From Minutocellus sp. GHC0000111 (Eukaryota), in assembly GCA_977018835.1 (NCBI GenBank), contig OZ361257.1, forward strand, positions 868,001 to 932,000: a DNA stretch of 64,000 nucleotides, written 5' to 3'. Below the pieces are notes generated by a model, which saw only the letters and a program-made list of their open reading frames with translations, was not told the DNA's origin and did not search any database. The position numbers and the translations under genes are program-made. Numbering within the stretch: the stretch's first letter is position 1; each line of letters begins with the position of its first letter. This document shows, piece after piece, positions 1 through 64,000 of this stretch.

Positions 1-1704
1 CGACTGGACGCTGTGGCGTTGTTGGATGAATTTGCATACCGATTTTATCAGGAGTTAGATTACAACTTGGAGTGCGAGAATGGTCTCAAGATTAGGGAGC
101 AGATGAAAATCTTGCCATCCGTCGTTATCCCTGATAATTATCCTCAATACACCTCCCGACGGGTACACGTGGCAGAATGGATCGAAGGGGAGAAGCTTTC
201 CCAGAGTAGAGCTGATGATGTCGGTGCGCTGGTGAATCTTGGTGTTATCACCTATTTGACCCAGCTGCTCGAGTATGGTTTCTTTCATGCAGAGTGAGTT
301 TGTCAGCATCATTTTCTTATCTTTTCTTTTGTTGGGGTCATTCGCATTGGATTCATATTACATGAAATCATCGGGTCTCATCGACAAAAACTCATGTTGC
401 TTTCCTTTTTTCACAGCCCACACCCTGGAAACATGATGAGGACGAACGATGGCAAATTGGCTATTCTTGACTTTGGCCTCATGACTGAAGTGACAGATAA
501 TCAAAAGTATGGCATGATCGAGGCTATTGCTCATTTGTTGAATCGAGATTATTCAGAGATTGGCCAGGACTTTATCAATCTTGATTTCATCCCGGAAGGG
601 ACTGATACCGAGCCCATTGTCCCCGCTTTGACGAAAGTATTCGATGTTGCCCTTGCTGGAGGTGGAGCCAAATCCATCAACTTCCAGGAATTGGCCGCAG
701 ACTTGGCCGAGATCACTTCCGAGTACCCTTTCTCTATCCCACCGTACTTCGCCTTGGTCATCCGCGCCATTTCGGTTTTGGAGGGCATCGCACTCGTTGG
801 CAATCCTGAATTTGCCATCATTGATGAAGCCTATCCTTACATTGCTCGCCGTCTCATGACCGATGACAGCCCTCGTCTCAAGGCAGCATTGAGATATATG
901 GTCTATGGCCGGGAGGGAAGCTTCGACGCCGAAAAGCTAATCGATCTGCTTCAAGCGCTTGAGAAATTCACTGCGGTCCGCGATGAGGGCGATGGAAGTG
1001 CCTTCAAGGTTGACGGTGTCCGAGGAAGCAAGAATCTGGGAGTTGCAGGTGACTTTGTGGGGTCGCAAAAGGTAGATATTTCGGACCGCGACACCGACGT
1101 CGGTGATGGAAAGTTCCGAGTCTCCGAGCCTTCGTCTGCCATTACACAGGCCGGTCCCAGTCAATCCGAGCAGGACGAGAAGACTGTTCGAGAGGCGCTG
1201 CGTTTCTTCTTCAGCCCCGAGGGCCAGGTATTTAGAGAGTTTATGCTGGAAGAAATCGTTACAGTCGTAGATGCCTCGAGCCGTGAGGCACTGCAGGAAC
1301 TAGTACGAACTTTCGGCCTCGGCAACTTGCCCGTCCCAGGTCTATTCCGTGCTCTCAATCCTAGGCTGAGTGACCAGGACAAGAAAACCGTGCAGCAGAT
1401 CAGAAAGCTCGTTCAATTCCTCCTGGGTGATCTCGAGGGAGCTATGGCTCCGGACGGCTTGGAGAACACCAATCGCAATGTAGGTCGGCTGCAAAGAGCA
1501 CAACAGCTCTTCACCACCACGGCAAGAGATGACAGATTACGAAACCTTCTCCCAGTTTTGAGGGAATATTCTCCGCAGTTGCGAGAATTTGGCACCCTCC
1601 TGGTCGCCCGCCTAACTGAAAAGGCAATCTCTCGAGGCTTGGATTTCGCCACTGGCGGAGCCATGGCAAGAACACAACCTGCTGCAGCGGCCCTTTCCTC
1701 GTGA
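1..1704 (+). CDS. ABC1/ADCK (UbiB-like) atypical kinase, 5'-truncated by the window edge; exons <1-293 and 417-1704
   Basis: Motifs ELDY..E and EWIEG. Splicing the GT-AG intron 294-416 rebuilds the catalytic HADPHPGN, followed by ILDFGL and PPYFALVIRA..VLEGIAL. Confidence 0.92.
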
Positions 1705-2009
1705 GATGTTTGTTTAGTACGGTACCGGTAATGGTAGATTCATATCATGATAAATAGATGCAAGTATATGCCTGAGCTATATTGTTTGCTGTAGATTAGC
1801 TGTATGGTTTTTGCGCAGATCTACCGGTACCGGTACATGTAGTCGAGTGAACAGTCGAACAGGCGCGCGGAGGATGCGTCATGTGCGCGCATAGCATGGC
1901 TGTGCGTGCGTGCGATTCCTTCAGGACCCGGAGGCGCAGCTCTGACTCAGCGTCCCCATGCATGTCGTTGGAACATCCTGACCGTGTTATTACTGCGTAG
2001 TAACCCACG

Positions 2010-2701
2010 ATGACCCGCCAAATAAGCAAAGCGACTGCGCTTTTCCTGCTTGCTACTTCAGGAGCTAATGCGTTCGTTCCCACTAGCGGAAGTAGTCCCC
2101 CGGTTGGAGCTTTCGCCAATGTGCCGGCTGCAAGTACCAGTGCTGGCAGGAGGGTAACGAGTCGCGCCAGCACCGAGGTGTCGGTTGATCCCAAGGAGGC
2201 GGTGAAATTGTTCGGGCGGCTCGCAGAGAAATACATTATGCTTGACGACTCGGGCGGCATGTGCTGTTACAGTGCCTGTTCGGATTGTGAGTTCAGGCTG
2301 CCTGATGGTGGGTATAAGATGGCCGACCAATCGGCGTCTAGACCCAAGTGGATTCCAGTGTACCTAGGTACGAGCACCGCGCATTTGAGTCTCAGGGCAA
2401 GGAACACACTTCAAAGTGGAGCACGGAGATCTTTTCGCAAGGACCGGCGGTTTCGAGGGAGGAATTCATAGCAAAGGTGACGAATGAAATGGCTTACGCA
2501 CCATCGCTCGGAGGCCCATATTTATCTGCTTCGGGGGCGGCTATTGAAGACGATACACTGGTTGGAAAATTGTTCGACTTATTAGCTGGCGACAAGGAAA
2601 AGCTGACGAAGCATCGCATGTCTACCAGGATGAAAGAAATTGCCGGCGAAGAGGAGGCTCTAACTTGGCCCAACTTCCTTTCTGCCTTGGAGGAGGAGTA
2701 G
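2010..2701 (+). pseudogene. Plastid-targeted protein with CCxxxCxxC motif (oxidoreductase-like N-terminal Cys motif), frameshifted by an 8-nt insertion at ~2363-2370
   Basis: Signal peptide ends GANA-FVP; motif CCYSACSDC. ORFs 2010-2471 and 2348-2701 join in frame (WIPVYEHRAF) if 8 nt are removed from the palindrome GTACCTAGGTAC. Confidence 0.65.
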
Positions 2702-3934
2702 ATCTAGATCTACCAGCAGCTACTAGTAGCTTGCTAGTCTAGTAGATCTAGCTACTAGGTAAACAAACGTTGACCAGTCTCTTTTTCATATGCTATTCGT
2801 TCAGCTATCGATAACATATATTATAGTGAAATGTACCGGTAGACTCTAGATCTAGATCTACCTGCTAGTTTCTAACTGGGTAATATAGATCTACACATGC
2901 CGGTGATGGCAGATCTAGCTAGATCTAGTCTGTCTACATGTACATGTACATGTACATGTAGGCCTACATGTGCATTGTAGAGTAAAAAAGCAAAACCTAC
3001 ATTTACGGTTGGTAGATCTACGGGCAGTAAGATTTGACCGTTGGTCTTCGGGTCAACGAACACCTAACTTCTAGATCTACTAATGGCATTCTTTGCTGAT
3101 TTGTAATATGTACGTAAATGTTTGTCGAATTGTCATCTTGAAGAGATGTGGTGATGGTGGTGTCATCCTAGAGTACATGCAGGGGCGCAATTAATTAAGG
3201 GGCAGTTTGAGGTGATGTTGGGTTTCAGTGACTAAAAGTAAATGAAACCATCTACATGTAGTTAACAATTATAAAAGTGTCGGCTGTCTCTGCGACTCTG
3301 CGTCCGGTGCCGAAATCCCGAAATCAGCAGCCGATGGTGATGCCTTATCTCATTCGGTGTCAATGTCAATTATTATTTTGATGGGGCTGATCACTCCTTC
3401 AGCAGCGAGCGTAAGCGAGCCGAGCTCTGGCGGCGGAGCGCTGCAAGGCAGCGGAGCCCAGTGAATTGTAAATTCTCTCTGCTCTCCTGTCCGAGCAAGG
3501 CGGCGACGGGCCAAACACTAGTATTCTCATAAAATGAAGCATTGGGTGAGTGGTGGTTGGCTCGAAAAATTGGGAGATGCTGACTCATTTTGACGAGAAG
3601 GTGCCGAGCAGAGGCAAAAGAAATTTCGAGGCTTCGCCTGGAGCTCTGACCAAGTGAAAAAATAAGGGGCTGCTAGTAAATGTTGTTAGTCCCGCCAAAA
3701 AACATGTTGGTCCCGTCTCCCTCGAGACGGCCAGATGAGGGGATCGTTAGTGGTCAATTACTAGTAGCTCTAGCTTCTGCTAGCAGCACCTCTGCTTTGC
3801 TCTGGCTCAACGCCCACACGCGGCATGAGTTGTAGTCGTGACAACCTGTCCCTTACCTCTGCACTTGCTTGCTGGCACTTGGCGTCACTTACTTGATGCA
3901 GGAGCCGAGACTCCGTCGGGCCTGCCTGTGCAGG

Positions 3935-3971
<37 letters not shown>
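3935..3971. repeat. (TGT)n microsatellite
   Basis: About 12 perfect TGT/GTT units. Confidence 0.95.
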
Positions 3972-3972
<1 letters not shown>

Positions 3973-4107
3973 CTCCTATTTTACCCTACGTAGGGAATTG
4001 CCCGTCAGTTAGTGCGTATCGAGTTGGAACCGACTCGGTCGACTAAGCTGACGAGGCTTTCCAGCCAGGGTGATTGCTCCAGAAATGAGAACTTCATTCT
4101 CTGTGGG

Positions 4108-4893
4108 AAGATTTCTGAAGTTTGCTCTCAAAAGCTGGGAACTATCTTACAACTGGGCCGCTGTTTTTACTATAGGAAATCTTCGTTTCAGGAACCAAGG
4201 CCATTCTCATCGGCGAGGTTGCATCGAGACGCATCCCATTCATCTGAGATGAAGGCCAGGAGAGCACCGCCTCAAGCCAGAAATGAGAACTTGATTCTGA
4301 GAAGATTTCTGAAGGTTCGCATTTTTTGTGAGATTATCTTACACTCGGGCCTTCATTCAATAAGGAAATCTTCGTTTCAGGAACTAATAAGGCCATTCTA
4401 ACCAGCGAGGCGGCATCGAGACGCCTGCATCCGATTCGGCTGTGTTGTGATCATTGTGTTGCGCCCCGTGTCACACAGGCTCGTGTACATGTACTAGCGA
4501 AAGATTTCTGAAGTTTGCTCTCAAAAGCTGGGAACTATCTTACAACTGGGCCGCTGTTTTTACTATAGGAAATCTTCGTTTCAGGAACCAAGGCCATTCT
4601 CATCGGCGAGGTTGCATCGAGACGCATCCCATTCATCTGAGATGAAGGCCAGGAGAGCACCGCCTCAAGCCAGAAATGAGAACTTGATTCTGAGAAGATT
4701 CCTGAAGGTTCGCATTTTTTGTGAGATTATCTTACACTCGGGCCTTCATTCAATAAGGAAATCTTCGTTTCAGGAACTAATAAGGCCATTCTCACCAGCG
4801 AGGCGGCATCGAGACGCCTGCATCCGATTCGGCTGTGTTGTGATCATTGTGTTGCGCCCCGTGTCACACAGGCTCGTGTACATGTACTAGCGA
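4108..4893. repeat. Near-perfect 393-bp tandem duplication with older internal ~200-bp sub-repeats
   Basis: 4108-4500 is almost identical to 4501-4893. Each unit contains AGGAAATCTTCGTTTCAGGAAC twice. Confidence 0.93.
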
Positions 4894-5087
4894 CTAGCTA
4901 GAGTAGTGTGCGGCGATGCGTCACTACTTTCATTCACATATTCCTCGCCCGGCGAATTGAGATGAAGCCTAAGCCAAGTGTGAATCAGCCGGTCCACCAT
5001 TTCAAGATCGGTAGTTTGCTAATACCTTAAGACATTGCGAGAAGAAGGGAGTTGCAAGGCAGCGACGAGCGCGTCAACGACTTTACC

Positions 5088-6047
5088 ATGACTCAACAGC
5101 ATCAGAACGACGTAACATGCATCGACGAAATGCCAGGACGGGCAAGTCATGTCACCAAAGATCTCTCCGAAAGCAACGACAGCCTTCCAACCAAAATTAT
5201 GAATAAAACTCGGCCAGTAACTGTTGGATTTCGTCGCTGCAGCTTGGATCACCATGCCCGCCATCATTATACTACAGCAAGTGGTAAAGATGACGCTGTG
5301 TGTACCATTAGCACGTCGTCTTCATCTTTGACCGTCGCCACTGAAGAGACGTCACGTCAACCACGCCGATCCTCTCTCAAGTCGAACTCGTCTACAAGTA
5401 GGAATCCTAGGCCTCCCAGCACAACTCCCAAAAAGTGTGTTACTTTCTCCCTCGACGTACGAGTAAAGGAGATCGAATTCAGAGATCAAGACTACATCCA
5501 AGCGGCATGGCTATCCAAGGAGGAACGCCAAGACATCCAATACAGAGCAAGAGCCGACCTCAAGGTCATCAAGCATCTCACCAAGCATCCCGAGGACAAG
5601 AATACTCCCGGATTTCGGGCCGTGCGTTCCAACATCAGCCTACGCGGACTGGAACAGTTTCTTTCCAAGCGTATTCAACAATGCCTCATCCTTGAGCAGC
5701 AGGGTGTCATCTATAGCGTCCTGGAGGCACAAGAATTACAATTTCAGTGTTCGTCTCACTTCGGAACGCTGTATGGACCCGAGGAGCTCGCCAAGGTGAG
5801 TGCCGAACGCAGTCTCCCAAGTTGTGAACGAGCCCTGAGGCAAGGCAAAGAGGATGAGGCAGCGGTCCTGAGCTATCTAGGCCTGAGTACCCGAAAGAAG
5901 AAGAGTGCCCATTCATATCTCCGTGCCGAGCGTCGATCATCGATGCCCGCTGCTGCTCCTTCTTCTTCCTCTCCGCATGCGCATGTGGAGACCCCGTCTC
6001 CCGCTGGGACATCAAGCGACTCTTCTCGTTCGCTCCAGACCTTATAG
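5088..6047 (+). CDS. Hypothetical protein of the diatom-type 'V.F...W...RGLE...VL..Q' family
   Basis: Motif order CVTFS, AWLS, LRGLE, VLEAQ, A...A...D. The same motif order occurs in the ORF at 40798-41547. Confidence 0.7.
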   Translation: MTQQHQNDVTCIDEMPGRASHVTKDLSESNDSLPTKIMNKTRPVTVGFRRCSLDHHARHHYTTASGKDDAVCTISTSSSSLTVATEETSRQPRRSSLKSNSSTSRNPRPPSTTPKKCVTFSLDVRVKEIEFRDQDYIQAAWLSKEERQDIQYRARADLKVIKHLTKHPEDKNTPGFRAVRSNISLRGLEQFLSKRIQQCLILEQQGVIYSVLEAQELQFQCSSHFGTLYGPEELAKVSAERSLPSCERALRQGKEDEAAVLSYLGLSTRKKKSAHSYLRAERRSSMPAAAPSSSSPHAHVETPSPAGTSSDSSRSLQTL

Positions 6048-6343
6048 TTTGCATCATACATGTACATGTACAGCTCCTATAAACGTCTACGTAGAAAATT
6101 GTTATATACCGGTACATATTACAAATCAGCAAAGAATGCGGTACATGTACAGCTACACATGTAGGTTGCCCCTGCTGGTACATGGAGAGAAGAAAACTTT
6201 CTTTTTCCAGCTTTCTAGTAGAACTCTTTCAGTGACTCGTTTTGCGTAAGGGATAAAATAAATAGATCTACAAAAGAGAGTGTAAACGTTGTACAATATA
6301 TATAATTAATAAGTTTTAGTTTGAACAACTACATGTACATGTA

Positions 6344-6533
6344 CAGTCAGTCCTCACCTATATGTAAGCACAAAGGATTTCGGCTCCAGCCCTGGATGTG
6401 CTTACATGTACTACTTTGGAATAAGGAATTGTATTCGAATGAGGCACCAATTAGCTCTTAGAATAAGCAATATGCCCAAAATCTCATCCCTCAGCTAAGC
6501 ACAAGGATTGTGCTTATAGGTGAGAACTGACTG
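6344..6533. mobile_element. Tc1/mariner/pogo-type MITE (~190 bp)
   Basis: Imperfect TIRs CAGTCAGTCCTCACCTATA(tgta)AGCACAA ... TTGTGCTTATAGGTGAGAACTGACTG, flanked by TA at 6342-6343 and 6534-6535. No coding capacity. Confidence 0.85.
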
Positions 6534-6853
6534 TACGCACGTGCGAAGTATAATAAAGAATGATTGTGTTGGGTGGTAAAGGGTGGAGCCTGTTCTGTTA
6601 CTCTCCCCATCTATCTATATCGCCGTGCGCTTGCCGGTGCCATTGCCCGTGGTCTTTCCCTACACAAGAGATCACGTCTGCATTTCGTTCGAGGCACGAG
6701 AGAAGAGGCAGCTACTAGTACGTGTAGGGTTGCCGACAATGAAAAGAATCGTTTCGAGACTGGCAGGTGCTCTGATAGTGTGACGGGTTCTCGGCACGCG
6801 AATCGAGTCTATAATATGGTTACCGGTACTACGAGCAATTTAGAGGCTTTAGA

Positions 6854-6947
6854 AGTGGACCTGAACGGCGCTATGAGTAATTAGATCTAGTGGCTACCTT
6901 CCCATGTCTCACTTTTTCCCCTTTTCATCGCCTGATTATGACGATTT
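6854..6947 (+). repeat. Dispersed repeat, copy 1 (copy 2 at 42059-42190)
   Basis: 30 identical nt AGTGGACCTGAACGGCGCTATGAGTAATTA plus shared TCGCCTGATTATGACGATTT. Confidence 0.85.
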
Positions 6948-7186
6948 GACACATGCATGTCGATGTGAGAGGGTTGAATAAATTTCGGTATCTCATAACC
7001 GGTTATGAGTCAAAATCAGAAAGATGTGCAGGTGGGAGAGGGAAGAGCGCCGACGCAGAGAAGAGATGAGAGCGAAGTACCGGAGCAGCGAAGCCTCAGC
7101 GTGTCGTAAAGCGCCATCGGTCCGAGACGGGTATACAAAGTGAGATGGTGACCAATTCCGATCTCCCCACCAGTACGTGTAATCAC

Positions 7187-7795
7187 ATGGCGACCTACAA
7201 TAGTAGAGACCGAGACAGCAGGAATGATGACAACAACTTCGTCCTCCATACGCCTGCTGAATTTGACGAGGCAGCGCGCTACAACATATTTCGGGATAGT
7301 CCGTTGAGATATATGGGCTACTGCAATGAGATTGGCGAATCGTTTCGTTACCAATTTCCTCGATTTGTCGTTCCTTCGTACATACTTTCATTTGGATACG
7401 TCGGTGCGGACGCACTGACGACGGGATATCGAGAATACTGTTCTGAAGACACGAGTAGGGACAACAAGGAAACAAAAGTATCCAGAAAATACCGAGCAGG
7501 CATTGCAACATTCGACACTTTGCTGTGGCAGTCCTTAGCCTCGGTTATGATACCTGGACTGGCAATCAATGTCATTGTAAAGGCTTCCAGATTTGTTGTG
7601 GCTCGGTCTCCTCTGACTCTCCCGACTCTCGCCAGCAAATGGTTGCCAACCGCTGCTGGTATTGGAAGTATCCCTCTCATTATTCATCCGATCGACTCCT
7701 TTGTTGACTTTACTTTGGATAACTCAACGAGAGTATGGCTGGCTGAAAACACATCGGATGACAATGGTGGAGGAGACAGTGATAAGGCACTCTAA
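7187..7795 (+). CDS. MTFP1: Mitochondrial fission process protein 1 (MTP18 family)
   Basis: IFRDSPLRYMGYCNEIGESFR, DTLLWQSLASVMIPG and IPLIIHPID are MTP18 signature blocks. Confidence 0.9.
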   Translation: MATYNSRDRDSRNDDNNFVLHTPAEFDEAARYNIFRDSPLRYMGYCNEIGESFRYQFPRFVVPSYILSFGYVGADALTTGYREYCSEDTSRDNKETKVSRKYRAGIATFDTLLWQSLASVMIPGLAINVIVKASRFVVARSPLTLPTLASKWLPTAAGIGSIPLIIHPIDSFVDFTLDNSTRVWLAENTSDDNGGGDSDKAL

Positions 7796-8093
7796 TTATG
7801 TGCTTTAACAATATGCACAATAAATCGTACTACGTAAATTGTTGCACTTCTAGCTACGTAGCTACGTAGTGCAGACCAAGACAATCCAAGATTTTCTAAT
7901 ATAGGCACAGTCGCGTTACTGTTACGCGACAACTTTCCTTTTTCTTAAGCCTGCTGCGACATCGCAACAATAGGAATTCCTAGGAGCACGCGGGTTTGAT
8001 CGCCGATATCGGCATCGCCAAGATATCTGCAGACGATCTCTTGTGTTACCCTCCAAACGGTAAGCTACTAGTAGGTACTCAGCTGGCAACTCC

Positions 8094-8882
8094 TTACTCA
8101 TCATCTCCCTCCTTCTTCTCGTCATCGACTGTGTCCATGACCTCCACCATGTAATTGCTATTGGTGTAAACACACATGTCAGACGCGATAGTCATTGCCT
8201 TCCGGCAGACGTCTTCTGCACTCATTCCGTCGACATCGACCAGGGCCCGGGCGGCAGCAATGGCATAGTTCGATCCGCTACCCACGCCGAGGACACCGTC
8301 GTGACTCTCCAGCACATCCCCGTTCCCGGTAATCTCCAGCGACACGGTCTCATCCGCGACTAGGAGGGATGCCTCCAAACGACGCAGGTACTTATCCGTC
8401 CTCCATCCCTTGGCCAACTCGACGCAGCTCCGCGCGAGTTGCCCAGGATACTCGTCCAGCTTACCCTCGAGACGCTCGAGAAGGGTAAAGGCGTCAGCCG
8501 TGCTGCCGGCAAAGCCCACGATCGTCCCGCCCTTCTCCTTGTCTCCCTCCTCTCCGGCTGGTCGGTTGGCCGCCGATGTCTTGGGGAGGATTCGTCGGAT
8601 CTTCTTGGCGTTGGGCTTGACAACGACCGGACCCATGGAGACCTGTCCATCCCCCATCATGCACACCTTGCCATCCTTGCGCACGCAGAGGATCGTGGTA
8701 CCGTGCCATTCCGGCGAAGAGGTGGAGGCCGTGGCGCTGTAAGACCGGGCGGTGGTGACAAACAGAGATGGTGCTGCCGCTGACGCAGATGCAGATGCAG
8801 ATGAAGAGGATAAAGTGACAGGGCATACTGTTGTAGCCGACCTGCGCAACGACGCAACGGCCACTCCCGCTATGCGATTCAT
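8094..8882 (-). CDS. hslV: ATP-dependent protease peptidase subunit HslV/ClpQ with mitochondrial-type presequence
   Basis: [48 protein letters not shown] and CVYTN. The N-terminus is Arg/Ser/Ala-rich. Confidence 0.95.
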
Positions 8883-9204
8883 TTCTCTTTGTAAGTTTGG
8901 GGGATAGAACGATATTTTAGCTGCGATTGAGTGGCTGATGGAGCAGTAGGAGCAAGTCAGCAGCAGCGTGCAGCACGTGGTGAGTGTGACGAGTGACGAG
9001 CGAGGGTGGAGGGCGGAGGCTCGAGTATTGAAGAGTGGGTAATATCCCGAGAAATGCAAAACTGTGAATTCGAGCATTTATTTTCTTTTTTCAATAGAAT
9101 TGATACGTTCAATGATGTCAGCGCGAGGCGGTCGATCGATCGGCTCTGGCAGAGATAGGTTGCGTCCACCAGTCCGCACCTGCCTGCCCACGTGTATTGC
9201 CACC

Positions 9205-11295
9205 ATGCGCTTCACCGCCCTTTCCGTTGTTGCATGCCTTGCCGGAGCTGATGCCTTTGGCGTCTCCTCCCAGCAGTCCATCCGCAAGCCTGCCTTCACC
9301 TCCTCCACCGCCGTCCAGGGCGTCAAGAATCCCCCCGCCAATGAGTCGACCCCGGCCAAGGCTCTTGTAAGTAGACGGACGTCTTTGTTTGATGGCAGAT
9401 GGAATTAGCGCATCATTATGAATGTCCTTTCTTGTGGATTACAATGCGTATGCAAACTGGTTCTCTGTTTTCGAATCTTTTTGTACCAGGTCAATATCTA
9501 CTACTCTTCGATATCTACAATATCCGCAATGTCTGACTGATTTATTTGTTCTTTACACAATAATATCCAATCGATCGATATAACATCTTGTGCTGGGGGT
9601 TGCTGCGCTTCCATGCATGGAATCGAATGGACATTGCTTCATATTGGCACATTCATGCGTGAATATGATAGGGATTCCTTGGAGCTGCGGGTGCTGCTCT
9701 GGCCCTCGTCACTGCCGCTCCATTTGCTGATCCCAACGCTCCGGGAGCCATTCAGACTCCTGTGAGCGAGATCGTCAAGGGTGTCCTCCCTGCCCCAGCT
9801 CCCAAGGTCGAATCTGCTCCCAAGAGCAAGGTTGCGCCTAAGGTGAAAGCACCTAAGAAGGAGGCTGCTCCCAAGGCTGAGAAGCCTGCAGCTGCGAAGA
9901 AGAATGCTGCTCCCAAGAAGGTCAAGAAGGGCGATTACGATTTGGATCTTGAGGAGCGCGTTGCTCAGGAGGAGGCTGTCGCTGCTGAGGATGCTGCTGA
10001 TGCCAAGGCTGCCAAGGAGGTGAGTTATGTTGGGCGCATGGTATATATACCTATCTCTATGAAGCCGTTGCTGTCTTGGGTCTCTCTCGTGATTTGGCAT
10101 GGTGGCCTCTACTACACACAATATGCCAACTTTCTCATTTACATTGAAATTATGGTTTTCTTTTTCAATTTAGGCTGCTGCCAAGGCCAAGGCCGAGGAG
10201 CGTGCTGCCGAGCGTGCGGCCAAGGAGAAGGTGAGTGTATCTGTGCCAGAAACGAAAAAGGAAGTGCTAGAATTCTTTGAAGAAATTGAATTTATTCTCA
10301 TCTCCATATATGCTATCATGCTGGCCACTGAACTTTTTGCTTTTGCATATCGTAGGAGGCTGCTGAAAAAGCCGCCGCTAAGGAGGCCAAGGCCAAGGAG
10401 GCCGCTGCAAAGAAGGAAGAAGGCGCCAAGGCAAAGGCTGAGGTACGTTGTTTCAGTATTTATTCATTTCATTTTTCTCCATGGGATTGGAAATAGATTT
10501 CTGCATCTCTGTGGGCTTTTCGATCGTACAAGGACTCGTCTTACAAAGAACTGTCACAATCATTTTCTAAATATCTAGGCCGATGCCAAGAAGGCGGAAG
10601 AAAAGGCGGCCAAGGCTGCTGCTGAGGACAAGGTGAGACTATGAGAGGCTTTGATTGGAACATTTGAATGGACTTCTCGCTAGAGAATAGGAAATCTTAT
10701 CCCTGTTGAATATTTTTTCCCACTCCTTCTTCGTTCACCAACAGGCTGCTGCCGAGAAGAAGGCCGCAGAAGCGGAAGCAAAGGCAGAAGCGGAGCGCGA
10801 AAAGGCGGGTGAAGCTGAGGCCGATGCCCGTGCTGCCGAGGCAAAGGAAGCCAAGGTAAACTCTTCACTGATTGGAGGCCCGTGTGTGCTTTTACATATT
10901 CGCATTTACATATTCTCCCAGGAAATCCATTTCTCACACACTAGTACCTACTCACACCACTATCTCTTATCCAATAGGCCAAGGCGGAGGAGAAGGCCGC
11001 TGAGCGAAAGGCTGCCGAAAAAGAGGCCGCCGAAAAAGCCGCTGAGAAGAAGGCGGTTGAGAAGGAAGCAGAAGCCAAGGCGGCCGCCGCAAAAGCAGCC
11101 GCCGATGAGAAGAAACTTGCTGCTCCTGCTCCGGTTCCTGCCCCGGCTCCCAAGGCCGCGGCTCCTGTCATTAATAAGTCTGCAAGTGGTGCGTCTGGCG
11201 TTGGTGTTGTCAAGGGTGGCGAAGCTGGTGGAAAGGTACTGCAGAAGGAGGAGCTCTCGGCTGGTACGCTTGATTTCTTGAAGCAGTACAACTAA
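9205..11295 (+). CDS. Plastid-targeted Ala/Lys/Glu-rich coiled-coil protein (~378 aa); exons 9205-9366, 9672-10019, 10174-10230, 10356-10442, 10579-10632, 10745-10855, 10978-11295
   Basis: Signal peptide ends GADA-FG. Six GT-AG introns, all phase 0, give a continuous frame ending GTLDFLKQYN*. Codon usage is strongly biased (AAG, GCC, GAG). Confidence 0.8.
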
Positions 11296-12101
11296 AATAC
11301 TGCGGGTGCATATATGCATAGAACGATCGCTCGTCGTGAGGTACATGTATGCAGCATACGGTCGATCCAGACTGGTTGCGGCTATTATCTGGTGGCAAGG
11401 ATTTGGAAATTATAAAAGATTCTTTTCGGATAGATGTTGTATTCCCTCATCTAACTACTGGTAGATCTATGAATTCTTTTCGGATAGATGTCGTTTTCCC
11501 TCATCTAACTATGAAAAAGGTCCTACATGTCATTGTAGTACACATGTAGTCGATCGAGAAAAAGAGCAAAAGTTGTTCGTTGCCGCTAGCTGGTATTTCT
11601 AACCATGAAATGTGGATAGTGGATGGAAATGTTGTCGTTGCTCTTTTTTGTCGGGTTGTTCCAGTTTCGGCTCTTTGAATGAAAGGATTGGTTCGATTCG
11701 ATTCATTCGCCTGGATGTCGGCGATGTGTCCGGAGCATCAGAATAAGGTGGCCGTGACATTTGGGTTCGCATCATGATCTTGATGGAAAAATATTTATAA
11801 TATATAAAAACCTCGTGAAAATAAGAACAATTTCTCGTCAAAAGGCGAACAGTAAAATACGAGCTCTTTTGATACTAAAAATAAGGGTTCTCACGCCACC
11901 TGATCGTTTTGCTTCCGCCGAAACGCTGTGATGGCGACATCCGATCTGGCTGGCGGTTGATGATGGCCTCGACATGACACCTCCTTTCTCGCTACTCTAT
12001 GCCGCCATAAAACGAACAAAAGCAATCCGATAACAGAAAAAGAAGCCAACGAGCAACACGTTATAGCCCTCTCGCATATCCCATATCAAACTAACTACAA
12101 A

Positions 12102-12818
12102 ATGAAGATTATCGTTCTCCTCTCCGTCCTTCCCATTGCCACCGCCGTGGGTCCTTTCGTCCCATTCCCTTATGAGCCGTTTGGAATCTACAAGCAGCGA
12201 CAGTGAGTCAGTCTATGCGTGGGGATTTCTTGTGGTTTGACATATCGGTGGAACTGTGGCATTGTTGTCGCCGAGGAGGACACGCGCATCTCTCGTTTAT
12301 CACGGAGTGAAATCAATATTCTGTTCGCATCGATCAATCGCTACAGTTCTCATTCATCTCATTAATTTATTGTTGACATCACATCAAACGAAGGAATCGA
12401 ACATTACTAACGTTGTTTCATTCATTTAATTTGATGCATATGCAGTGCCGAAGAAGTCGAAGAGATGAAAAAGGTAATCCAAACCAGCAATAAGAAGAAG
12501 GACCCGGTCGTCGTCGAGACGCCCAATATGCTCGATGATTACGAAGAGGCCCAGGAAGCCTTGTTCCATGCCATCGAGAATGCAGAGGAAAAGGTGATGA
12601 AGGTCGCCAGGAAGGCCGAGCAGGCTGTTGAGCACGCCATCCATGATGAGGTGGACAACATCTTCCATGAGATGCCGCATCATGAGAAAATCGAGCGTGT
12701 GAAGAAGGCCAAGGACATCGTCGAGACTGGTGAAAAGACCGTCAAGAAGGTTGAGCGCTGCTGGCCTGAAAATCTGAAGGAGAGTCTCGAGGAATGTCTT
12801 GCTGGTGATATTGAGTAG
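12102..12818 (+). CDS. Small hypothetical protein with signal peptide; exons 12102-12202 and 12446-12818
   Basis: N-terminus MKIIVLLSVLPIATA. The GT-AG intron 12203-12445 joins in frame to ORF 12465-12818. Confidence 0.7.
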
Positions 12819-13092
12819 AAATGGCCTCTGAAGAGATACTGAAAGATATTGAGCCAACCTGTATTATTTGGATTTATTGACACGACACTACCATAGAAAA
12901 ATGAAAAAGAAATGCTACAACTGGACGCCATTGCACTGTGCTTGCCCAGTATCTCAACATTTGCATACCATTGTACATGCTAATAACTCAATCAAAATTG
13001 CAAAAATGTCCGGATATCTTATGTTCTCAATGTTCTCTATCTACTTAGTTGAATCTATCTTGCGCTAGCTACGTAGCTATTAGTAGAGCCTC

Positions 13093-16000
13093 CTACCATT
13101 CTTCTCCGTCACTACCCTCAAAGACAGCATCTTGCTCCTCGCCCCAGTCGCTTGAATCCGAACCATTATCTTCATCCTCGCTATCACTGGCAAAGGCGCT
13201 GGCCAGGATATTCTTCTTCTTCTCTTCCTTCTTCCGTTGTTTCTCCAGCTTCTCTTTCTTCTCGCGCTCGATCCGTTCTCTAGCCTTGGCAACATCATAC
13301 GTTTTGGTCTGATTCTGCTGATACGGTGGAAGCTCGAGTGGCTTCGTTCGGGGAGCAAGCGTCAACTTTGTCCTTTCTTTCTCTCCCAAGGTAAGAGAGG
13401 AAAACCTTTCGGCGGGCTCATGATCCTCCCAGTCATCCTTCCCACTTGCCTTTGTGCCAGATTCTTCGGTCAATACTTGTCCAGGTGGAATTGTGCGAGG
13501 TTCAAGCTTCAGAGGCTTGCGTTCCTCCGTCACTGTGAATTCGCGCGATGTCGTGCTCGCCGCCGCGGGGGTAATACCTTGCCCTACGATTTGTATTGAC
13601 GGTTGTACCTGATGCACTCCATCGGCACCTTGTGACGCTGGTCGAACAGGCGGAAGAGCAGGGGCGCCTGTTCCTGGACCCTTCCATTTTCTTGCAGCCT
13701 CGGAAAGTAGAGGATGAGGGGCGGATGTATCTCTCATTTTGGTGCAGTGAATATAACGTCTAGGTTCAGGATCGAAGGACTCTGTATGTAGGTGCCAATG
13801 GTCTGAGTATTCATGGACGAACTTGCGAAGATCTCGAGGCATTGCACGGAGTGGTTGAGACGATGATTTGTCATCGGCCAGGAATGTCTTCCACCTCCGT
13901 TCGAGCTTCAGCAGTTCCGTCATTCTCTCCTTGGTTTCTATGATTAAGGCATCCGAGTACTGAGCAGCATTCAGCTCATTGCCAAACTCATCGAGTTCGA
14001 TGTTTGCCAAAGTCGGCCTTGCCCAGCCAGAGTTGAAGTTGTTTCTCATCGTCGCCGGTTTGACACCCAGTGCGGAGGCCATAGCTCGGTTTCGTTGGAG
14101 TTGTCCTTCCGAAGGCGCGTGGGCCGCTCCTCCAGAAGCTGCTGCCGCTGCTGCATTGACAGCCGACACCGCAGCTCCAATTCCATCGCCACCGACACCA
14201 GTCCCCTGAGTTCCTGGCACCTGGAACGATAGATTCGCCATCGCTGCCCTTTTTCGCGCCGCTTCAGTAGCTTGCTTCTGCTTTGCACGTTCCTTTGGAT
14301 CCGTCGTCTGCACAATTTTTGATATCTTCATAAGACTCTTGGATGGTCCCTTGGGTTTGGGAGGGGCTTTTGGGGTAGGAGCTGCACCGGATTCTACTGA
14401 GGAAGAAGCAGTAGCAGTACCGCCTGCAGATGTCGACTGTAGCGCGGGGAAGTTGTCGGCCCGAACTCTTGACGCATGTCCATACTGGTTAGCGATGTGA
14501 CTTGCAGAATAAAATGTATTGGGTCCAGCTGCAGGATTGTTCCCATCGCCTCTCCCTGTCTGTTCCTCGTGTCTCCGGGCACTATCAGAAGCAGCCTCGA
14601 GTCCACCACGCATGCCGGGATTATAATCGTCATCGATGATTAGCATTCCACCTTCTTCAGCAGCGTACACGCCTGGATCATCGAAATGATCGAAGGGGGC
14701 GTGCTGGTTCCGCCTTCTACCGCCTCGTCCACGTCCGCGACCACGACCACCCTGCTGCTGCCTACTTTCACTCTCTTGGTAGTGGCGTTGGAATTCGTTC
14801 TCAAATCTCGGCGTCGCTCTGGCCCTTGCCTCCAGCTGCTGCCGATGGGCCGCCGCCGACCCCTGCGCGTGTGAATCGCCGCTGAATAGCGATCCAAGCA
14901 ACGTCCTCGCCTCTTGCTGGAGTATCTCGGCCCGTCCCTCGTCTGTCTGACCAGCCACACCGGCGGAGCTGACCGTCAGACCTCTCGCATCATAAGCCTC
15001 GGTGACGCCGGCCTTTCCAAGCCGATGGCGCTTCAGATACGCGTCGAGATTCTTCAGTTCGGCCCTCGTCAGATCTCGCCGATTTAGCGGGTCGATGAAT
15101 TGCAATTGCGAGACGAGATAGTAAGCCAGCACCTGTCCGTCGAACAAGTGATAGTACCGCCGGCCCGCCATCTCGGCGATGGAAGTGGCTTGCTTGGCGT
15201 CGCCAGCCTTGTCGGCGCCATCGGCATCAGCATCGGCTCCTCCCGAAAAGGCTGAAGCGGAGGCTGCCACGGCATCACCCCACTGCCCGCGAATGACGTC
15301 GAGCTCCCTCTCTGCGATCCGCTTTTGCTCGCTGGCCTTGTCGTGGCTGTCGTTGTTGCCAGTTGCACCGCCACCACCGGTCGAGCCCAGAGCCAGCAGA
15401 CGCTCCTCCTCCGGTGATACCGGCCACTCCGAAACGACATCATACGGCTCGGTCGCCACGAGTGCAAAGGGCGGATACGGCAGCTCGACGAGCGGATCAA
15501 GTGAGATAGGATCGACCGCACCTTGCGGTACCTCGTCCCTCCATGCGAATTTCCCCCGCTGCTTGTTCTTGTCGCCGTTCCTTTCGTTCTGCTTATTCTT
15601 GTTCTTCTTTTTCTTGTTGTTCTTGTTCCTGCCTCCATCGCCTTCCTTCTGCCTGGGCTGGTTGGAAGATTGCTGATCGGCATTCGAAGATGGTAGCTCC
15701 GCTTTACTTTCATCGCCTCCCTTCTTCTTCTTTCGTCTATTACGCTTCTTCTTTGCTGCCGTCGCTGTGCCTTGGTCGTTCCCTGCATCATTGTTGGTGG
15801 CATTAATGGCATCGTCATTGGTATTAATATTTACCTCGGAATCCTTGGCAGCAGCCCCAGACGAAGCTCCTGCCGTCTTTTTCTCATTCCTCTTCTGACC
15901 ACCACTTCTTTTCGTACTGGAAGTAGTGTCATTATCATCGCTGCCACCATCACTACTACCGGCGCCGCCGCTGGCCCTCCGATGATTGGATCGGTTGACT

Positions 16001-16527
16001 GCCTGACCTGGAATGAGGAGACTGGGCGTGCCCGGACTGGTGCTTTGGATGACGGAGGGTTGAGACGCCTTCTTCGGCTGGTCCTGCTTTCCTTCTCCTC
16101 TCGTCTGCGATTTTGCCGGCTCCTGCTTTGGGTGCTTTGCCTTCTTGACTTCGCCATTTGCACTGGGGGTAACGGCGGCGGTGGCGGCAGCACCTCCACC
16201 GGCGACACGGGCACCAGCACTCGATCCCTCCGACGTTTGCTTCGTCGAGGCCTTCTGGGCCTTCTCTGCTGTTTTCTCTTCCTTTTCTTCGACAGTCTGA
16301 TCGACCTTGTTCATACCACCACCGCCGCTACCAGAGGCGGTGGCCATCAGCGCCGCCCGGATCTCCTTGAACCGAGCCACGCATTCCTTCTTGGACCTGG
16401 TGGGAACGCAAGAGGCGATGGACGTCCACCGTTCATTCTTCTCGAGAGTGTGAGGAAATCGTTTGAGGCCGTCCTGGAGGGCCTTATCCTCGGCCTCGGT
16501 CCAGTTCGCGGCGTTGGTTGGCGGCAT
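13093..16527 (-). CDS. Large protein with N-terminal SANT/Myb domain, degenerate RING/U-box-like segment and NFX1-type R3H domain
   Basis: WTEAEDKAL..L..FP....RW..IA..VP.RSKKEC..RF (SANT); DPISL...HLFD..VLAYYL....DPLNR; PLRAMPRDLRKFVHE.....LHTESFDPEPRRYI (R3H). Confidence 0.8.
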   Translation of the reverse strand: MPPTNAANWTEAEDKALQDGLKRFPHTLEKNERWTSIASCVPTRSKKECVARFKEIRAALMATASGSGGGGMNKVDQTVEEKEEKTAEKAQKASTKQTSEGSSAGARVAGGGAAATAAVTPSANGEVKKAKHPKQEPAKSQTRGEGKQDQPKKASQPSVIQSTSPGTPSLLIPGQAVNRSNHRRASGGAGSSDGGSDDNDTTSSTKRSGGQKRNEKKTAGASSGAAAKDSEVNINTNDDAINATNNDAGNDQGTATAAKKKRNRRKKKKGGDESKAELPSSNADQQSSNQPRQKEGDGGRNKNNKKKKNKNKQNERNGDKNKQRGKFAWRDEVPQGAVDPISLDPLVELPYPPFALVATEPYDVVSEWPVSPEEERLLALGSTGGGGATGNNDSHDKASEQKRIAERELDVIRGQWGDAVAASASAFSGGADADADGADKAGDAKQATSIAEMAGRRYYHLFDGQVLAYYLVSQLQFIDPLNRRDLTRAELKNLDAYLKRHRLGKAGVTEAYDARGLTVSSAGVAGQTDEGRAEILQQEARTLLGSLFSGDSHAQGSAAAHRQQLEARARATPRFENEFQRHYQESESRQQQGGRGRGRGRGGRRRNQHAPFDHFDDPGVYAAEEGGMLIIDDDYNPGMRGGLEAASDSARRHEEQTGRGDGNNPAAGPNTFYSASHIANQYGHASRVRADNFPALQSTSAGGTATASSSVESGAAPTPKAPPKPKGPSKSLMKISKIVQTTDPKERAKQKQATEAARKRAAMANLSFQVPGTQGTGVGGDGIGAAVSAVNAAAAAASGGAAHAPSEGQLQRNRAMASALGVKPATMRNNFNSGWARPTLANIELDEFGNELNAAQYSDALIIETKERMTELLKLERRWKTFLADDKSSSQPLRAMPRDLRKFVHEYSDHWHLHTESFDPEPRRYIHCTKMRDTSAPHPLLSEAARKWKGPGTGAPALPPVRPASQGADGVHQVQPSIQIVGQGITPAAASTTSREFTVTEERKPLKLEPRTIPPGQVLTEESGTKASGKDDWEDHEPAERFSSLTLGEKERTKLTLAPRTKPLELPPYQQNQTKTYDVAKARERIEREKKEKLEKQRKKEEKKKNILASAFASDSEDEDNGSDSSDWGEEQDAVFEGSDGEEW

Positions 16528-17547
16528 GGTGGGAGCTACGGAGTGTACGCGGCGGGGTAGGTTGGTTGGTCTGCTGCCGATGCCGTGTGCGAGGCGTGTG
16601 CGTGAAAATAAAAATGACGCGCGCGACGGCCGACGCACAGACTGAAAGACTTGTGCCGCTTGCTTGTGGCGCGCGGTCACGGCGAACTTTCTGCTCTCGC
16701 CGTTCAGATTTTTCCGCCAAAAATTTGGGCTCGACATGGGAATGAATTACTTCGAGGGCCTCCTCCCCCCCCGCGCGCGCTTTCTTCATTCATTTGAATG
16801 CACATTGTTTCGAGAAAGATACGTATCTAGCAAGTAGCTAGCTTTCAAGTCCAGCAGTAGGAGTGCCACACAGCCCACCCACTACACCACATGACAACTG
16901 TCGATAGAGCTGCCGATGCCGCCGGCTCTCGTGCTGCTACTTTGCGTCATACATGGTCGGATGAGGGTCTGGACTGCCACCTGAGCATATCTCCAAAAGA
17001 AGAGATAGAACATCACTCGGATTTAGAGGGTCGACACAATGTCGTTGAGCCATCTGCAGCAGGCGTTGACGACCAAATGCTTGAAAACACGTATCGCCGC
17101 ATCATGGCTACATGTACTTCATCGGCTACTTCATCTGGTAAACCGGGTTTGTTGCGAGAATTCGACACAACCAGCATGCACAAAGTGAATGTGCCGTCAG
17201 ACCAGCACTTTTGCAGTTTGTTGGCAGAAGTTGGCACACATCGAACCGAGCGAGAGCAGAGGTGGTGGTTCGAATAGCACGAGATGGAAGGTGCTGGTGT
17301 CTACCCATTGCTCGTCTATTGAAAGCTACTGCATTTGTGGTGTGGAACACAACAGAGCTTTCTCTCCTGGCTCTCGGCTTGTTCGATCCAAAGCAAAGCG
17401 AAAGGGTATTGGTGTCGGCGCAGCCAATTTCTCTGGAAATTTTTGTCGTTACTACTTTGTATGCGTCGTGCTGTGGCTCCACATTTACTTTTATTTGTCA
17501 TTGGAAGAGCTACGTAGAGAGAAGAGACACAGAGTTTGGCACATAAA

Positions 17548-19128
17548 ATGGCACTCAGAGTGGAAGAATCCCGTCAAAACAGGCTTCGTCATCGACGCGC
17601 TTTGCTTCGTATCTTGCGTGATTCGGGTGATTCGTCAACACATGCTTATCGCCACGTTTCAGATGCTACAATTTGGGACGACGTTGTTCGATTGGCAGCA
17701 GCCGCATTGCATGATGACGCAGCCGCCGCTCCAGACGCTGTAGCAGGAGCAGGCAATGAGGCAACAAAATGCTCCAGTGATCTCTACAGTTGGGCCCGCG
17801 ACAAGGCTCGGCAGATTGGATTCAGCGGATATCTCACTTTGGCCGAGATTGATGTACCATTCCTACTTTACGTTTACAAGCATTACATTGATGATGGCCG
17901 CAATGGTGGAGAAGATGAATACTTTGGTACCATGGGACAATATACCGATAAATTGCTACAGCGGCACGAGCAAAGTTCGCAATTTTGGCAACGGGTAGAT
18001 GCAATGAGTGGCAAAGTCTTGGATCGCAAGGCTGCACAAAACAAGGTCATTCTGCTAGGGATGCACGGAAATGATTTTGTCTCAAGGTCAAACCTCTTCG
18101 AGACTTTATCATTTCTGTATCCTGGACGATTAAGGAAAGATATCAAAGCCGAAGCCAAGGCGATACAAGCATTGATTGAGCAAATTCCCGATGCATACGA
18201 CAATCCTATTCTCTCTCTTAATGCCCTTGCAGTCACTGCAGACTGGGTCAGTGGCCGAGATGCACCAGATGCCCTGTTGATTGGAGATGGCTTGCTGCAG
18301 TTTTTGCACGATAGAGGGCTGGGAGATGATGGTCCAGATTTCATTCATAGCCATGAGTGGGGTCATCATCTGCAATTCGATTATCATGATGCCAGTATTG
18401 AAGCTCTGCTTTTCAACAAGAAACTGAGCGAGGGGGAAGCAACTAGGCGTGGGGAGATGATGGCCGATGCGTTTGGTGCTTACTTTCTTGCACATCCTGA
18501 CGGTGGTAATTTTGATGAGGGCAAAGTGAGACTGCTCAATGACATTGCATTTTCAATCGGAGATTGCAGAATAGAGAAGGATGCGCATCACGGCACACCT
18601 CCACAAAGAGAGTGTGCTGCAGCCTTTGGTACTAAGCTTGCTTTGGGACTTGTTGAGGGAGAAAGCGCTTTGATCCATCCCGAACGTTTTCGTGAATTAT
18701 TTGACAGTGTACTACCTGACATGTTGCAACTCAATAGCGAGATTTGTAGCTTAGCCTTGGATTCTTCAGATGAAGACGTGGGAGGAATAGCAGCAATGGA
18801 TACAACTATTGGTGCCAAGGGAACTTCTGATGTGTGGAAAGAGGAGGACAGCATGACCACCACACGACCAACACTTTCGCCGACAAAACTTTCCTTGCCC
18901 TCAAAATCCAAGGCAACGAATTCATCGGTGGGGAGGCAGATGAGGGAACGCCCAATGAAAAACGACTTCGAGCTGATGGGAAGACCCGTGGTGAATGATC
19001 CCAACCCTTTCTACGCCGATGATACCTTTATTCTCGCCGACGCGATATCAGCCGCCCACATTACCATGTCAGTTCATCCAGGTACGATGGTCACTACGGT
19101 TCTAATGATTCTCGTGGTTCTTATTTGA
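17548..19128 (+). CDS. Putative neutral zinc metallopeptidase (HEXXH) with hydrophobic C-terminus; the true 5' end may lie upstream (ORF 16891-17277)
   Basis: LNAL, HEWGHHLQ, EMMADAFGAY and HGTPPQR resemble the YpfJ-like Zn peptidase motif order. C-terminal hydrophobic tail. Confidence 0.7.
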   Translation: MALRVEESRQNRLRHRRALLRILRDSGDSSTHAYRHVSDATIWDDVVRLAAAALHDDAAAAPDAVAGAGNEATKCSSDLYSWARDKARQIGFSGYLTLAEIDVPFLLYVYKHYIDDGRNGGEDEYFGTMGQYTDKLLQRHEQSSQFWQRVDAMSGKVLDRKAAQNKVILLGMHGNDFVSRSNLFETLSFLYPGRLRKDIKAEAKAIQALIEQIPDAYDNPILSLNALAVTADWVSGRDAPDALLIGDGLLQFLHDRGLGDDGPDFIHSHEWGHHLQFDYHDASIEALLFNKKLSEGEATRRGEMMADAFGAYFLAHPDGGNFDEGKVRLLNDIAFSIGDCRIEKDAHHGTPPQRECAAAFGTKLALGLVEGESALIHPERFRELFDSVLPDMLQLNSEICSLALDSSDEDVGGIAAMDTTIGAKGTSDVWKEEDSMTTTRPTLSPTKLSLPSKSKATNSSVGRQMRERPMKNDFELMGRPVVNDPNPFYADDTFILADAISAAHITMSVHPGTMVTTVLMILVVLI

Positions 19129-19178
19129 GCATGTAAATGATTGTAGCTACGTAGTATTTTCACATGATGGCATTTTAA

Positions 19179-20315
19179 TTATTCATCTTCTTTTGGCAGG
19201 CAATTCTCCAATACAACCTTCTTCATCACGTCGTATGGAGCATCCTGGTCCAGCCACAATTCAAATTGTCCAACGCCCTGTTCCCAAAGCATTTCTGATC
19301 CACGGACTACGTCAAGTCCAGCAGCCTCTGCCTGTCGAAGAAGAGGCGTCCAGTAAGGTTTATAATTCACATCGAAGACAACAGTGGACTTGTCCGCGGC
19401 CAACCACTCGGGCAGCTCGAACCCAGCAGCGGCCGGCAACGTCGACAGGACGACTCGTACCTTCAAATCCTTCTCCTTGCATACATCTCCCAAGGTCTTG
19501 TCATCGCCGCCGTCCGAAGGTCCTGATAGATCGCCAACGACCGTACCGCCAAATGCGTCGGCAAGCTCCTGCGCCTTGCTGGGGGTGCGGTTGTAATAAA
19601 TCCTCTCCAGACCCAGCTGCGTCGCGGCGTATGCTGCTGCCCGGGCAGTACCGCCAGCACCAAGAATAAGAGCGGCACCGCCCTTGTTGGCCGATGCGTC
19701 CCCAAGACGAGCCTTGAGCGGATTGTAAATGCCAATCCAATCTGTGTTGTCGCCCCTCAAAGTTCTACCCTCCCCCGATGCCTTCTTATCGACGATGACG
19801 GTGTTGACCGCACCAATCCGTTCGGCGGCGTCACTCAGCTCATCCAAATGGGGCATAATGGCCTGCTTGTGTGGGATGGTAACGCTCATACCGCGAAAGG
19901 CCGGATCAACCCAAAAGTCTGACGCCACAATGGTATCGACATTCTCTTCATCGATCAGACCGTAAGTGTGAGGGAGTCCCAGCTCGGCATAGGCAGCATT
20001 GTGCATTGCAGGGCTGACAGAGTAAGCAATATTGTGCCCGATAATGGCAAACTTTTGAGCCGTTGCAGCGCCAGAGTCTCCGTCAGAATCATCGGCGGTC
20101 ATGCAGGTATTGGTGGTGGATGCCTTGCTTGCTCTGCCACTGGCGGTTGCAGCGGCGGCGCCGACACGCCTTGACAATTGAAAGGCCGGGAGGATACCAC
20201 CAACATGGCGTGCTGGTCTGCTTGAATACGCTGCAACTCCGACGTATTGCGTCGCGGCAGACAACAGCAGTAGAGAGGAGCAGAGAGCGGCGGCGGGAGA
20301 GGAGGACAGTTTCAT
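19179..20315 (-). CDS. aroE: Shikimate dehydrogenase (stand-alone AroE type) with bipartite presequence
   Basis: [48 protein letters not shown] and MLWEQG. Signal peptide ends VAA-YS. Confidence 0.93.
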
Positions 20316-20737
20316 GGTGGTGGTTGCTTTATGACTGACGTGATCGTAAACTCGCTTCCCGCAAACCGCCACAAGCAATAAGAATGCGCGAAGCACCCTG
20401 CGAGCCTGCACCGCCGGCAAGTAGCACAAGATTCCCACCCCGCTCAAAGCAAATTCTGCCGACCAACGCAGAACTGCTCATTCAAACCTTATTATGCCTG
20501 TGTGCTGCCGAGTGACGCGGATTCCAGTGACATTTTTGCATTTCCTACCGCGAAGTTAGCAGAGAACATGTTCTTTGGTTCTGACTCGAGCCGGCCGCAA
20601 AAGTGGCGCCAGCGCAGATTTTCCACCATGCCGATGCCACGAAGATGCTTGCATCGGTGTGGGCACTTCACGCCCTCAGATCTTTCTCACAATCAAAACA
20701 ACCACATCAGCAACTGACTCAACCAATCAAGATCAGA

Positions 20738-22267
20738 ATGAAGTTCTCCCTTTCTATCATCGTAACGCTTCTCGCGTCGCAGACCGAAGCTTTCAGCACC
20801 ATCCCTCGCGCCTCTGCCTCGTTCAAGAATGGCCAGCGCACTTCTTCCTACGGCGCTGCTTCTTCTTCCGCCATTGCCTTCGCTCCCAAGGCCGATGTTA
20901 CTGAGCCCGCCACGCTTGACTTCGCCACGGAACTCGGCGCTGCCACTCTTGGATCCGACCTAATCCAGCAAAAGAACAAGGCCGATGACAAAGCCCCCGC
21001 CGTCGTGTGGGAACGATTCTCCAACTGGATTACCTCTACCGAGAATCGTCTCTACATTGGCTGGTTCGGTACCATCATGTTCCCCACGCTTCTTGCGGCA
21101 ACTACCTGCTTCATCACCGCCTTTCTCGCTGCACCTCCCGTCGATATCGATGGGATCCGTGAACCCGTCGCTGGATCTCTTCTCTACGGAAACAACATCA
21201 TTTCGGGAGCGGTGGTTCCTTCGTCGAATGCCATTGGCATGCATTTTTACCCGATCTGGGAAGCCGCCTCGATGGATGAGTCGCTCTACAACGGGTAAGT
21301 TGCATCTTTCTTCATGGTTCCCGTCGGTATTACAATCTGACCTTTATGAATATTCGACACTTATGGAATCTTTCTTTCTTTCTTCGTTAACACGTGTACA
21401 CCTCTCGTATGTGTAAGTGGCGAGTATCAGCTCATTGTCCTTCACTTCCTCCTCGGCGTCATGTCGTACATGGGACGTGAGTGGGAACTTTCCTACCGTC
21501 TTGGAATGAGGCCCTGGATCTTCCTCGCCTTCTCGGCCCCAGTTGCTACTGCTTCCTCACTTATCCCATCGGCCAGGGATCATTCTCCGACGGCATGCCG
21601 CTTGGAATCTCTGGGACGTTCAACTTCATGCTTGTCTTCCAGGCCGAGCACAACATTCACTTATCCCATCGGCCAGGGATCATTCTCCGACGGCATGCCG
21701 CTTGGAATCTCTGGGACGTTCAACTTCATGCTTGTCTTCCAGGCCGAGCACAACATTCTGATGCATCCCTTCCACATGCTCGGGGTTGCCGGTGTCTTTG
21801 GTGGGGCCCTCTTCTCTGCCATGCATGGCTCGCTCGTCACCTCTTCTCTCATCCGCGAGACCACCGAGAATGAGTCCACAAATGCTGGCTACAAATTCGG
21901 ACAAGAGGAGGAAACGTACAATATCGTCGCCGCACACGGTTACTTTGGTCGTCTTATCTTCCAGTATGCCTCGTTCAACAACTCCCGTGCTCTTCATTTC
22001 TTCCTTGCTGCCTGGCCTGTGATTGGAATCTGGCTCACAGCCATGGGCGTTTCTACTATGGCATTCAACCTCAATGGATTCAATTTCAACCAGTCCGTCG
22101 TGGACTCCCAGGGCCGTGTCATCAATACCTGGGCAGACATCATCAACCGCGCCGATCTTGGTATGGAGATGATGCACGAGCGCAATGCCCACAATTTCCC
22201 CCTCGATTTGGCCAACGACGGCGACATTATTCCTGTTGCCATGGAGGCCCCCTCTGTCAACGCCTAA
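20738..22267 (+). CDS. psbA: Nucleus-encoded photosystem II D1 protein with bipartite plastid-targeting presequence; exons 20738-21294 and 21418-22267; helix C region disrupted (possible pseudogene copy)
   Basis: Unmistakable D1 sequence from [20 protein letters not shown] to [13 protein letters not shown] plus a C-terminal extension. N-terminus [23 protein letters not shown]. The GTAAGT...AG intron 21295-21417 restores [13 protein letters not shown]. Confidence 0.93.
21557..21758 (+). repeat. Perfect 100-bp tandem duplication inside psbA exon 2
   Basis: TCACTTATCCCATCGG...GAGCACAACATTC occurs twice with a period of 100 nt. Confidence 0.95.
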
Positions 22268-22621
22268 CCACTTCCTTGAACAATCATTCTTCCCGTTGAA
22301 ATGGAAAATCTTCCTTTTTCAACGCCTAATTGCATTGGATACATTTAGCAACATATGCCCAATGGAAATCCGTAGCATCCACCCTCAATATCTTTGAACA
22401 TACATATCCTAAGAACCAATTTTGCATGAGGTTGGGTCCTACTTAATCCTGCCGCTGTCAGAAGTCCTATCTGGAATACAGTTGCTTGGCGAAGTTTTTT
22501 TCATTCAAGCCATTTTTTATCTACATGAATAAATACATACTTAGATGCACATAATCACAAAACTCTTCGCGATACATTAGCTCATCTGCTGACGTACAAT
22601 GCAAGTCCTTGCGGGCTCTAC

Positions 22622-23812
22622 TTACTTGAACTCAACAATCTCCTCCAGAACTCGCAGCTGCTGGTCCTTGTCCATATCAATAATGTCCCACTCAAAGTCC
22701 GCAACGATCCAAAGTTCGAGCATCATGTTCCAGAAGCAGGACCATGCAGTGTTGCACTTGCAGCCGTCCTTGCGAGATGGCGGGGAAAAGAACTCCCATG
22801 AACCGTCGTCGTCTCCGCCACCGTTCGCAACGCATCCAATCTTCTCGACACTGAGCATGGTCGATATGGTATCCGAAGTGCCCAACCCATCGAGCTTGTA
22901 CGCATCTGCTATCCGTCCAAATCCAAAGAACCAGAGATTGGAATCCCACCATTGCTCCATACCATGGTTGTGAACGATGGCCTGCCGTCCGGTGGACTTG
23001 TCGTAGATGGTAATGCGAACGTCGAACGTTGTGAAGTCATTATGATACTGGGCCATCTCCTCTCCCAGCTGGTCCATCTTGAGCGAGATACGATTGTTGC
23101 CGTTGAAGGTGCAATCGGCAAACACCCTTGTAACGACGCCAACCTGCTCTCCCTTCCCGGTCTGGCCCTTGCGTTCCTGATACAGTACTAGGTCCACCTG
23201 TAACAGATACGAGGAGAGTGGATTCGGAGGTGGCTTCTCGGCAACCATGGCCTGCGCAGCTGCGCCAGCATCATCGTCTGATTTGGTCAGCAGGACATGA
23301 CGCTGGAACTGACCACGCCAGCTCAGAGATGGGGCGGGAATGGTGGTAGTGGTAGTGGTGCTGGTGCTGGTGCTGGTGCTGGTACCACTTTCGGGTGATG
23401 ACAGCTGTAGCATCTTGGTCACCTCCTCGACCGACGGACAGTGCTTCCGTATCAGACCCAACCACAGCTCATCCTCCACCTTCTTCATGGCGGCGTACCA
23501 ATCCTTGCAGATGGCGGATGCCGATGGCACGTCACCCACGTCCAGATAGAGGAAGGAGGCCGAGACGGCATCGATGGGGAGGCGCATGGCTTGGGTACGC
23601 CGGTTGTCAACAGAAGATGTTGGTGGGTGCCCTGTTGCTCTGTGCGAGCATTTGGTGGTGGAGGCTACGGCTGGCGTGACGGGTAGATGGTGAGCATGCC
23701 GCTGCCTCTTGGCCGGTGAGGCGATTGGAGGAGAGGACTGAGCCGCCTTTGGATCCGATCGGTGGCGACGGCGGACGCCAATCGATGGCGACAGGGGCTT
23801 CGTCGTCATCAT
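22622..23812 (-). CDS. F-box-like domain protein
   Basis: LPIDAVSASFLYLDVGDVPSASAICKDW......DELW matches the F-box pattern. Confidence 0.7.
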   Translation of the reverse strand: MMTTKPLSPSIGVRRRHRSDPKAAQSSPPIASPAKRQRHAHHLPVTPAVASTTKCSHRATGHPPTSSVDNRRTQAMRLPIDAVSASFLYLDVGDVPSASAICKDWYAAMKKVEDELWLGLIRKHCPSVEEVTKMLQLSSPESGTSTSTSTSTTTTTTIPAPSLSWRGQFQRHVLLTKSDDDAGAAAQAMVAEKPPPNPLSSYLLQVDLVLYQERKGQTGKGEQVGVVTRVFADCTFNGNNRISLKMDQLGEEMAQYHNDFTTFDVRITIYDKSTGRQAIVHNHGMEQWWDSNLWFFGFGRIADAYKLDGLGTSDTISTMLSVEKIGCVANGGGDDDGSWEFFSPPSRKDGCKCNTAWSCFWNMMLELWIVADFEWDIIDMDKDQQLRVLEEIVEFK

Positions 23813-23942
23813 GGTTGGGCAGGCAAAATTAATGACTGGAATGCTTGGATTTCTGGGCTTCTGCTGAGACAGGCAGAGGTCCCATTGGCTTCTAGCTGAT
23901 GGCCTTGGATCTTTCAAGCCAATCTTTCACTCAGTCAATTAG

Positions 23943-25343
23943 TTCAGTTCAGTTCATATAATTACTTTAGAATCTAATCTAACTGGTTGGGCACCTTTAT
24001 AGGTCACTGCTCTTGAAGCTCTAGGATGAACCATAAACAAGCTAACTGTGGCGTCCAACATACGTTGGGGTCACAGCCGAGGAAATGACAGTTGTAGCAA
24101 ACTTGTTGTGTGGAGAATGAGATCGAATCGCAGGGGTGCTGTGAAACATGGGAAGTACTGGTAGACCAGGGGACCGTAATCATTCGTCCTCCTGATCGAT
24201 AGCCAGAAGCTCCTTTTGAGGGGAGCGGTCGGTAGTGCGGAGTGGTGGAGGTGTCTTGGACCGCCGAAGACGGGCCAACAAACCCCCATTGATGAAACGG
24301 CGTCGTCGATAGAAGCCGCGGATGGCTGTAGGGGCCTGGGAACCAAGGACATACTCGCGGCCTAGGTGGATCTTGTCCAACCAGGCAAGTTTGGCCTCGA
24401 TCGGTCGTCGCAGCAGATGATGGAGGGGGCATTCGAGGAGAGGAAGCAGTTCTCTCGGCACGTAGTCCGAGCCTTGAGCCACCAGTTGCTGGATGTGTCG
24501 ATCCAGCTGCAACTGCAGCCCCAAAGCTTCCTCGTCGTGCCCCGATTTGATCTGGAAGTTTCGGAACATCCACATGTCCCACGCCGTGTTCCAGAGCTTC
24601 TTGATCAGCTCAGTCACCCACCGTCGGCCTGAACGCAAGCTGCCTTGGGCCTGGAAGTGGTCTGCCTGAACACGTTCCCACTCTCGGGAGTGAAACCCCA
24701 TTAGCATTAGCCTTGGCGCTAGGCTTCCCATCTTCGTTTTCTTCACGTTCCTCAGCGGCCTTGGCCTCGGCCTCGGCCTCGGCCTGGGCCTCGGCCACCG
24801 CCGCCTCCAGGGCATCCTCCTCGGCATCGTACTGGAGGAACGACTTGGGGGTTCCCTGAGTCTTTTCCTCCGCCACGTCGCCGAACAGCACCTTGCTTGC
24901 ACTAGCAAGATCGTTGTGGCCTAGAGGCGTCGGCCCCGGGCCGGAACCCCCGGACCCACCCGTGAGGTCGGTGATGAGGGCGGTAGTGGCCGTGGTCTCG
25001 ACGTCCTTGCGGGTGGCCATCTCCTTAGCCTTGGTGGTGGCATGGGAGACCGGAGTGACCTTCTGATCGCGGCGTTTGGCTTGCTTGACTGGGGTGCCTG
25101 CAGTGCCAGCCAGCGTGGCCTCCGGTACCTCGGCATTGGCCTTCGAGCCACGCTTGGCAGCGTTCCTGGACGATTTCTCGTCCTTCGAGCGAGCGCCAGC
25201 TCCCCCGCGCACACGGCGGGACCTGGTCGTGGTGGAGAAGTTGTTGCTGATGCGGTGACTAGTAGAGCTAGCTGTCTTCATGGTAAAAAGTTAGTTGAAT
25301 AGGTTATGAGTCCACACCTTACTGGAAAAATCCGAAGTTGTGA
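23943..25343 (-). mobile_element. Internally deleted non-LTR retrotransposon (ORF1 start fused to ORF2 C-terminus)
   Basis: 17-bp direct repeats with one mismatch at 23926-23942 and 25344-25360 (TSD). Short (TTCAG)n tract at the 3' end. ORF remnant W..Q...RSGRRW...LIKKLW..AWDMW..RN resembles a LINE ORF2 C-terminus. Confidence 0.75.
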
Positions 25344-25496
25344 TTCACTGAGTCAATTAGCACTGCCAGACTTGCTTCAGGAGGAGCCAGCCACGCTGCA
25401 CTAGCTACGTAGGAATTCCTACTCCCCTTCTCATCATAGTCTGAAAGGATAGGAAACCATCGCCAGCTAGCAGCCAGCACATTGCCATTGCCTACA

Positions 25497-26298
25497 ATGA
25501 CCTTCGAGCTGACTTCCGCCGTTTCTTCGACCGGCGTCCAAGTCCCAACACTCAACGTCGACATGAGCCTCCTGCGGTCCCGCCGCCCCAGCTCTGTCAC
25601 GGGTATGGGTGACCAGAACCAAGGTGGCATTGCGGGAGGCGCCGTCGCTGAAGGCGGTGGAGGAGGAATCGCGACCATGGCAGCCCGTGCCATGGTCGCG
25701 ACTGCTGCTGCTGCTGCTGCTGCTCGGCCGGCCGCCGGTTTTGGTCTGGCGAGCGGCAACGGCGGCGGATCTCGATCTGGGTCTGGCTCTGGTAGCGGTA
25801 CGATGGTGGGCACCACCACAGCTGGGCCTTACAACACCAGCGGTTCCACCGGTATTGGTCTGGCCCTCGGCGGAGGCGGCGGTATTGCCGGTATTGCCGG
25901 TGTCGGCCGCGGTATGACGATGATGACTACAGCGGCAACCACCGGTGGGATGATGTTGATGGACGGTGCTCCGGTCCAGACTGTCGGGGGTGGCGGTATG
26001 ATCGGAGGAGGTGTCCGTGAAGACGATCGTTTTATTCCTTCTGCTGCTGCTACCACCGACACCGCCGGTACGACCGCTCGACATCGACAGTGCTGCTCGG
26101 GCTTCCGATTCGACCAATACTACTACTGCCGCTTGCGGGGTGGTGGCCATCCCCGGCCCACCCGACGTCGAGGCAGCCCTCCAGGATGTAGCGTCCCTGA
26201 TGCGTGAAGTGGAGCACACCCTCGAGGACGTTCGGATGGTGACCGTGGAGAATGCCATCTTGATGGATTCCCTTGCCCTCGTCGGTGCCGACGTTTGA
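25497..26298 (+). CDS. Gly-rich hypothetical protein with C-terminal coiled-coil, apparently frameshifted near 26070
   Basis: Two overlapping + frames: a Gly/Met-rich one and one ending VEAALQDVASLMREVEHTLEDVRMVTVENAILMDSL. Confidence 0.4.
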
Positions 26299-26713
26299 AT
26301 TCTTGGAGGATGAGGGAGAGGGTGGAAGAGAGCTCTTGATGCCGGTAGTAGCACTGTGTTGCGGTAAATGTTGAATGCTGTAGAGAAAGCTGCGGCAATA
26401 TGTATCATTGGATGATACATATTCGTTGGCTATTGGACCAAGTAATTTTTAGAAAGAATACATATACGAGCCAAAAATTCATTATGCTCTCTTGTTACTC
26501 TACTTCTCTCTGGCCGTTGCTTGTTCTTGCTTTGCTTGCTTTGGCATTCCGTTGCGGCCGAAATCTCTTCGAGTCTACAAGCTAGTTTCATGGTACATTG
26601 TATTGGTATGGTTTGATTGGAAGGATTTCAGTTTGGCTGAGATTAGAAGGCATGAGCCAAAAAACAAAACAACCATTTGTAGAGATCGGCTTGACTATAC
26701 CGGTACCCCCAAT

Positions 26714-29700
26714 CTAATAATCGTCCTGGTAGACACCAGCTCCATAGATACCCTTTGCTAGGATCTTCATGGCGTCGTGAGCAACAAAGCCATTGACCAA
26801 CTCCATTCGCCCGGCGAGAATTTCCTTGTGCAGTTTCAAGACATTGGCTTCGTAGCTATTCTTGAATGCAAACTTGACAACATGGCATGGCTTGTCTTGT
26901 CTTGCCCAAGTCGGTGGATTCTGCCCGCAGCCTGCACTTCCACGGCCGGATCCAGGCAAGGTTCCAGCAAATACACGCGAGAGGCCGCAGTGAGGGTAAT
27001 GCCGACATTACCGCTACGAAGGGTAATCACAAAGACGGTAGGTCGATCCGTTCCTTCACGCTGAAAGTTACGAATCGCAGCATCTCTTTTGACAGAGTCG
27101 CTGGACCCAGTAAACTCGTACACGTCATATCCATCGGCCTTGAGACCACGAACGCAGGCAGAATGGACCTCGAGGAACTGAGTAAAAACAACAGCCTTCA
27201 ATTTGGGCTCGTTCTGGCGGAGATCCTGCAAATCCTTCCGAAGCGCCACAATCTTGGTGAGATGCTCAGGACTGTAGCAGTACTTGTTCTTTCCATTCTT
27301 GAATGCAGCCAACTCGAATAAATTGGGTCTGTTGTCGTTGTGGCTCATTCGACGAAGAACGGCACCCATTGGATAACCAAAGCATTTTTCAGCTGAAAAG
27401 GCGTGCACTCCGGAATTAACATGCTTTAGGAAGGTCCCATAGCTGACGTGGATACGATTGAAGAGACGATCTTCGTCTTGGGACATGGTTAGCATGACCG
27501 TCGAAGTGGTGGAGGGTGGTAGAGACAAGGCCTCGCTACCATTGATTCGCTGGCTTTTAGTATGCCTGATCAAAACCTTTCCCAAGCGATCGACGAGGCG
27601 ATTGAAGTCCTCCTGAGATTTCGTCCCAGAGCCCATGGCAACTCTTAGGTCGACACCTTGAGTGGTTGATTTACCCCCTTGGATGAAGGACATCTGCGGA
27701 CCAAGTCCTGCGATGGAACTAGTGATAGGAGTAGCCGTGGCTCCCCAGCGAAACGTCGATTGGATCAAGTTGGCGGCATCGAGCTTGGCTGAAGCTCCGC
27801 CTTTGATAAAGAGATGACTCTCGTCCTGGACGACCCGATGAAATTGGAAGCCCTTTCGCACTGCGATATGAATATTGGACGCGGAGGAACATTAGAGGCA
27901 TAAGGACACTAATATATATACAAAAGCAAGGTATTCAGCAAAATCCATTGCTCACCAAGTTTCGGCCAGTAGAAGGTGCTCGAAGAAATAAGTACATCTG
28001 CTTTGCTTAATGCAACCATGGCATCAGCATCGCAGACATTTGCAGACGGAGACCCTTCTTCATCGATGCGCCGATTTGTTGGTCCGACGTGGCCAGAGGA
28101 AAGGTCAATGTTGTTTATCTTCTTTTTTCTAGAAGAGTGAAAGGTCCGCACAACAAGCCCGGGGGCGTGCTTCTTAATCTCGTCCTCCCTGAGCAAATAT
28201 AAAGATTTGAGAAGACAAGAGATATAATTGATTGAATCGTTCGAAGCAAACATCAAAGTATCATGGAAAAACAGAAAAGAACGCAGCCCTCGAAATCTAC
28301 TAGACTCGAAATCTACTAGACTAGTAGAGACCTAAACAATCAACTAACCATTGTTCCATCAGCGACACCGAAGTTAGAATGACTGTCGTCTTCAATTTGA
28401 TCTTATCGAAGTTGTGCTTTTCCTTGACGGATTGTAGCAGCTGAGAACGTTCCTGACTCTTCTTGACGTTGAACTGCATCCTGCGACGACGATATTCATC
28501 GTCAGACCAGGAAGCAGACTTTCGATTCATTTCATCATAGTCCTTCTTCTCCTGCTGGTGAAAGGCAGAAATACTAGCAGCACGCTTTTGGTCATGCGAA
28601 CTGATCTCGTTCGCGTGGTCACGAATCTCCTGTTCCGAGGGCACCTCAGTTTCAGCCGCAGGATTTGTTGCAACAAGGGCAAGGACAACCGCCGACTGTT
28701 GGCACATATTTTGAGTAGACAGTTTGGCGTTTGGATTGAGTTCAAAGGTAATGCACACGCGACCAAGAACATCATAGAGTAAGGACACAAGGAAAAACGA
28801 TAAAGAAGGCTTACCTTTCCCATACCAACCTCGTCGGCAAGCCAACCACCGCGCATCTTTTGGTTGTCTTCAGTAGAAGCTCTCTCGACGTCGACCATGA
28901 AGGCAAGACTCTGCTTCTGATAATGCCGGAGATCAGTGGTAAAGCCCGATCCAGCTGGGGGGGATATTTCCACGGGATGGACTGTCGTGACCATTTGAAG
29001 AAGCTTCCGCACCGAAAACTCGGCATTTGGTGCTGGTCGGGCAGGTCGACGGGCAGAACGAGACCAGACGCGACCACGGATGACGTTGCTAGACATTGAA
29101 GGAGTGGTGACAGCTGTCGCGGAGGTTGAAGCAGCCGCAGCTGTTGCTGCGGCCGGAGCCAGTGCGGCCTCCACTCCCAGACGCTTGAACCGTTCACGCT
29201 CCTCCCTCCAGCGATGATCCTCGTGGTTCGCCTTGCAATGCGAGTCCCAAACCTGACATTCGGCCGCCGGCATGTCACAAACATAACAGTAGCAGTTATC
29301 ACAGTGCGTCTTCTTGTCGCCGCTGGCGAAGGGATGGGTGACACAATTGGCGCGGCTGTGAGGGAAGTCGGCCAAGGCGTTCTGACCCTTGGTGGCAACA
29401 ATCTCAAACTCCTCATCGTCATCGGCAGCAGCGGCGGTATCACTTTCGTAGGCACGGTCGTCCTTGGGCTGGCCAGTGCCGGTCGTACCACCACCTCCCG
29501 TAGCCGACCTCCACTCCGACGCATTCGCCTCCACCTCTTCAACATCAGAGTCGGCCTGATCCACCGCCGAGGCAGCCGCCGCCGAAGCAATGATGGGCTT
29601 GATATCGGGGGGCGAGGGATTGCCATCGGTCGGCTTCTCCGACGCTTCCGCCAGTGCCTCGTCCTCGCTGTCCTCCAGGAGGTCGATGGCGTCCGCGTTA

Positions 29701-29894
29701 TGAACAAAGGCAGATGCCGAATCTCCCTTGCGCCGTTTGTTCTTGCCCGTCTCGCTCCCGTTCATGTGAGCAGCAGCGACCGATGTGGGGGAGGGACGTT
29801 TGGTGCTGCTGGCCACCGCAGCATCTTCGGCGTCCGAGTCATCGTCGAGGAGGCTAATCACCTCGACAGTTTTGCTATTACTGCTGGGGGGCAT
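26714..29894 (-). CDS. Multi-exon SNF2 (Rad5/16-like) helicase with N-terminal Cys/His-rich domain; 5-nt duplication frameshift near 26895
   Basis: LRHYQKQSL, GGWLADEVGMGK, SLMEQW, RVVQDESH, RWGATATP, VVFTQF, GITLTAASRVYLLEP, QAAGRIHRLGQ. N-terminal FPHSRANC..HCDNCYCYVCD..C..W..HC. Confidence 0.85.
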
Positions 29895-30323
29895 GATTGA
29901 CGGTACTGTGTCGCAGGAGTCGAGGTTGCGAGGTTCCTGGGATTTTTCGGTGAAACGAATGGGCGCACGAGTTTGCCAAAGATGCAACGAGGCAGGATCT
30001 GGTGCTGCGTATTGAATTTGTGGCACGTCTTGCGCTCGAGGCAAAGCTTGCAAGTATTATAAATAGCTCTATCCGAGATTTTGACAGACAGCAACCGCAA
30101 TCATGAGCAGTTCTGGGTATCTCCAGGACGACTTACCCGGGGATGACTTAGCTCATCAGGATCTCATCAGTCAGGCCAGTCGAAGTCCGCGGTTTGAAAT
30201 GAGGCGCCGCCAGGCAGGCTTGTGGTACCTCTATTTGTCTGATTTTTGGCGGGAAGCGATTTTTTGCCTCCGCGCCACCTCGCACTTCAACCGCTTCTCT
30301 TTCCAACAATAATATCAGCAACC

Positions 30324-30858
30324 ATGCCGAAGGGATCAGGATACAACAGCCAGGGCAACCACTACAATACCCCCGGTGGAACGAATTCGTCGTCTGGTTC
30401 GAGCTATCACTGTGAGTTTGCGTTTCATGCTTCTCGATCTTTGTGCGGCGCGGGCATTCATGTTTTTGGCGCCAAAATGCAAAGGAATCTTCCGTCTCAC
30501 TTTGTTGACACCCGAAGCACAGATACTTTACATTGCTATGCTGTTCTATCCACGAGCTGCCGACAACTGATTGATCCATTGCTATTTCAGTATATATCCG
30601 TGGCATGGTACTATTCTCGTTGAGATTTATTTCTGTCGATCTATCATCATCTCACACGATGCTTCTGCGCACTTCCTTTATCCACTGCACGACCCACACG
30701 ATCCTCCACGTTGACAAATAGACTCCAACACCAACGGTAGTTACTACTACTCGAACGACAATGGCTCGACCTACTACAACAGTGGTAGCGGATACAGCCG
30801 TTACACTTCCTCCAGCGGTCACACCACTCAGTCCTACGGGGGCAGCAGCAAGAAGTGA
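30324..30858 (+). CDS. Small (74 aa) Ser/Gly/Asn/Tyr-rich protein; exons 30324-30411 and 30722-30858
   Basis: The GT-AG intron 30412-30721 gives MPKGSGYNSQGNHYNTPGGTNSSSGSSYHYSNTNGSYYYSNDNGSTYYNSGSG...SSKK*. Confidence 0.8.
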
Positions 30859-31241
30859 GGAGTCGTCGGGAGAGAGGTTTGGTGTGATTTGCCGGCCGAG
30901 ACAATTCTGAGGACAATTTGCTTGGCAGCGTTCGGCAGAGCAGTCTGCAATCATGAGTCAATAGAAGTAGCGTCGCGTGTGCGTGTGCGTGTGCGTGCAT
31001 TACATGGAGGGTGAATCAAACCATTCTGGTAGTCGAATTTGTGTTCTCTAAGAACGTCAGTTGTATAATAGTTGTATAATAAATTCCTAGGTCAAAACCA
31101 TTACAAGCACAAATCAGCAAAAGTACTTTCATTCGTTATCGAATTACTCCACTTTCCCTGTATCAATCCATCCATCTATCTCTATCTATGCACCTCTTCT
31201 ATCCGTTTGTCCCTGGGCGGGTGTTTTCCTTCTTTACCTTC

Positions 31242-32290
31242 TCAAAAACAAGACTTGTTGCCCTCGACCGTGCAGCATGAGCTGTACCTGCGGATCTTGT
31301 TTTTGATGCACTTATTCACTTTCGTAGACCGTTTCATGCATAGCCTCACCTTTCTCTGGCATCGGCTCGTCGCTTTGCGGCCAGCCGATGAGCGGCAGAA
31401 GGCACAGTTTGCCGCAGCGGCAGATTCGACCGGGCCATTACCATCTGATGTGGAAGGCGGAGCTCGATTGACTTCCGCATCAGTTGGGTAGGGCCGGAGC
31501 TTGTACTGGGTGTATCCGCTCTCTTCGGCCTCGTTGCTCTTGATGGCATACACATAGGAAGCAGTGTCTGTACATATTGTTCCATCAGAGTTTTGAATCG
31601 TCACATCCAAACTGTAAACGTAAGTGATGGGCTCCTTGCACAAATCAACGACGATTTGCTTTGTCGCATCTTGCAGAGCCCAACCCTTCCAAATATCTCT
31701 TCCCCAGTAGGATTCTACGCATGTGAAATGTGCAAAACAGGGGGGCACAAGATTAGAACAAGATGCAAGGCATTGAAAAGAAAGGCCGGCAAAATTACCA
31801 GGTATCTGAGGAAATCCAACTCATACTCACCAACCAAAGCCACCTGTTCTTCGGGATATTCGTGCCGGCTGTTCTCAATGCGTCGACGAATGCTCACAAG
31901 CTTTGGATCGGGTTGACCAATCTCAGGAAGCTCGCCCATGTACATCCAGTGGAAGCCAAATTCGACGGTCCTCAGGCATTCCTGTTTTTCGAGCAAAGTA
32001 AAACGAAAACGAGAAATGAGTTGCTGTTGCGATATTGACGCAGAGTACATACATTGAAACAATAGCTTTTCCACTTACTCGCCAATGCGGATCGGGGAAG
32101 TTAGGATCGTTTGCGGGAGTAGGAATCGAGTTGCAGTCGGTCCCATCTTTTGCTCCAAATTGTTTTGGAAATTGATCTTCAGTGATTCCATTCTTTGCGA
32201 CGCAGGTGACCGAGACGTCGTTGAGCCCAAGATCACATTGAATTGCGTAGGTCAGTACAGATGGAAGTCAAACGCCACTTAGGCTGATGG
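31242..32290 (-). CDS. Multi-exon hypothetical protein with Cys/basic C-terminus; 5' end uncertain
   Basis: Consecutive minus-strand ORFs (31715-32074, 31242-31748) are separated by intron-like T-rich segments. Confidence 0.45.
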
Positions 32291-32821
32291 CCTTGATAGA
32301 TGAATTCCTCATAATCCCTTGGTGGGTGTCGGTATCGGCACAAAGGATTTCGAGAGAAAAACAAACAATTCGAGAGAAAGAATGAGCCTTCGTTGCAGCA
32401 AAATGCTGGTTCTCGTCGCCGTGGTGCTAGCAGAGTAGTGAGACAATAGACTGATGGTCTCGAGGCTATGATGATCTGCAAGTCACCTACGAATTGCAAA
32501 TTCTATTCGCCGGGAGATATACTGCTGCACTCCGATGCGATACGATGAATGAATCCGAACCTGGATGCGGCCGCAACGTGACTGACAGCCGATGCGATGT
32601 GAAATTTTGGCGGAAGCAAAGTGAACCGGACGCCGGACAGGTCTCTCGCGCCGTGTGCCGTGTGCGTGGCGCGGCGCCCCCACCGAGTGAGTGGTGTGAT
32701 GACGGACACCAGCAAAAGATGCCGATGTACCGGTATATACACGTATATGAATTGTTTCTCTAGATTTACCAAGCAATAAAGTCATGTACCATGGTAGAAA
32801 TTCTATTTGCATCTTTTAGAA

Positions 32822-34142
32822 TCACTCCAGTCTCGGCTTTTTCACATCGCTGCCACCGGGCCCGCTCAATGGACGCTTGGATCCAGCAGCGCCGGCAGCA
32901 CCACCGCTTGCCATCTTGTCCAGTTCGGATCGGATGTCCTTGAAGACAGCCAAATCACATCCCTTCTTCTCGGCAATCAGCTCCATCAGTTGGACCGATA
33001 TGGCTATCGCGCAGGGAATTTGATCCGATTCGCAGGGGGGAACGATTGAAGCGTTGCATTCAGTATTCAAGGTCATGAATGAATAGTAAATCAAAAACAG
33101 TGTCGAACAAAAACGAATCGAATCAACAAGGACCAATAAAAGCGAGTAACAACGAACAACAGTACTACTCACAAGCCAAGGCGTCGGGTTCGACATGGAG
33201 CACCTCGGGCCAATCCTGTCCCCCGACAGGCCGGACCTTGCACATACGACAAGCCAGATATGTGCAGGCACTCGCCACGGTCTTCGCAGGGAACTGCAGG
33301 CACAGCGTCGTGTGGAGAGAATCGTTGGCATAATTCATCCCGTACTGGACCAGCTCCTGCGTCATCTTGGCAGTGTTGCCGGTGGCACCATCCGGCGGGG
33401 CGACAGCATACTCCAACGCCCGAGAATGGTTCAGCTTCTTGATCTGCTCCACCAGAAACTTGTACGGGTGCTGAATGTCCAACTCGAAGCCGATGGTATG
33501 AAGGATGACTCTCTCGAGGAGGAGGATCCGCTCCTTGAGCTTGATGAATTCTTCCGACTTGCTGTCGAGCAGTCCCTCCCGATCATCGCCGCCACGACCA
33601 CCCTTGCCGCCGCTGGACGGGGTCGACCCAGGAGGCGGGGTGAGACCGCCTCCGTGCGCCGGACTGGGCGTCAACCCCCCGACACTGCCGGCACCGGGAC
33701 TCTTGCCGGCCGACCGCGCCTGAGCCGCCGCCCGATTCTTCAGCCGGTGGCATTCCTGGATCACCACCGTCAGCTTCTTCGGACTTTCCTCCGTCTTGGC
33801 CGCCAGGAGCAGGCACGCCACGGCCACCTCGAACCGATCGTGCTCGGCGAAGCTGTGCTTCGCGTAGAAGCGGTGGAAGAACACCATGCTGGTGGCGACC
33901 GCGACGCGGGGGAGGCGAAGGAGGCGGCCACACTCCTCCAGGAATCGGCACGTCCGGCGACGCTTCTGGCGTTCCTCCGCCGGGCTAATGCCATCCTGTA
34001 CGACCGAGGGAAGCTTCGGTTCGTCGAATGCCTGCGGCACTCTTTTGGGTGGCGGAGGAGGCGCGCCGGAAGGCGGACGTGGCCGACCTCCAGGCGGTGC
34101 ACCCGGTGGAGCCGGAGGGCGAGCCGGATGTGGTTGAGACAT
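32822..34142 (-). CDS. Transcriptional cyclin (cyclin K/T family); exons 34142-33173 and 33003-32822
   Basis: ATSMVFFHRFY, ACLLLAAKTEESPKKL, LERVILHTIGFEL.IQHPYKFL and NDSLHTTLCLQF. The intron joins DALA-SISVQ. Confidence 0.9.
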
Positions 34143-34653
34143 GGTAGTGGAGGTATCGGCACGGCAAGCAAGGCCAACCGAGAGTCGTCCCCGATTCCCC
34201 CGATACGCACCGGGCACACAAGAGTGGTCTCGTGGAAATGGTCTCGTGGTTGTATTGTATTGTGTCGCGTTCAGGCCGCTTGCGGTGCCGTGAGGTCAAC
34301 GTGACGAAACGGAAAGTTTGATATGTCAGATCTGCAAAGCACGTCGAGAATCGAGAATGCACGAAGCATGGGCTGCTGTTGGCTTCCCCTGAAAATCTTT
34401 CTGGTAGGTAGAAAACAGTTCACATCATTTGGTATTTCATTTGTCATTGCTCTCGCTCGTTGGATCTGGTGGATATGTCTGTGACTCGGTAAAGAGGATG
34501 CATGTCAAAGCTTGCCGAGTCTCCAAGTGATCATCAGTCCAACAAAAAAATGTCATCTAAAGAGGAAATAAAGTATGAGCTCGAGCGATTCTGGAGTGGG
34601 GCATAGACGCGACAAGGGGTGGAAAACGGCATGTGGAATTCTACCGCGCTTCG

Positions 34654-35937
34654 ATGAAGCAGGTCATTTCACAATACAGTCAGATCGAGGATGAATCATA
34701 CCAGCAGCAATCTGATCAATGTGTCATTGGCACATTCGACTCGTCTGTTGATGTTTTTGGAGCCGTCCAGCAACTGATCGATGCAGAATTTATGCACTTG
34801 TTGCGTCGTTCTGAAGATGATACAACGATTGTTGAGGACATCTTAGTAACAAAAGATGAAGCAGATTTGGGACGAGAAGGCCATGGTGGTTCGTTGTACT
34901 TGGTGCCGCCGTATCTCGTCAAGTACGATCGACACTGGAAAGTTGCCACCCATTCGTCTCACTACAAAATCAAGTATGAAATAAAAGAGGACTTCGCATC
35001 ATTCAAGAGAGCCGATCTTGATCCGTTCGAGCGTTTTCCGCGAAAAGATTCGCTGTCGTTTGCAGATTATTGCTTCACTAGGCTTATGGATCGGGTCGTC
35101 GATATTACATTTGAGGCGTATACCCTTCACAACATCATTAACGAAGAGGCCTGCCGTTCGTGTCACAACAGACACTCATTTCAGTGGAACGAAGCTGTCA
35201 ATGGATGGGGACATATTGTGTGTCAGGGATGCGGAAGCAAATACACGGTCCAATCCCATGCGTTGAGGGTCAAGGGGATAAGCTCACGAAAGCGAATCGA
35301 GGGAGGCAAATTCTCTGCATTTCACACCATTCGCCAGAAGACAAAAGAGGATTCGCCCATTTCTAAACAAACCAACGAACGCCATTACTTAATTTTTTCG
35401 AGCCAAGAATCTCTCTCCGCATTACGTGCAGTACCGAGTGGTGGCAGACCAGAGCAATCCTTACATGTACCAGTACTCATCGCAGAAATCGATAGCTGTT
35501 TGCCTCGTTGCGTTCCAGAATCATTCTCAAGCCCCAAGAGCGGTAGGACCACCATTGAAATGTACAGCTGGATCAAACAGGTTCCAAAATCGAGCCGAAT
35601 TTGGTTTCACCTCGTCATTGACGATGTAATTGACGTCGAGGAAATGATACAGAATGTATTCGAACAAGAATTTTCACGTGACGAGTGGGATCGATTGATG
35701 ATGGTGGTGGATCAATCCAAGAAAGCAGCTGCCAATGATGCTCCCTTAGACGATGACAAGCAGCAAGAAGACTATGGAGAATTTGACGAGTACGACGATG
35801 CATCGCAAGATCAGGTTGATCAACATCATCCCTTCCCTTCTTTCGTAACCCAGACTTTGAAGACCGAGCTGGATCAGCTGCGCAAGGATGGAAGCGATAG
35901 CGATGCTGACTGGGAGGATGCTTACGATTCGGCATAG
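34654..35937 (+). CDS. Hypothetical protein with CxxC...CxxC zinc-ribbon-like motif and acidic tail
   Basis: ORF of over 420 codons containing CRSC and CQGC. Confidence 0.6.
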   Translation: MKQVISQYSQIEDESYQQQSDQCVIGTFDSSVDVFGAVQQLIDAEFMHLLRRSEDDTTIVEDILVTKDEADLGREGHGGSLYLVPPYLVKYDRHWKVATHSSHYKIKYEIKEDFASFKRADLDPFERFPRKDSLSFADYCFTRLMDRVVDITFEAYTLHNIINEEACRSCHNRHSFQWNEAVNGWGHIVCQGCGSKYTVQSHALRVKGISSRKRIEGGKFSAFHTIRQKTKEDSPISKQTNERHYLIFSSQESLSALRAVPSGGRPEQSLHVPVLIAEIDSCLPRCVPESFSSPKSGRTTIEMYSWIKQVPKSSRIWFHLVIDDVIDVEEMIQNVFEQEFSRDEWDRLMMVVDQSKKAAANDAPLDDDKQQEDYGEFDEYDDASQDQVDQHHPFPSFVTQTLKTELDQLRKDGSDSDADWEDAYDSA

Positions 35938-35961
35938 ATACATGTATGTAGGATTACTTTG

Positions 35962-36816
35962 TTACTCGGTACCCTTGAATGCTCCAGGTATCGGTGGTCG
36001 AGGTGCTGGTCCTACGCCACCCTCTTCGTAACATAGTCTTTCCTCATCCAATACAGTAAACACCGTCTTCATTACCTTGAGGCACTGCTGCGCAATGGCT
36101 TTGTCCATGGCATCGTCAAGGTCAAGACCGTCAAATGATGCACCGCTTGACTTGCCCATTTCAAATATTTCGTCCAACGTAAGTGATGCAACCTTGTCTA
36201 CCTTGGAACCCTCCTCCTCTTGCTTCCTCTTGGCATCCGCCAACACATTCACAATGTCCTCATACTTGCTTCGTGCAGCCTCATCAACGGTGCCTCCAAC
36301 TGCAACATCATCAGTGCCGTGGCCTGCCCTCTCCAGCACAAGATACACCACATTCATCCAGCTGGATCGCAATGCCACCTCCTCGTCCATCAGCGGTCGA
36401 TTGGCACTCTGCACCGGACAGGCCGCGACCTCCTCGAGGAGTGAGGAGACTGGAATGCCCTGCTCATACGCGGCCTTGACGGCCACGATGAAGAGCTTGA
36501 GAACGTCGATGAAGCCCTGCGACAGCTGCATCACGCCATTGACAAAGGTAACTTCGATCATTTCGCCAATCTTGGCTGGCGTGAGCTCCTCTTTGGCATC
36601 GGCATCGGGTGCGTCAGTGCTGGCGAAAAGGGCTGAGCTGGCAGAGCTAGTTGTGGCGGCACATGTCGTGGCGATGGGGGCTGCTGGTCTAGTGGCAGCT
36701 GTTCGTGGAGATGACAACAAATACGGCGTGAATGCAGCGCATGGCGAGCAGTGCCAAAGGACGGAGGCACAGCCCCAGAGGGTGGTGGTCAGGAGGAGGG
36801 TTGCTCGGGTCATCAT
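35962..36816 (-). CDS. Plastid-targeted hypothetical protein
   Basis: Signal peptide ends CAA-FTP, followed by a Thr/Ala/Ser-rich transit peptide. Confidence 0.75.
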   Translation of the reverse strand: MMTRATLLLTTTLWGCASVLWHCSPCAAFTPYLLSSPRTAATRPAAPIATTCAATTSSASSALFASTDAPDADAKEELTPAKIGEMIEVTFVNGVMQLSQGFIDVLKLFIVAVKAAYEQGIPVSSLLEEVAACPVQSANRPLMDEEVALRSSWMNVVYLVLERAGHGTDDVAVGGTVDEAARSKYEDIVNVLADAKRKQEEEGSKVDKVASLTLDEIFEMGKSSGASFDGLDLDDAMDKAIAQQCLKVMKTVFTVLDEERLCYEEGGVGPAPRPPIPGAFKGTE

Positions 36817-37124
36817 TGCTATTGCTTGCTGCTCCTTCCTATCCTTGCGCAAATAAATGCGACTATCAATGTGCCTCGTTGAAGTCATCGTCAGCCAGTC
36901 AAGAAAAGTTGGGAGTTGGGAGTGGACCTTCCGTCATCGGCGCGTGTGGGTCTACCTAGGTACGTACGTAGCTACGTAGCTACGTAGAGTGTGGTACTAC
37001 ACGTACATGTACCTAGGCTAGGTACCGGCAGTTGCTTTGCATTGCTATGCTTGCTTGGCATTCCATTGCTTTACATTCGGTGCTCCCAGCTGACCCCCAT
37101 TCGCATATCACCTAAACACTAACA

Positions 37125-38417
37125 ATGTCGGACCCAAAGGCAGAACAAAAAATCAAAAAGCTGGCCAGACTTCCGGCCAACACCATCTGTCCCAACTGCG
37201 GAACGGAGAAGAAGTTTGGATTCTCCACCATCTGCATGAAGTACAAGACATACGTTTGCAATATGTGTAAACAAGGACACACATCTATTTCTCATCGATG
37301 CAAATCGCTGACGATGAGCAGTTGGACGATGCAGGAGGTCGAAAGCCTGACCGAGGCAGGAGGCGGCGGAAACAACGTGGCCAGACGAACTTGGCTAGCC
37401 AACGCACCTCCCATTGGTACCGGAGGTCGGCCTAGGGAGGGCGAGCAAGATGTCAACGTATTCAAGAGGTTTGTCGTCCAGGTCTATGAGGAGAGGCGGT
37501 ATTGGGCGGACGATGCCGGTGCGGGGGCACCTCCTGTCGCTACTGCGCCGGCACCTCGACCCAGGACTGTTGCTGCCGCTCCGGTCAAGAGAGTCCCGGT
37601 TCCAGCTCCAGCACCCGACCTTTTGGATTTCGGGGCCTTTGAGAGTGCCCCTGCTGCTCCAGCCCCGGCAGTAGCTGCTCCGGCGCCGGAACCTGTTGTT
37701 GCTGATTTCGGGGCCTTTGAAAGCGCGCCTCCTCCCGCGGCGGCAGCAGCCCCGGCTCCAGCCGCTGCAACGTCTGCATCCAGCTTTTCGCCCAACTTTG
37801 ATGCTTTTGGGGGCAGCGATCCATTCGCTGCTAGTACCACTGCCGCTGTGCCGCCTCCAGCTGCCCCGGCGGCTGTGGCACGGGATGGTTTTGGATTTAT
37901 TGGAAATGGTCCGACGTCCGCACCTGCCCCCGAACAACCAAAGGTAAAGAAGCCCGTAATGAGTATCGGCGGAGGCGGCGGAAACGCAGCTATGATTAGC
38001 AACATGGGAGGCAATGCTGGCGTTGGAGCCATGAATAGTGGAGGAATGAACATGATGATGGGTGGACAAGTTGGCTATAATAATATGGCCATGAACGGTG
38101 GAGGAATGAACAACATGGCTATGAATATGAACGGCGGAGGAATGAATAATCAAATGATGACCATGAACAGTACTGGAGGGATGAACACCCCTATGATGAA
38201 TATGAATGGTGGATACAATCATTCTCAGCAGGCCCAGATGATGGGCGGCTCTCAGGGAATGATGATGCAGCAGCAGCAGATGCAGATGCAGCAGATGGGC
38301 TTTGGTGCACAGGGATCGATGCAGCAGGGTGGCTACGGTGGTAATGGCACGGCTCAGTCATCGACGTCGGCCAGCGTTCGAGATCCATTTGACTCACTCT
38401 TTGATGCGAAGAAATAG
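37125..38417 (+). CDS. ArfGAP domain protein (AGFG-like) with Pro/Ala linker and Met/Gly/Asn-rich tail
   Basis: N-terminal CPNC-x17-CNMC zinc finger, KSLTMSSWT..EV, GGN..AR..W, and DLLDF and DPF motifs. Confidence 0.88.
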   Translation: MSDPKAEQKIKKLARLPANTICPNCGTEKKFGFSTICMKYKTYVCNMCKQGHTSISHRCKSLTMSSWTMQEVESLTEAGGGGNNVARRTWLANAPPIGTGGRPREGEQDVNVFKRFVVQVYEERRYWADDAGAGAPPVATAPAPRPRTVAAAPVKRVPVPAPAPDLLDFGAFESAPAAPAPAVAAPAPEPVVADFGAFESAPPPAAAAAPAPAAATSASSFSPNFDAFGGSDPFAASTTAAVPPPAAPAAVARDGFGFIGNGPTSAPAPEQPKVKKPVMSIGGGGGNAAMISNMGGNAGVGAMNSGGMNMMMGGQVGYNNMAMNGGGMNNMAMNMNGGGMNNQMMTMNSTGGMNTPMMNMNGGYNHSQQAQMMGGSQGMMMQQQQMQMQQMGFGAQGSMQQGGYGGNGTAQSSTSASVRDPFDSLFDAKK

Positions 38418-38653
38418 TTTGTTACTCATAGTTCGTCAACTTAACTAAGACTTATTACCTTCATTTATCTAGCTACGTAGCTACGTAGTACCTTTTGCGA
38501 CACGTAATACCTTTTGCCGTTTAAAAGTAGTAGGGAGGGTTTCTTACCCGTTTACATGTACCATCATGTAATAAAAGTTCTAAAGTGGAGAGATTTACAA
38601 ATAATAGTATCATCTAATATTATATATCCAATATGGCATTATGCATACGTAAT

Positions 38654-40009
38654 TTACCAGACAGCATTGTGCCCTTGGCCCGTTGTTGGGGAAGGGATAT
38701 CCACAATGCCGACCTTGTGCCGTCGAAGACTTGAGAAGGAGCCCCGGCTGGAACGGCGTCTGAATGAAGTTTTCGATGATGCAGATCGTCTCAAATTGGG
38801 GTGTGACGGAGATTTCTTCTTGGCTTCCTCTATGTTGGTAGTACATGTGGAGTTTTTCCGGTCCAAGTCGTTTCGAGTAGCGTTCTTGAACGTGCTTGTT
38901 GAGGTCGAACGGCGAAGGGTAAGAGCTGAGAATGATCGTGTTAGTCCTGCGGAGCTACTGAATGCATTCTTTCGTTGCAAAAAGCATAATGGGCGATTAT
39001 GAGCAATATTTTTGCTCACTGCCGGGAAATCACTTGCAACGACGCGTGAACTTGTTCGTGAGGTTGATTTCTTGGAAGAGGCTAAGGTCGACATGGGTTG
39101 AATCGGCGGTGATGATTGTGGAGACTTCTCCTCCTTGCAGACGGACAGATTGTTTAGGTACGGTAGATCTGGGCTGGAAGTTGAAGGCGAAGAGCTTGTA
39201 GCCCCGGTCGTTGCATATAGGCTATTGCTACCGCTGGCACTCGAAGAACACATGTAAATTGGCAAAGACTTGGATCTGCTTGAGGCTGTTGAGTCCATGT
39301 TGGGAACTTGGAGTGCGCTATCAGATAATTGGTCCCTGAGCCGCTCAAGAGTTCTTGATCGGGGGCGTAACTTGAAGTTGGAGTGCAGTGTTGTTCGGCA
39401 ATCATTTCCACTGGTCGTAGGCGATGCTGGCACGTGTAGATCGACTTCGTTAATGTTTGACAGCATTTCTTCTGGACTCACATATTTGGATAGGAGAGCA
39501 ATATGACGGCCTGGTGGACGATGGGGTGCATTGAGGCCTACATTTGTATTTGTGTCTCCTGTGACCTGTGGTGTCACCATTCCGTTGGTCAAGGCGTCCT
39601 TGAATAGATCATCGACGTCAAGATGATCAACTTCACACGTACCTGCACCCTCATCCTTATCTTTGCGACGGCAATTGGCAACTCGAAACAATGCATTCAC
39701 ATCATCAGTCATTGACTTTTGAAATGATGATGACTTCTTGATGGCCTTTTGGAGGGCTTGCCGATACTCCATGCCGTGCCTTGCGAGAACAGTAGTTTGT
39801 GTGAGTTTTTTACTTCTATTTGTGCGAGCCCAACCATGGTCAAGACGAGAGAAGCCAGAAGAAGGATCACAGGCTGTGGCCAGAGCTATCATCAATGCGC
39901 TAGCGTCGTCGTCGCTTGCCCCGGTATTGCCGGTGGCATCTGTCGACGAAAAATGCGGTACCGCGGTATTGTTGACGTTCGTGCGGCTACCGGTTAGAGT
40001 GGAACTCAT
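38654..40009 (-). CDS. Ser/Thr-rich hypothetical protein
   Basis: ORF of about 450 codons with no recognisable domain. Confidence 0.55.
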   Translation of the reverse strand: MSSTLTGSRTNVNNTAVPHFSSTDATGNTGASDDDASALMIALATACDPSSGFSRLDHGWARTNRSKKLTQTTVLARHGMEYRQALQKAIKKSSSFQKSMTDDVNALFRVANCRRKDKDEGAGTCEVDHLDVDDLFKDALTNGMVTPQVTGDTNTNVGLNAPHRPPGRHIALLSKYVSPEEMLSNINEVDLHVPASPTTSGNDCRTTLHSNFKLRPRSRTLERLRDQLSDSALQVPNMDSTASSRSKSLPIYMCSSSASGSNSLYATTGATSSSPSTSSPDLPYLNNLSVCKEEKSPQSSPPIQPMSTLASSKKSTSRTSSRVVASDFPAVSKNIAHNRPLCFLQRKNAFSSSAGLTRSFSALTLRRSTSTSTFKNATRNDLDRKNSTCTTNIEEAKKKSPSHPNLRRSASSKTSFRRRSSRGSFSSLRRHKVGIVDIPSPTTGQGHNAVW

Positions 40010-40349
40010 GTTGGTATTGGACGTTGCTGGTGACAAAAAATGATGCGGTCGCCGACGGGTAACTACTACATGTACAGTGGCGGGGCTGGAATTCAACGCT
40101 GCTTCAAGTATGAAGAGGGTGACTCAGTTACTAGTAGAGTACGACGGGGGTTTGAGCAAAGGTAATGAATCAATATTTGAGTAACTTTGCAACTTTGCTT
40201 CTTTCTTGGCGTGAATCGCCGCTCCTTGCTTGCTTTCCCTTCTTCGCTTTCTCGTCTTTCGGCAGCAGCAGGCCTGGATAATTATTTTTGAAGCCTAATT
40301 CATGTACACACAAAATTGCGGTTCAAATGTCGACGCCAAAGAACAATGC

Positions 40350-40565
40350 CACGTGGCACAGAAAGTCATCCGCGGTATCAAGAGGTCAAAATCAGATCCG
40401 GTATCCGTGTGTCCGCCAGCTACGTACGTAGCTGCCAGGTGGCAGAAAGTCAATGTGACTCACTACGTGTCACAGAAAGTCATCCGCGGTATCCGGCATC
40501 GATGTCCCGCCAAGTCAATGTGGCTACCGGCAGAAAGCCAAAAGTCAATGTGACTACGTCACAGA
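40350..40565. repeat. Cluster of short imperfect direct repeats between divergent genes
   Basis: Recurring CAGAAAGTCA, CATCCGCGGTATC and GTCAATGTG(A/G)CT. Confidence 0.7.
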
Positions 40566-40797
40566 AACAAAACCTTCGATCTGTCTCACTTTTTGAACAT
40601 CAACAAAATGACTTTGCTGGCTTCTTATTTGCGGTACATGTAGCGCGCCAAAATCAAGAAGATGCGGGCACACATGAGTAGAGATGCAACAAAAGAAGTA
40701 GTGTGCGATTAACTTACCGGTAAGAACGTACCAACGGCACAAACAGGAAATCATACCCAGCCATACCAGGGACACTTTGTTGATCAACTCGCGAACC

Positions 40798-41547
40798 ATG
40801 TCGTCTGCGCACTCGGAAGCTACCACTACGAGCACACGTGTCACTACGCGCACGGCTGCTCATCCCCCCAGAGAGGTTCGATTCTCAGACGATGAGCCAG
40901 AACATTTGTACGTCGCCAGTCTCGACGACATTGGAGATGCTGAGCATGCAGCGACATGGCTCAGTGAAGATGAATTGTCAGAAACAGTGAAAGACATTGC
41001 GCGAACTATTCATGAACATCAGGGTCGTTGCCGTCTCCGCCGTACAGTTTCTTGTAATGGTGCTTCCAACAACCAAGACGACAATGAGGACGGTGAAGAC
41101 CATGCCGCTCTTCACCTTCGAGGTCTTGAGCAAATCATCGATAGAAGCTTAATGGAATCTCGGCGCCAAGCTGTCTCTTCAGTGTTTCGGGCGGTCCTTA
41201 ATGCCCAGAAGCAAGATGAAAATTCTCCCACCACGAGCAATCAAGACCAAGACTTGGAGTCTGCCATATCCCAAGCTTCGAGACAACATTCCCAGGAATC
41301 ACTCGCACGGGCACTCCAACTAGCAACGATCGACGAGGAGTATCCGATGACCCAGCAACGAAGGGATCTAGGCATGGTCGAGGATAGATGTCTCAATCAC
41401 GGTGATGACCTTTCAAGGGAAGACATGCTTCAACGTTCCATTGACCTGGCCCGGCAAGGAATAGCCCACCGAGAGGCGACCAGCAGTCGATTTCTTCGAT
41501 CGCTCATGGCCCGAGTGGTTGGAATGCAAACAGAAGATTCCACCTAA
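40798..41547 (+). CDS. Hypothetical protein of the diatom-type 'V.F...W...RGLE...VL..Q' family
   Basis: Motifs VRFSD, TWLS, LRGLE, VLNAQ and ARA...A..D. Confidence 0.7.
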   Translation: MSSAHSEATTTSTRVTTRTAAHPPREVRFSDDEPEHLYVASLDDIGDAEHAATWLSEDELSETVKDIARTIHEHQGRCRLRRTVSCNGASNNQDDNEDGEDHAALHLRGLEQIIDRSLMESRRQAVSSVFRAVLNAQKQDENSPTTSNQDQDLESAISQASRQHSQESLARALQLATIDEEYPMTQQRRDLGMVEDRCLNHGDDLSREDMLQRSIDLARQGIAHREATSSRFLRSLMARVVGMQTEDST

Positions 41548-42058
41548 TTTGATTTAGATCTATGCAGTGCGGGTAGGTACATGTAGGCCTGCTACCTGCA
41601 TGTAGAGTCTATTTGTTGCCTTTACGGGCGCCAGGAGGACCAATGATGTTAGCGCAGACAAAATACTAGTAATTACCACGTAAACGTAATGCATAATAAC
41701 ACAATAACAATAAATACTTCTACTATGGCTAGATTGAAAGATAGACGCATGAGTTACAAAACAGAAAGGAATGCTGCTCAGAGATCGCGCACTTCTCCAA
41801 AATAAACACCAACGGTCACACACTAGAGTAGATCTAGTAGATATCTAGCTAGTAGTAGCTACGTAGCTACTCTAGACTCTAGATTAGGCAACCAGTGCAA
41901 ATAAAGTATCGAGACCCAAGCTCTTTTATTTTGAGAGTCGATTCAATGCCCCTGAGCTGTGTTTGCGAATTGCCTTGACTCTGTTGATCTTGCCCTCAAG
42001 ATGACAATCTGATGAACGTTTACGTAGATTCCTTTTATACATGTATCAAACTACATGC

Positions 42059-42190
42059 AGTGGACCTGAACGGCGCTATGAGTAATTATTTTTCGGGTGG
42101 CTTTGCTTGTCCTACTTTCTTCACTTCCCGTCGCCTGATTATGTCGATTTCCTACTTTCTTCACTTCCCGTCGCCTGATTATGACGATTT
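42059..42190 (+). repeat. Dispersed repeat, copy 2, with internal 40-bp tandem duplication
   Basis: Matches 6854-6947. CCTACTTTCTTCACTTCCCGTCGCCTGATTATG occurs twice. Confidence 0.85.
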
Positions 42191-42437
42191 TATAAAACGT
42201 CTTGGTATCCCTATGTAGAAAATTGTCATGCATGTTTCAAACTGACCAATCATCATCGGTATTTTTCTCAAACATACTTTATATCTTCAACAGATAGATG
42301 ACAATCTGCATTATTGCTTAAAATTTCATTGTGAATGCATGTAGTGTGTCATGCTTGTGAAGTATATAGAGTCTAATAGTCCAAAATAATTACATCGGGG
42401 CGCCCAAGCACTACATGTACTGCGTAGTAGTACTGCG

Positions 42438-45400
42438 TCATCCCAATCGAAAAGCGTCTACCAATGTGCTAAAAAAGTCACTCGGCCACCAACTTCCTGC
42501 ATCGTCAGTCTCGCAAAATTCTAGGCAGTTCAAGACATATCGGAACTTACAAGCCCTTGTCGCATCATCCGTCTTTTTGCCTGTGCTGCATGCATCTGGT
42601 ATAATCAACGCAGATCCGTCCAGCTGGAAGAACATACTTGTTTCAGTCTCGTCGAGTGCATAGATGTCAATGAGGGCAAGACCTTCGGTGCATTTGGCAG
42701 TGAAGGCATTGACAATACCACAATCTGGCTTTGCCGTATTGAAACACTCTAAACCACCGTATGGACCTGGAACAACAAAGTCGACGGCAATCCAGTCCAT
42801 GTTGCGATTGATTGGTAAACTACCGCTGCTGCATTGTTTCCATACCTGCGACAAGGTGAAGGTGACTGTGTTCCCATTACGCGAGAGAATTTCAAGAGGC
42901 AACTTCTCCGGTGTAGCCAAAGGATTGCACTGATCTGAATCTAGTCTACGAACATCATCAAGAGCTCCCATTCTGCAGGGGGGTATCTCGGCATCCTCAG
43001 CCTCGTCGATTGCTTTGGTCTTTCTCTCTGATTCTGACCGGGATGCCCTTGAAGACGGATTGGAGTACATCATTTCCATCATCTGTTCCATCCTTCTTCG
43101 GGCTGTTCCTGGACAGAGCGGTGCGCCTCCACTGGCCCCAACAATAACACCATCAATGGTACTGGTGGGATCTACCCAATTCGAAGAAGTCGAAGAATCG
43201 TTCGGATCATCTTCAATGCACATATACGCATATCCCGTAGCAGTCACACCATCCGAGCGATGACCATAATACTTTTTCCCATCCCCGGTGCTTCCTCCGT
43301 CACTAGAATCCCCGTTCAAATCGCCATCAAAGCAATTGAAGCGAGAGGAATCGGACGGAGGGAATTGGTTCTTATTTTGCTGATGAGAACAGCAGATGTT
43401 GTATGTTGTTCCGCACGAGGCATCCCCAGAATTGGGGGCAGCGAGTTCAGCACAGTCGTGTAAGCCTCCTGAAAAGATATAATTGGGAGAATAGCATAAA
43501 TGAAAGGGGAAGAGAGTTGAGTTCAACAAAAACAAGCACACAAGTTTTAGAAAAAGTTACACATGAAGAAACAACAATACAATGGCCCTTGATAGGACGT
43601 CGTAATGAACTTACCGATTCTCGTACCAAATCGGCAGAAGGTGGTAGGTAGATCTCTCTTGTTCTTCGTCGTAGCCCCGAGACACGAAGATCCACAGCTA
43701 GTGCTGCATGTACTCGTGGCTTTGACGCCGATTGCTGATTTGATGCAGGAACTGGTCGACGGACAACACTTGGCACTACTATCTCCAGAACCAGAGACAG
43801 CAGACCAGGCTTCGTCACAGAGATCATCCTTGGTGTCCGTACAGATTGCTGACGAAATGCAATTTCCTTCGGTGGATCCTGGAGCGATGATGCAGTCCTC
43901 GTCGTCGGAACACTTTTCATCTGCGTTGGCCGCGGTACACACTGCGCACTTGATGTTATCGCAGGTACCTTTAACACACGCGTTGTTACAATCGCATTTG
44001 AACTCACATCCAGCCGATACTTGATCGTGGCAAGGTAAACAACTGCAAGTACATGTATTAGGATTACAAGTACCGCCATTGCAATCGTCGTCGCTATTAT
44101 GTTGTACAGCGCAACAGGAATTGAGAGCAAAAGGTGTAAGGATATTGATGAAAAAGAAACGGATTCAAAAACTTTCCATGTTCAAGTCGATATCGACGGG
44201 CAGAAGCAATGAGAATGATCATGTACACAATTGGCCTTACCTTCCACATTGTGTTAGAGTGGTTGTCTGTCCAGAAGTCCCAAAAACAGTGGAACAGCTA
44301 CTAGTGGTGCTCTGACTATTGGAGCTTGACGCAGTAGCACAGAGTGCGAGTGCTTCCGCTTCTGAGAGCGTTGGACGGTCATCTTGCAAATAGTTTGACC
44401 AACTACAGCTTCCACCATTTGTGCGCCAGAGAGTCCCCTGACCATACGGATTGAGATATTCATAGCTCGTCGAAAATACATGTAATGGTGAGAAAATTGG
44501 AAAGCAAGTAAAGTAGAAGAGCAAAGTCAACATCAAAAATCTCACCTAAGCGTTGACCAAACTTGCAGAAGGTTTCTGGGTGTTGATTCTTTTTGTTCCC
44601 ACCCCCTGGGGCTGTTTCCCCTCCCAAGCAGCTGCCACAGTTTGTGCTGCAGGAGCTGGTAGCTATGACTCCAATTCTAGTCCTGATACAGCCGCTGGTG
44701 GCGGGACAGCATTTGGCTCTTTTGTTAGTACTCCCAGAAACAGAAGCATAAGCAAGATCGCACAAATCTTTCTTCGCTGAGGTACACAACCCAGAGTCGA
44801 CACACTTTCCATCGGTTTCGCCGTCATTGATGATGCAATCAGTATCTTCTGGGCATGTCGTGTTCGTTGTGGAGCAATCTTGACAAGCTGTATCATCGCA
44901 AGTAGCTCCTGTGTCATTGAAATTAGTTGAGCTACAGGCCGCTCCGCAAATGCATTCAAGTTCGCATCCAACATCTTGGCCTCCAATTGATTGCAAGCAA
45001 CTGTTCTCGCCGCAGTTGCATGCACAATTACCTTGAGAGTTAGGAGAAAGATCACAATAACCTCCACCACAATCCAAATCACTGGGGGATAGAACACCAG
45101 GAACAAAAGCATAATGTAGGTGAGTTTTGTGAAATGAAAGTTGAAGAAGCCTGAACAATTCATTACGACTTTGTCGTGATGTAAATTTTGATTCGTACCT
45201 TCCACACGAAATCATATCTCCAACGTCGTTCGTTTTGAAACCGCAGATCGTGGGTTGCATGGTTGGGGAGCTACTTGGGAACAGACTGACTGAGGGCGAT
45301 GAAGATGGGGACAAACTAGGAGAGCTAGATGGCTTCAACGTGCCCAGGGAAGTGGGAGAATTGGAAGGGGAGGAGCTAGGAGCCGATGACGGAGTTTGAC

Positions 45401-48400
45401 CTGGCTCTTTCGAAGGATGAAGGCTGGGAATCTGGCTAGGATCACTGGACGGTAAAATACTAGGCTGGTCAGAGAGCACATGCGATGGCGACGAGCTAGG
45501 CTCGCTCGACGGGTCGGCGCTTGGTGACAAGGTAGGAGAGCTGCTTGGCTGTATCGATGGCGATCTACTCGGTAAACTCGAGGGTAACTTAGATGGACTG
45601 GAGCTCGGATCGTCAGAGGGAGAGCTGCTGGGAATACTCGATGGCATGGAACTGGGTACCGTTGTTGCCTTGCTTATGCCAATGAATAAGGGCGACGAAA
45701 TAGTCAGAGTGTCTGCGCAATTATTTCCAACTGCGCCATGAATAAGACCATCTTCGCATTCAAGAGGCTTGCTGTATGATGCTGCGAGCATGTAGTTCGG
45801 GCAAGAAGGAAGTCCACTTGATCCTCCGGATAAGCCACTGCAGGGATACAGTGCCACAGTGCGATTGCTCTGTATCAATCGTTGAGAACTTGCTGGGACA
45901 GTAACAGACTCAAAAGTGGAACCTTCAACCAGAGAAAAATTGGGAGCTGAAGAATTAACAAATCCTTCCGCAGAAAATACCTCAACCAAAGGAACAATGT
46001 GATCAACAATATCATTGTTCATGATCCTGTATGAATAGATGAAATCTAACTCAACGAACTCCCCAACAAGGATCTCATTTGAATAAATACTACCCGCTGC
46101 AGCACAATGTACTCTTGTATTTTCGCCAGACGTTTCATTGACGAAAAAAAACATGCAGGAACTGCCTTCGAACGAAGGGCAGGTCTCAGAACAAGTAGGG
46201 GAACTACTAGGCTCAAGAGACGGTACGTCAGTTGGCTGTCCCGTCGGTACCTTCGAAGGCATCGACGATGGAGATGAGCTAGGCTCACTACTTGGATCAG
46301 ACGACGGCGACAAGCTAGGCATACTCGACGGTGACGAGCTGGGCTCACTGCTTGGCTCCGACGATGGATCCGAAGACGGATCACTGCTCGGCTCCGACGA
46401 CGGCGTACTCGACGGTGAGCTACTAGGCTCAAGAGACGGTACGTCAGTTGGCTGTCCCGTCGGTACCTTCGAAGGCATCGACGATGGAGATGAGCTAGGC
46501 TCACTGCTTGGATCAGACGACGGCGACAAGCTAGGCATGCTCGTCTTAGCTACTAAGCTAGGTGAGAGGTTGTCAGCTCACAGAAAGGAGGTGCAGTCAG
46601 CGCATTGCGAAGCAAGAGTAAAATCACTAGTCGACGAGAGGCCAAGAAACTGGGTTGGATGCCAGCAAGTCTCCTCAGCATGCTGAAGGGAACTGGTGAT
46701 ACTTCCGCCACTGAAGCAGCTGCAGCCTCCCCCAATGATGAAGGTTTAGGAGGAGCCGATGCTTCCGTTGTCTGTCCCACCTCCAGTGACATTGATGAAC
46801 AGGTAAAGGTCGCTCTCGGCCTCGACTTTGTTGTTCGGATGGCCAACGATGACATGCTCCGTCCTCCTCGTCCCAATGCAACCGTCACCGAACCAATATA
46901 CCAATCAGAAAAGAAAAGCAGGCGAACGAAAGAATGCGGTTCAGCGCCGTGGCTCTCGCGGATTGGTGGGGATACGGCGACCCAACTCGCACGTGTGAAG
47001 ACCGGCAACAAATTGCAACTGCCGCGTGTCGGCAAGTTTCGTGCGATCACGGTTATGCCAAGTCAACCGGTGGTTCTCAGCTTTACAAGTGGAGAGACCA
47101 GCTCTACAAAAGCCGTACTGATGGCATCAGCAATCCCATCGGCAGAAAGGAGGTTCGTGGAAGGAAGGCATACACGGACATGATCGAGGAGAAGGAGCCA
47201 GGATATCTCCGCGCGCTGCATCGGCATGCTACTCGGATGAAGGGTGCGATGGCAACCTTTAAGGAGCTAGCTGACTGCATGAGCGCAAAATCAGCTCCTC
47301 CAGATGAAGATAGGCTGACAATTAGTCTCCATCGTCTTCAGCGTTTTCGCTGGTGGTGGAAAAAGCAAGGCGGTAAGGAGAAGTCGTCGATCGAGAAGCC
47401 GAGGCTCACCCCCGAATATTGTAGGAAGCGACTTGATTGGATCGAAAAGTGGGAGGACATTACGACCGATCCCAACATTCCTGTAGCGTATCTTGCGCAT
47501 GGATAGACGCGAGGTTCGATCCAGAAGATACCCTGTCAAAGTTATGTATCTTGGAGTTGTTGGCTGACCAATGAAGGATGAAACCAAAGACGTTGATTTC
47601 AATGGGCGCATCATGATCAAGAGAGTCGCCAGGGAGCAGAAGGTGGAAAAGCTTACGCATAATCAGAATTTCTCTCCAGATGCTAAGGTCAACGATGCGC
47701 TAAAAAAATGACAAAGATTGGCGCGACATTTACGACGAGAATGCTGACATGACCGCCGGCCATCTTTGCGACCACATTGCCGAAATCTACGGCCTTTCTG
47801 AGTTTGTTACAGAGTGATTGGAACTTCAATACGAGGACTATAAATCCGACGGTCAGGCAAAAAGTCGCAAGCATGCCGCTGTTGGCTACAATCAAAAGAT
47901 CTCGAGTCTCAAGCGACACACTCCTGATAGCAATGGAGAGAAGGTGAAGGTTGAGATCGACGACCTTGAGCTCGGGGTGCGGTATCAACGGGGCAATAAG
48001 GTTACCAAGGACTGTAGCTGCGACTCCAAATGGATGTTGGAGACTATGAATGAGGTCGGGAAGGCGATTCGAGACGCACATCATTGGGTGAAGTGGGATC
48101 CACAAAATATTCAGGAGTCTGATGTTATATATCTTATGATGGACAATGCCGGCGGTCATGGGTCCAATGAAGCAGTTGAGAAGTACACCGAGGACCTCAA
48201 AAACAAATATAAGATTGAGATAATCCAGCAGGTTCCTCGGTCGCCCGAGACAAATGTTCTTGATCTCGGCATCTGGATGTCTTTGCAGTCGGCCGTCGAA
48301 AAGGAGCATCGCGGTCAGAAGAATGATGCGAATGCTCTTGACAAGACTGTGATGAAAGTATGGGCCAATGTCGCATCAAAAGAGGCCTTTCTCAATGTAT

Positions 48401-51400
48401 TTGGAAAACTTCCAGTGATATATAACAACATCAAGAGAAGTCGTGGCGGTAACAATCTTGTGGAGACCAGACGGGGAAAGGCTGGTCTCGCAAAAATTGC
48501 CGAGGAAGAAGCTGAAGAGGATGGTGAACCACTCTGGCCAATTGATGCTCCCGGCGAAGATGATGACATTGAGGACGACATAGATGAAAATGATGAAGAC
48601 GATGGAGTCATTGATTTGCTATAACTTATCATAGCATGTCCATTTCTATTCATTACATTTTGATTTGGTGGTTCCAAAAATGTATTTTGTCCCGGGGTGA
48701 GGAATGCAAATGTCGAAAAAAATCATCACATAATGTACATTTATTGGTTCTGGTGCACAATATCTCTCGACTATTTGTAGAAGTTGGTGACCATAACTTG
48801 GTTCTTGCCCCGACTTCCATCTTGGCCGTCATTTATTCCTCGGAGTTAGAAAAAGTGAGCTTGGATTTTTGGTCTGGTGTGGTCGTGTTTCTAATACGTC
48901 ATCATCACGTCACTTTCAAATCCTCTGAACTCGAAAGGTACGTCAGTTGGCTGTCCCGTCGGTACCTTCGAAGGCATCGACGATGGAGATGAGCTAGGCT
49001 CACTACTTGGATCAGACGACGGCGACAAGCTAGGCATACTTGATGGCTCAGAGCTCGGTACTGACGAAGGAGCAGGTGTCGGACCTCGATTTGGAGGGCT
49101 CGTAGTATCTGATGAAGGGTCTGTACTCGGCCTCGAAGACGGTACAAATGAAGGTCTATCGCTTGGCCCGTTCGTCGTGTCTAGATCTGGTGGCGGATTA
49201 ATAAATTGTGGAGGATCCTGGTCACCAACAACCACAATCGACACTGTAGCCTCATCCCTACCGCCTTTGCCATCCGAGATGGTGTAGGTAGCCGTCTCGA
49301 CGAACGTCTCACCGTCCCTCAGCCCGTCGGCATACTCCGAAGCGGAATAGGTCATGCCACCGGTCTCAGGATTGACCGTCATCTCGCTGCCTGAGGGGAA
49401 AGACACCGAAAACGTTGAGGATGGATTGCTGATCGGGCCAGTGCCATCACCCTTATCAAAACCAACGATGGTGAGCTTGTCCGTCTCCGGATCACTATCG
49501 TTGGGAGCAATAATGTTGGACGAAACGGAGGGATTGTCCGCAGTGACGCGATACGAATCATCCTCCGCCACGGGAGGATCGTTCTCACCCGTGATCTCGA
49601 TGCAAACCTCTGCCGATGCGGATGCTCCGACGACATCGCACACCAAGTACGTGAAGCATACTCCGGCGGTCTCGCCCACACCCAGACTCTCAAAGTCGCC
49701 GTTCGAGGTCGAGAAAGTGTAGCAGCCATCGCTGTTGATGGAAAGCGTGCCGCCCTCCGGCATCTGTCGAGGACCACCACCGACCGGAATCAAAGCACCG
49801 GAGGAGTCTACCACTCCGCCATCACAAAACGTGAGGCTATCACCCTTATCTGGATCCGAATCATTCTCGCTGCGCGCAGCCAAGGGAAAGCAATTATTGA
49901 GGGTCGATACATAAAGCATGACAGAGATTGAATGTGAGAACAAAGAAACAAAATATATGCACCAGGAGGATACCGGACCTCGATACGTCGACCATGGGCG
50001 GCTAGCACAATGCATGAATACATAAAGACATACATACATACAACGAGAAGACAGCACGAGAAAAGGCGAAGTTGTAACTCACAAGACACAGTCCGAGACA
50101 TCATTGCCCTCCGGCACAGTCTCGCTGTCATCCTCGGGGACAGGCGGATCATTCTGGCCAACAACGGTGAAGGTGACTGTCGCAATGTCCGTTCCGCCGT
50201 CGGGATCTCGGATGGTGTAGACAAAGGTATCCAACAAGCTTGATGACACGTTCCGGAGCCTTGCCACCTTGTTCTGCTCTGGAGTGTAAATGACCTCGCC
50301 AGTGATGGGATCCAATGTTGCACTTCCATTCTCCAACGTGATGGTGACCAGACCAGTATCAGGGTCAATTGACTGAGGAATGCCTCAAGGTCCGTTAGGA
50401 ATGACTTCCGTAATGACAAGCTCACCTAATTCACCATCAGGGTCACTGTCGTTCTCCAGGATCTGACCAACAATAGTACCGCCACCAGCTTTGAGCTGAT
50501 CGACCGTCCGGGCGTAGGAGTTGTCCTCGGCAATTGGAGGTACATTGATCGGTTCAATAGATGGCACAGAACTCGGCCTGGAAGACGGAGAAATTGTCGT
50601 TGCCTTAGTTGGATCACCTGTCGCAGTTGGGCCAGGCGGAGGGGAACTAATACCCTGAGGAAGTCCAGGCGGACGGGTGTCTCCGCTAATGGTAATGGCC
50701 ACCGTCGCCATCGCAGTTTCGCCATTTGCGTCAACTACTCGGTAGGTAAAGGTCTCCACAAAAGTATCTCCGGCCGGAGTATTCGCGATAACCGCGGTCG
50801 CATCATACTCCATTAGGCCGGATGCAGAATCTATTGTCACAATTCCACCACTTGGGAACGTGGCAGAAATAGTCCCCCCTTTAGGTGTAATGTCGGTTAA
50901 GCCTCCGCCCACACCACTTGGAATGGTAATCATTGCGATGCTGACAATTTCACCGTTGTCGTTGGCTGATATTCACAAATAATTTCGAAGGAAGGGAATG
51001 AATTGGACGCTAGAATGTGAGTACGGCGTATTTCACACTGAATACACGCAAAGCTTTGCAAGAATAAAGAAATATAAACTCACCAATGATATTTCCAGTA
51101 ACCAGTGGATCTTCGTCGGCATTGTACTCATCATTTTCCGCCTTGAGAGGAAATAGATCCGGCGGAGGGGGTGAAAGCCCCGGATCCTCTGGTTCCTTGC
51201 ACCGATTGGGCAACTTATCCACCAACGTGTCGTAGTCCTTGTCGTTCTCTGGCAACTCCTTTGGACATTCGGGATCGGGAGGCGGTTCCAAATGGCTGCA
51301 AAGGTAGTAGTCATCAGGAAGGATCTGGTGGTTGGTAGAGGTACATATTGGCTTCACGTCCACATTGATAAGTTGCAGGCCGACAGGTGTCGATGTGGGC

Positions 51401-53021
51401 GGCCTCGCAGTCCCTTTGGAATTACCCTGAAGGTCGCGACGGGCACCGTCGAAGGAATCGTTAAGGTCGCGTCCCTCGTCGTCAGCGAAGTCAGAATCAG
51501 CATCGAATGAGACCTCCTCAGCGACATAGTCCGATTCACCCTCCAGAAGATTGCGTGGACGTCCATCTCGATGCTTCTTGTAGGTATTGTAGTCATCGCT
51601 CGACGATCCACTTCTCCCACCACCGCCATCAGCCTGGGTACGGTACGTCGACGCATATCCACCCTTGCCCTTACCACCGCCGAAGTTGTTGTCAATGGGG
51701 AGAGGCGGCAATCTCTTTTGACCGGAAGGTCTTTCTTCGTTCTCCTCGGCATCGGCAGGTCGTGTCACAATCATACTTGGCGGCGCAGGAAATTTGCAGG
51801 TGAAGGACTCGCGGCAAACATAGTCGGGTTGATCGGCACAGAGGGCAGGACAGACAAACTTCATGTCCTTACAGAGATCATGATCTTCGGGAAGGATGTA
51901 GAGCTTGTCCTCGACATCGCCGGGCGAAACGAGCTTAGGGCCGCCTCCGCCCTTGGACTGCTCGGCGGCACGACGGTTGCCATCGTTGTCGTCGTTGCCC
52001 TTCCTACCAAATCCACCCCGCTTTGCAGACCAACCCTTGAGCCAATTCTTTGTCTTCTGGACGTTGGGGGCAGGGTTGGCAGGGGAAAAGGTAGTCTGCT
52101 GCTTCATGCTTATACTCTCGGGGATATCAGTCGTCTGCACATTTCCCCCGGGTAGGCACAGCGCCAACGGAGGCGAGTATCGGCAGCGATAGGAGGACCA
52201 GAGACCATCTGAGGCCCATCGTCTTCGTCCTCGCTGATCTCGGCTTCCGATTGACCACCCTTGGAATCGGACTGCTGATGTCCAGACAAGTCCAAATCGG
52301 GTCGATGCTTGTGCCGCTCCCTTGGCGCATCTCGCTCAATTCGGCTGGTGGAGTCGTCCTGACTTGCACCAACAAGCTCGTCATCACCTGAATACTGGGT
52401 CCTGCTGGAAGCCCGATCGGCAAATTTCTTGTCCTCGCTGCTGCTGGAAGCATCGCCCTCCCGATCCTGAATGGCATGTTGCGAGTTCTGGGCAGAGCCC
52501 ACATTGGGCCGATGCTTGTGCCGCTCCCTTGGCGCATCTCGCTCAATTCGGCTGGTGGAGTCTTCCTGACTTGCACCAACAAGCTCGTCATGACCAGAAT
52601 TCCGAACTCGATCGGTAGTTCTGTCAGCAAAAGCTTTATCTTCGCTGCTGCTGCCGCCGAATGGACTATCCTCTCGATCCTGGATGGGGTACGGCAGAGT
52701 AGTTTTGGGGGCCTTTTCCCGATTTTTCTTCTGCTGCTCCTTCTTCCGCTGAACCTGCTGAGCTCGGTCGGCGAGGGATTGGCCACGCTTGCGTCGCCGT
52801 CTTCGTCGACCCCGACGTCGTTGCATACGGAGCCGGAGCTCCTTCTTGGTGAGGACCGTTCCCTTCTTATTTGCACCCTTGTACTTTCGCTCCTTGGTTT
52901 GGACGTATTCGCGCTGGACTAGTCTGCGTCCCTCTTCATTGGCTGCAGCTGCAGCGGGGCCGAAGACATAGAGAAGGAGGGACAAAAAGAGAAGGATCAC
53001 TCCACGCCGAGAGGGCACCAT
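42438..53021 (-). pseudogene. Very large multi-exon secreted adhesin/cell-surface-like gene (cadherin/Ig-like repeats, PS-rich repeats, Cys-rich repeats), disrupted by a transposon and frameshifts
   Basis: Signal peptide MVPSRRGVILLFLSLL..AAA; repeated PP.AEDD...NDSDP...TF.Y...D..G; PSSEPSSMPS repeats; duplicated Cys modules. Frame breaks near 52175 and 50385, insertion at 46544-48936. Confidence 0.75.
46544..48936 (+). mobile_element. Degenerate IS630-Tc1-mariner transposon, DD39D type
   Basis: KPRLT...RL.W, KVMYLGVV, MDNAGGHG and PRSPETNVLDLG, with 39 residues between the last two Asp. Multiple stops and frameshifts. No clear TIRs. Confidence 0.85.
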
Positions 53022-54146
53022 ACTCCACCGAGGGCCGAGAGGGAGCTTCGCGGTCGCAGGCACGGCACCCGGCGGCCAGAGTATTGATGGCCGCAGCAGC
53101 TCCGAGTCGAGTCCGTCTGATAATGAAATGTGACGAATTCAGCAGTCGTCCAGTCGAAAAAGAAAAAGTCGAGCCCGAGTCCGAGCACGACAGTGTTGGA
53201 AATGATTTCGACGGATGCAAAACATTTTGAGCAATATGTGTGAGTGATGTATACTTGATACGGATCATAGCAAGTGGAATGTGGATTGGCCCCGGCTCCC
53301 CGCATCGATCAAACAACTCGCTACGTAGCTGTCATGCATGAGTTACATAACACAAAAAGACGCCTGCCTCTGCTTTTTGTGTACGGTCGTATCGTATATG
53401 GGAAGGAAGGTCATCGATTCAGATCGACACCGCATGCCGAGGCCATTTCTACAGACGATGTTCGAATGTTTGCGTATGCACGCATGAAACGCATGCGCAT
53501 GCATGCGTGCATACTCACATTCACAACGCTCGGTGATCACCATGACATACTTCAACAGCCAGACATATGGCAAAAGACGCCGCGCCGTGCATCCTCCGAG
53601 AAAACTTACCGACCGGCACGCTTCTTCTGCTTCTCGATCTCGATGAGAAAGACGCACTGCAAAGTGGCAGGATACTATTGATGGGTTGAGAGCAAGGCAA
53701 TCGATTGCTGTGAATCAACTCATCAACTAACTCGTTCACAAGCAAACTCAATAATAATGACCCCTTACACCCTGTGAGTGGCTGTCCAACGCTTGTCGTT
53801 CTTTCTTGAGAACTCCAGAGAACACCATCTCAAGAAATCTGTCACAAGGCAATTTTTCTTTGGAATAAAACAAGCGGGAAAGAGGGCTCGTAGATCCACG
53901 TCATACAATCTCAAAAGAAGATGCCTTTCACCTTCTGGACTCTGGGTATGACCCCACAAAAACCACCGAATTAGATAACTCTGACACAAACGAATGGGAA
54001 ATCGAATGAATGGATCAAATTGGTAGATCTATGATCTATGGACTGTGATACAGGACACAGAGTCTTCCTAGCTAGATCTAGCTACGTAGCTACCATGGTA
54101 CATGTACTAGCTAGAACTATATGTAAAACTCTATGTCTCCACAACT

Positions 54147-55397
54147 CTACATAAACCGCATTACACTGGCTCTCAATGCAACATCCGGGGACGAATGCAA
54201 AACGTCCACATCTCGGTAGAAAATGATTTCTTTCCCTTTGGAAAATGTTGGACGAACAATAAACCTTTCTTCCACCTCCAGTGATGGATAAACAATGGGT
54301 TCATTGGTCGGATGCTCTTCCAATGCAAATCGTTCTCTTTCCAGCTTGATGCAATGGCTAAACACACCGACATTGTCGTGATCATCCTCTTGAGGGAAAC
54401 CAAGCAGGACTGTCATCGTTGTACCATTAGGAGATCGTCCCGTGTCTTGGTGCCATGAATGTGGAATTCGCCTGTCTTGCACGCCAACAATATCAATCCA
54501 ATGCGTAGAAGGATTGGACCCACAAAGCGCGCCGATTGTGTCCATCATCTGATCTCCCGTTGGAGCCCCTTCTCCCAGATATTTCGAGAGTACTTGTGTC
54601 AGTCTCTTCATGCGGTGATCTGTACCAGTACATGTGTCTCCCTCGCCATTGGTGCTATCGGTGGAACCCTTTCTTTCCCATCGTCCACCTTGGCATTTCC
54701 AAGAGCCCTGAAGAATTGAATCAGGCAACAGCAGCATCTTTCTGGCCTTCTCGGACATCTGAAAGTATGCTGGAGTTGAGTCGAAGATATCCTCTCTCAT
54801 AGCAGACCTCAAATCCGCCCTAAATTCACTCGAGGAGGCAAACGTGTCAGAAAACGATAGCCCAGGGAAAAGGACATCCAGGGAAATTGTCTTGATATGA
54901 TCGTGAGAAATAATATTTCCATTTTCCCCAGGCGCAGCTGCCTCGGGCAATGGAAACACGGGAGCATCCTCATTGGGTCTTTGCATGGCTATTTCAGTCC
55001 TTCCATCCACAAATGGTCTGGCCTCCTCCTTACGATGGTCATATTGATGCGGAGCACGCTTGGTGGCGACGGCATACTGTCCTGGGACTGGTGCTGGTGT
55101 CCGACGACGCCCTGTACCTGCCGTCGACTTTGCTGGCCGCCTTCTACCCAAGGTTGATGCAGACGATGATCGCCGCCGACGAGAAGCGAATGTACCGGGA
55201 TCTGCTTTGGGACCAGACATGACCTCCAAAGGGCTGCCTGCCTGCGATGATTCAGCACCATCATTGTCATTTGCCATGGAAACCACCAGGGCAATGTGTG
55301 GAGACGAACCGAAGAGAGCATTCCTCGGAGCGAATGCATCAACGAACAAAGAGCAGCAAATGACGACAAGCAACGCGAGGTACATAATGGCTGCCAT
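54147..55397 (-). CDS. Plastid-targeted hypothetical protein, possible 2OG-Fe(II)/cupin-type HxD...H fold
   Basis: Signal peptide ends VDA-FAP. Motifs SWHQDTG and VLHSSPD..R. Confidence 0.7.
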   Translation of the reverse strand: MAAIMYLALLVVICCSLFVDAFAPRNALFGSSPHIALVVSMANDNDGAESSQAGSPLEVMSGPKADPGTFASRRRRSSSASTLGRRRPAKSTAGTGRRRTPAPVPGQYAVATKRAPHQYDHRKEEARPFVDGRTEIAMQRPNEDAPVFPLPEAAAPGENGNIISHDHIKTISLDVLFPGLSFSDTFASSSEFRADLRSAMREDIFDSTPAYFQMSEKARKMLLLPDSILQGSWKCQGGRWERKGSTDSTNGEGDTCTGTDHRMKRLTQVLSKYLGEGAPTGDQMMDTIGALCGSNPSTHWIDIVGVQDRRIPHSWHQDTGRSPNGTTMTVLLGFPQEDDHDNVGVFSHCIKLERERFALEEHPTNEPIVYPSLEVEERFIVRPTFSKGKEIIFYRDVDVLHSSPDVALRASVMRFM

Positions 55398-55686
55398 TGT
55401 GTTCGTTGGCTACAACTTGAATCTTTCGGAGGATACGGCTTCTTGTTACTACGTAGCTCTAGCTAGCTAGCAAGTAGGGAGGTAGCAACAGTATGTTCAA
55501 GGACGAGCTCGGACACTGTACGAGTATGTCGGCAACAATGATATGAGCAATGAGCGAAGCCAATTTTGCTGCTTTGGCATGGCTGTGCGTGCCGCGGCCG
55601 TGGTGTAGCGCCGGTGTGTGCGGTAGACACCCAGTGAAGACGTCAGTGAGATTACATAGCGCTGGTACTAGCTAGTAAGGTCATAC

Positions 55687-56644
55687 ATGCAGAACATGCG
55701 CCGCCCAGTTATCGTCGTCGTTGCGGCTGCTGCTGCAACACTATCATCATGTTGCCTTGGATATGAGCCAGGTTCGCCACCACCAGTACGAGTACGGAGC
55801 CGAAGATCCATCCTTTCTGATGCCGCCCTTGCGACCGCAACTTCTTTTGGCATGCCCAATGTGTCAAGGGCTGCTGCCGCAGCAGCGTCTGCGACGCCTA
55901 TTGCGGATCGCCTGGATGCAACAAGCCTGAAGCTACCACCTCCATCCATGGGGTCAGAGGTGAACGGCATCGACAATTTTTATTTCGTCGAATGGTTGGA
56001 AGGGGAATGGGACGTAACGCAAACATTGAGGAGAGCGGAAACGCCTCTCGGCCTGAAATTCGTTGGAGGACCAAACGGATCGGAGGCCATTGCCACCAAG
56101 TCCATGGAAGAACAACGGCGGCAGATTGACGTGCCGGTGAATCTAAGGTTACGGTTCAAGAAGACAAAATTTGGTGTCGCGGAAGATCGCCTGTTTAATA
56201 CCAAGAGTAGGTTGGATATCTTTGCTGGTCGATCCGTCGTTGCCTCATGCGAGTATGCCGACGTTGGGGGGTCTAACCGCAAAAGATACTGATGACGACC
56301 CCTTGCAAACCACTGTAACGCGCTTCAAAGGTCCAGCAGCACAAAAGGTTTTCGTCGTGGCCCATGCCGAAGAGCCAGACCCCAACAACAGGAATCTCTG
56401 GTCTGGCCGAGAGGTGTTGCGGACCATATTTGCCTTGACAAACCAAAATACGGCACCACCAGTTACGACGGATACCGAAAATATATGGCAATTCGAGAGG
56501 CTGGACGATGAAAGTAATACGGTGAAAGCACGCTTACGCATCGCTAGTTATCTCAATGCACAGACTGACTCGCTCTATTTTGATGCCAAAAATAGGGCAG
56601 TGTCTTTCGCAGATTACGATCTATTGATGACGAGAGTGTCGTAG
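55687..56644 (+). pseudogene. Putative plastid (thylakoid-lumen) protein, frameshifted near 56280
   Basis: Signal peptide, then RR plus a hydrophobic Ala stretch (Tat-like). WLEGEWDV in frame 1 continues as DPLQTT...YDL in another frame. Confidence 0.55.
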
Positions 56645-57134
56645 CACATCCATGCCATTGCATTGTGAGTGGCATGCTGCTGGTGGTACCGGCATGGTGG
56701 ACGTACGTGCTGGTTTTGCACATCCTTTTTTGTATCGGTTGACTGACTACTGTAAAATCGCCTTGATGATGTCCACCCGAAGAGTAAGAGATTAGATCAA
56801 GCTGATGAGTTACTGAGAAGCAGTAAGGGCTCACTTTCTGCAAAACATTTACATGTATTTCTCTTCTCCTGCTCGGGGGCATCATGCTAACGAGCCGCAG
56901 GGCGCAGCAGCAGCAGCAGCAGGGTGTGCGTGCATGCATGCCTCCCCCCCCGGCGCCAGTGCAAGTCCACGATGCATTTTATTTGCTTTTGCATGCATTC
57001 CGCCCGTACCGGGGTACGCGTAGTTCCGTACGTACAAGCCTCGTCGCAACGTCCAGCACCACTCTCACCAGCCACAAACAACCAGTGACCCACGCATACA
57101 GGCAGCAGGAACAAACCTGCAGCCAAACGGCAAC

Positions 57135-58250
57135 ATGAACAAGTCGGCGTCCAGCAACACAACAGATGATACTGGAAACTCTCTTGAAGGCGACGCCTTC
57201 AAGAGAGTTCAAACGAGGCATCGGAAGTCGTCGCACATACTCACAGACGAGGTCATTGATTTTCGACGGCCTTCGGACTCTCGCGTGATCCCTGTCAGCA
57301 ACAGCACCATCGGCCTGGCTCCATCGTCGCCACGGTTATACGGTCTCTCAACCCACCCTGGATTTGTCTTTGCACCGGCATGCCTATCTCCGGACTTCCA
57401 GGAGCGTCTGGCATATCAATCCTTATCGCAATACTGCGAACACCCTCATCGAACGAACATTGACCTTGTGCCGATCAAACCAGACACGGAGGAAGACGAT
57501 GACCAGCGCATTTGGGACATCTGGAAAGCAATGCATGACTTTGATGGTCAGGAGGAAAGAGGGAAGAAGAGACATAGAAAAGAGGACACAGGGACAAACA
57601 CGCCAACAGACAAAGCGAAGCAATTGAAACCTTATCGCTCACCGAAAAAACTGTCTTGGGCCACGATGGGTTATCATTATGATTGGACAAACAGAACTTA
57701 CACTGAAGCGGCTCAATCAGAAATGCCAATAGAGCTTCAACAGCTATCAGAAGAATTGTTAAAGATGCTTCCCAAGTGCGGATCGTTCAAAGCATCTGCT
57801 GCAATTGTCAACTATTACAATCACAAGAGTTTGATGCGAGGGCACAGGGATGAGCTAGAATATGACTTTACGAAGCCGGTAATTAGTATGTCCCTTGGGC
57901 TGAGCGCAATCTTTCTACTCGGGGGAAAGACGAGAGAGGAGCCTCCTGTACCACTACTCATACGTCCAGGCGATGTAATGTTCCTTGCCAGCGAAAGTCG
58001 CCTCGCTTATCACGGTATGGCCAAGGTTGTTCCAAACGAACCCGAATACGACGCGTCGCACGGTGGTATGCACAGAAACAGTGAAATATCCTTCTCGCTG
58101 AATTCACAGCTTCCAAGCATTCCAGAAAGTGAGCGTTTGGCTGTGAAGGCCTTTCTATTGAGCCATCGCATCAATATCAATCTCCGTCAAGTCCTTCCCG
58201 ATGGTGTGAACTGTATCTCTGACCTTCAAACAAAAGAGGTCGGGTTATAA
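57135..58250 (+). CDS. ALKBH1: AlkB homolog 1 nucleic acid dioxygenase
   Basis: KLSWATMGYHYDWT.R.Y, AAIVNYY, GHRD, SLGLSAIFLLGG, GDV, RLAYHG and RININLRQV. Confidence 0.9.
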   Translation: MNKSASSNTTDDTGNSLEGDAFKRVQTRHRKSSHILTDEVIDFRRPSDSRVIPVSNSTIGLAPSSPRLYGLSTHPGFVFAPACLSPDFQERLAYQSLSQYCEHPHRTNIDLVPIKPDTEEDDDQRIWDIWKAMHDFDGQEERGKKRHRKEDTGTNTPTDKAKQLKPYRSPKKLSWATMGYHYDWTNRTYTEAAQSEMPIELQQLSEELLKMLPKCGSFKASAAIVNYYNHKSLMRGHRDELEYDFTKPVISMSLGLSAIFLLGGKTREEPPVPLLIRPGDVMFLASESRLAYHGMAKVVPNEPEYDASHGGMHRNSEISFSLNSQLPSIPESERLAVKAFLLSHRININLRQVLPDGVNCISDLQTKEVGL

Positions 58251-58311
58251 TAAAGATTGATAAAACACCATAAAGAAATGCTGAGTCGATGCACCCCATT
58301 TATGTTTTATC

Positions 58312-58403
58312 ATTGCTAGATAGACTGTTGGCACTAATTAAGGAAGGTAGGGAGTCTATTGCTAGATAGACTGTTGGCACTAATTAAGGAAGGTAGGGAG
58401 TCT
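58312..58403. repeat. Perfect 46-bp tandem duplication
   Basis: ATTGCTAGATAGACTGTTGGCACTAATTAAGGAAGGTAGGGAGTCT occurs twice. Confidence 0.9.
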
Positions 58404-58421
58404 ATCTAGGCTAGAGAGTAG

Positions 58422-61400
58422 CTAGGCCTCCATGAACTTTAGTACTACCTCAACGAAACGAGTCAACGAAGTACATTCTTGTCGACAGGCAGTCGATAGA
58501 TCACTAATGCTACTCTTTGCGAGGCAGCTTTCAATATCTTTTGCAACAGTGGAATACTTGGACTCGGTGGCTCCGTCGACGAGCGTCTGGTCATTTGTTA
58601 AAATCGATCTGACTTGTGATGGAACCACAGTAAGCAGCATCTTCAACCCATCGATTAGATCTGCCTCCATTGGCTTGACTTTCTTTCTTCGGTCATGTTC
58701 ATCTGTGCCGGCGAGGATATTGCATACACGGACTGCAGCATATTTGAGAAGGGGGGCGACGGCAGAGATGATCTTGTTCGCTCGATGAATCGCTGCAGAC
58801 TCGTCGCTGTCCATGCCATCGTTATCATCTTCACCGGAACGATCAATAATCATCCCTCCGGAAACTCCGTTGTCTGATGATTCCATAGATGCTGCCATTC
58901 GCACGGCTTGAAATGCATATTGGTACCAGCTGGCATGTACGGAAGGCGTAGCAGTACCGCCTGCTGCCGGCATATCACTTTCGCCGAGGACCCAACGTAA
59001 AATCGCCATGGGAGTCACGACGCGATTCTGCACCAGCGCACCAACGTAGGCCTCAAGGACAGATTGTGAGTATGATGCCAACGCTTCAGTCTTGCGAAGA
59101 ACCCGAATCTCTCCCATAAGGAGCATGTCGCTTTCATTCAAATCACTCGATGCTTGACCTTCCTCGTAAACTTGTAAGTCACGGGCCATGGCAGCAAGGA
59201 CGACAGGCTTGTATCGACCAATGGCTTCTGTTGCATCGACGACAACATCTTCAGTTGCCTCGTCGAGGTCCTCTTCTTCCATGAAATCTCCGTCGTCACC
59301 GCCGGCGAGCTTGTCGCATGCTTTTTGCACAGCCTTTTGGGCCCGATCGAGATCTTTCTTTGCCGGTTGGAGAATAGCTTTGACAACAACGCTCGTTCTC
59401 CACCAGATTTGGGTCTCGGTCGAGTCTCCAATGCTACCAGAAATAGACTCCTGAAGTTCGTCACCGACAATGTACTCTCGAACAGCATCAGGGTCATCAT
59501 TGTGGACCCAAATTCTTTCCTCCAAATCCTTTGTAAGGGTATGTAAAACACCCCCCGAATCAGCAGTGGAATCTTCCTTCGGCAGGAGCAAATTGACCAA
59601 AGGACTTCCAGCCGGAAGACATTCCGAAACCAGGGTGTCCGGCGAGCCCTGCAACTCAATCATCTCACCAAGAGCTTCCATCACGAATTCACCACGGCTA
59701 TTTCGTTGGCTTGATTCAACAAACGCCTGTGCATATGGTGTCCAATGAGTCCAGTACGAAGATGGCCATTGGTAGGAAGTGTTGGTAAGATGCAGCGCCA
59801 GCCAATCAGCAAGAGCGGTACGTGCAGACGGAACTAGGGAGGGCAAAAAGTCCTCGAAAAGAGCCGACATTGCCGCAACGATCGCCCGGGGCATCAGTGT
59901 CGGCTGGAGCTTGGTCATTTCGAGCAACACGCGCGACAGATACAAATGGCCCAGTGGCGAGCCTGACACATCCGACCCCTCCCTGCGCTTGTTGGCCTGA
60001 ACGATGAGGGAGAGGATGGTTTCGACGATGCCATACTCGATTCCTCGTGCACTCTTGGGTCCAGTATCGCTAGATGTCGCCATGGACGAATCGCCACCCC
60101 CATTTTCTTCAGCTGGGGACTGATACTGAGGCACAAATAAGTGACCGACGGCCATGACTTGCTCGGCAACGTCACGGCAAGATCCTCGTTCTGCACCCGT
60201 CGCAGTCATGGTGGGTCTGTGACAGACGAGGGCATCCCTCACCGCCTCGGAGAGGAGGCATCTATCCAGCAGACCAAATCCCTTGGTGTAAGCGTCTTGC
60301 TCAGGGTTGCTTTGGGCTTGGTTGTCCTCGTCATCCTCGTCTTCATCGCCGAGACCAAAGACAGCAAGTCTACCGTAAACGATACCGTCGAGATTGGGAA
60401 TGCGAAGGAACACCTGGCCCTCGTTGTCAGACAACTCACCCAAGGCCAACAAGTAACGAGCGGCTCGAGATATGGTCTGAGATTGCGATCCCGCGGTGAG
60501 CGACATGATACGAAGGGGCTCTCCAGTATACACAGCACCCTTTTGTGCGCCGGTGCCATCTTCCATCGCACCACTATCAGTATCGGCAGGAGTTGGCTCA
60601 ACCGTCAGATCGGACCACGGTGCATCAGCGGGGAGAGCAAAGCACGTTCCGGCCAGGGTTCCCCTGGTGGTTGCACCATCATCACTATCGTAATGAGCAG
60701 TGACCACCGCCTTGACCGTCCTGGCAAGATCTTGCAATGTATCGCAGCAAACACCCGATCCATCGTCGTCTTCGTCGTCCTCATCCTCGTCCTCATCCTC
60801 GTCATCTTCATCAATGGCTGCACCGGCAACCTTCTCCTCCACCTGGGGACCATCCAAGAGAAGGGCTGTCAACCCAACACCAGGTCGGTACGTCGACTCA
60901 TACGTCGCCAGGAGGGAGTCCACCCGGCTCAGCAATGTCCCCTCGACGTAATCACGGGGCAAATTCGACACCACGTACGGGACGGTCGACAGGACCAGCG
61001 AAAGCAGGATGAGGGATGCATGGCGGTACGATTTGGACTGGGCCCGGACCTCGCCATCGGAGAGGGCGGCCGATGTCGATGGAGGATGAGCAGCGGCATC
61101 GGCCGCGCGGTCTGCCGCTTCGAGGAGAAGATTGAGAAGGCCGGCGATAGTATGGCCCTCGGCGGGGGAACCGGCAAAGGCAGCTGTTGTTGTTGTGGCA
61201 TCAGTGGCAGCGTCGTATCCGGCCAGGACTCCGACTCGTCCCATGAGGGCGAGGTATCGCAACGCCAACTTGGCACGAACGTAGGCATCGACGGGGATGG
61301 TGGCGGCACCATCCCACCCGTTGCCGGATAGATTCTCGCCACTGGTGGTATCATCCGAGGAGGATGGAGAATTCGACGCCGATTCATCATCATCATCGAC

Positions 61401-62306
61401 TGTAAGGCCAAGGGCAGCATCAAGATCGGAACCGAACCGCCGGGTGAGCAGATGGATGCACCGCGAGGCAAAGCCACCGTAGGCCGAGGGAGAGGAAACG
61501 TCGACGCCCAAGGTCAGAGCGGCATGAGACGGGGTCTGCGTCGGGAGGGTGACGGCGCACGACGTTAGGAGGGCCGCGAGCGGACCGCTGATATCATCCG
61601 CCTTGACGGTGGCGGGTGGAGCAGGTTTGGCCTGCTGCGCGTCGTCATCGATGGCGCCGCCGCCGCCGCCACCATTTTCCTCCGTCTTGGCGGCCCCATC
61701 GGCAGCAGCAGTAGCCTCGGCCTCAATGGCTCCTCCCTCGGTCCCATCCTCGTTTTCGTAACGCAAAAAGAGGGGAGCGTTGGATTCCGAGCACAAGACG
61801 CCAATGAGGTCGGATGCGTTCTTGGCAACGGCCCGAACGACCGGTCGAGTAGCGCTACTGCCGCCGTTACCGTCGCCGTTGCCGTCACCACTTGACGGAG
61901 GTGCAGAGCCGCTATCGGCCGCACCGACCAGATCGCCCATCTTGGCCACCATGGCGCTCAGCTGGCGGAGCATGGCAATCTTGGGATCGACACTCGTAGT
62001 CCGACTGGCGGAGAAGCGGTTGCCCGGACTTGACCTGCCACCCCTGCCGCCGCCCCTGCCGCCGCCGGGACTGCGGCGTCCCCTGCCGCCCCCTCCTCCT
62101 CGACCGTGACGATTGTAGGGAGAATGGGAGTGATGACGACGACCTCTTCCGCCGCCTCCTCCTCGGCCTCGCCCGCCATGACGGTATCCGCCGCCTCCTC
62201 CGTAGCTGGAGCGGTCTCGGTCTCGGTCTCCTCCAGACGAAGAAGGGCCATAATATCCGCCCCCACGCTCGCTGCGATCTCTCGACGAACTCAAAGCTCC
62301 GTCCAT
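58422..62306 (-). CDS. NCBP1: Nuclear cap-binding protein subunit 1 (CBP80, MIF4G-like) with RG-rich N-terminus
   Basis: CAVTLPTQTPSHAAL, YGIVETILS, Y..RVLLE..K and DWLALHLTN..YQW.W resemble CBP80 conserved blocks. Confidence 0.75.
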   Translation of the reverse strand: MDGALSSSRDRSERGGGYYGPSSSGGDRDRDRSSYGGGGGYRHGGRGRGGGGGRGRRHHSHSPYNRHGRGGGGGRGRRSPGGGRGGGRGGRSSPGNRFSASRTTSVDPKIAMLRQLSAMVAKMGDLVGAADSGSAPPSSGDGNGDGNGGSSATRPVVRAVAKNASDLIGVLCSESNAPLFLRYENEDGTEGGAIEAEATAAADGAAKTEENGGGGGGAIDDDAQQAKPAPPATVKADDISGPLAALLTSCAVTLPTQTPSHAALTLGVDVSSPSAYGGFASRCIHLLTRRFGSDLDAALGLTVDDDDESASNSPSSSDDTTSGENLSGNGWDGAATIPVDAYVRAKLALRYLALMGRVGVLAGYDAATDATTTTAAFAGSPAEGHTIAGLLNLLLEAADRAADAAAHPPSTSAALSDGEVRAQSKSYRHASLILLSLVLSTVPYVVSNLPRDYVEGTLLSRVDSLLATYESTYRPGVGLTALLLDGPQVEEKVAGAAIDEDDEDEDEDEDDEDDDGSGVCCDTLQDLARTVKAVVTAHYDSDDGATTRGTLAGTCFALPADAPWSDLTVEPTPADTDSGAMEDGTGAQKGAVYTGEPLRIMSLTAGSQSQTISRAARYLLALGELSDNEGQVFLRIPNLDGIVYGRLAVFGLGDEDEDDEDNQAQSNPEQDAYTKGFGLLDRCLLSEAVRDALVCHRPTMTATGAERGSCRDVAEQVMAVGHLFVPQYQSPAEENGGGDSSMATSSDTGPKSARGIEYGIVETILSLIVQANKRREGSDVSGSPLGHLYLSRVLLEMTKLQPTLMPRAIVAAMSALFEDFLPSLVPSARTALADWLALHLTNTSYQWPSSYWTHWTPYAQAFVESSQRNSRGEFVMEALGEMIELQGSPDTLVSECLPAGSPLVNLLLPKEDSTADSGGVLHTLTKDLEERIWVHNDDPDAVREYIVGDELQESISGSIGDSTETQIWWRTSVVVKAILQPAKKDLDRAQKAVQKACDKLAGGDDGDFMEEEDLDEATEDVVVDATEAIGRYKPVVLAAMARDLQVYEEGQASSDLNESDMLLMGEIRVLRKTEALASYSQSVLEAYVGALVQNRVVTPMAILRWVLGESDMPAAGGTATPSVHASWYQYAFQAVRMAASMESSDNGVSGGMIIDRSGEDDNDGMDSDESAAIHRANKIISAVAPLLKYAAVRVCNILAGTDEHDRRKKVKPMEADLIDGLKMLLTVVPSQVRSILTNDQTLVDGATESKYSTVAKDIESCLAKSSISDLSTACRQECTSLTRFVEVVLKFMEA

Positions 62307-62641
62307 CTTGCTTACAGTAGTAGTAGAAGCAACAGCAGCAGAAGAGTCGTCAGCAAGCAGGCAATACAAAACAATCGGCCCTTGCCGCAATGCCTTGAAA
62401 TCTTGGAAAATGAAATGACTGTTGACGGCCAGACTATGGCCTGTTCGTCGTCCGTCCCGCCGATACTAGTATCGCCGAAAGCTGCTGCTGCTGCTGCCGC
62501 TCCTTCATTTCATTTTCTGCAATTCATCGCATCAGGCAATCAGGCAGCAGTCTACTAGTACGTCTGCTGACTGAAGGAAGTTGCCGTTCAGAGGCGTCTG
62601 CCTTTGCGCATTACGGTAAGTATCGTTGTATCCCGCTGAAA

Positions 62642-63328
62642 ATGGCACATCATCTTCACCAGGCCATTAGGTCTTCATGTGGTTGGCGTCCCCTCCGCTC
62701 CGTCCTGACGCTCCTCGTGGTCCTTCTTTCATTATGCCCCGCCACTCCCACCGCCGCGGCCATTGAATTGGACGAATCCTCTCTATCGAATGAATATTTC
62801 TTTGCTTGCAGTGGAGGCAAGACGGATACTATCCGAAAACTCCTCGACAAGCACGGGAAGGATCTGGCCAACGCAAAGACCAAGGAGGGGGAAACTTGCC
62901 TTCACCTTTGTTCCATCGACACGACCGGTCAAGCAGTACATATTGCCAGGGCACTTCTCGAGGCCGGTGCCGATCCCAACGTTCGAACGACGTTTGAGCA
63001 GGGACAGCGGATGACCCCACTTAGTTGGCACACTTATGCTGGCAACTACGACATCATCAAACTTCTGTTGGACGCTGGGGCCGACATCAATACGGACTTT
63101 GATTTGCACCCTCCTAGCGCACCTGTGCAAACCATTGTAACTGCCTTGGACATTGCCGAAAAGCTGAGCGGGGTGGAGGACATGGCCGACAGCGTGGAAA
63201 AGGAGGAGAAAGATAAGAACAGCAATGGCGAAGAAAACGATCCCAGAGATCGGTTCAAGTTGACGTACGACTTGTTGAAAACAAGAGGAGGGAAGAAGTG
63301 GGAGGATATTGAACAACAAGAGTTATAA
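62642..63328 (+). CDS. Ankyrin-repeat protein with signal peptide and KDEL-like C-terminus (QQEL)
   Basis: GETCLHL, LLEAGADPN, TPLSW and LLDAGADIN. Confidence 0.82.
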   Translation: MAHHLHQAIRSSCGWRPLRSVLTLLVVLLSLCPATPTAAAIELDESSLSNEYFFACSGGKTDTIRKLLDKHGKDLANAKTKEGETCLHLCSIDTTGQAVHIARALLEAGADPNVRTTFEQGQRMTPLSWHTYAGNYDIIKLLLDAGADINTDFDLHPPSAPVQTIVTALDIAEKLSGVEDMADSVEKEEKDKNSNGEENDPRDRFKLTYDLLKTRGGKKWEDIEQQEL

Positions 63329-63498
63329 AGCGAGGATATTTGATTTGACTTTGCGTTGTGCGGGTCGGTCAAATGTCAATCAATTTCTACATGTAAGCTA
63401 ACGTCTTATTTCCCTCTGCCCTTGCTCTGTCTCTTCCCTCTCGCATCTTTCTCCTAGAGTTGGATTTATAATAATAATAATTAACGGAACGAAACATT

Positions 63499-64000
63499 AT
63501 GGATAGAGACAGCTCGGTCGCCGATGCCCAGAGCAGACTCAGCTGTGTCGCCGTCCTCGATCCCAAGAAGATGGGCGGCGCGCCAGCCTGGCAATGTTCC
63601 TGGTCCAAGGATGGTCGATTGATCGCATCGTGCCATGGAGCTCCAGACTGCTGCATTCGGATATGGAAGCACCAGCAAAATGAAGAGATGAGCGATGCGG
63701 ATCAAGGGAACCACAGCAACACCGCTGCCCCCAAGTGGGTACTGGCGGCCACCTTGTCTGATGTACACACACGGACAGTCCGTTCCGTTGCCTTTTCACC
63801 CTGCGGTAAGACACCAGTGTTGGCTTCAGCTTCCTTCGATGGCACTGTCTGTATTTGGGAACACTTTGGTGACAATACTAGTAGCGGGGAAGATCCGGCG
63901 CAACAAGCCGCCGGAGGCTGGGAATGTACAGCACAGCTGGAAGGACACGAAAATGAGGTCAAATGCGTCACTTGGAACGATAGTGGGACTCTCCTTGCAA
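63499..64000 (+). CDS. CIAO1: Cytosolic Fe-S assembly WD40 protein CIAO1/Cia1, 3'-truncated by the window edge
   Basis: My own translation (not in the ORF track): [51 protein letters not shown]. Confidence 0.9.

What the first reader, a model, noticed from the sequence alone, without database searches (positions are those of the whole stretch)
20738..22267. Nucleus-encoded, plastid-targeted, intron-containing psbA (photosystem II D1)
Seen in sequence: a full-length D1 coding region sits between ordinary nuclear genes. It has ~77 extra N-terminal residues forming a signal peptide, a TEA-F cleavage site (ASAFAP type) and a Ser/Ala/Arg-rich transit peptide. A 123-nt GTAAGT...AG intron splits the Gly109 codon, and codons are C/G-ending like the neighbouring nuclear genes. 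No other plastid DNA flanks it. Established: psbA is among the genes most strictly retained in plastids, and D1 is normally inserted co-translationally during the repair cycle. I know of nuclear D1 only from engineered constructs. Inference: this is an old, domesticated gene transfer giving a second, cytosolically translated D1 supply imported across four membranes. Heavy synonymous recoding with conserved protein implies long purifying selection.
Basis: partly seen in the sequence, partly recalled or inferred. Interest (0 to 1): 0.97.

Follow-up and report, generated by a model that had tools for sequence, protein, structure and literature searches.

The report
Nuclear photosystem II D1 in diatoms
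Many diatoms carry in their nuclear DNA an intron-containing, strongly conserved second copy of the chloroplast gene for the photosystem II core protein D1, with a leader predicted to import it into the chloroplast, something found in the papers searched only as an engineered construct; the copy in this window is damaged and likely no longer works.

Summary
The nuclear psbA is real, but this copy is not intact. Confirmed: a 77-residue leader, a 123-nt GT-AG intron, nuclear codon use (GC3s 0.64 against 0.27-0.31 in plastid psbA) and linkage to nuclear genes in independent contigs. Three public runs hold two haplotypes at the lesion, and both look disrupted.

The larger result is the family. Ninety fetched proteins share a nuclear signature, among them records from Nitzschia, Pseudo-nitzschia, Seminavis, Amphora and Epithemia (six copies). 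They form one clade (100/94), keep the manganese, tyrosine-Z, chlorophyll and quinone ligands, show dN/dS 0.006-0.08, and conserve the import-type leader. Helices A and C are less hydrophobic than in plastid D1.

Best reading: one old plastid-to-nucleus transfer that supplies a second, imported D1 while the plastid gene stays. Import and assembly are untested. Ten literature searches found only engineered nuclear D1, and the scan's earlier notes hold no such finding.

The parts
20738..20791 (+). Signal-peptide-like segment, 18 aa, ending in TEA
   Evidence: Sequence; same layout in 81 distinct leaders; SignalP not available
20792..20878 (+). Transit-peptide-like segment from Phe19 to the conserved [L]-x-F-x-P motif (Ile46 here, Leu in 69 of 81 leaders); predicted stromal processing site
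   Evidence: motif compared with PMC3774753 passages
20879..21007 (+). Linker with second conserved motif L-x-A-A-T-L (residues 66-71), which resembles the native D1 start; alternative processing site
   Evidence: 72 of 81 leaders; processing is inferred
21008..21294 (+). Exon 1, D1 Trp14-Gly109; codon 21281-21283 reads Ser for invariant Trp105
   Evidence: runs X1, X2 and X5 read the Trp codon
21295..21417 (+). 123-nt GT-AG intron, 38% GC, 2 nt upstream of the position in close relatives (Gly110 phase 1)
   Evidence: splicing not seen in reads
21418..22267 (+). Exon 2, D1 Gly109 to stop, with the Ala344 processing site and C-terminal extension; codon 22169-22171 reads Met for invariant Val330
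   Evidence: X1 and X2 share Met, X5 and X15 read Val
21547..21556 (+). Site of a 10-nt loss relative to the intact relative L005, shifting the frame
   Evidence: a 76-nt contig of run X1 matches 21511-21586 exactly
21557..21756 (+). Exact 100-nt tandem duplication that restores the frame; net +30 residues inside membrane helix C
   Evidence: copy number in reads unresolved
19179..20315 (-). Upstream neighbour, shikimate dehydrogenase gene, head-to-head with psbA (nuclear context)
   Evidence: same contig in X1 and X2
22622..23812 (-). Downstream neighbour, ORF of 396 aa without Pfam match (nuclear context)
   Evidence: joined to psbA 3' half in X1

Best explanation
This is a damaged, likely recently inactivated copy of a nuclear psbA family found in several diatom genera, whose intact members likely arose from one old plastid-to-nucleus transfer and are predicted to supply a second, imported D1 to photosystem II while the plastid keeps its own psbA. 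SHOWN: nuclear location, GT-AG introns fitted at about ten different positions, nuclear codon use, one clade, purifying selection, conserved cofactor ligands and leader, lower hydrophobicity of helices A and C, and the lesions of this copy. INFERRED mechanism for intact members: the signal peptide takes the chain into the plastid ER; the Phe after the cleavage site sorts it across the inner three membranes; the stromal peptidase removes the transit peptide at one of two conserved Leu motifs; the chain is inserted into the thylakoid after translation, trimmed after Ala344 and exchanged into photosystem II during repair. The polar substitutions Cys35Thr, Ile50Thr/Met/Ala and Val160Thr/Asn would help a five-helix protein pass the translocons. 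The benefit would be a D1 supply under nuclear control that does not depend on plastid translation, which is inhibited by light stress (recalled). This copy would not fold helix C, which positions Tyr161.
For: Family: 42 of 43 hits to the N-terminal region are D1 with a leader. All 90 proteins with Thr/Ala35 plus Asn/Lys19 have at least 45 residues before Trp14, and 89 of them have a signal-like start, against 0 of 103 other D1 (the first searches used the leader as bait). A DNA pattern scan blind to the leader gave 23 of 23 loci of this family, 0 in viral contigs and 0 in prokaryote genomes. Large nuclear contigs: Nitzschia inconspicua 3.5 and 4.2 Mb, Epithemia clementina six genes on three contigs. 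Transcriptome-derived records from Nitzschia RCC80, Pseudo-nitzschia and Amphora. One clade: 100/94 on 26 of 60 rows, SH-aLRT 99 on 48 of 142 rows. dN/dS 0.006-0.081. Asp61, Tyr161, Asp170, His190, His198, His215, Ser264, His272, His332, Glu333, Asp342 and Ala344 are kept in 48 of 48 nuclear sequences, Glu189 in 47 of 48. Leader: first aromatic residue is Phe in 81 of 81, transit length median 21 with positive net charge in 74 of 74, followed by a net-negative stretch in 60 of 74, matching PMC3774753 and PMC4329603. Plastid copy kept: psbA in all diatom plastomes surveyed (PMC12412971); X1 and X2 hold a high-depth plastid-type psbA contig. Damage; two haplotypes at 53-60% and 40-47% of depth in X1, X2 and X5.
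Against: SignalP and ASAFind could not be run. No spliced junction was seen for this gene. The window branch shows 14 synonymous and 3 non-synonymous changes, so any loss of function is recent, and Trp105Ser is not in the three DNA-type runs and may be an error of this assembly. The reading of the second haplotype as +1 nt rests on one contig length (140 against 139 nt). The hydrophobicity drop is small, is absent in helices D and E, and is one evolutionary event. The tree does not resolve which plastid lineage was the donor, and the bootstrap had not fully settled. In the one RNA run laid, pieces on this gene have depth about 5, like the neighbouring genes, against thousands for plastid-type psbA; this cannot rank expression, but it gives no sign of a strong transcript.
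Confidence: 0.7

Rival explanations
1. The family is imported but is a condition-specific isoform or helper rather than a plain second supply: a D1 used only in darkness, low oxygen or light shock, or a placeholder in assembly and repair. The fast-evolving subclade B would be the most specialised form.
For: Fixed differences from plastid D1 in 44 of 44 (Cys35Thr, residue 19, Ile50, Val160). Subclade B has a 0.27 branch and about 30 own changes, such as Tyr262Phe, Met328Thr, Gly289Leu and Thr292Met. Amphora holds both types, and Seminavis has two nuclear D1 gene models. Cyanobacteria use D1 isoforms in this way (recalled).
Against: All manganese and quinone ligands are kept in both subclades, and Glu130 and Asn87 equal the plastid state, unlike rogue D1 or chlorophyll f synthase (recalled). 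No expression data were obtained.
Confidence: 0.17
2. This very locus is intact and functional; the deletion and duplication are faults of this assembly.
For: An exact 100-nt duplication looks like an assembly fault. Trp105Ser is contradicted by X1, X2 and X5. The duplication junction is not among the rows that one search lists (48 pieces not shown). Close relatives with the same shifted intron acceptor have an intact helix C (P0096, P0283).
Against: A 76-nt contig identical to the deletion junction exists in X1 at depth 41.5, and depth arithmetic gives the same haplotype in X2 and X5. The repeat unit has depth 120 in X1, two to three times that haplotype. The other haplotype is 1 nt longer than the intact gene. 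X1 and X2 also carry Val330Met.
Confidence: 0.07
3. The protein never reaches the thylakoid: it stops in the plastid ER or periplastid space, and selection acts on some other role there.
For: D1 has five membrane helices, and a signal peptide followed by a hydrophobic helix normally leads to ER membrane insertion (established knowledge). No import test exists.
Against: Phe follows the signal peptide in 81 of 81 leaders, the residue reported as needed to cross the inner membranes. Selection keeps lumenal manganese ligands and the Ala344 site, which matter only in photosystem II.
Confidence: 0.05
4. Neutral plastid DNA in the nucleus (a NUPT), or a chimeric or contaminant contig.
For: The window copy is broken, and L013 is another degraded copy.
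Against: Saturated synonymous recoding with 92-94% protein identity, introns, a conserved leader, dN/dS far below 1, linkage to nuclear genes in independent contigs and no other plastid gene nearby.
Confidence: 0.01

Closest known systems
Engineered nuclear psbA with an RbcS transit peptide in rice, Arabidopsis and tobacco (PMC10458752 and PMC11355022, passages read)
   Same: D1 made from a nuclear gene with an N-terminal plastid leader, in addition to the plastid gene; reported to raise D1 level and photosynthetic efficiency, so import of D1 is feasible.
   Different: Those are transgenes crossing two membranes. This is a natural family with introns, recoded codons, a bipartite leader for a four-membrane plastid and a changed protein sequence.
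Plastid-to-nucleus transfer of petF in Thalassiosira oceanica (cited in PMC9408514, passage read)
   Same: Endosymbiotic gene transfer within diatoms of a gene that is normally plastid-encoded.
   Different: Ferredoxin is small and soluble (recalled). D1 is the five-helix reaction-centre core, kept in all diatom plastomes surveyed and among the 14 genes left in Symbiodinium minicircles (PMC4079212). Here the plastid copy is apparently kept as well.
Diatom plastid-encoded D1 (best solved-structure matches 6jlu, 8iwh, 6j3y; their diatom origin is recalled)
   Same: 92-94% identity to diatom-like plastid psbA products; all cofactor ligands conserved in intact members.
   Different: Nuclear, with leader and introns; fixed polar changes in helices A and C; this copy has helix C interrupted.
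Cyanobacterial psbA multigene families with condition-specific D1 isoforms (recalled, not tested)
   Same: Several D1 genes per cell, some divergent (six copies in Epithemia clementina; subclade B).
   Different: Here the extra genes lie in another genome compartment, and none lacks the manganese ligands as rogue D1 or chlorophyll f synthase do.

Membership tests
PsbA/D1 (Pfam PF00124) | Profile match and closest relatives are D1 | tested here: met
   PF00124 on both exons; best PDB chains are all D1
PsbA/D1, oxygen-evolving type | Mn-cluster, Tyr-Z, P680, iron and QB ligands present (numbering recalled) | tested here: met
   48 of 48 nuclear sequences, Glu189 47 of 48; present in the window translation
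PsbA/D1, oxygen-evolving type | Five uninterrupted membrane helices | tested here: not met
   Window copy: 38 residues replace Ala152-Leu159 in helix C. Met in intact relatives such as L005 and P0001
Bipartite (ASAFAP-type) plastid-targeted proteins | Hydrophobic signal peptide followed by Phe at +1 | tested here: met
   TEA|F in the window; first aromatic at positions 16-28 is Phe in 81 of 81 leaders; by pattern, not SignalP
Bipartite (ASAFAP-type) plastid-targeted proteins | Transit peptide rich in Ser/Thr, net positive, ending at a Leu(-2) motif | tested here: met
   against PMC3774753 passages; the window has Ile at the first motif, and Phe at +1 of that motif is atypical
Bipartite (ASAFAP-type) plastid-targeted proteins | Delivers a protein into the plastid in vivo | not testable with these tools
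   needs a GFP fusion or proteomics
Functional endosymbiotic gene transfer (as against NUPT) | Nuclear location, nuclear gene structure and codon use | tested here: met
Functional endosymbiotic gene transfer (as against NUPT) | Purifying selection after transfer | tested here: met
   dN/dS 0.006-0.081 in 46 of 55 pairs, 9 saturated
Functional endosymbiotic gene transfer (as against NUPT) | Spliced transcript of this locus | tested here: inconclusive
   no RNA cover at the intron; uninterrupted 439-aa record P0001 on a 1,558-nt contig beside intron-bearing P0044 suggests splicing in a close relative; family records from transcriptome sets
Functional endosymbiotic gene transfer (as against NUPT) | Protein product assembled at its site of action | not testable with these tools
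   no proteomic data
Atypical D1 (rogue D1, chlorophyll f synthase; features recalled) | Loss of manganese-cluster ligands | tested here: not met
   ligands kept in subclades A (44) and B (4)

The most novel reading that the evidence does not exclude
A large group of diatoms, all named members being raphid pennates, has naturally done what plant engineers did on purpose: they make photosystem II D1 in the cytosol from nuclear genes, thread this five-helix protein through four membranes and build it into working photosystem II beside the plastid-made D1. They have expanded the gene (six copies in Epithemia clementina) and split off a divergent second isoform. This would be the first natural nucleus-encoded reaction-centre core subunit and a direct counter-example to the idea that psbA cannot leave the plastid.
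Probability: 0.6. Interest if true: 0.93.

Novelty: new variant of a known kind. Interest (0 to 1): 0.82.

Why it matters
psbA is the textbook case of a gene that stays in the plastid, even in dinoflagellates that kept only 14 genes. A natural, selected, nuclear D1 family makes the hydrophobicity and local-redox-control explanations of organelle gene retention testable in culturable, sequenced diatoms. It shows which substitutions evolution chose for an importable D1, which is useful for engineering nuclear D1 in crops. It may also bear on how diatoms of shifting-light habitats repair photosystem II. In practice, psbA reads or anti-D1 signals in these diatoms may mix two genes. The window copy itself is mainly a pointer to the family and an example of its recent decay.

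Tried and rejected
No whole genome is held for this window, so other copies and the plastid genome of this organism could not be searched. A donor for the leader was sought with a 13-sequence profile against 1.84 billion representatives: 14 of 16 hits were D1 leaders and 2 were weak repeat proteins, so none was found. A single-sequence AlphaFold2 model of exon 2 was uninformative (pLDDT 37) and was not used. No gene neighbours are shared between the window and the 23 loci (the first try was noise from sum statistics). L024, fetched as a plastid control, is a chimeric-looking psbA and was dropped in favour of L025-L033. RNA run X15 covers parts of the gene at the same depth as its neighbours, which is not evidence of transcription. 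Gene models for L004, L008, L010, L013, L016 and L022 were partial or unresolved, and duplicates were removed, so 10 of 23 loci entered the dN/dS table. My first reading 'frameshifted pseudogene' was corrected: the frame is restored by the duplication. A regex slip was fixed. The +1 count used a faulty pattern and was redone. The scan's earlier notes held nothing on nuclear psbA. Considered and left as unsupported: that the lesions come from a nuclease cut at this site.

Full report
1. OBSERVATION. The gene starts at ATG 20738. Trp91 corresponds to D1 Trp14, so the leader is 77 residues. A 123-nt intron (21295-21417, GTAAGT...AAG, 38% GC) splits Gly109, and the spliced frame runs to TAA 22267. 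Both exons match PF00124; Pfam matches among 20 other long ORFs of the window are ordinary families (proteasome, Myb/R3H, ArfGAP, shikimate dehydrogenase and others) with no photosynthesis gene. GC3s is 0.64, within the 0.41-0.65 of four neighbours and far from 0.27-0.31 in 8 diatom-like plastid psbA genes. Independent short-read contigs link the gene to both neighbours: 19000-21540 in X1 and X2 with 1 mismatch, and 21729-23333 in X1. X1 and X2 also hold a separate plastid-type psbA contig at several times the depth. One window protein is on record on a 3.03-Mb contig. D1 numbering and helix limits used here are recalled.

2. THIS COPY IS DAMAGED. Against the intact relative L005 (same intron site within 2 nt; 32 synonymous and 2 non-synonymous differences in the mature part), the window lacks 10 nt near 21547-21556 and has an exact 100-nt tandem duplication. 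The frame is restored, but 38 residues replace Ala152-Leu159 of helix C just before Tyr161. Trp105Ser and Val330Met hit positions invariant in 75 of 75 sequences. In one search (4 of 24 listed runs laid, all as contigs), X1, X2 and X5 read Trp at 105, so that change is private to this assembly; X1 and X2 share Met330, while X5 and X15 read Val. At 21511 the flank splits into two contigs whose depths add up to about the flank depth. One matches the window's deletion (listed for X1, deduced from depths for X2 and X5; 40-47%). The other is a 140-nt contig (53-60%) that spans an interval of 139 nt in L005, so it appears to carry one extra base. Both haplotypes in these three runs (two studies) thus look disrupted. 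The duplication junction is not among the rows listed, and the repeat's depth (120 in X1) leaves two or three copies open. The window branch has 14 synonymous and 3 non-synonymous changes, and close relatives with the same intron acceptor have an intact helix C (P0096, P0283), so the damage is recent. No RNA contig covered the intron.

3. THE FAMILY. The N-terminal 110 residues found 43 proteins, 42 of them D1 with a similar leader; two more searches widened the set. Named members come from Nitzschia inconspicua (two genes, 3.5 and 4.2 Mb contigs), Nitzschia sp. RCC80, Pseudo-nitzschia, Seminavis robusta, Amphora coffeaeformis, Epithemia clementina (six genes on three contigs) and a Bacillariaceae MAG. 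All are raphid pennates (classification recalled); several records derive from transcriptome sets. No centric diatom or Phaeodactylum record appeared, which is weak evidence of absence. Sorted by two D1 residues alone, 90 of 90 proteins have an extension of 45 or more residues and 89 have a signal-like start, against 0 of 103 other D1; the leader was the bait of two searches, so the forward count is biased. A DNA pattern blind to the leader gave 23 metagenome loci, about 14 distinct genes, all of this family, and none in viral contigs or prokaryote genomes. Fitted GT-AG introns lie at about ten positions in the ten usable models. Flanking ORFs include NMD3, Alg9-like and CXXC genes (8 of 20 ORFs matched Pfam), with no synteny to the window.

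4. ORIGIN AND SELECTION. A quick tree of 142 D1 cores puts the nuclear sequences on one branch (SH-aLRT 99); its one 'plastid' row, P0043, is a nuclear member whose leader is out of frame. A careful tree of 60 of these rows gives 26 of 26 nuclear rows as one clade, 100/94, with the bootstrap not fully settled; its place among red-lineage plastid D1 is unresolved, and no AU test was run. A diatom plastid donor is inferred from 92-94% identity to 7 diatom-like plastid genes and from the best PDB matches. Synonymous sites are saturated against plastid psbA (pS 0.85-0.90). Among 11 nuclear genes, dN/dS is 0.006-0.081 in 46 of 55 pairs, 9 being saturated; the median is 0.043, against 0.088 among plastid genes. 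The leader is also constrained in close pairs (0.05-0.38). Manganese, Tyr-Z, chlorophyll, iron and QB ligands and Ala344 are kept in 48 of 48 (Glu189 in 47). Fixed changes are Cys35Thr, residue 19 to Asn/Lys, Ile50 to Thr/Met/Ala and Val160 to Thr/Asn. Mean hydropathy falls in helix A (1.70 to 1.56) and C (1.70 to 1.41), hardly in B, and not in D or E. A divergent subclade B (Amphora, an MMETSP record, L007; the Seminavis record shares its motifs) keeps the ligands but has about 30 own changes; its position inside the window's clade may be a long-branch effect.

5. THE LEADER. In 81 distinct leaders the first aromatic residue at positions 16-28 is Phe in all, preceded by Ala in 79. The stretch up to a conserved [LMI]-x-F-x-P motif (74 of 81) has median length 21 and net charge +2, and a net-negative stretch follows in 60 of 74. 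A second motif like L-x-A-A-T-L occurs in 72 of 81. This fits the published rules: Phe at +1 needed for import, transit peptides of 12-42 residues, Leu at -2 of the stromal cut, acidic residues after it (PMC3774753 and PMC4329603, passages). No donor gene for the leader was found.

6. MECHANISM. Most likely (0.7): intact members are translated in the cytosol, enter the plastid ER by the signal peptide, cross the inner membranes by the Phe-led transit peptide, are processed in the stroma, inserted into thylakoids after translation and trimmed at Ala344, giving a nucleus-controlled D1 supply for repair; this copy is a recent casualty. Location, structure, selection and lesions are shown; every step from import onward is inferred. 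Rivals: special isoform or helper (0.17), intact locus mis-assembled (0.07), protein that stops outside the thylakoid (0.05), NUPT or chimera (0.01).

7. LITERATURE. Ten full-text searches found no report of a natural nuclear psbA; most hits were seen as listings only. Passages read: PMC10458752 and PMC11355022 (engineered nuclear D1); PMC12412971 (psbA in all diatom plastomes); PMC4079212 (psbA among 14 minicircle genes); PMC9408514 (petF transfer); PMC11014865, PMC12949581 and 10.64898/2026.05.20.726455 (nothing relevant). Term look-ups in genome papers: N. inconspicua PMC8329260 has no 'psbA' in the main text or in 3 supplementary files. Seminavis PMC7335047 has none in the main text, but a supplementary table (file cut when stored) lists Sro1187_g250510 as 'Photosystem II protein D1', pan-gene category Core. 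The Seminavis diel preprint has none. The Epithemia preprint reports no NUPTs in E. clementina and mentions PsbA only as an antibody. Preprint supplements could not be seen and subscription journals are not covered, so a prior report is possible. The genes are annotated as D1 in public databases without comment on their location.

8. VERDICT. Observation partly confirmed; interpretation partly supported. The process (endosymbiotic gene transfer with a retained plastid copy) is known; the cargo is not. Novelty: new variant of a known kind. Interest 0.82, carried by the family rather than by this damaged copy.

Noticed in passing
P0016, P0026, P0034, P0035, P0038, P0040; L007:3707-5242, L012: Fast-evolving second type of nuclear D1 (subclade B) with all Mn ligands but about 30 own substitutions, including Tyr262Phe, Met328Thr and Gly289Leu; Amphora has both types.
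   Followed up: partly
P0018, P0021, P0023, P0027, P0029, P0031: Epithemia clementina has six nuclear D1 genes on three contigs, three with close locus numbers, annotated only as hypothetical proteins.
   Followed up: no
window 21292-21297 and 21412-21422; L005:617-725: The intron lies 2 nt upstream of its place in L005, P0044 and P0288 (Gly109 phase 2 against Gly110 phase 1) and ends in AAG; P0096 and P0283 appear to share this acceptor. A possible case of intron sliding.
   Followed up: partly
window 21511-21639: Two haplotypes with different lesions at the same spot occur together in three runs of two studies, although run X5 differs from the window at many silent sites nearby; unexplained.
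   Followed up: partly
L013:516-1519: Another degraded nuclear psbA copy with several frame breaks and no intact leader.
   Followed up: no
L025-L031, L033: Diatom-like plastid psbA contigs (30-35% GC) sit inside bacterial and archaeal MAGs of the genome collection: binning contamination.
   Followed up: no
L024:1-1673: psbA on a viral contig whose first part looks like a eukaryotic algal plastid D1 and whose remainder looks cyanobacterial or cyanophage-like; possibly chimeric.
   Followed up: no
window 20316-20737: psbA and a shikimate dehydrogenase gene with a long hydrophobic N-terminal extension are head-to-head, 422 nt apart, and may share a promoter region.
   Followed up: no
window 22524, 22874, 22904-22910: Runs X1, X2 and X5 share differences from the window downstream of psbA, so the window is another haplotype or strain than these runs, or has local errors.
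   Followed up: no
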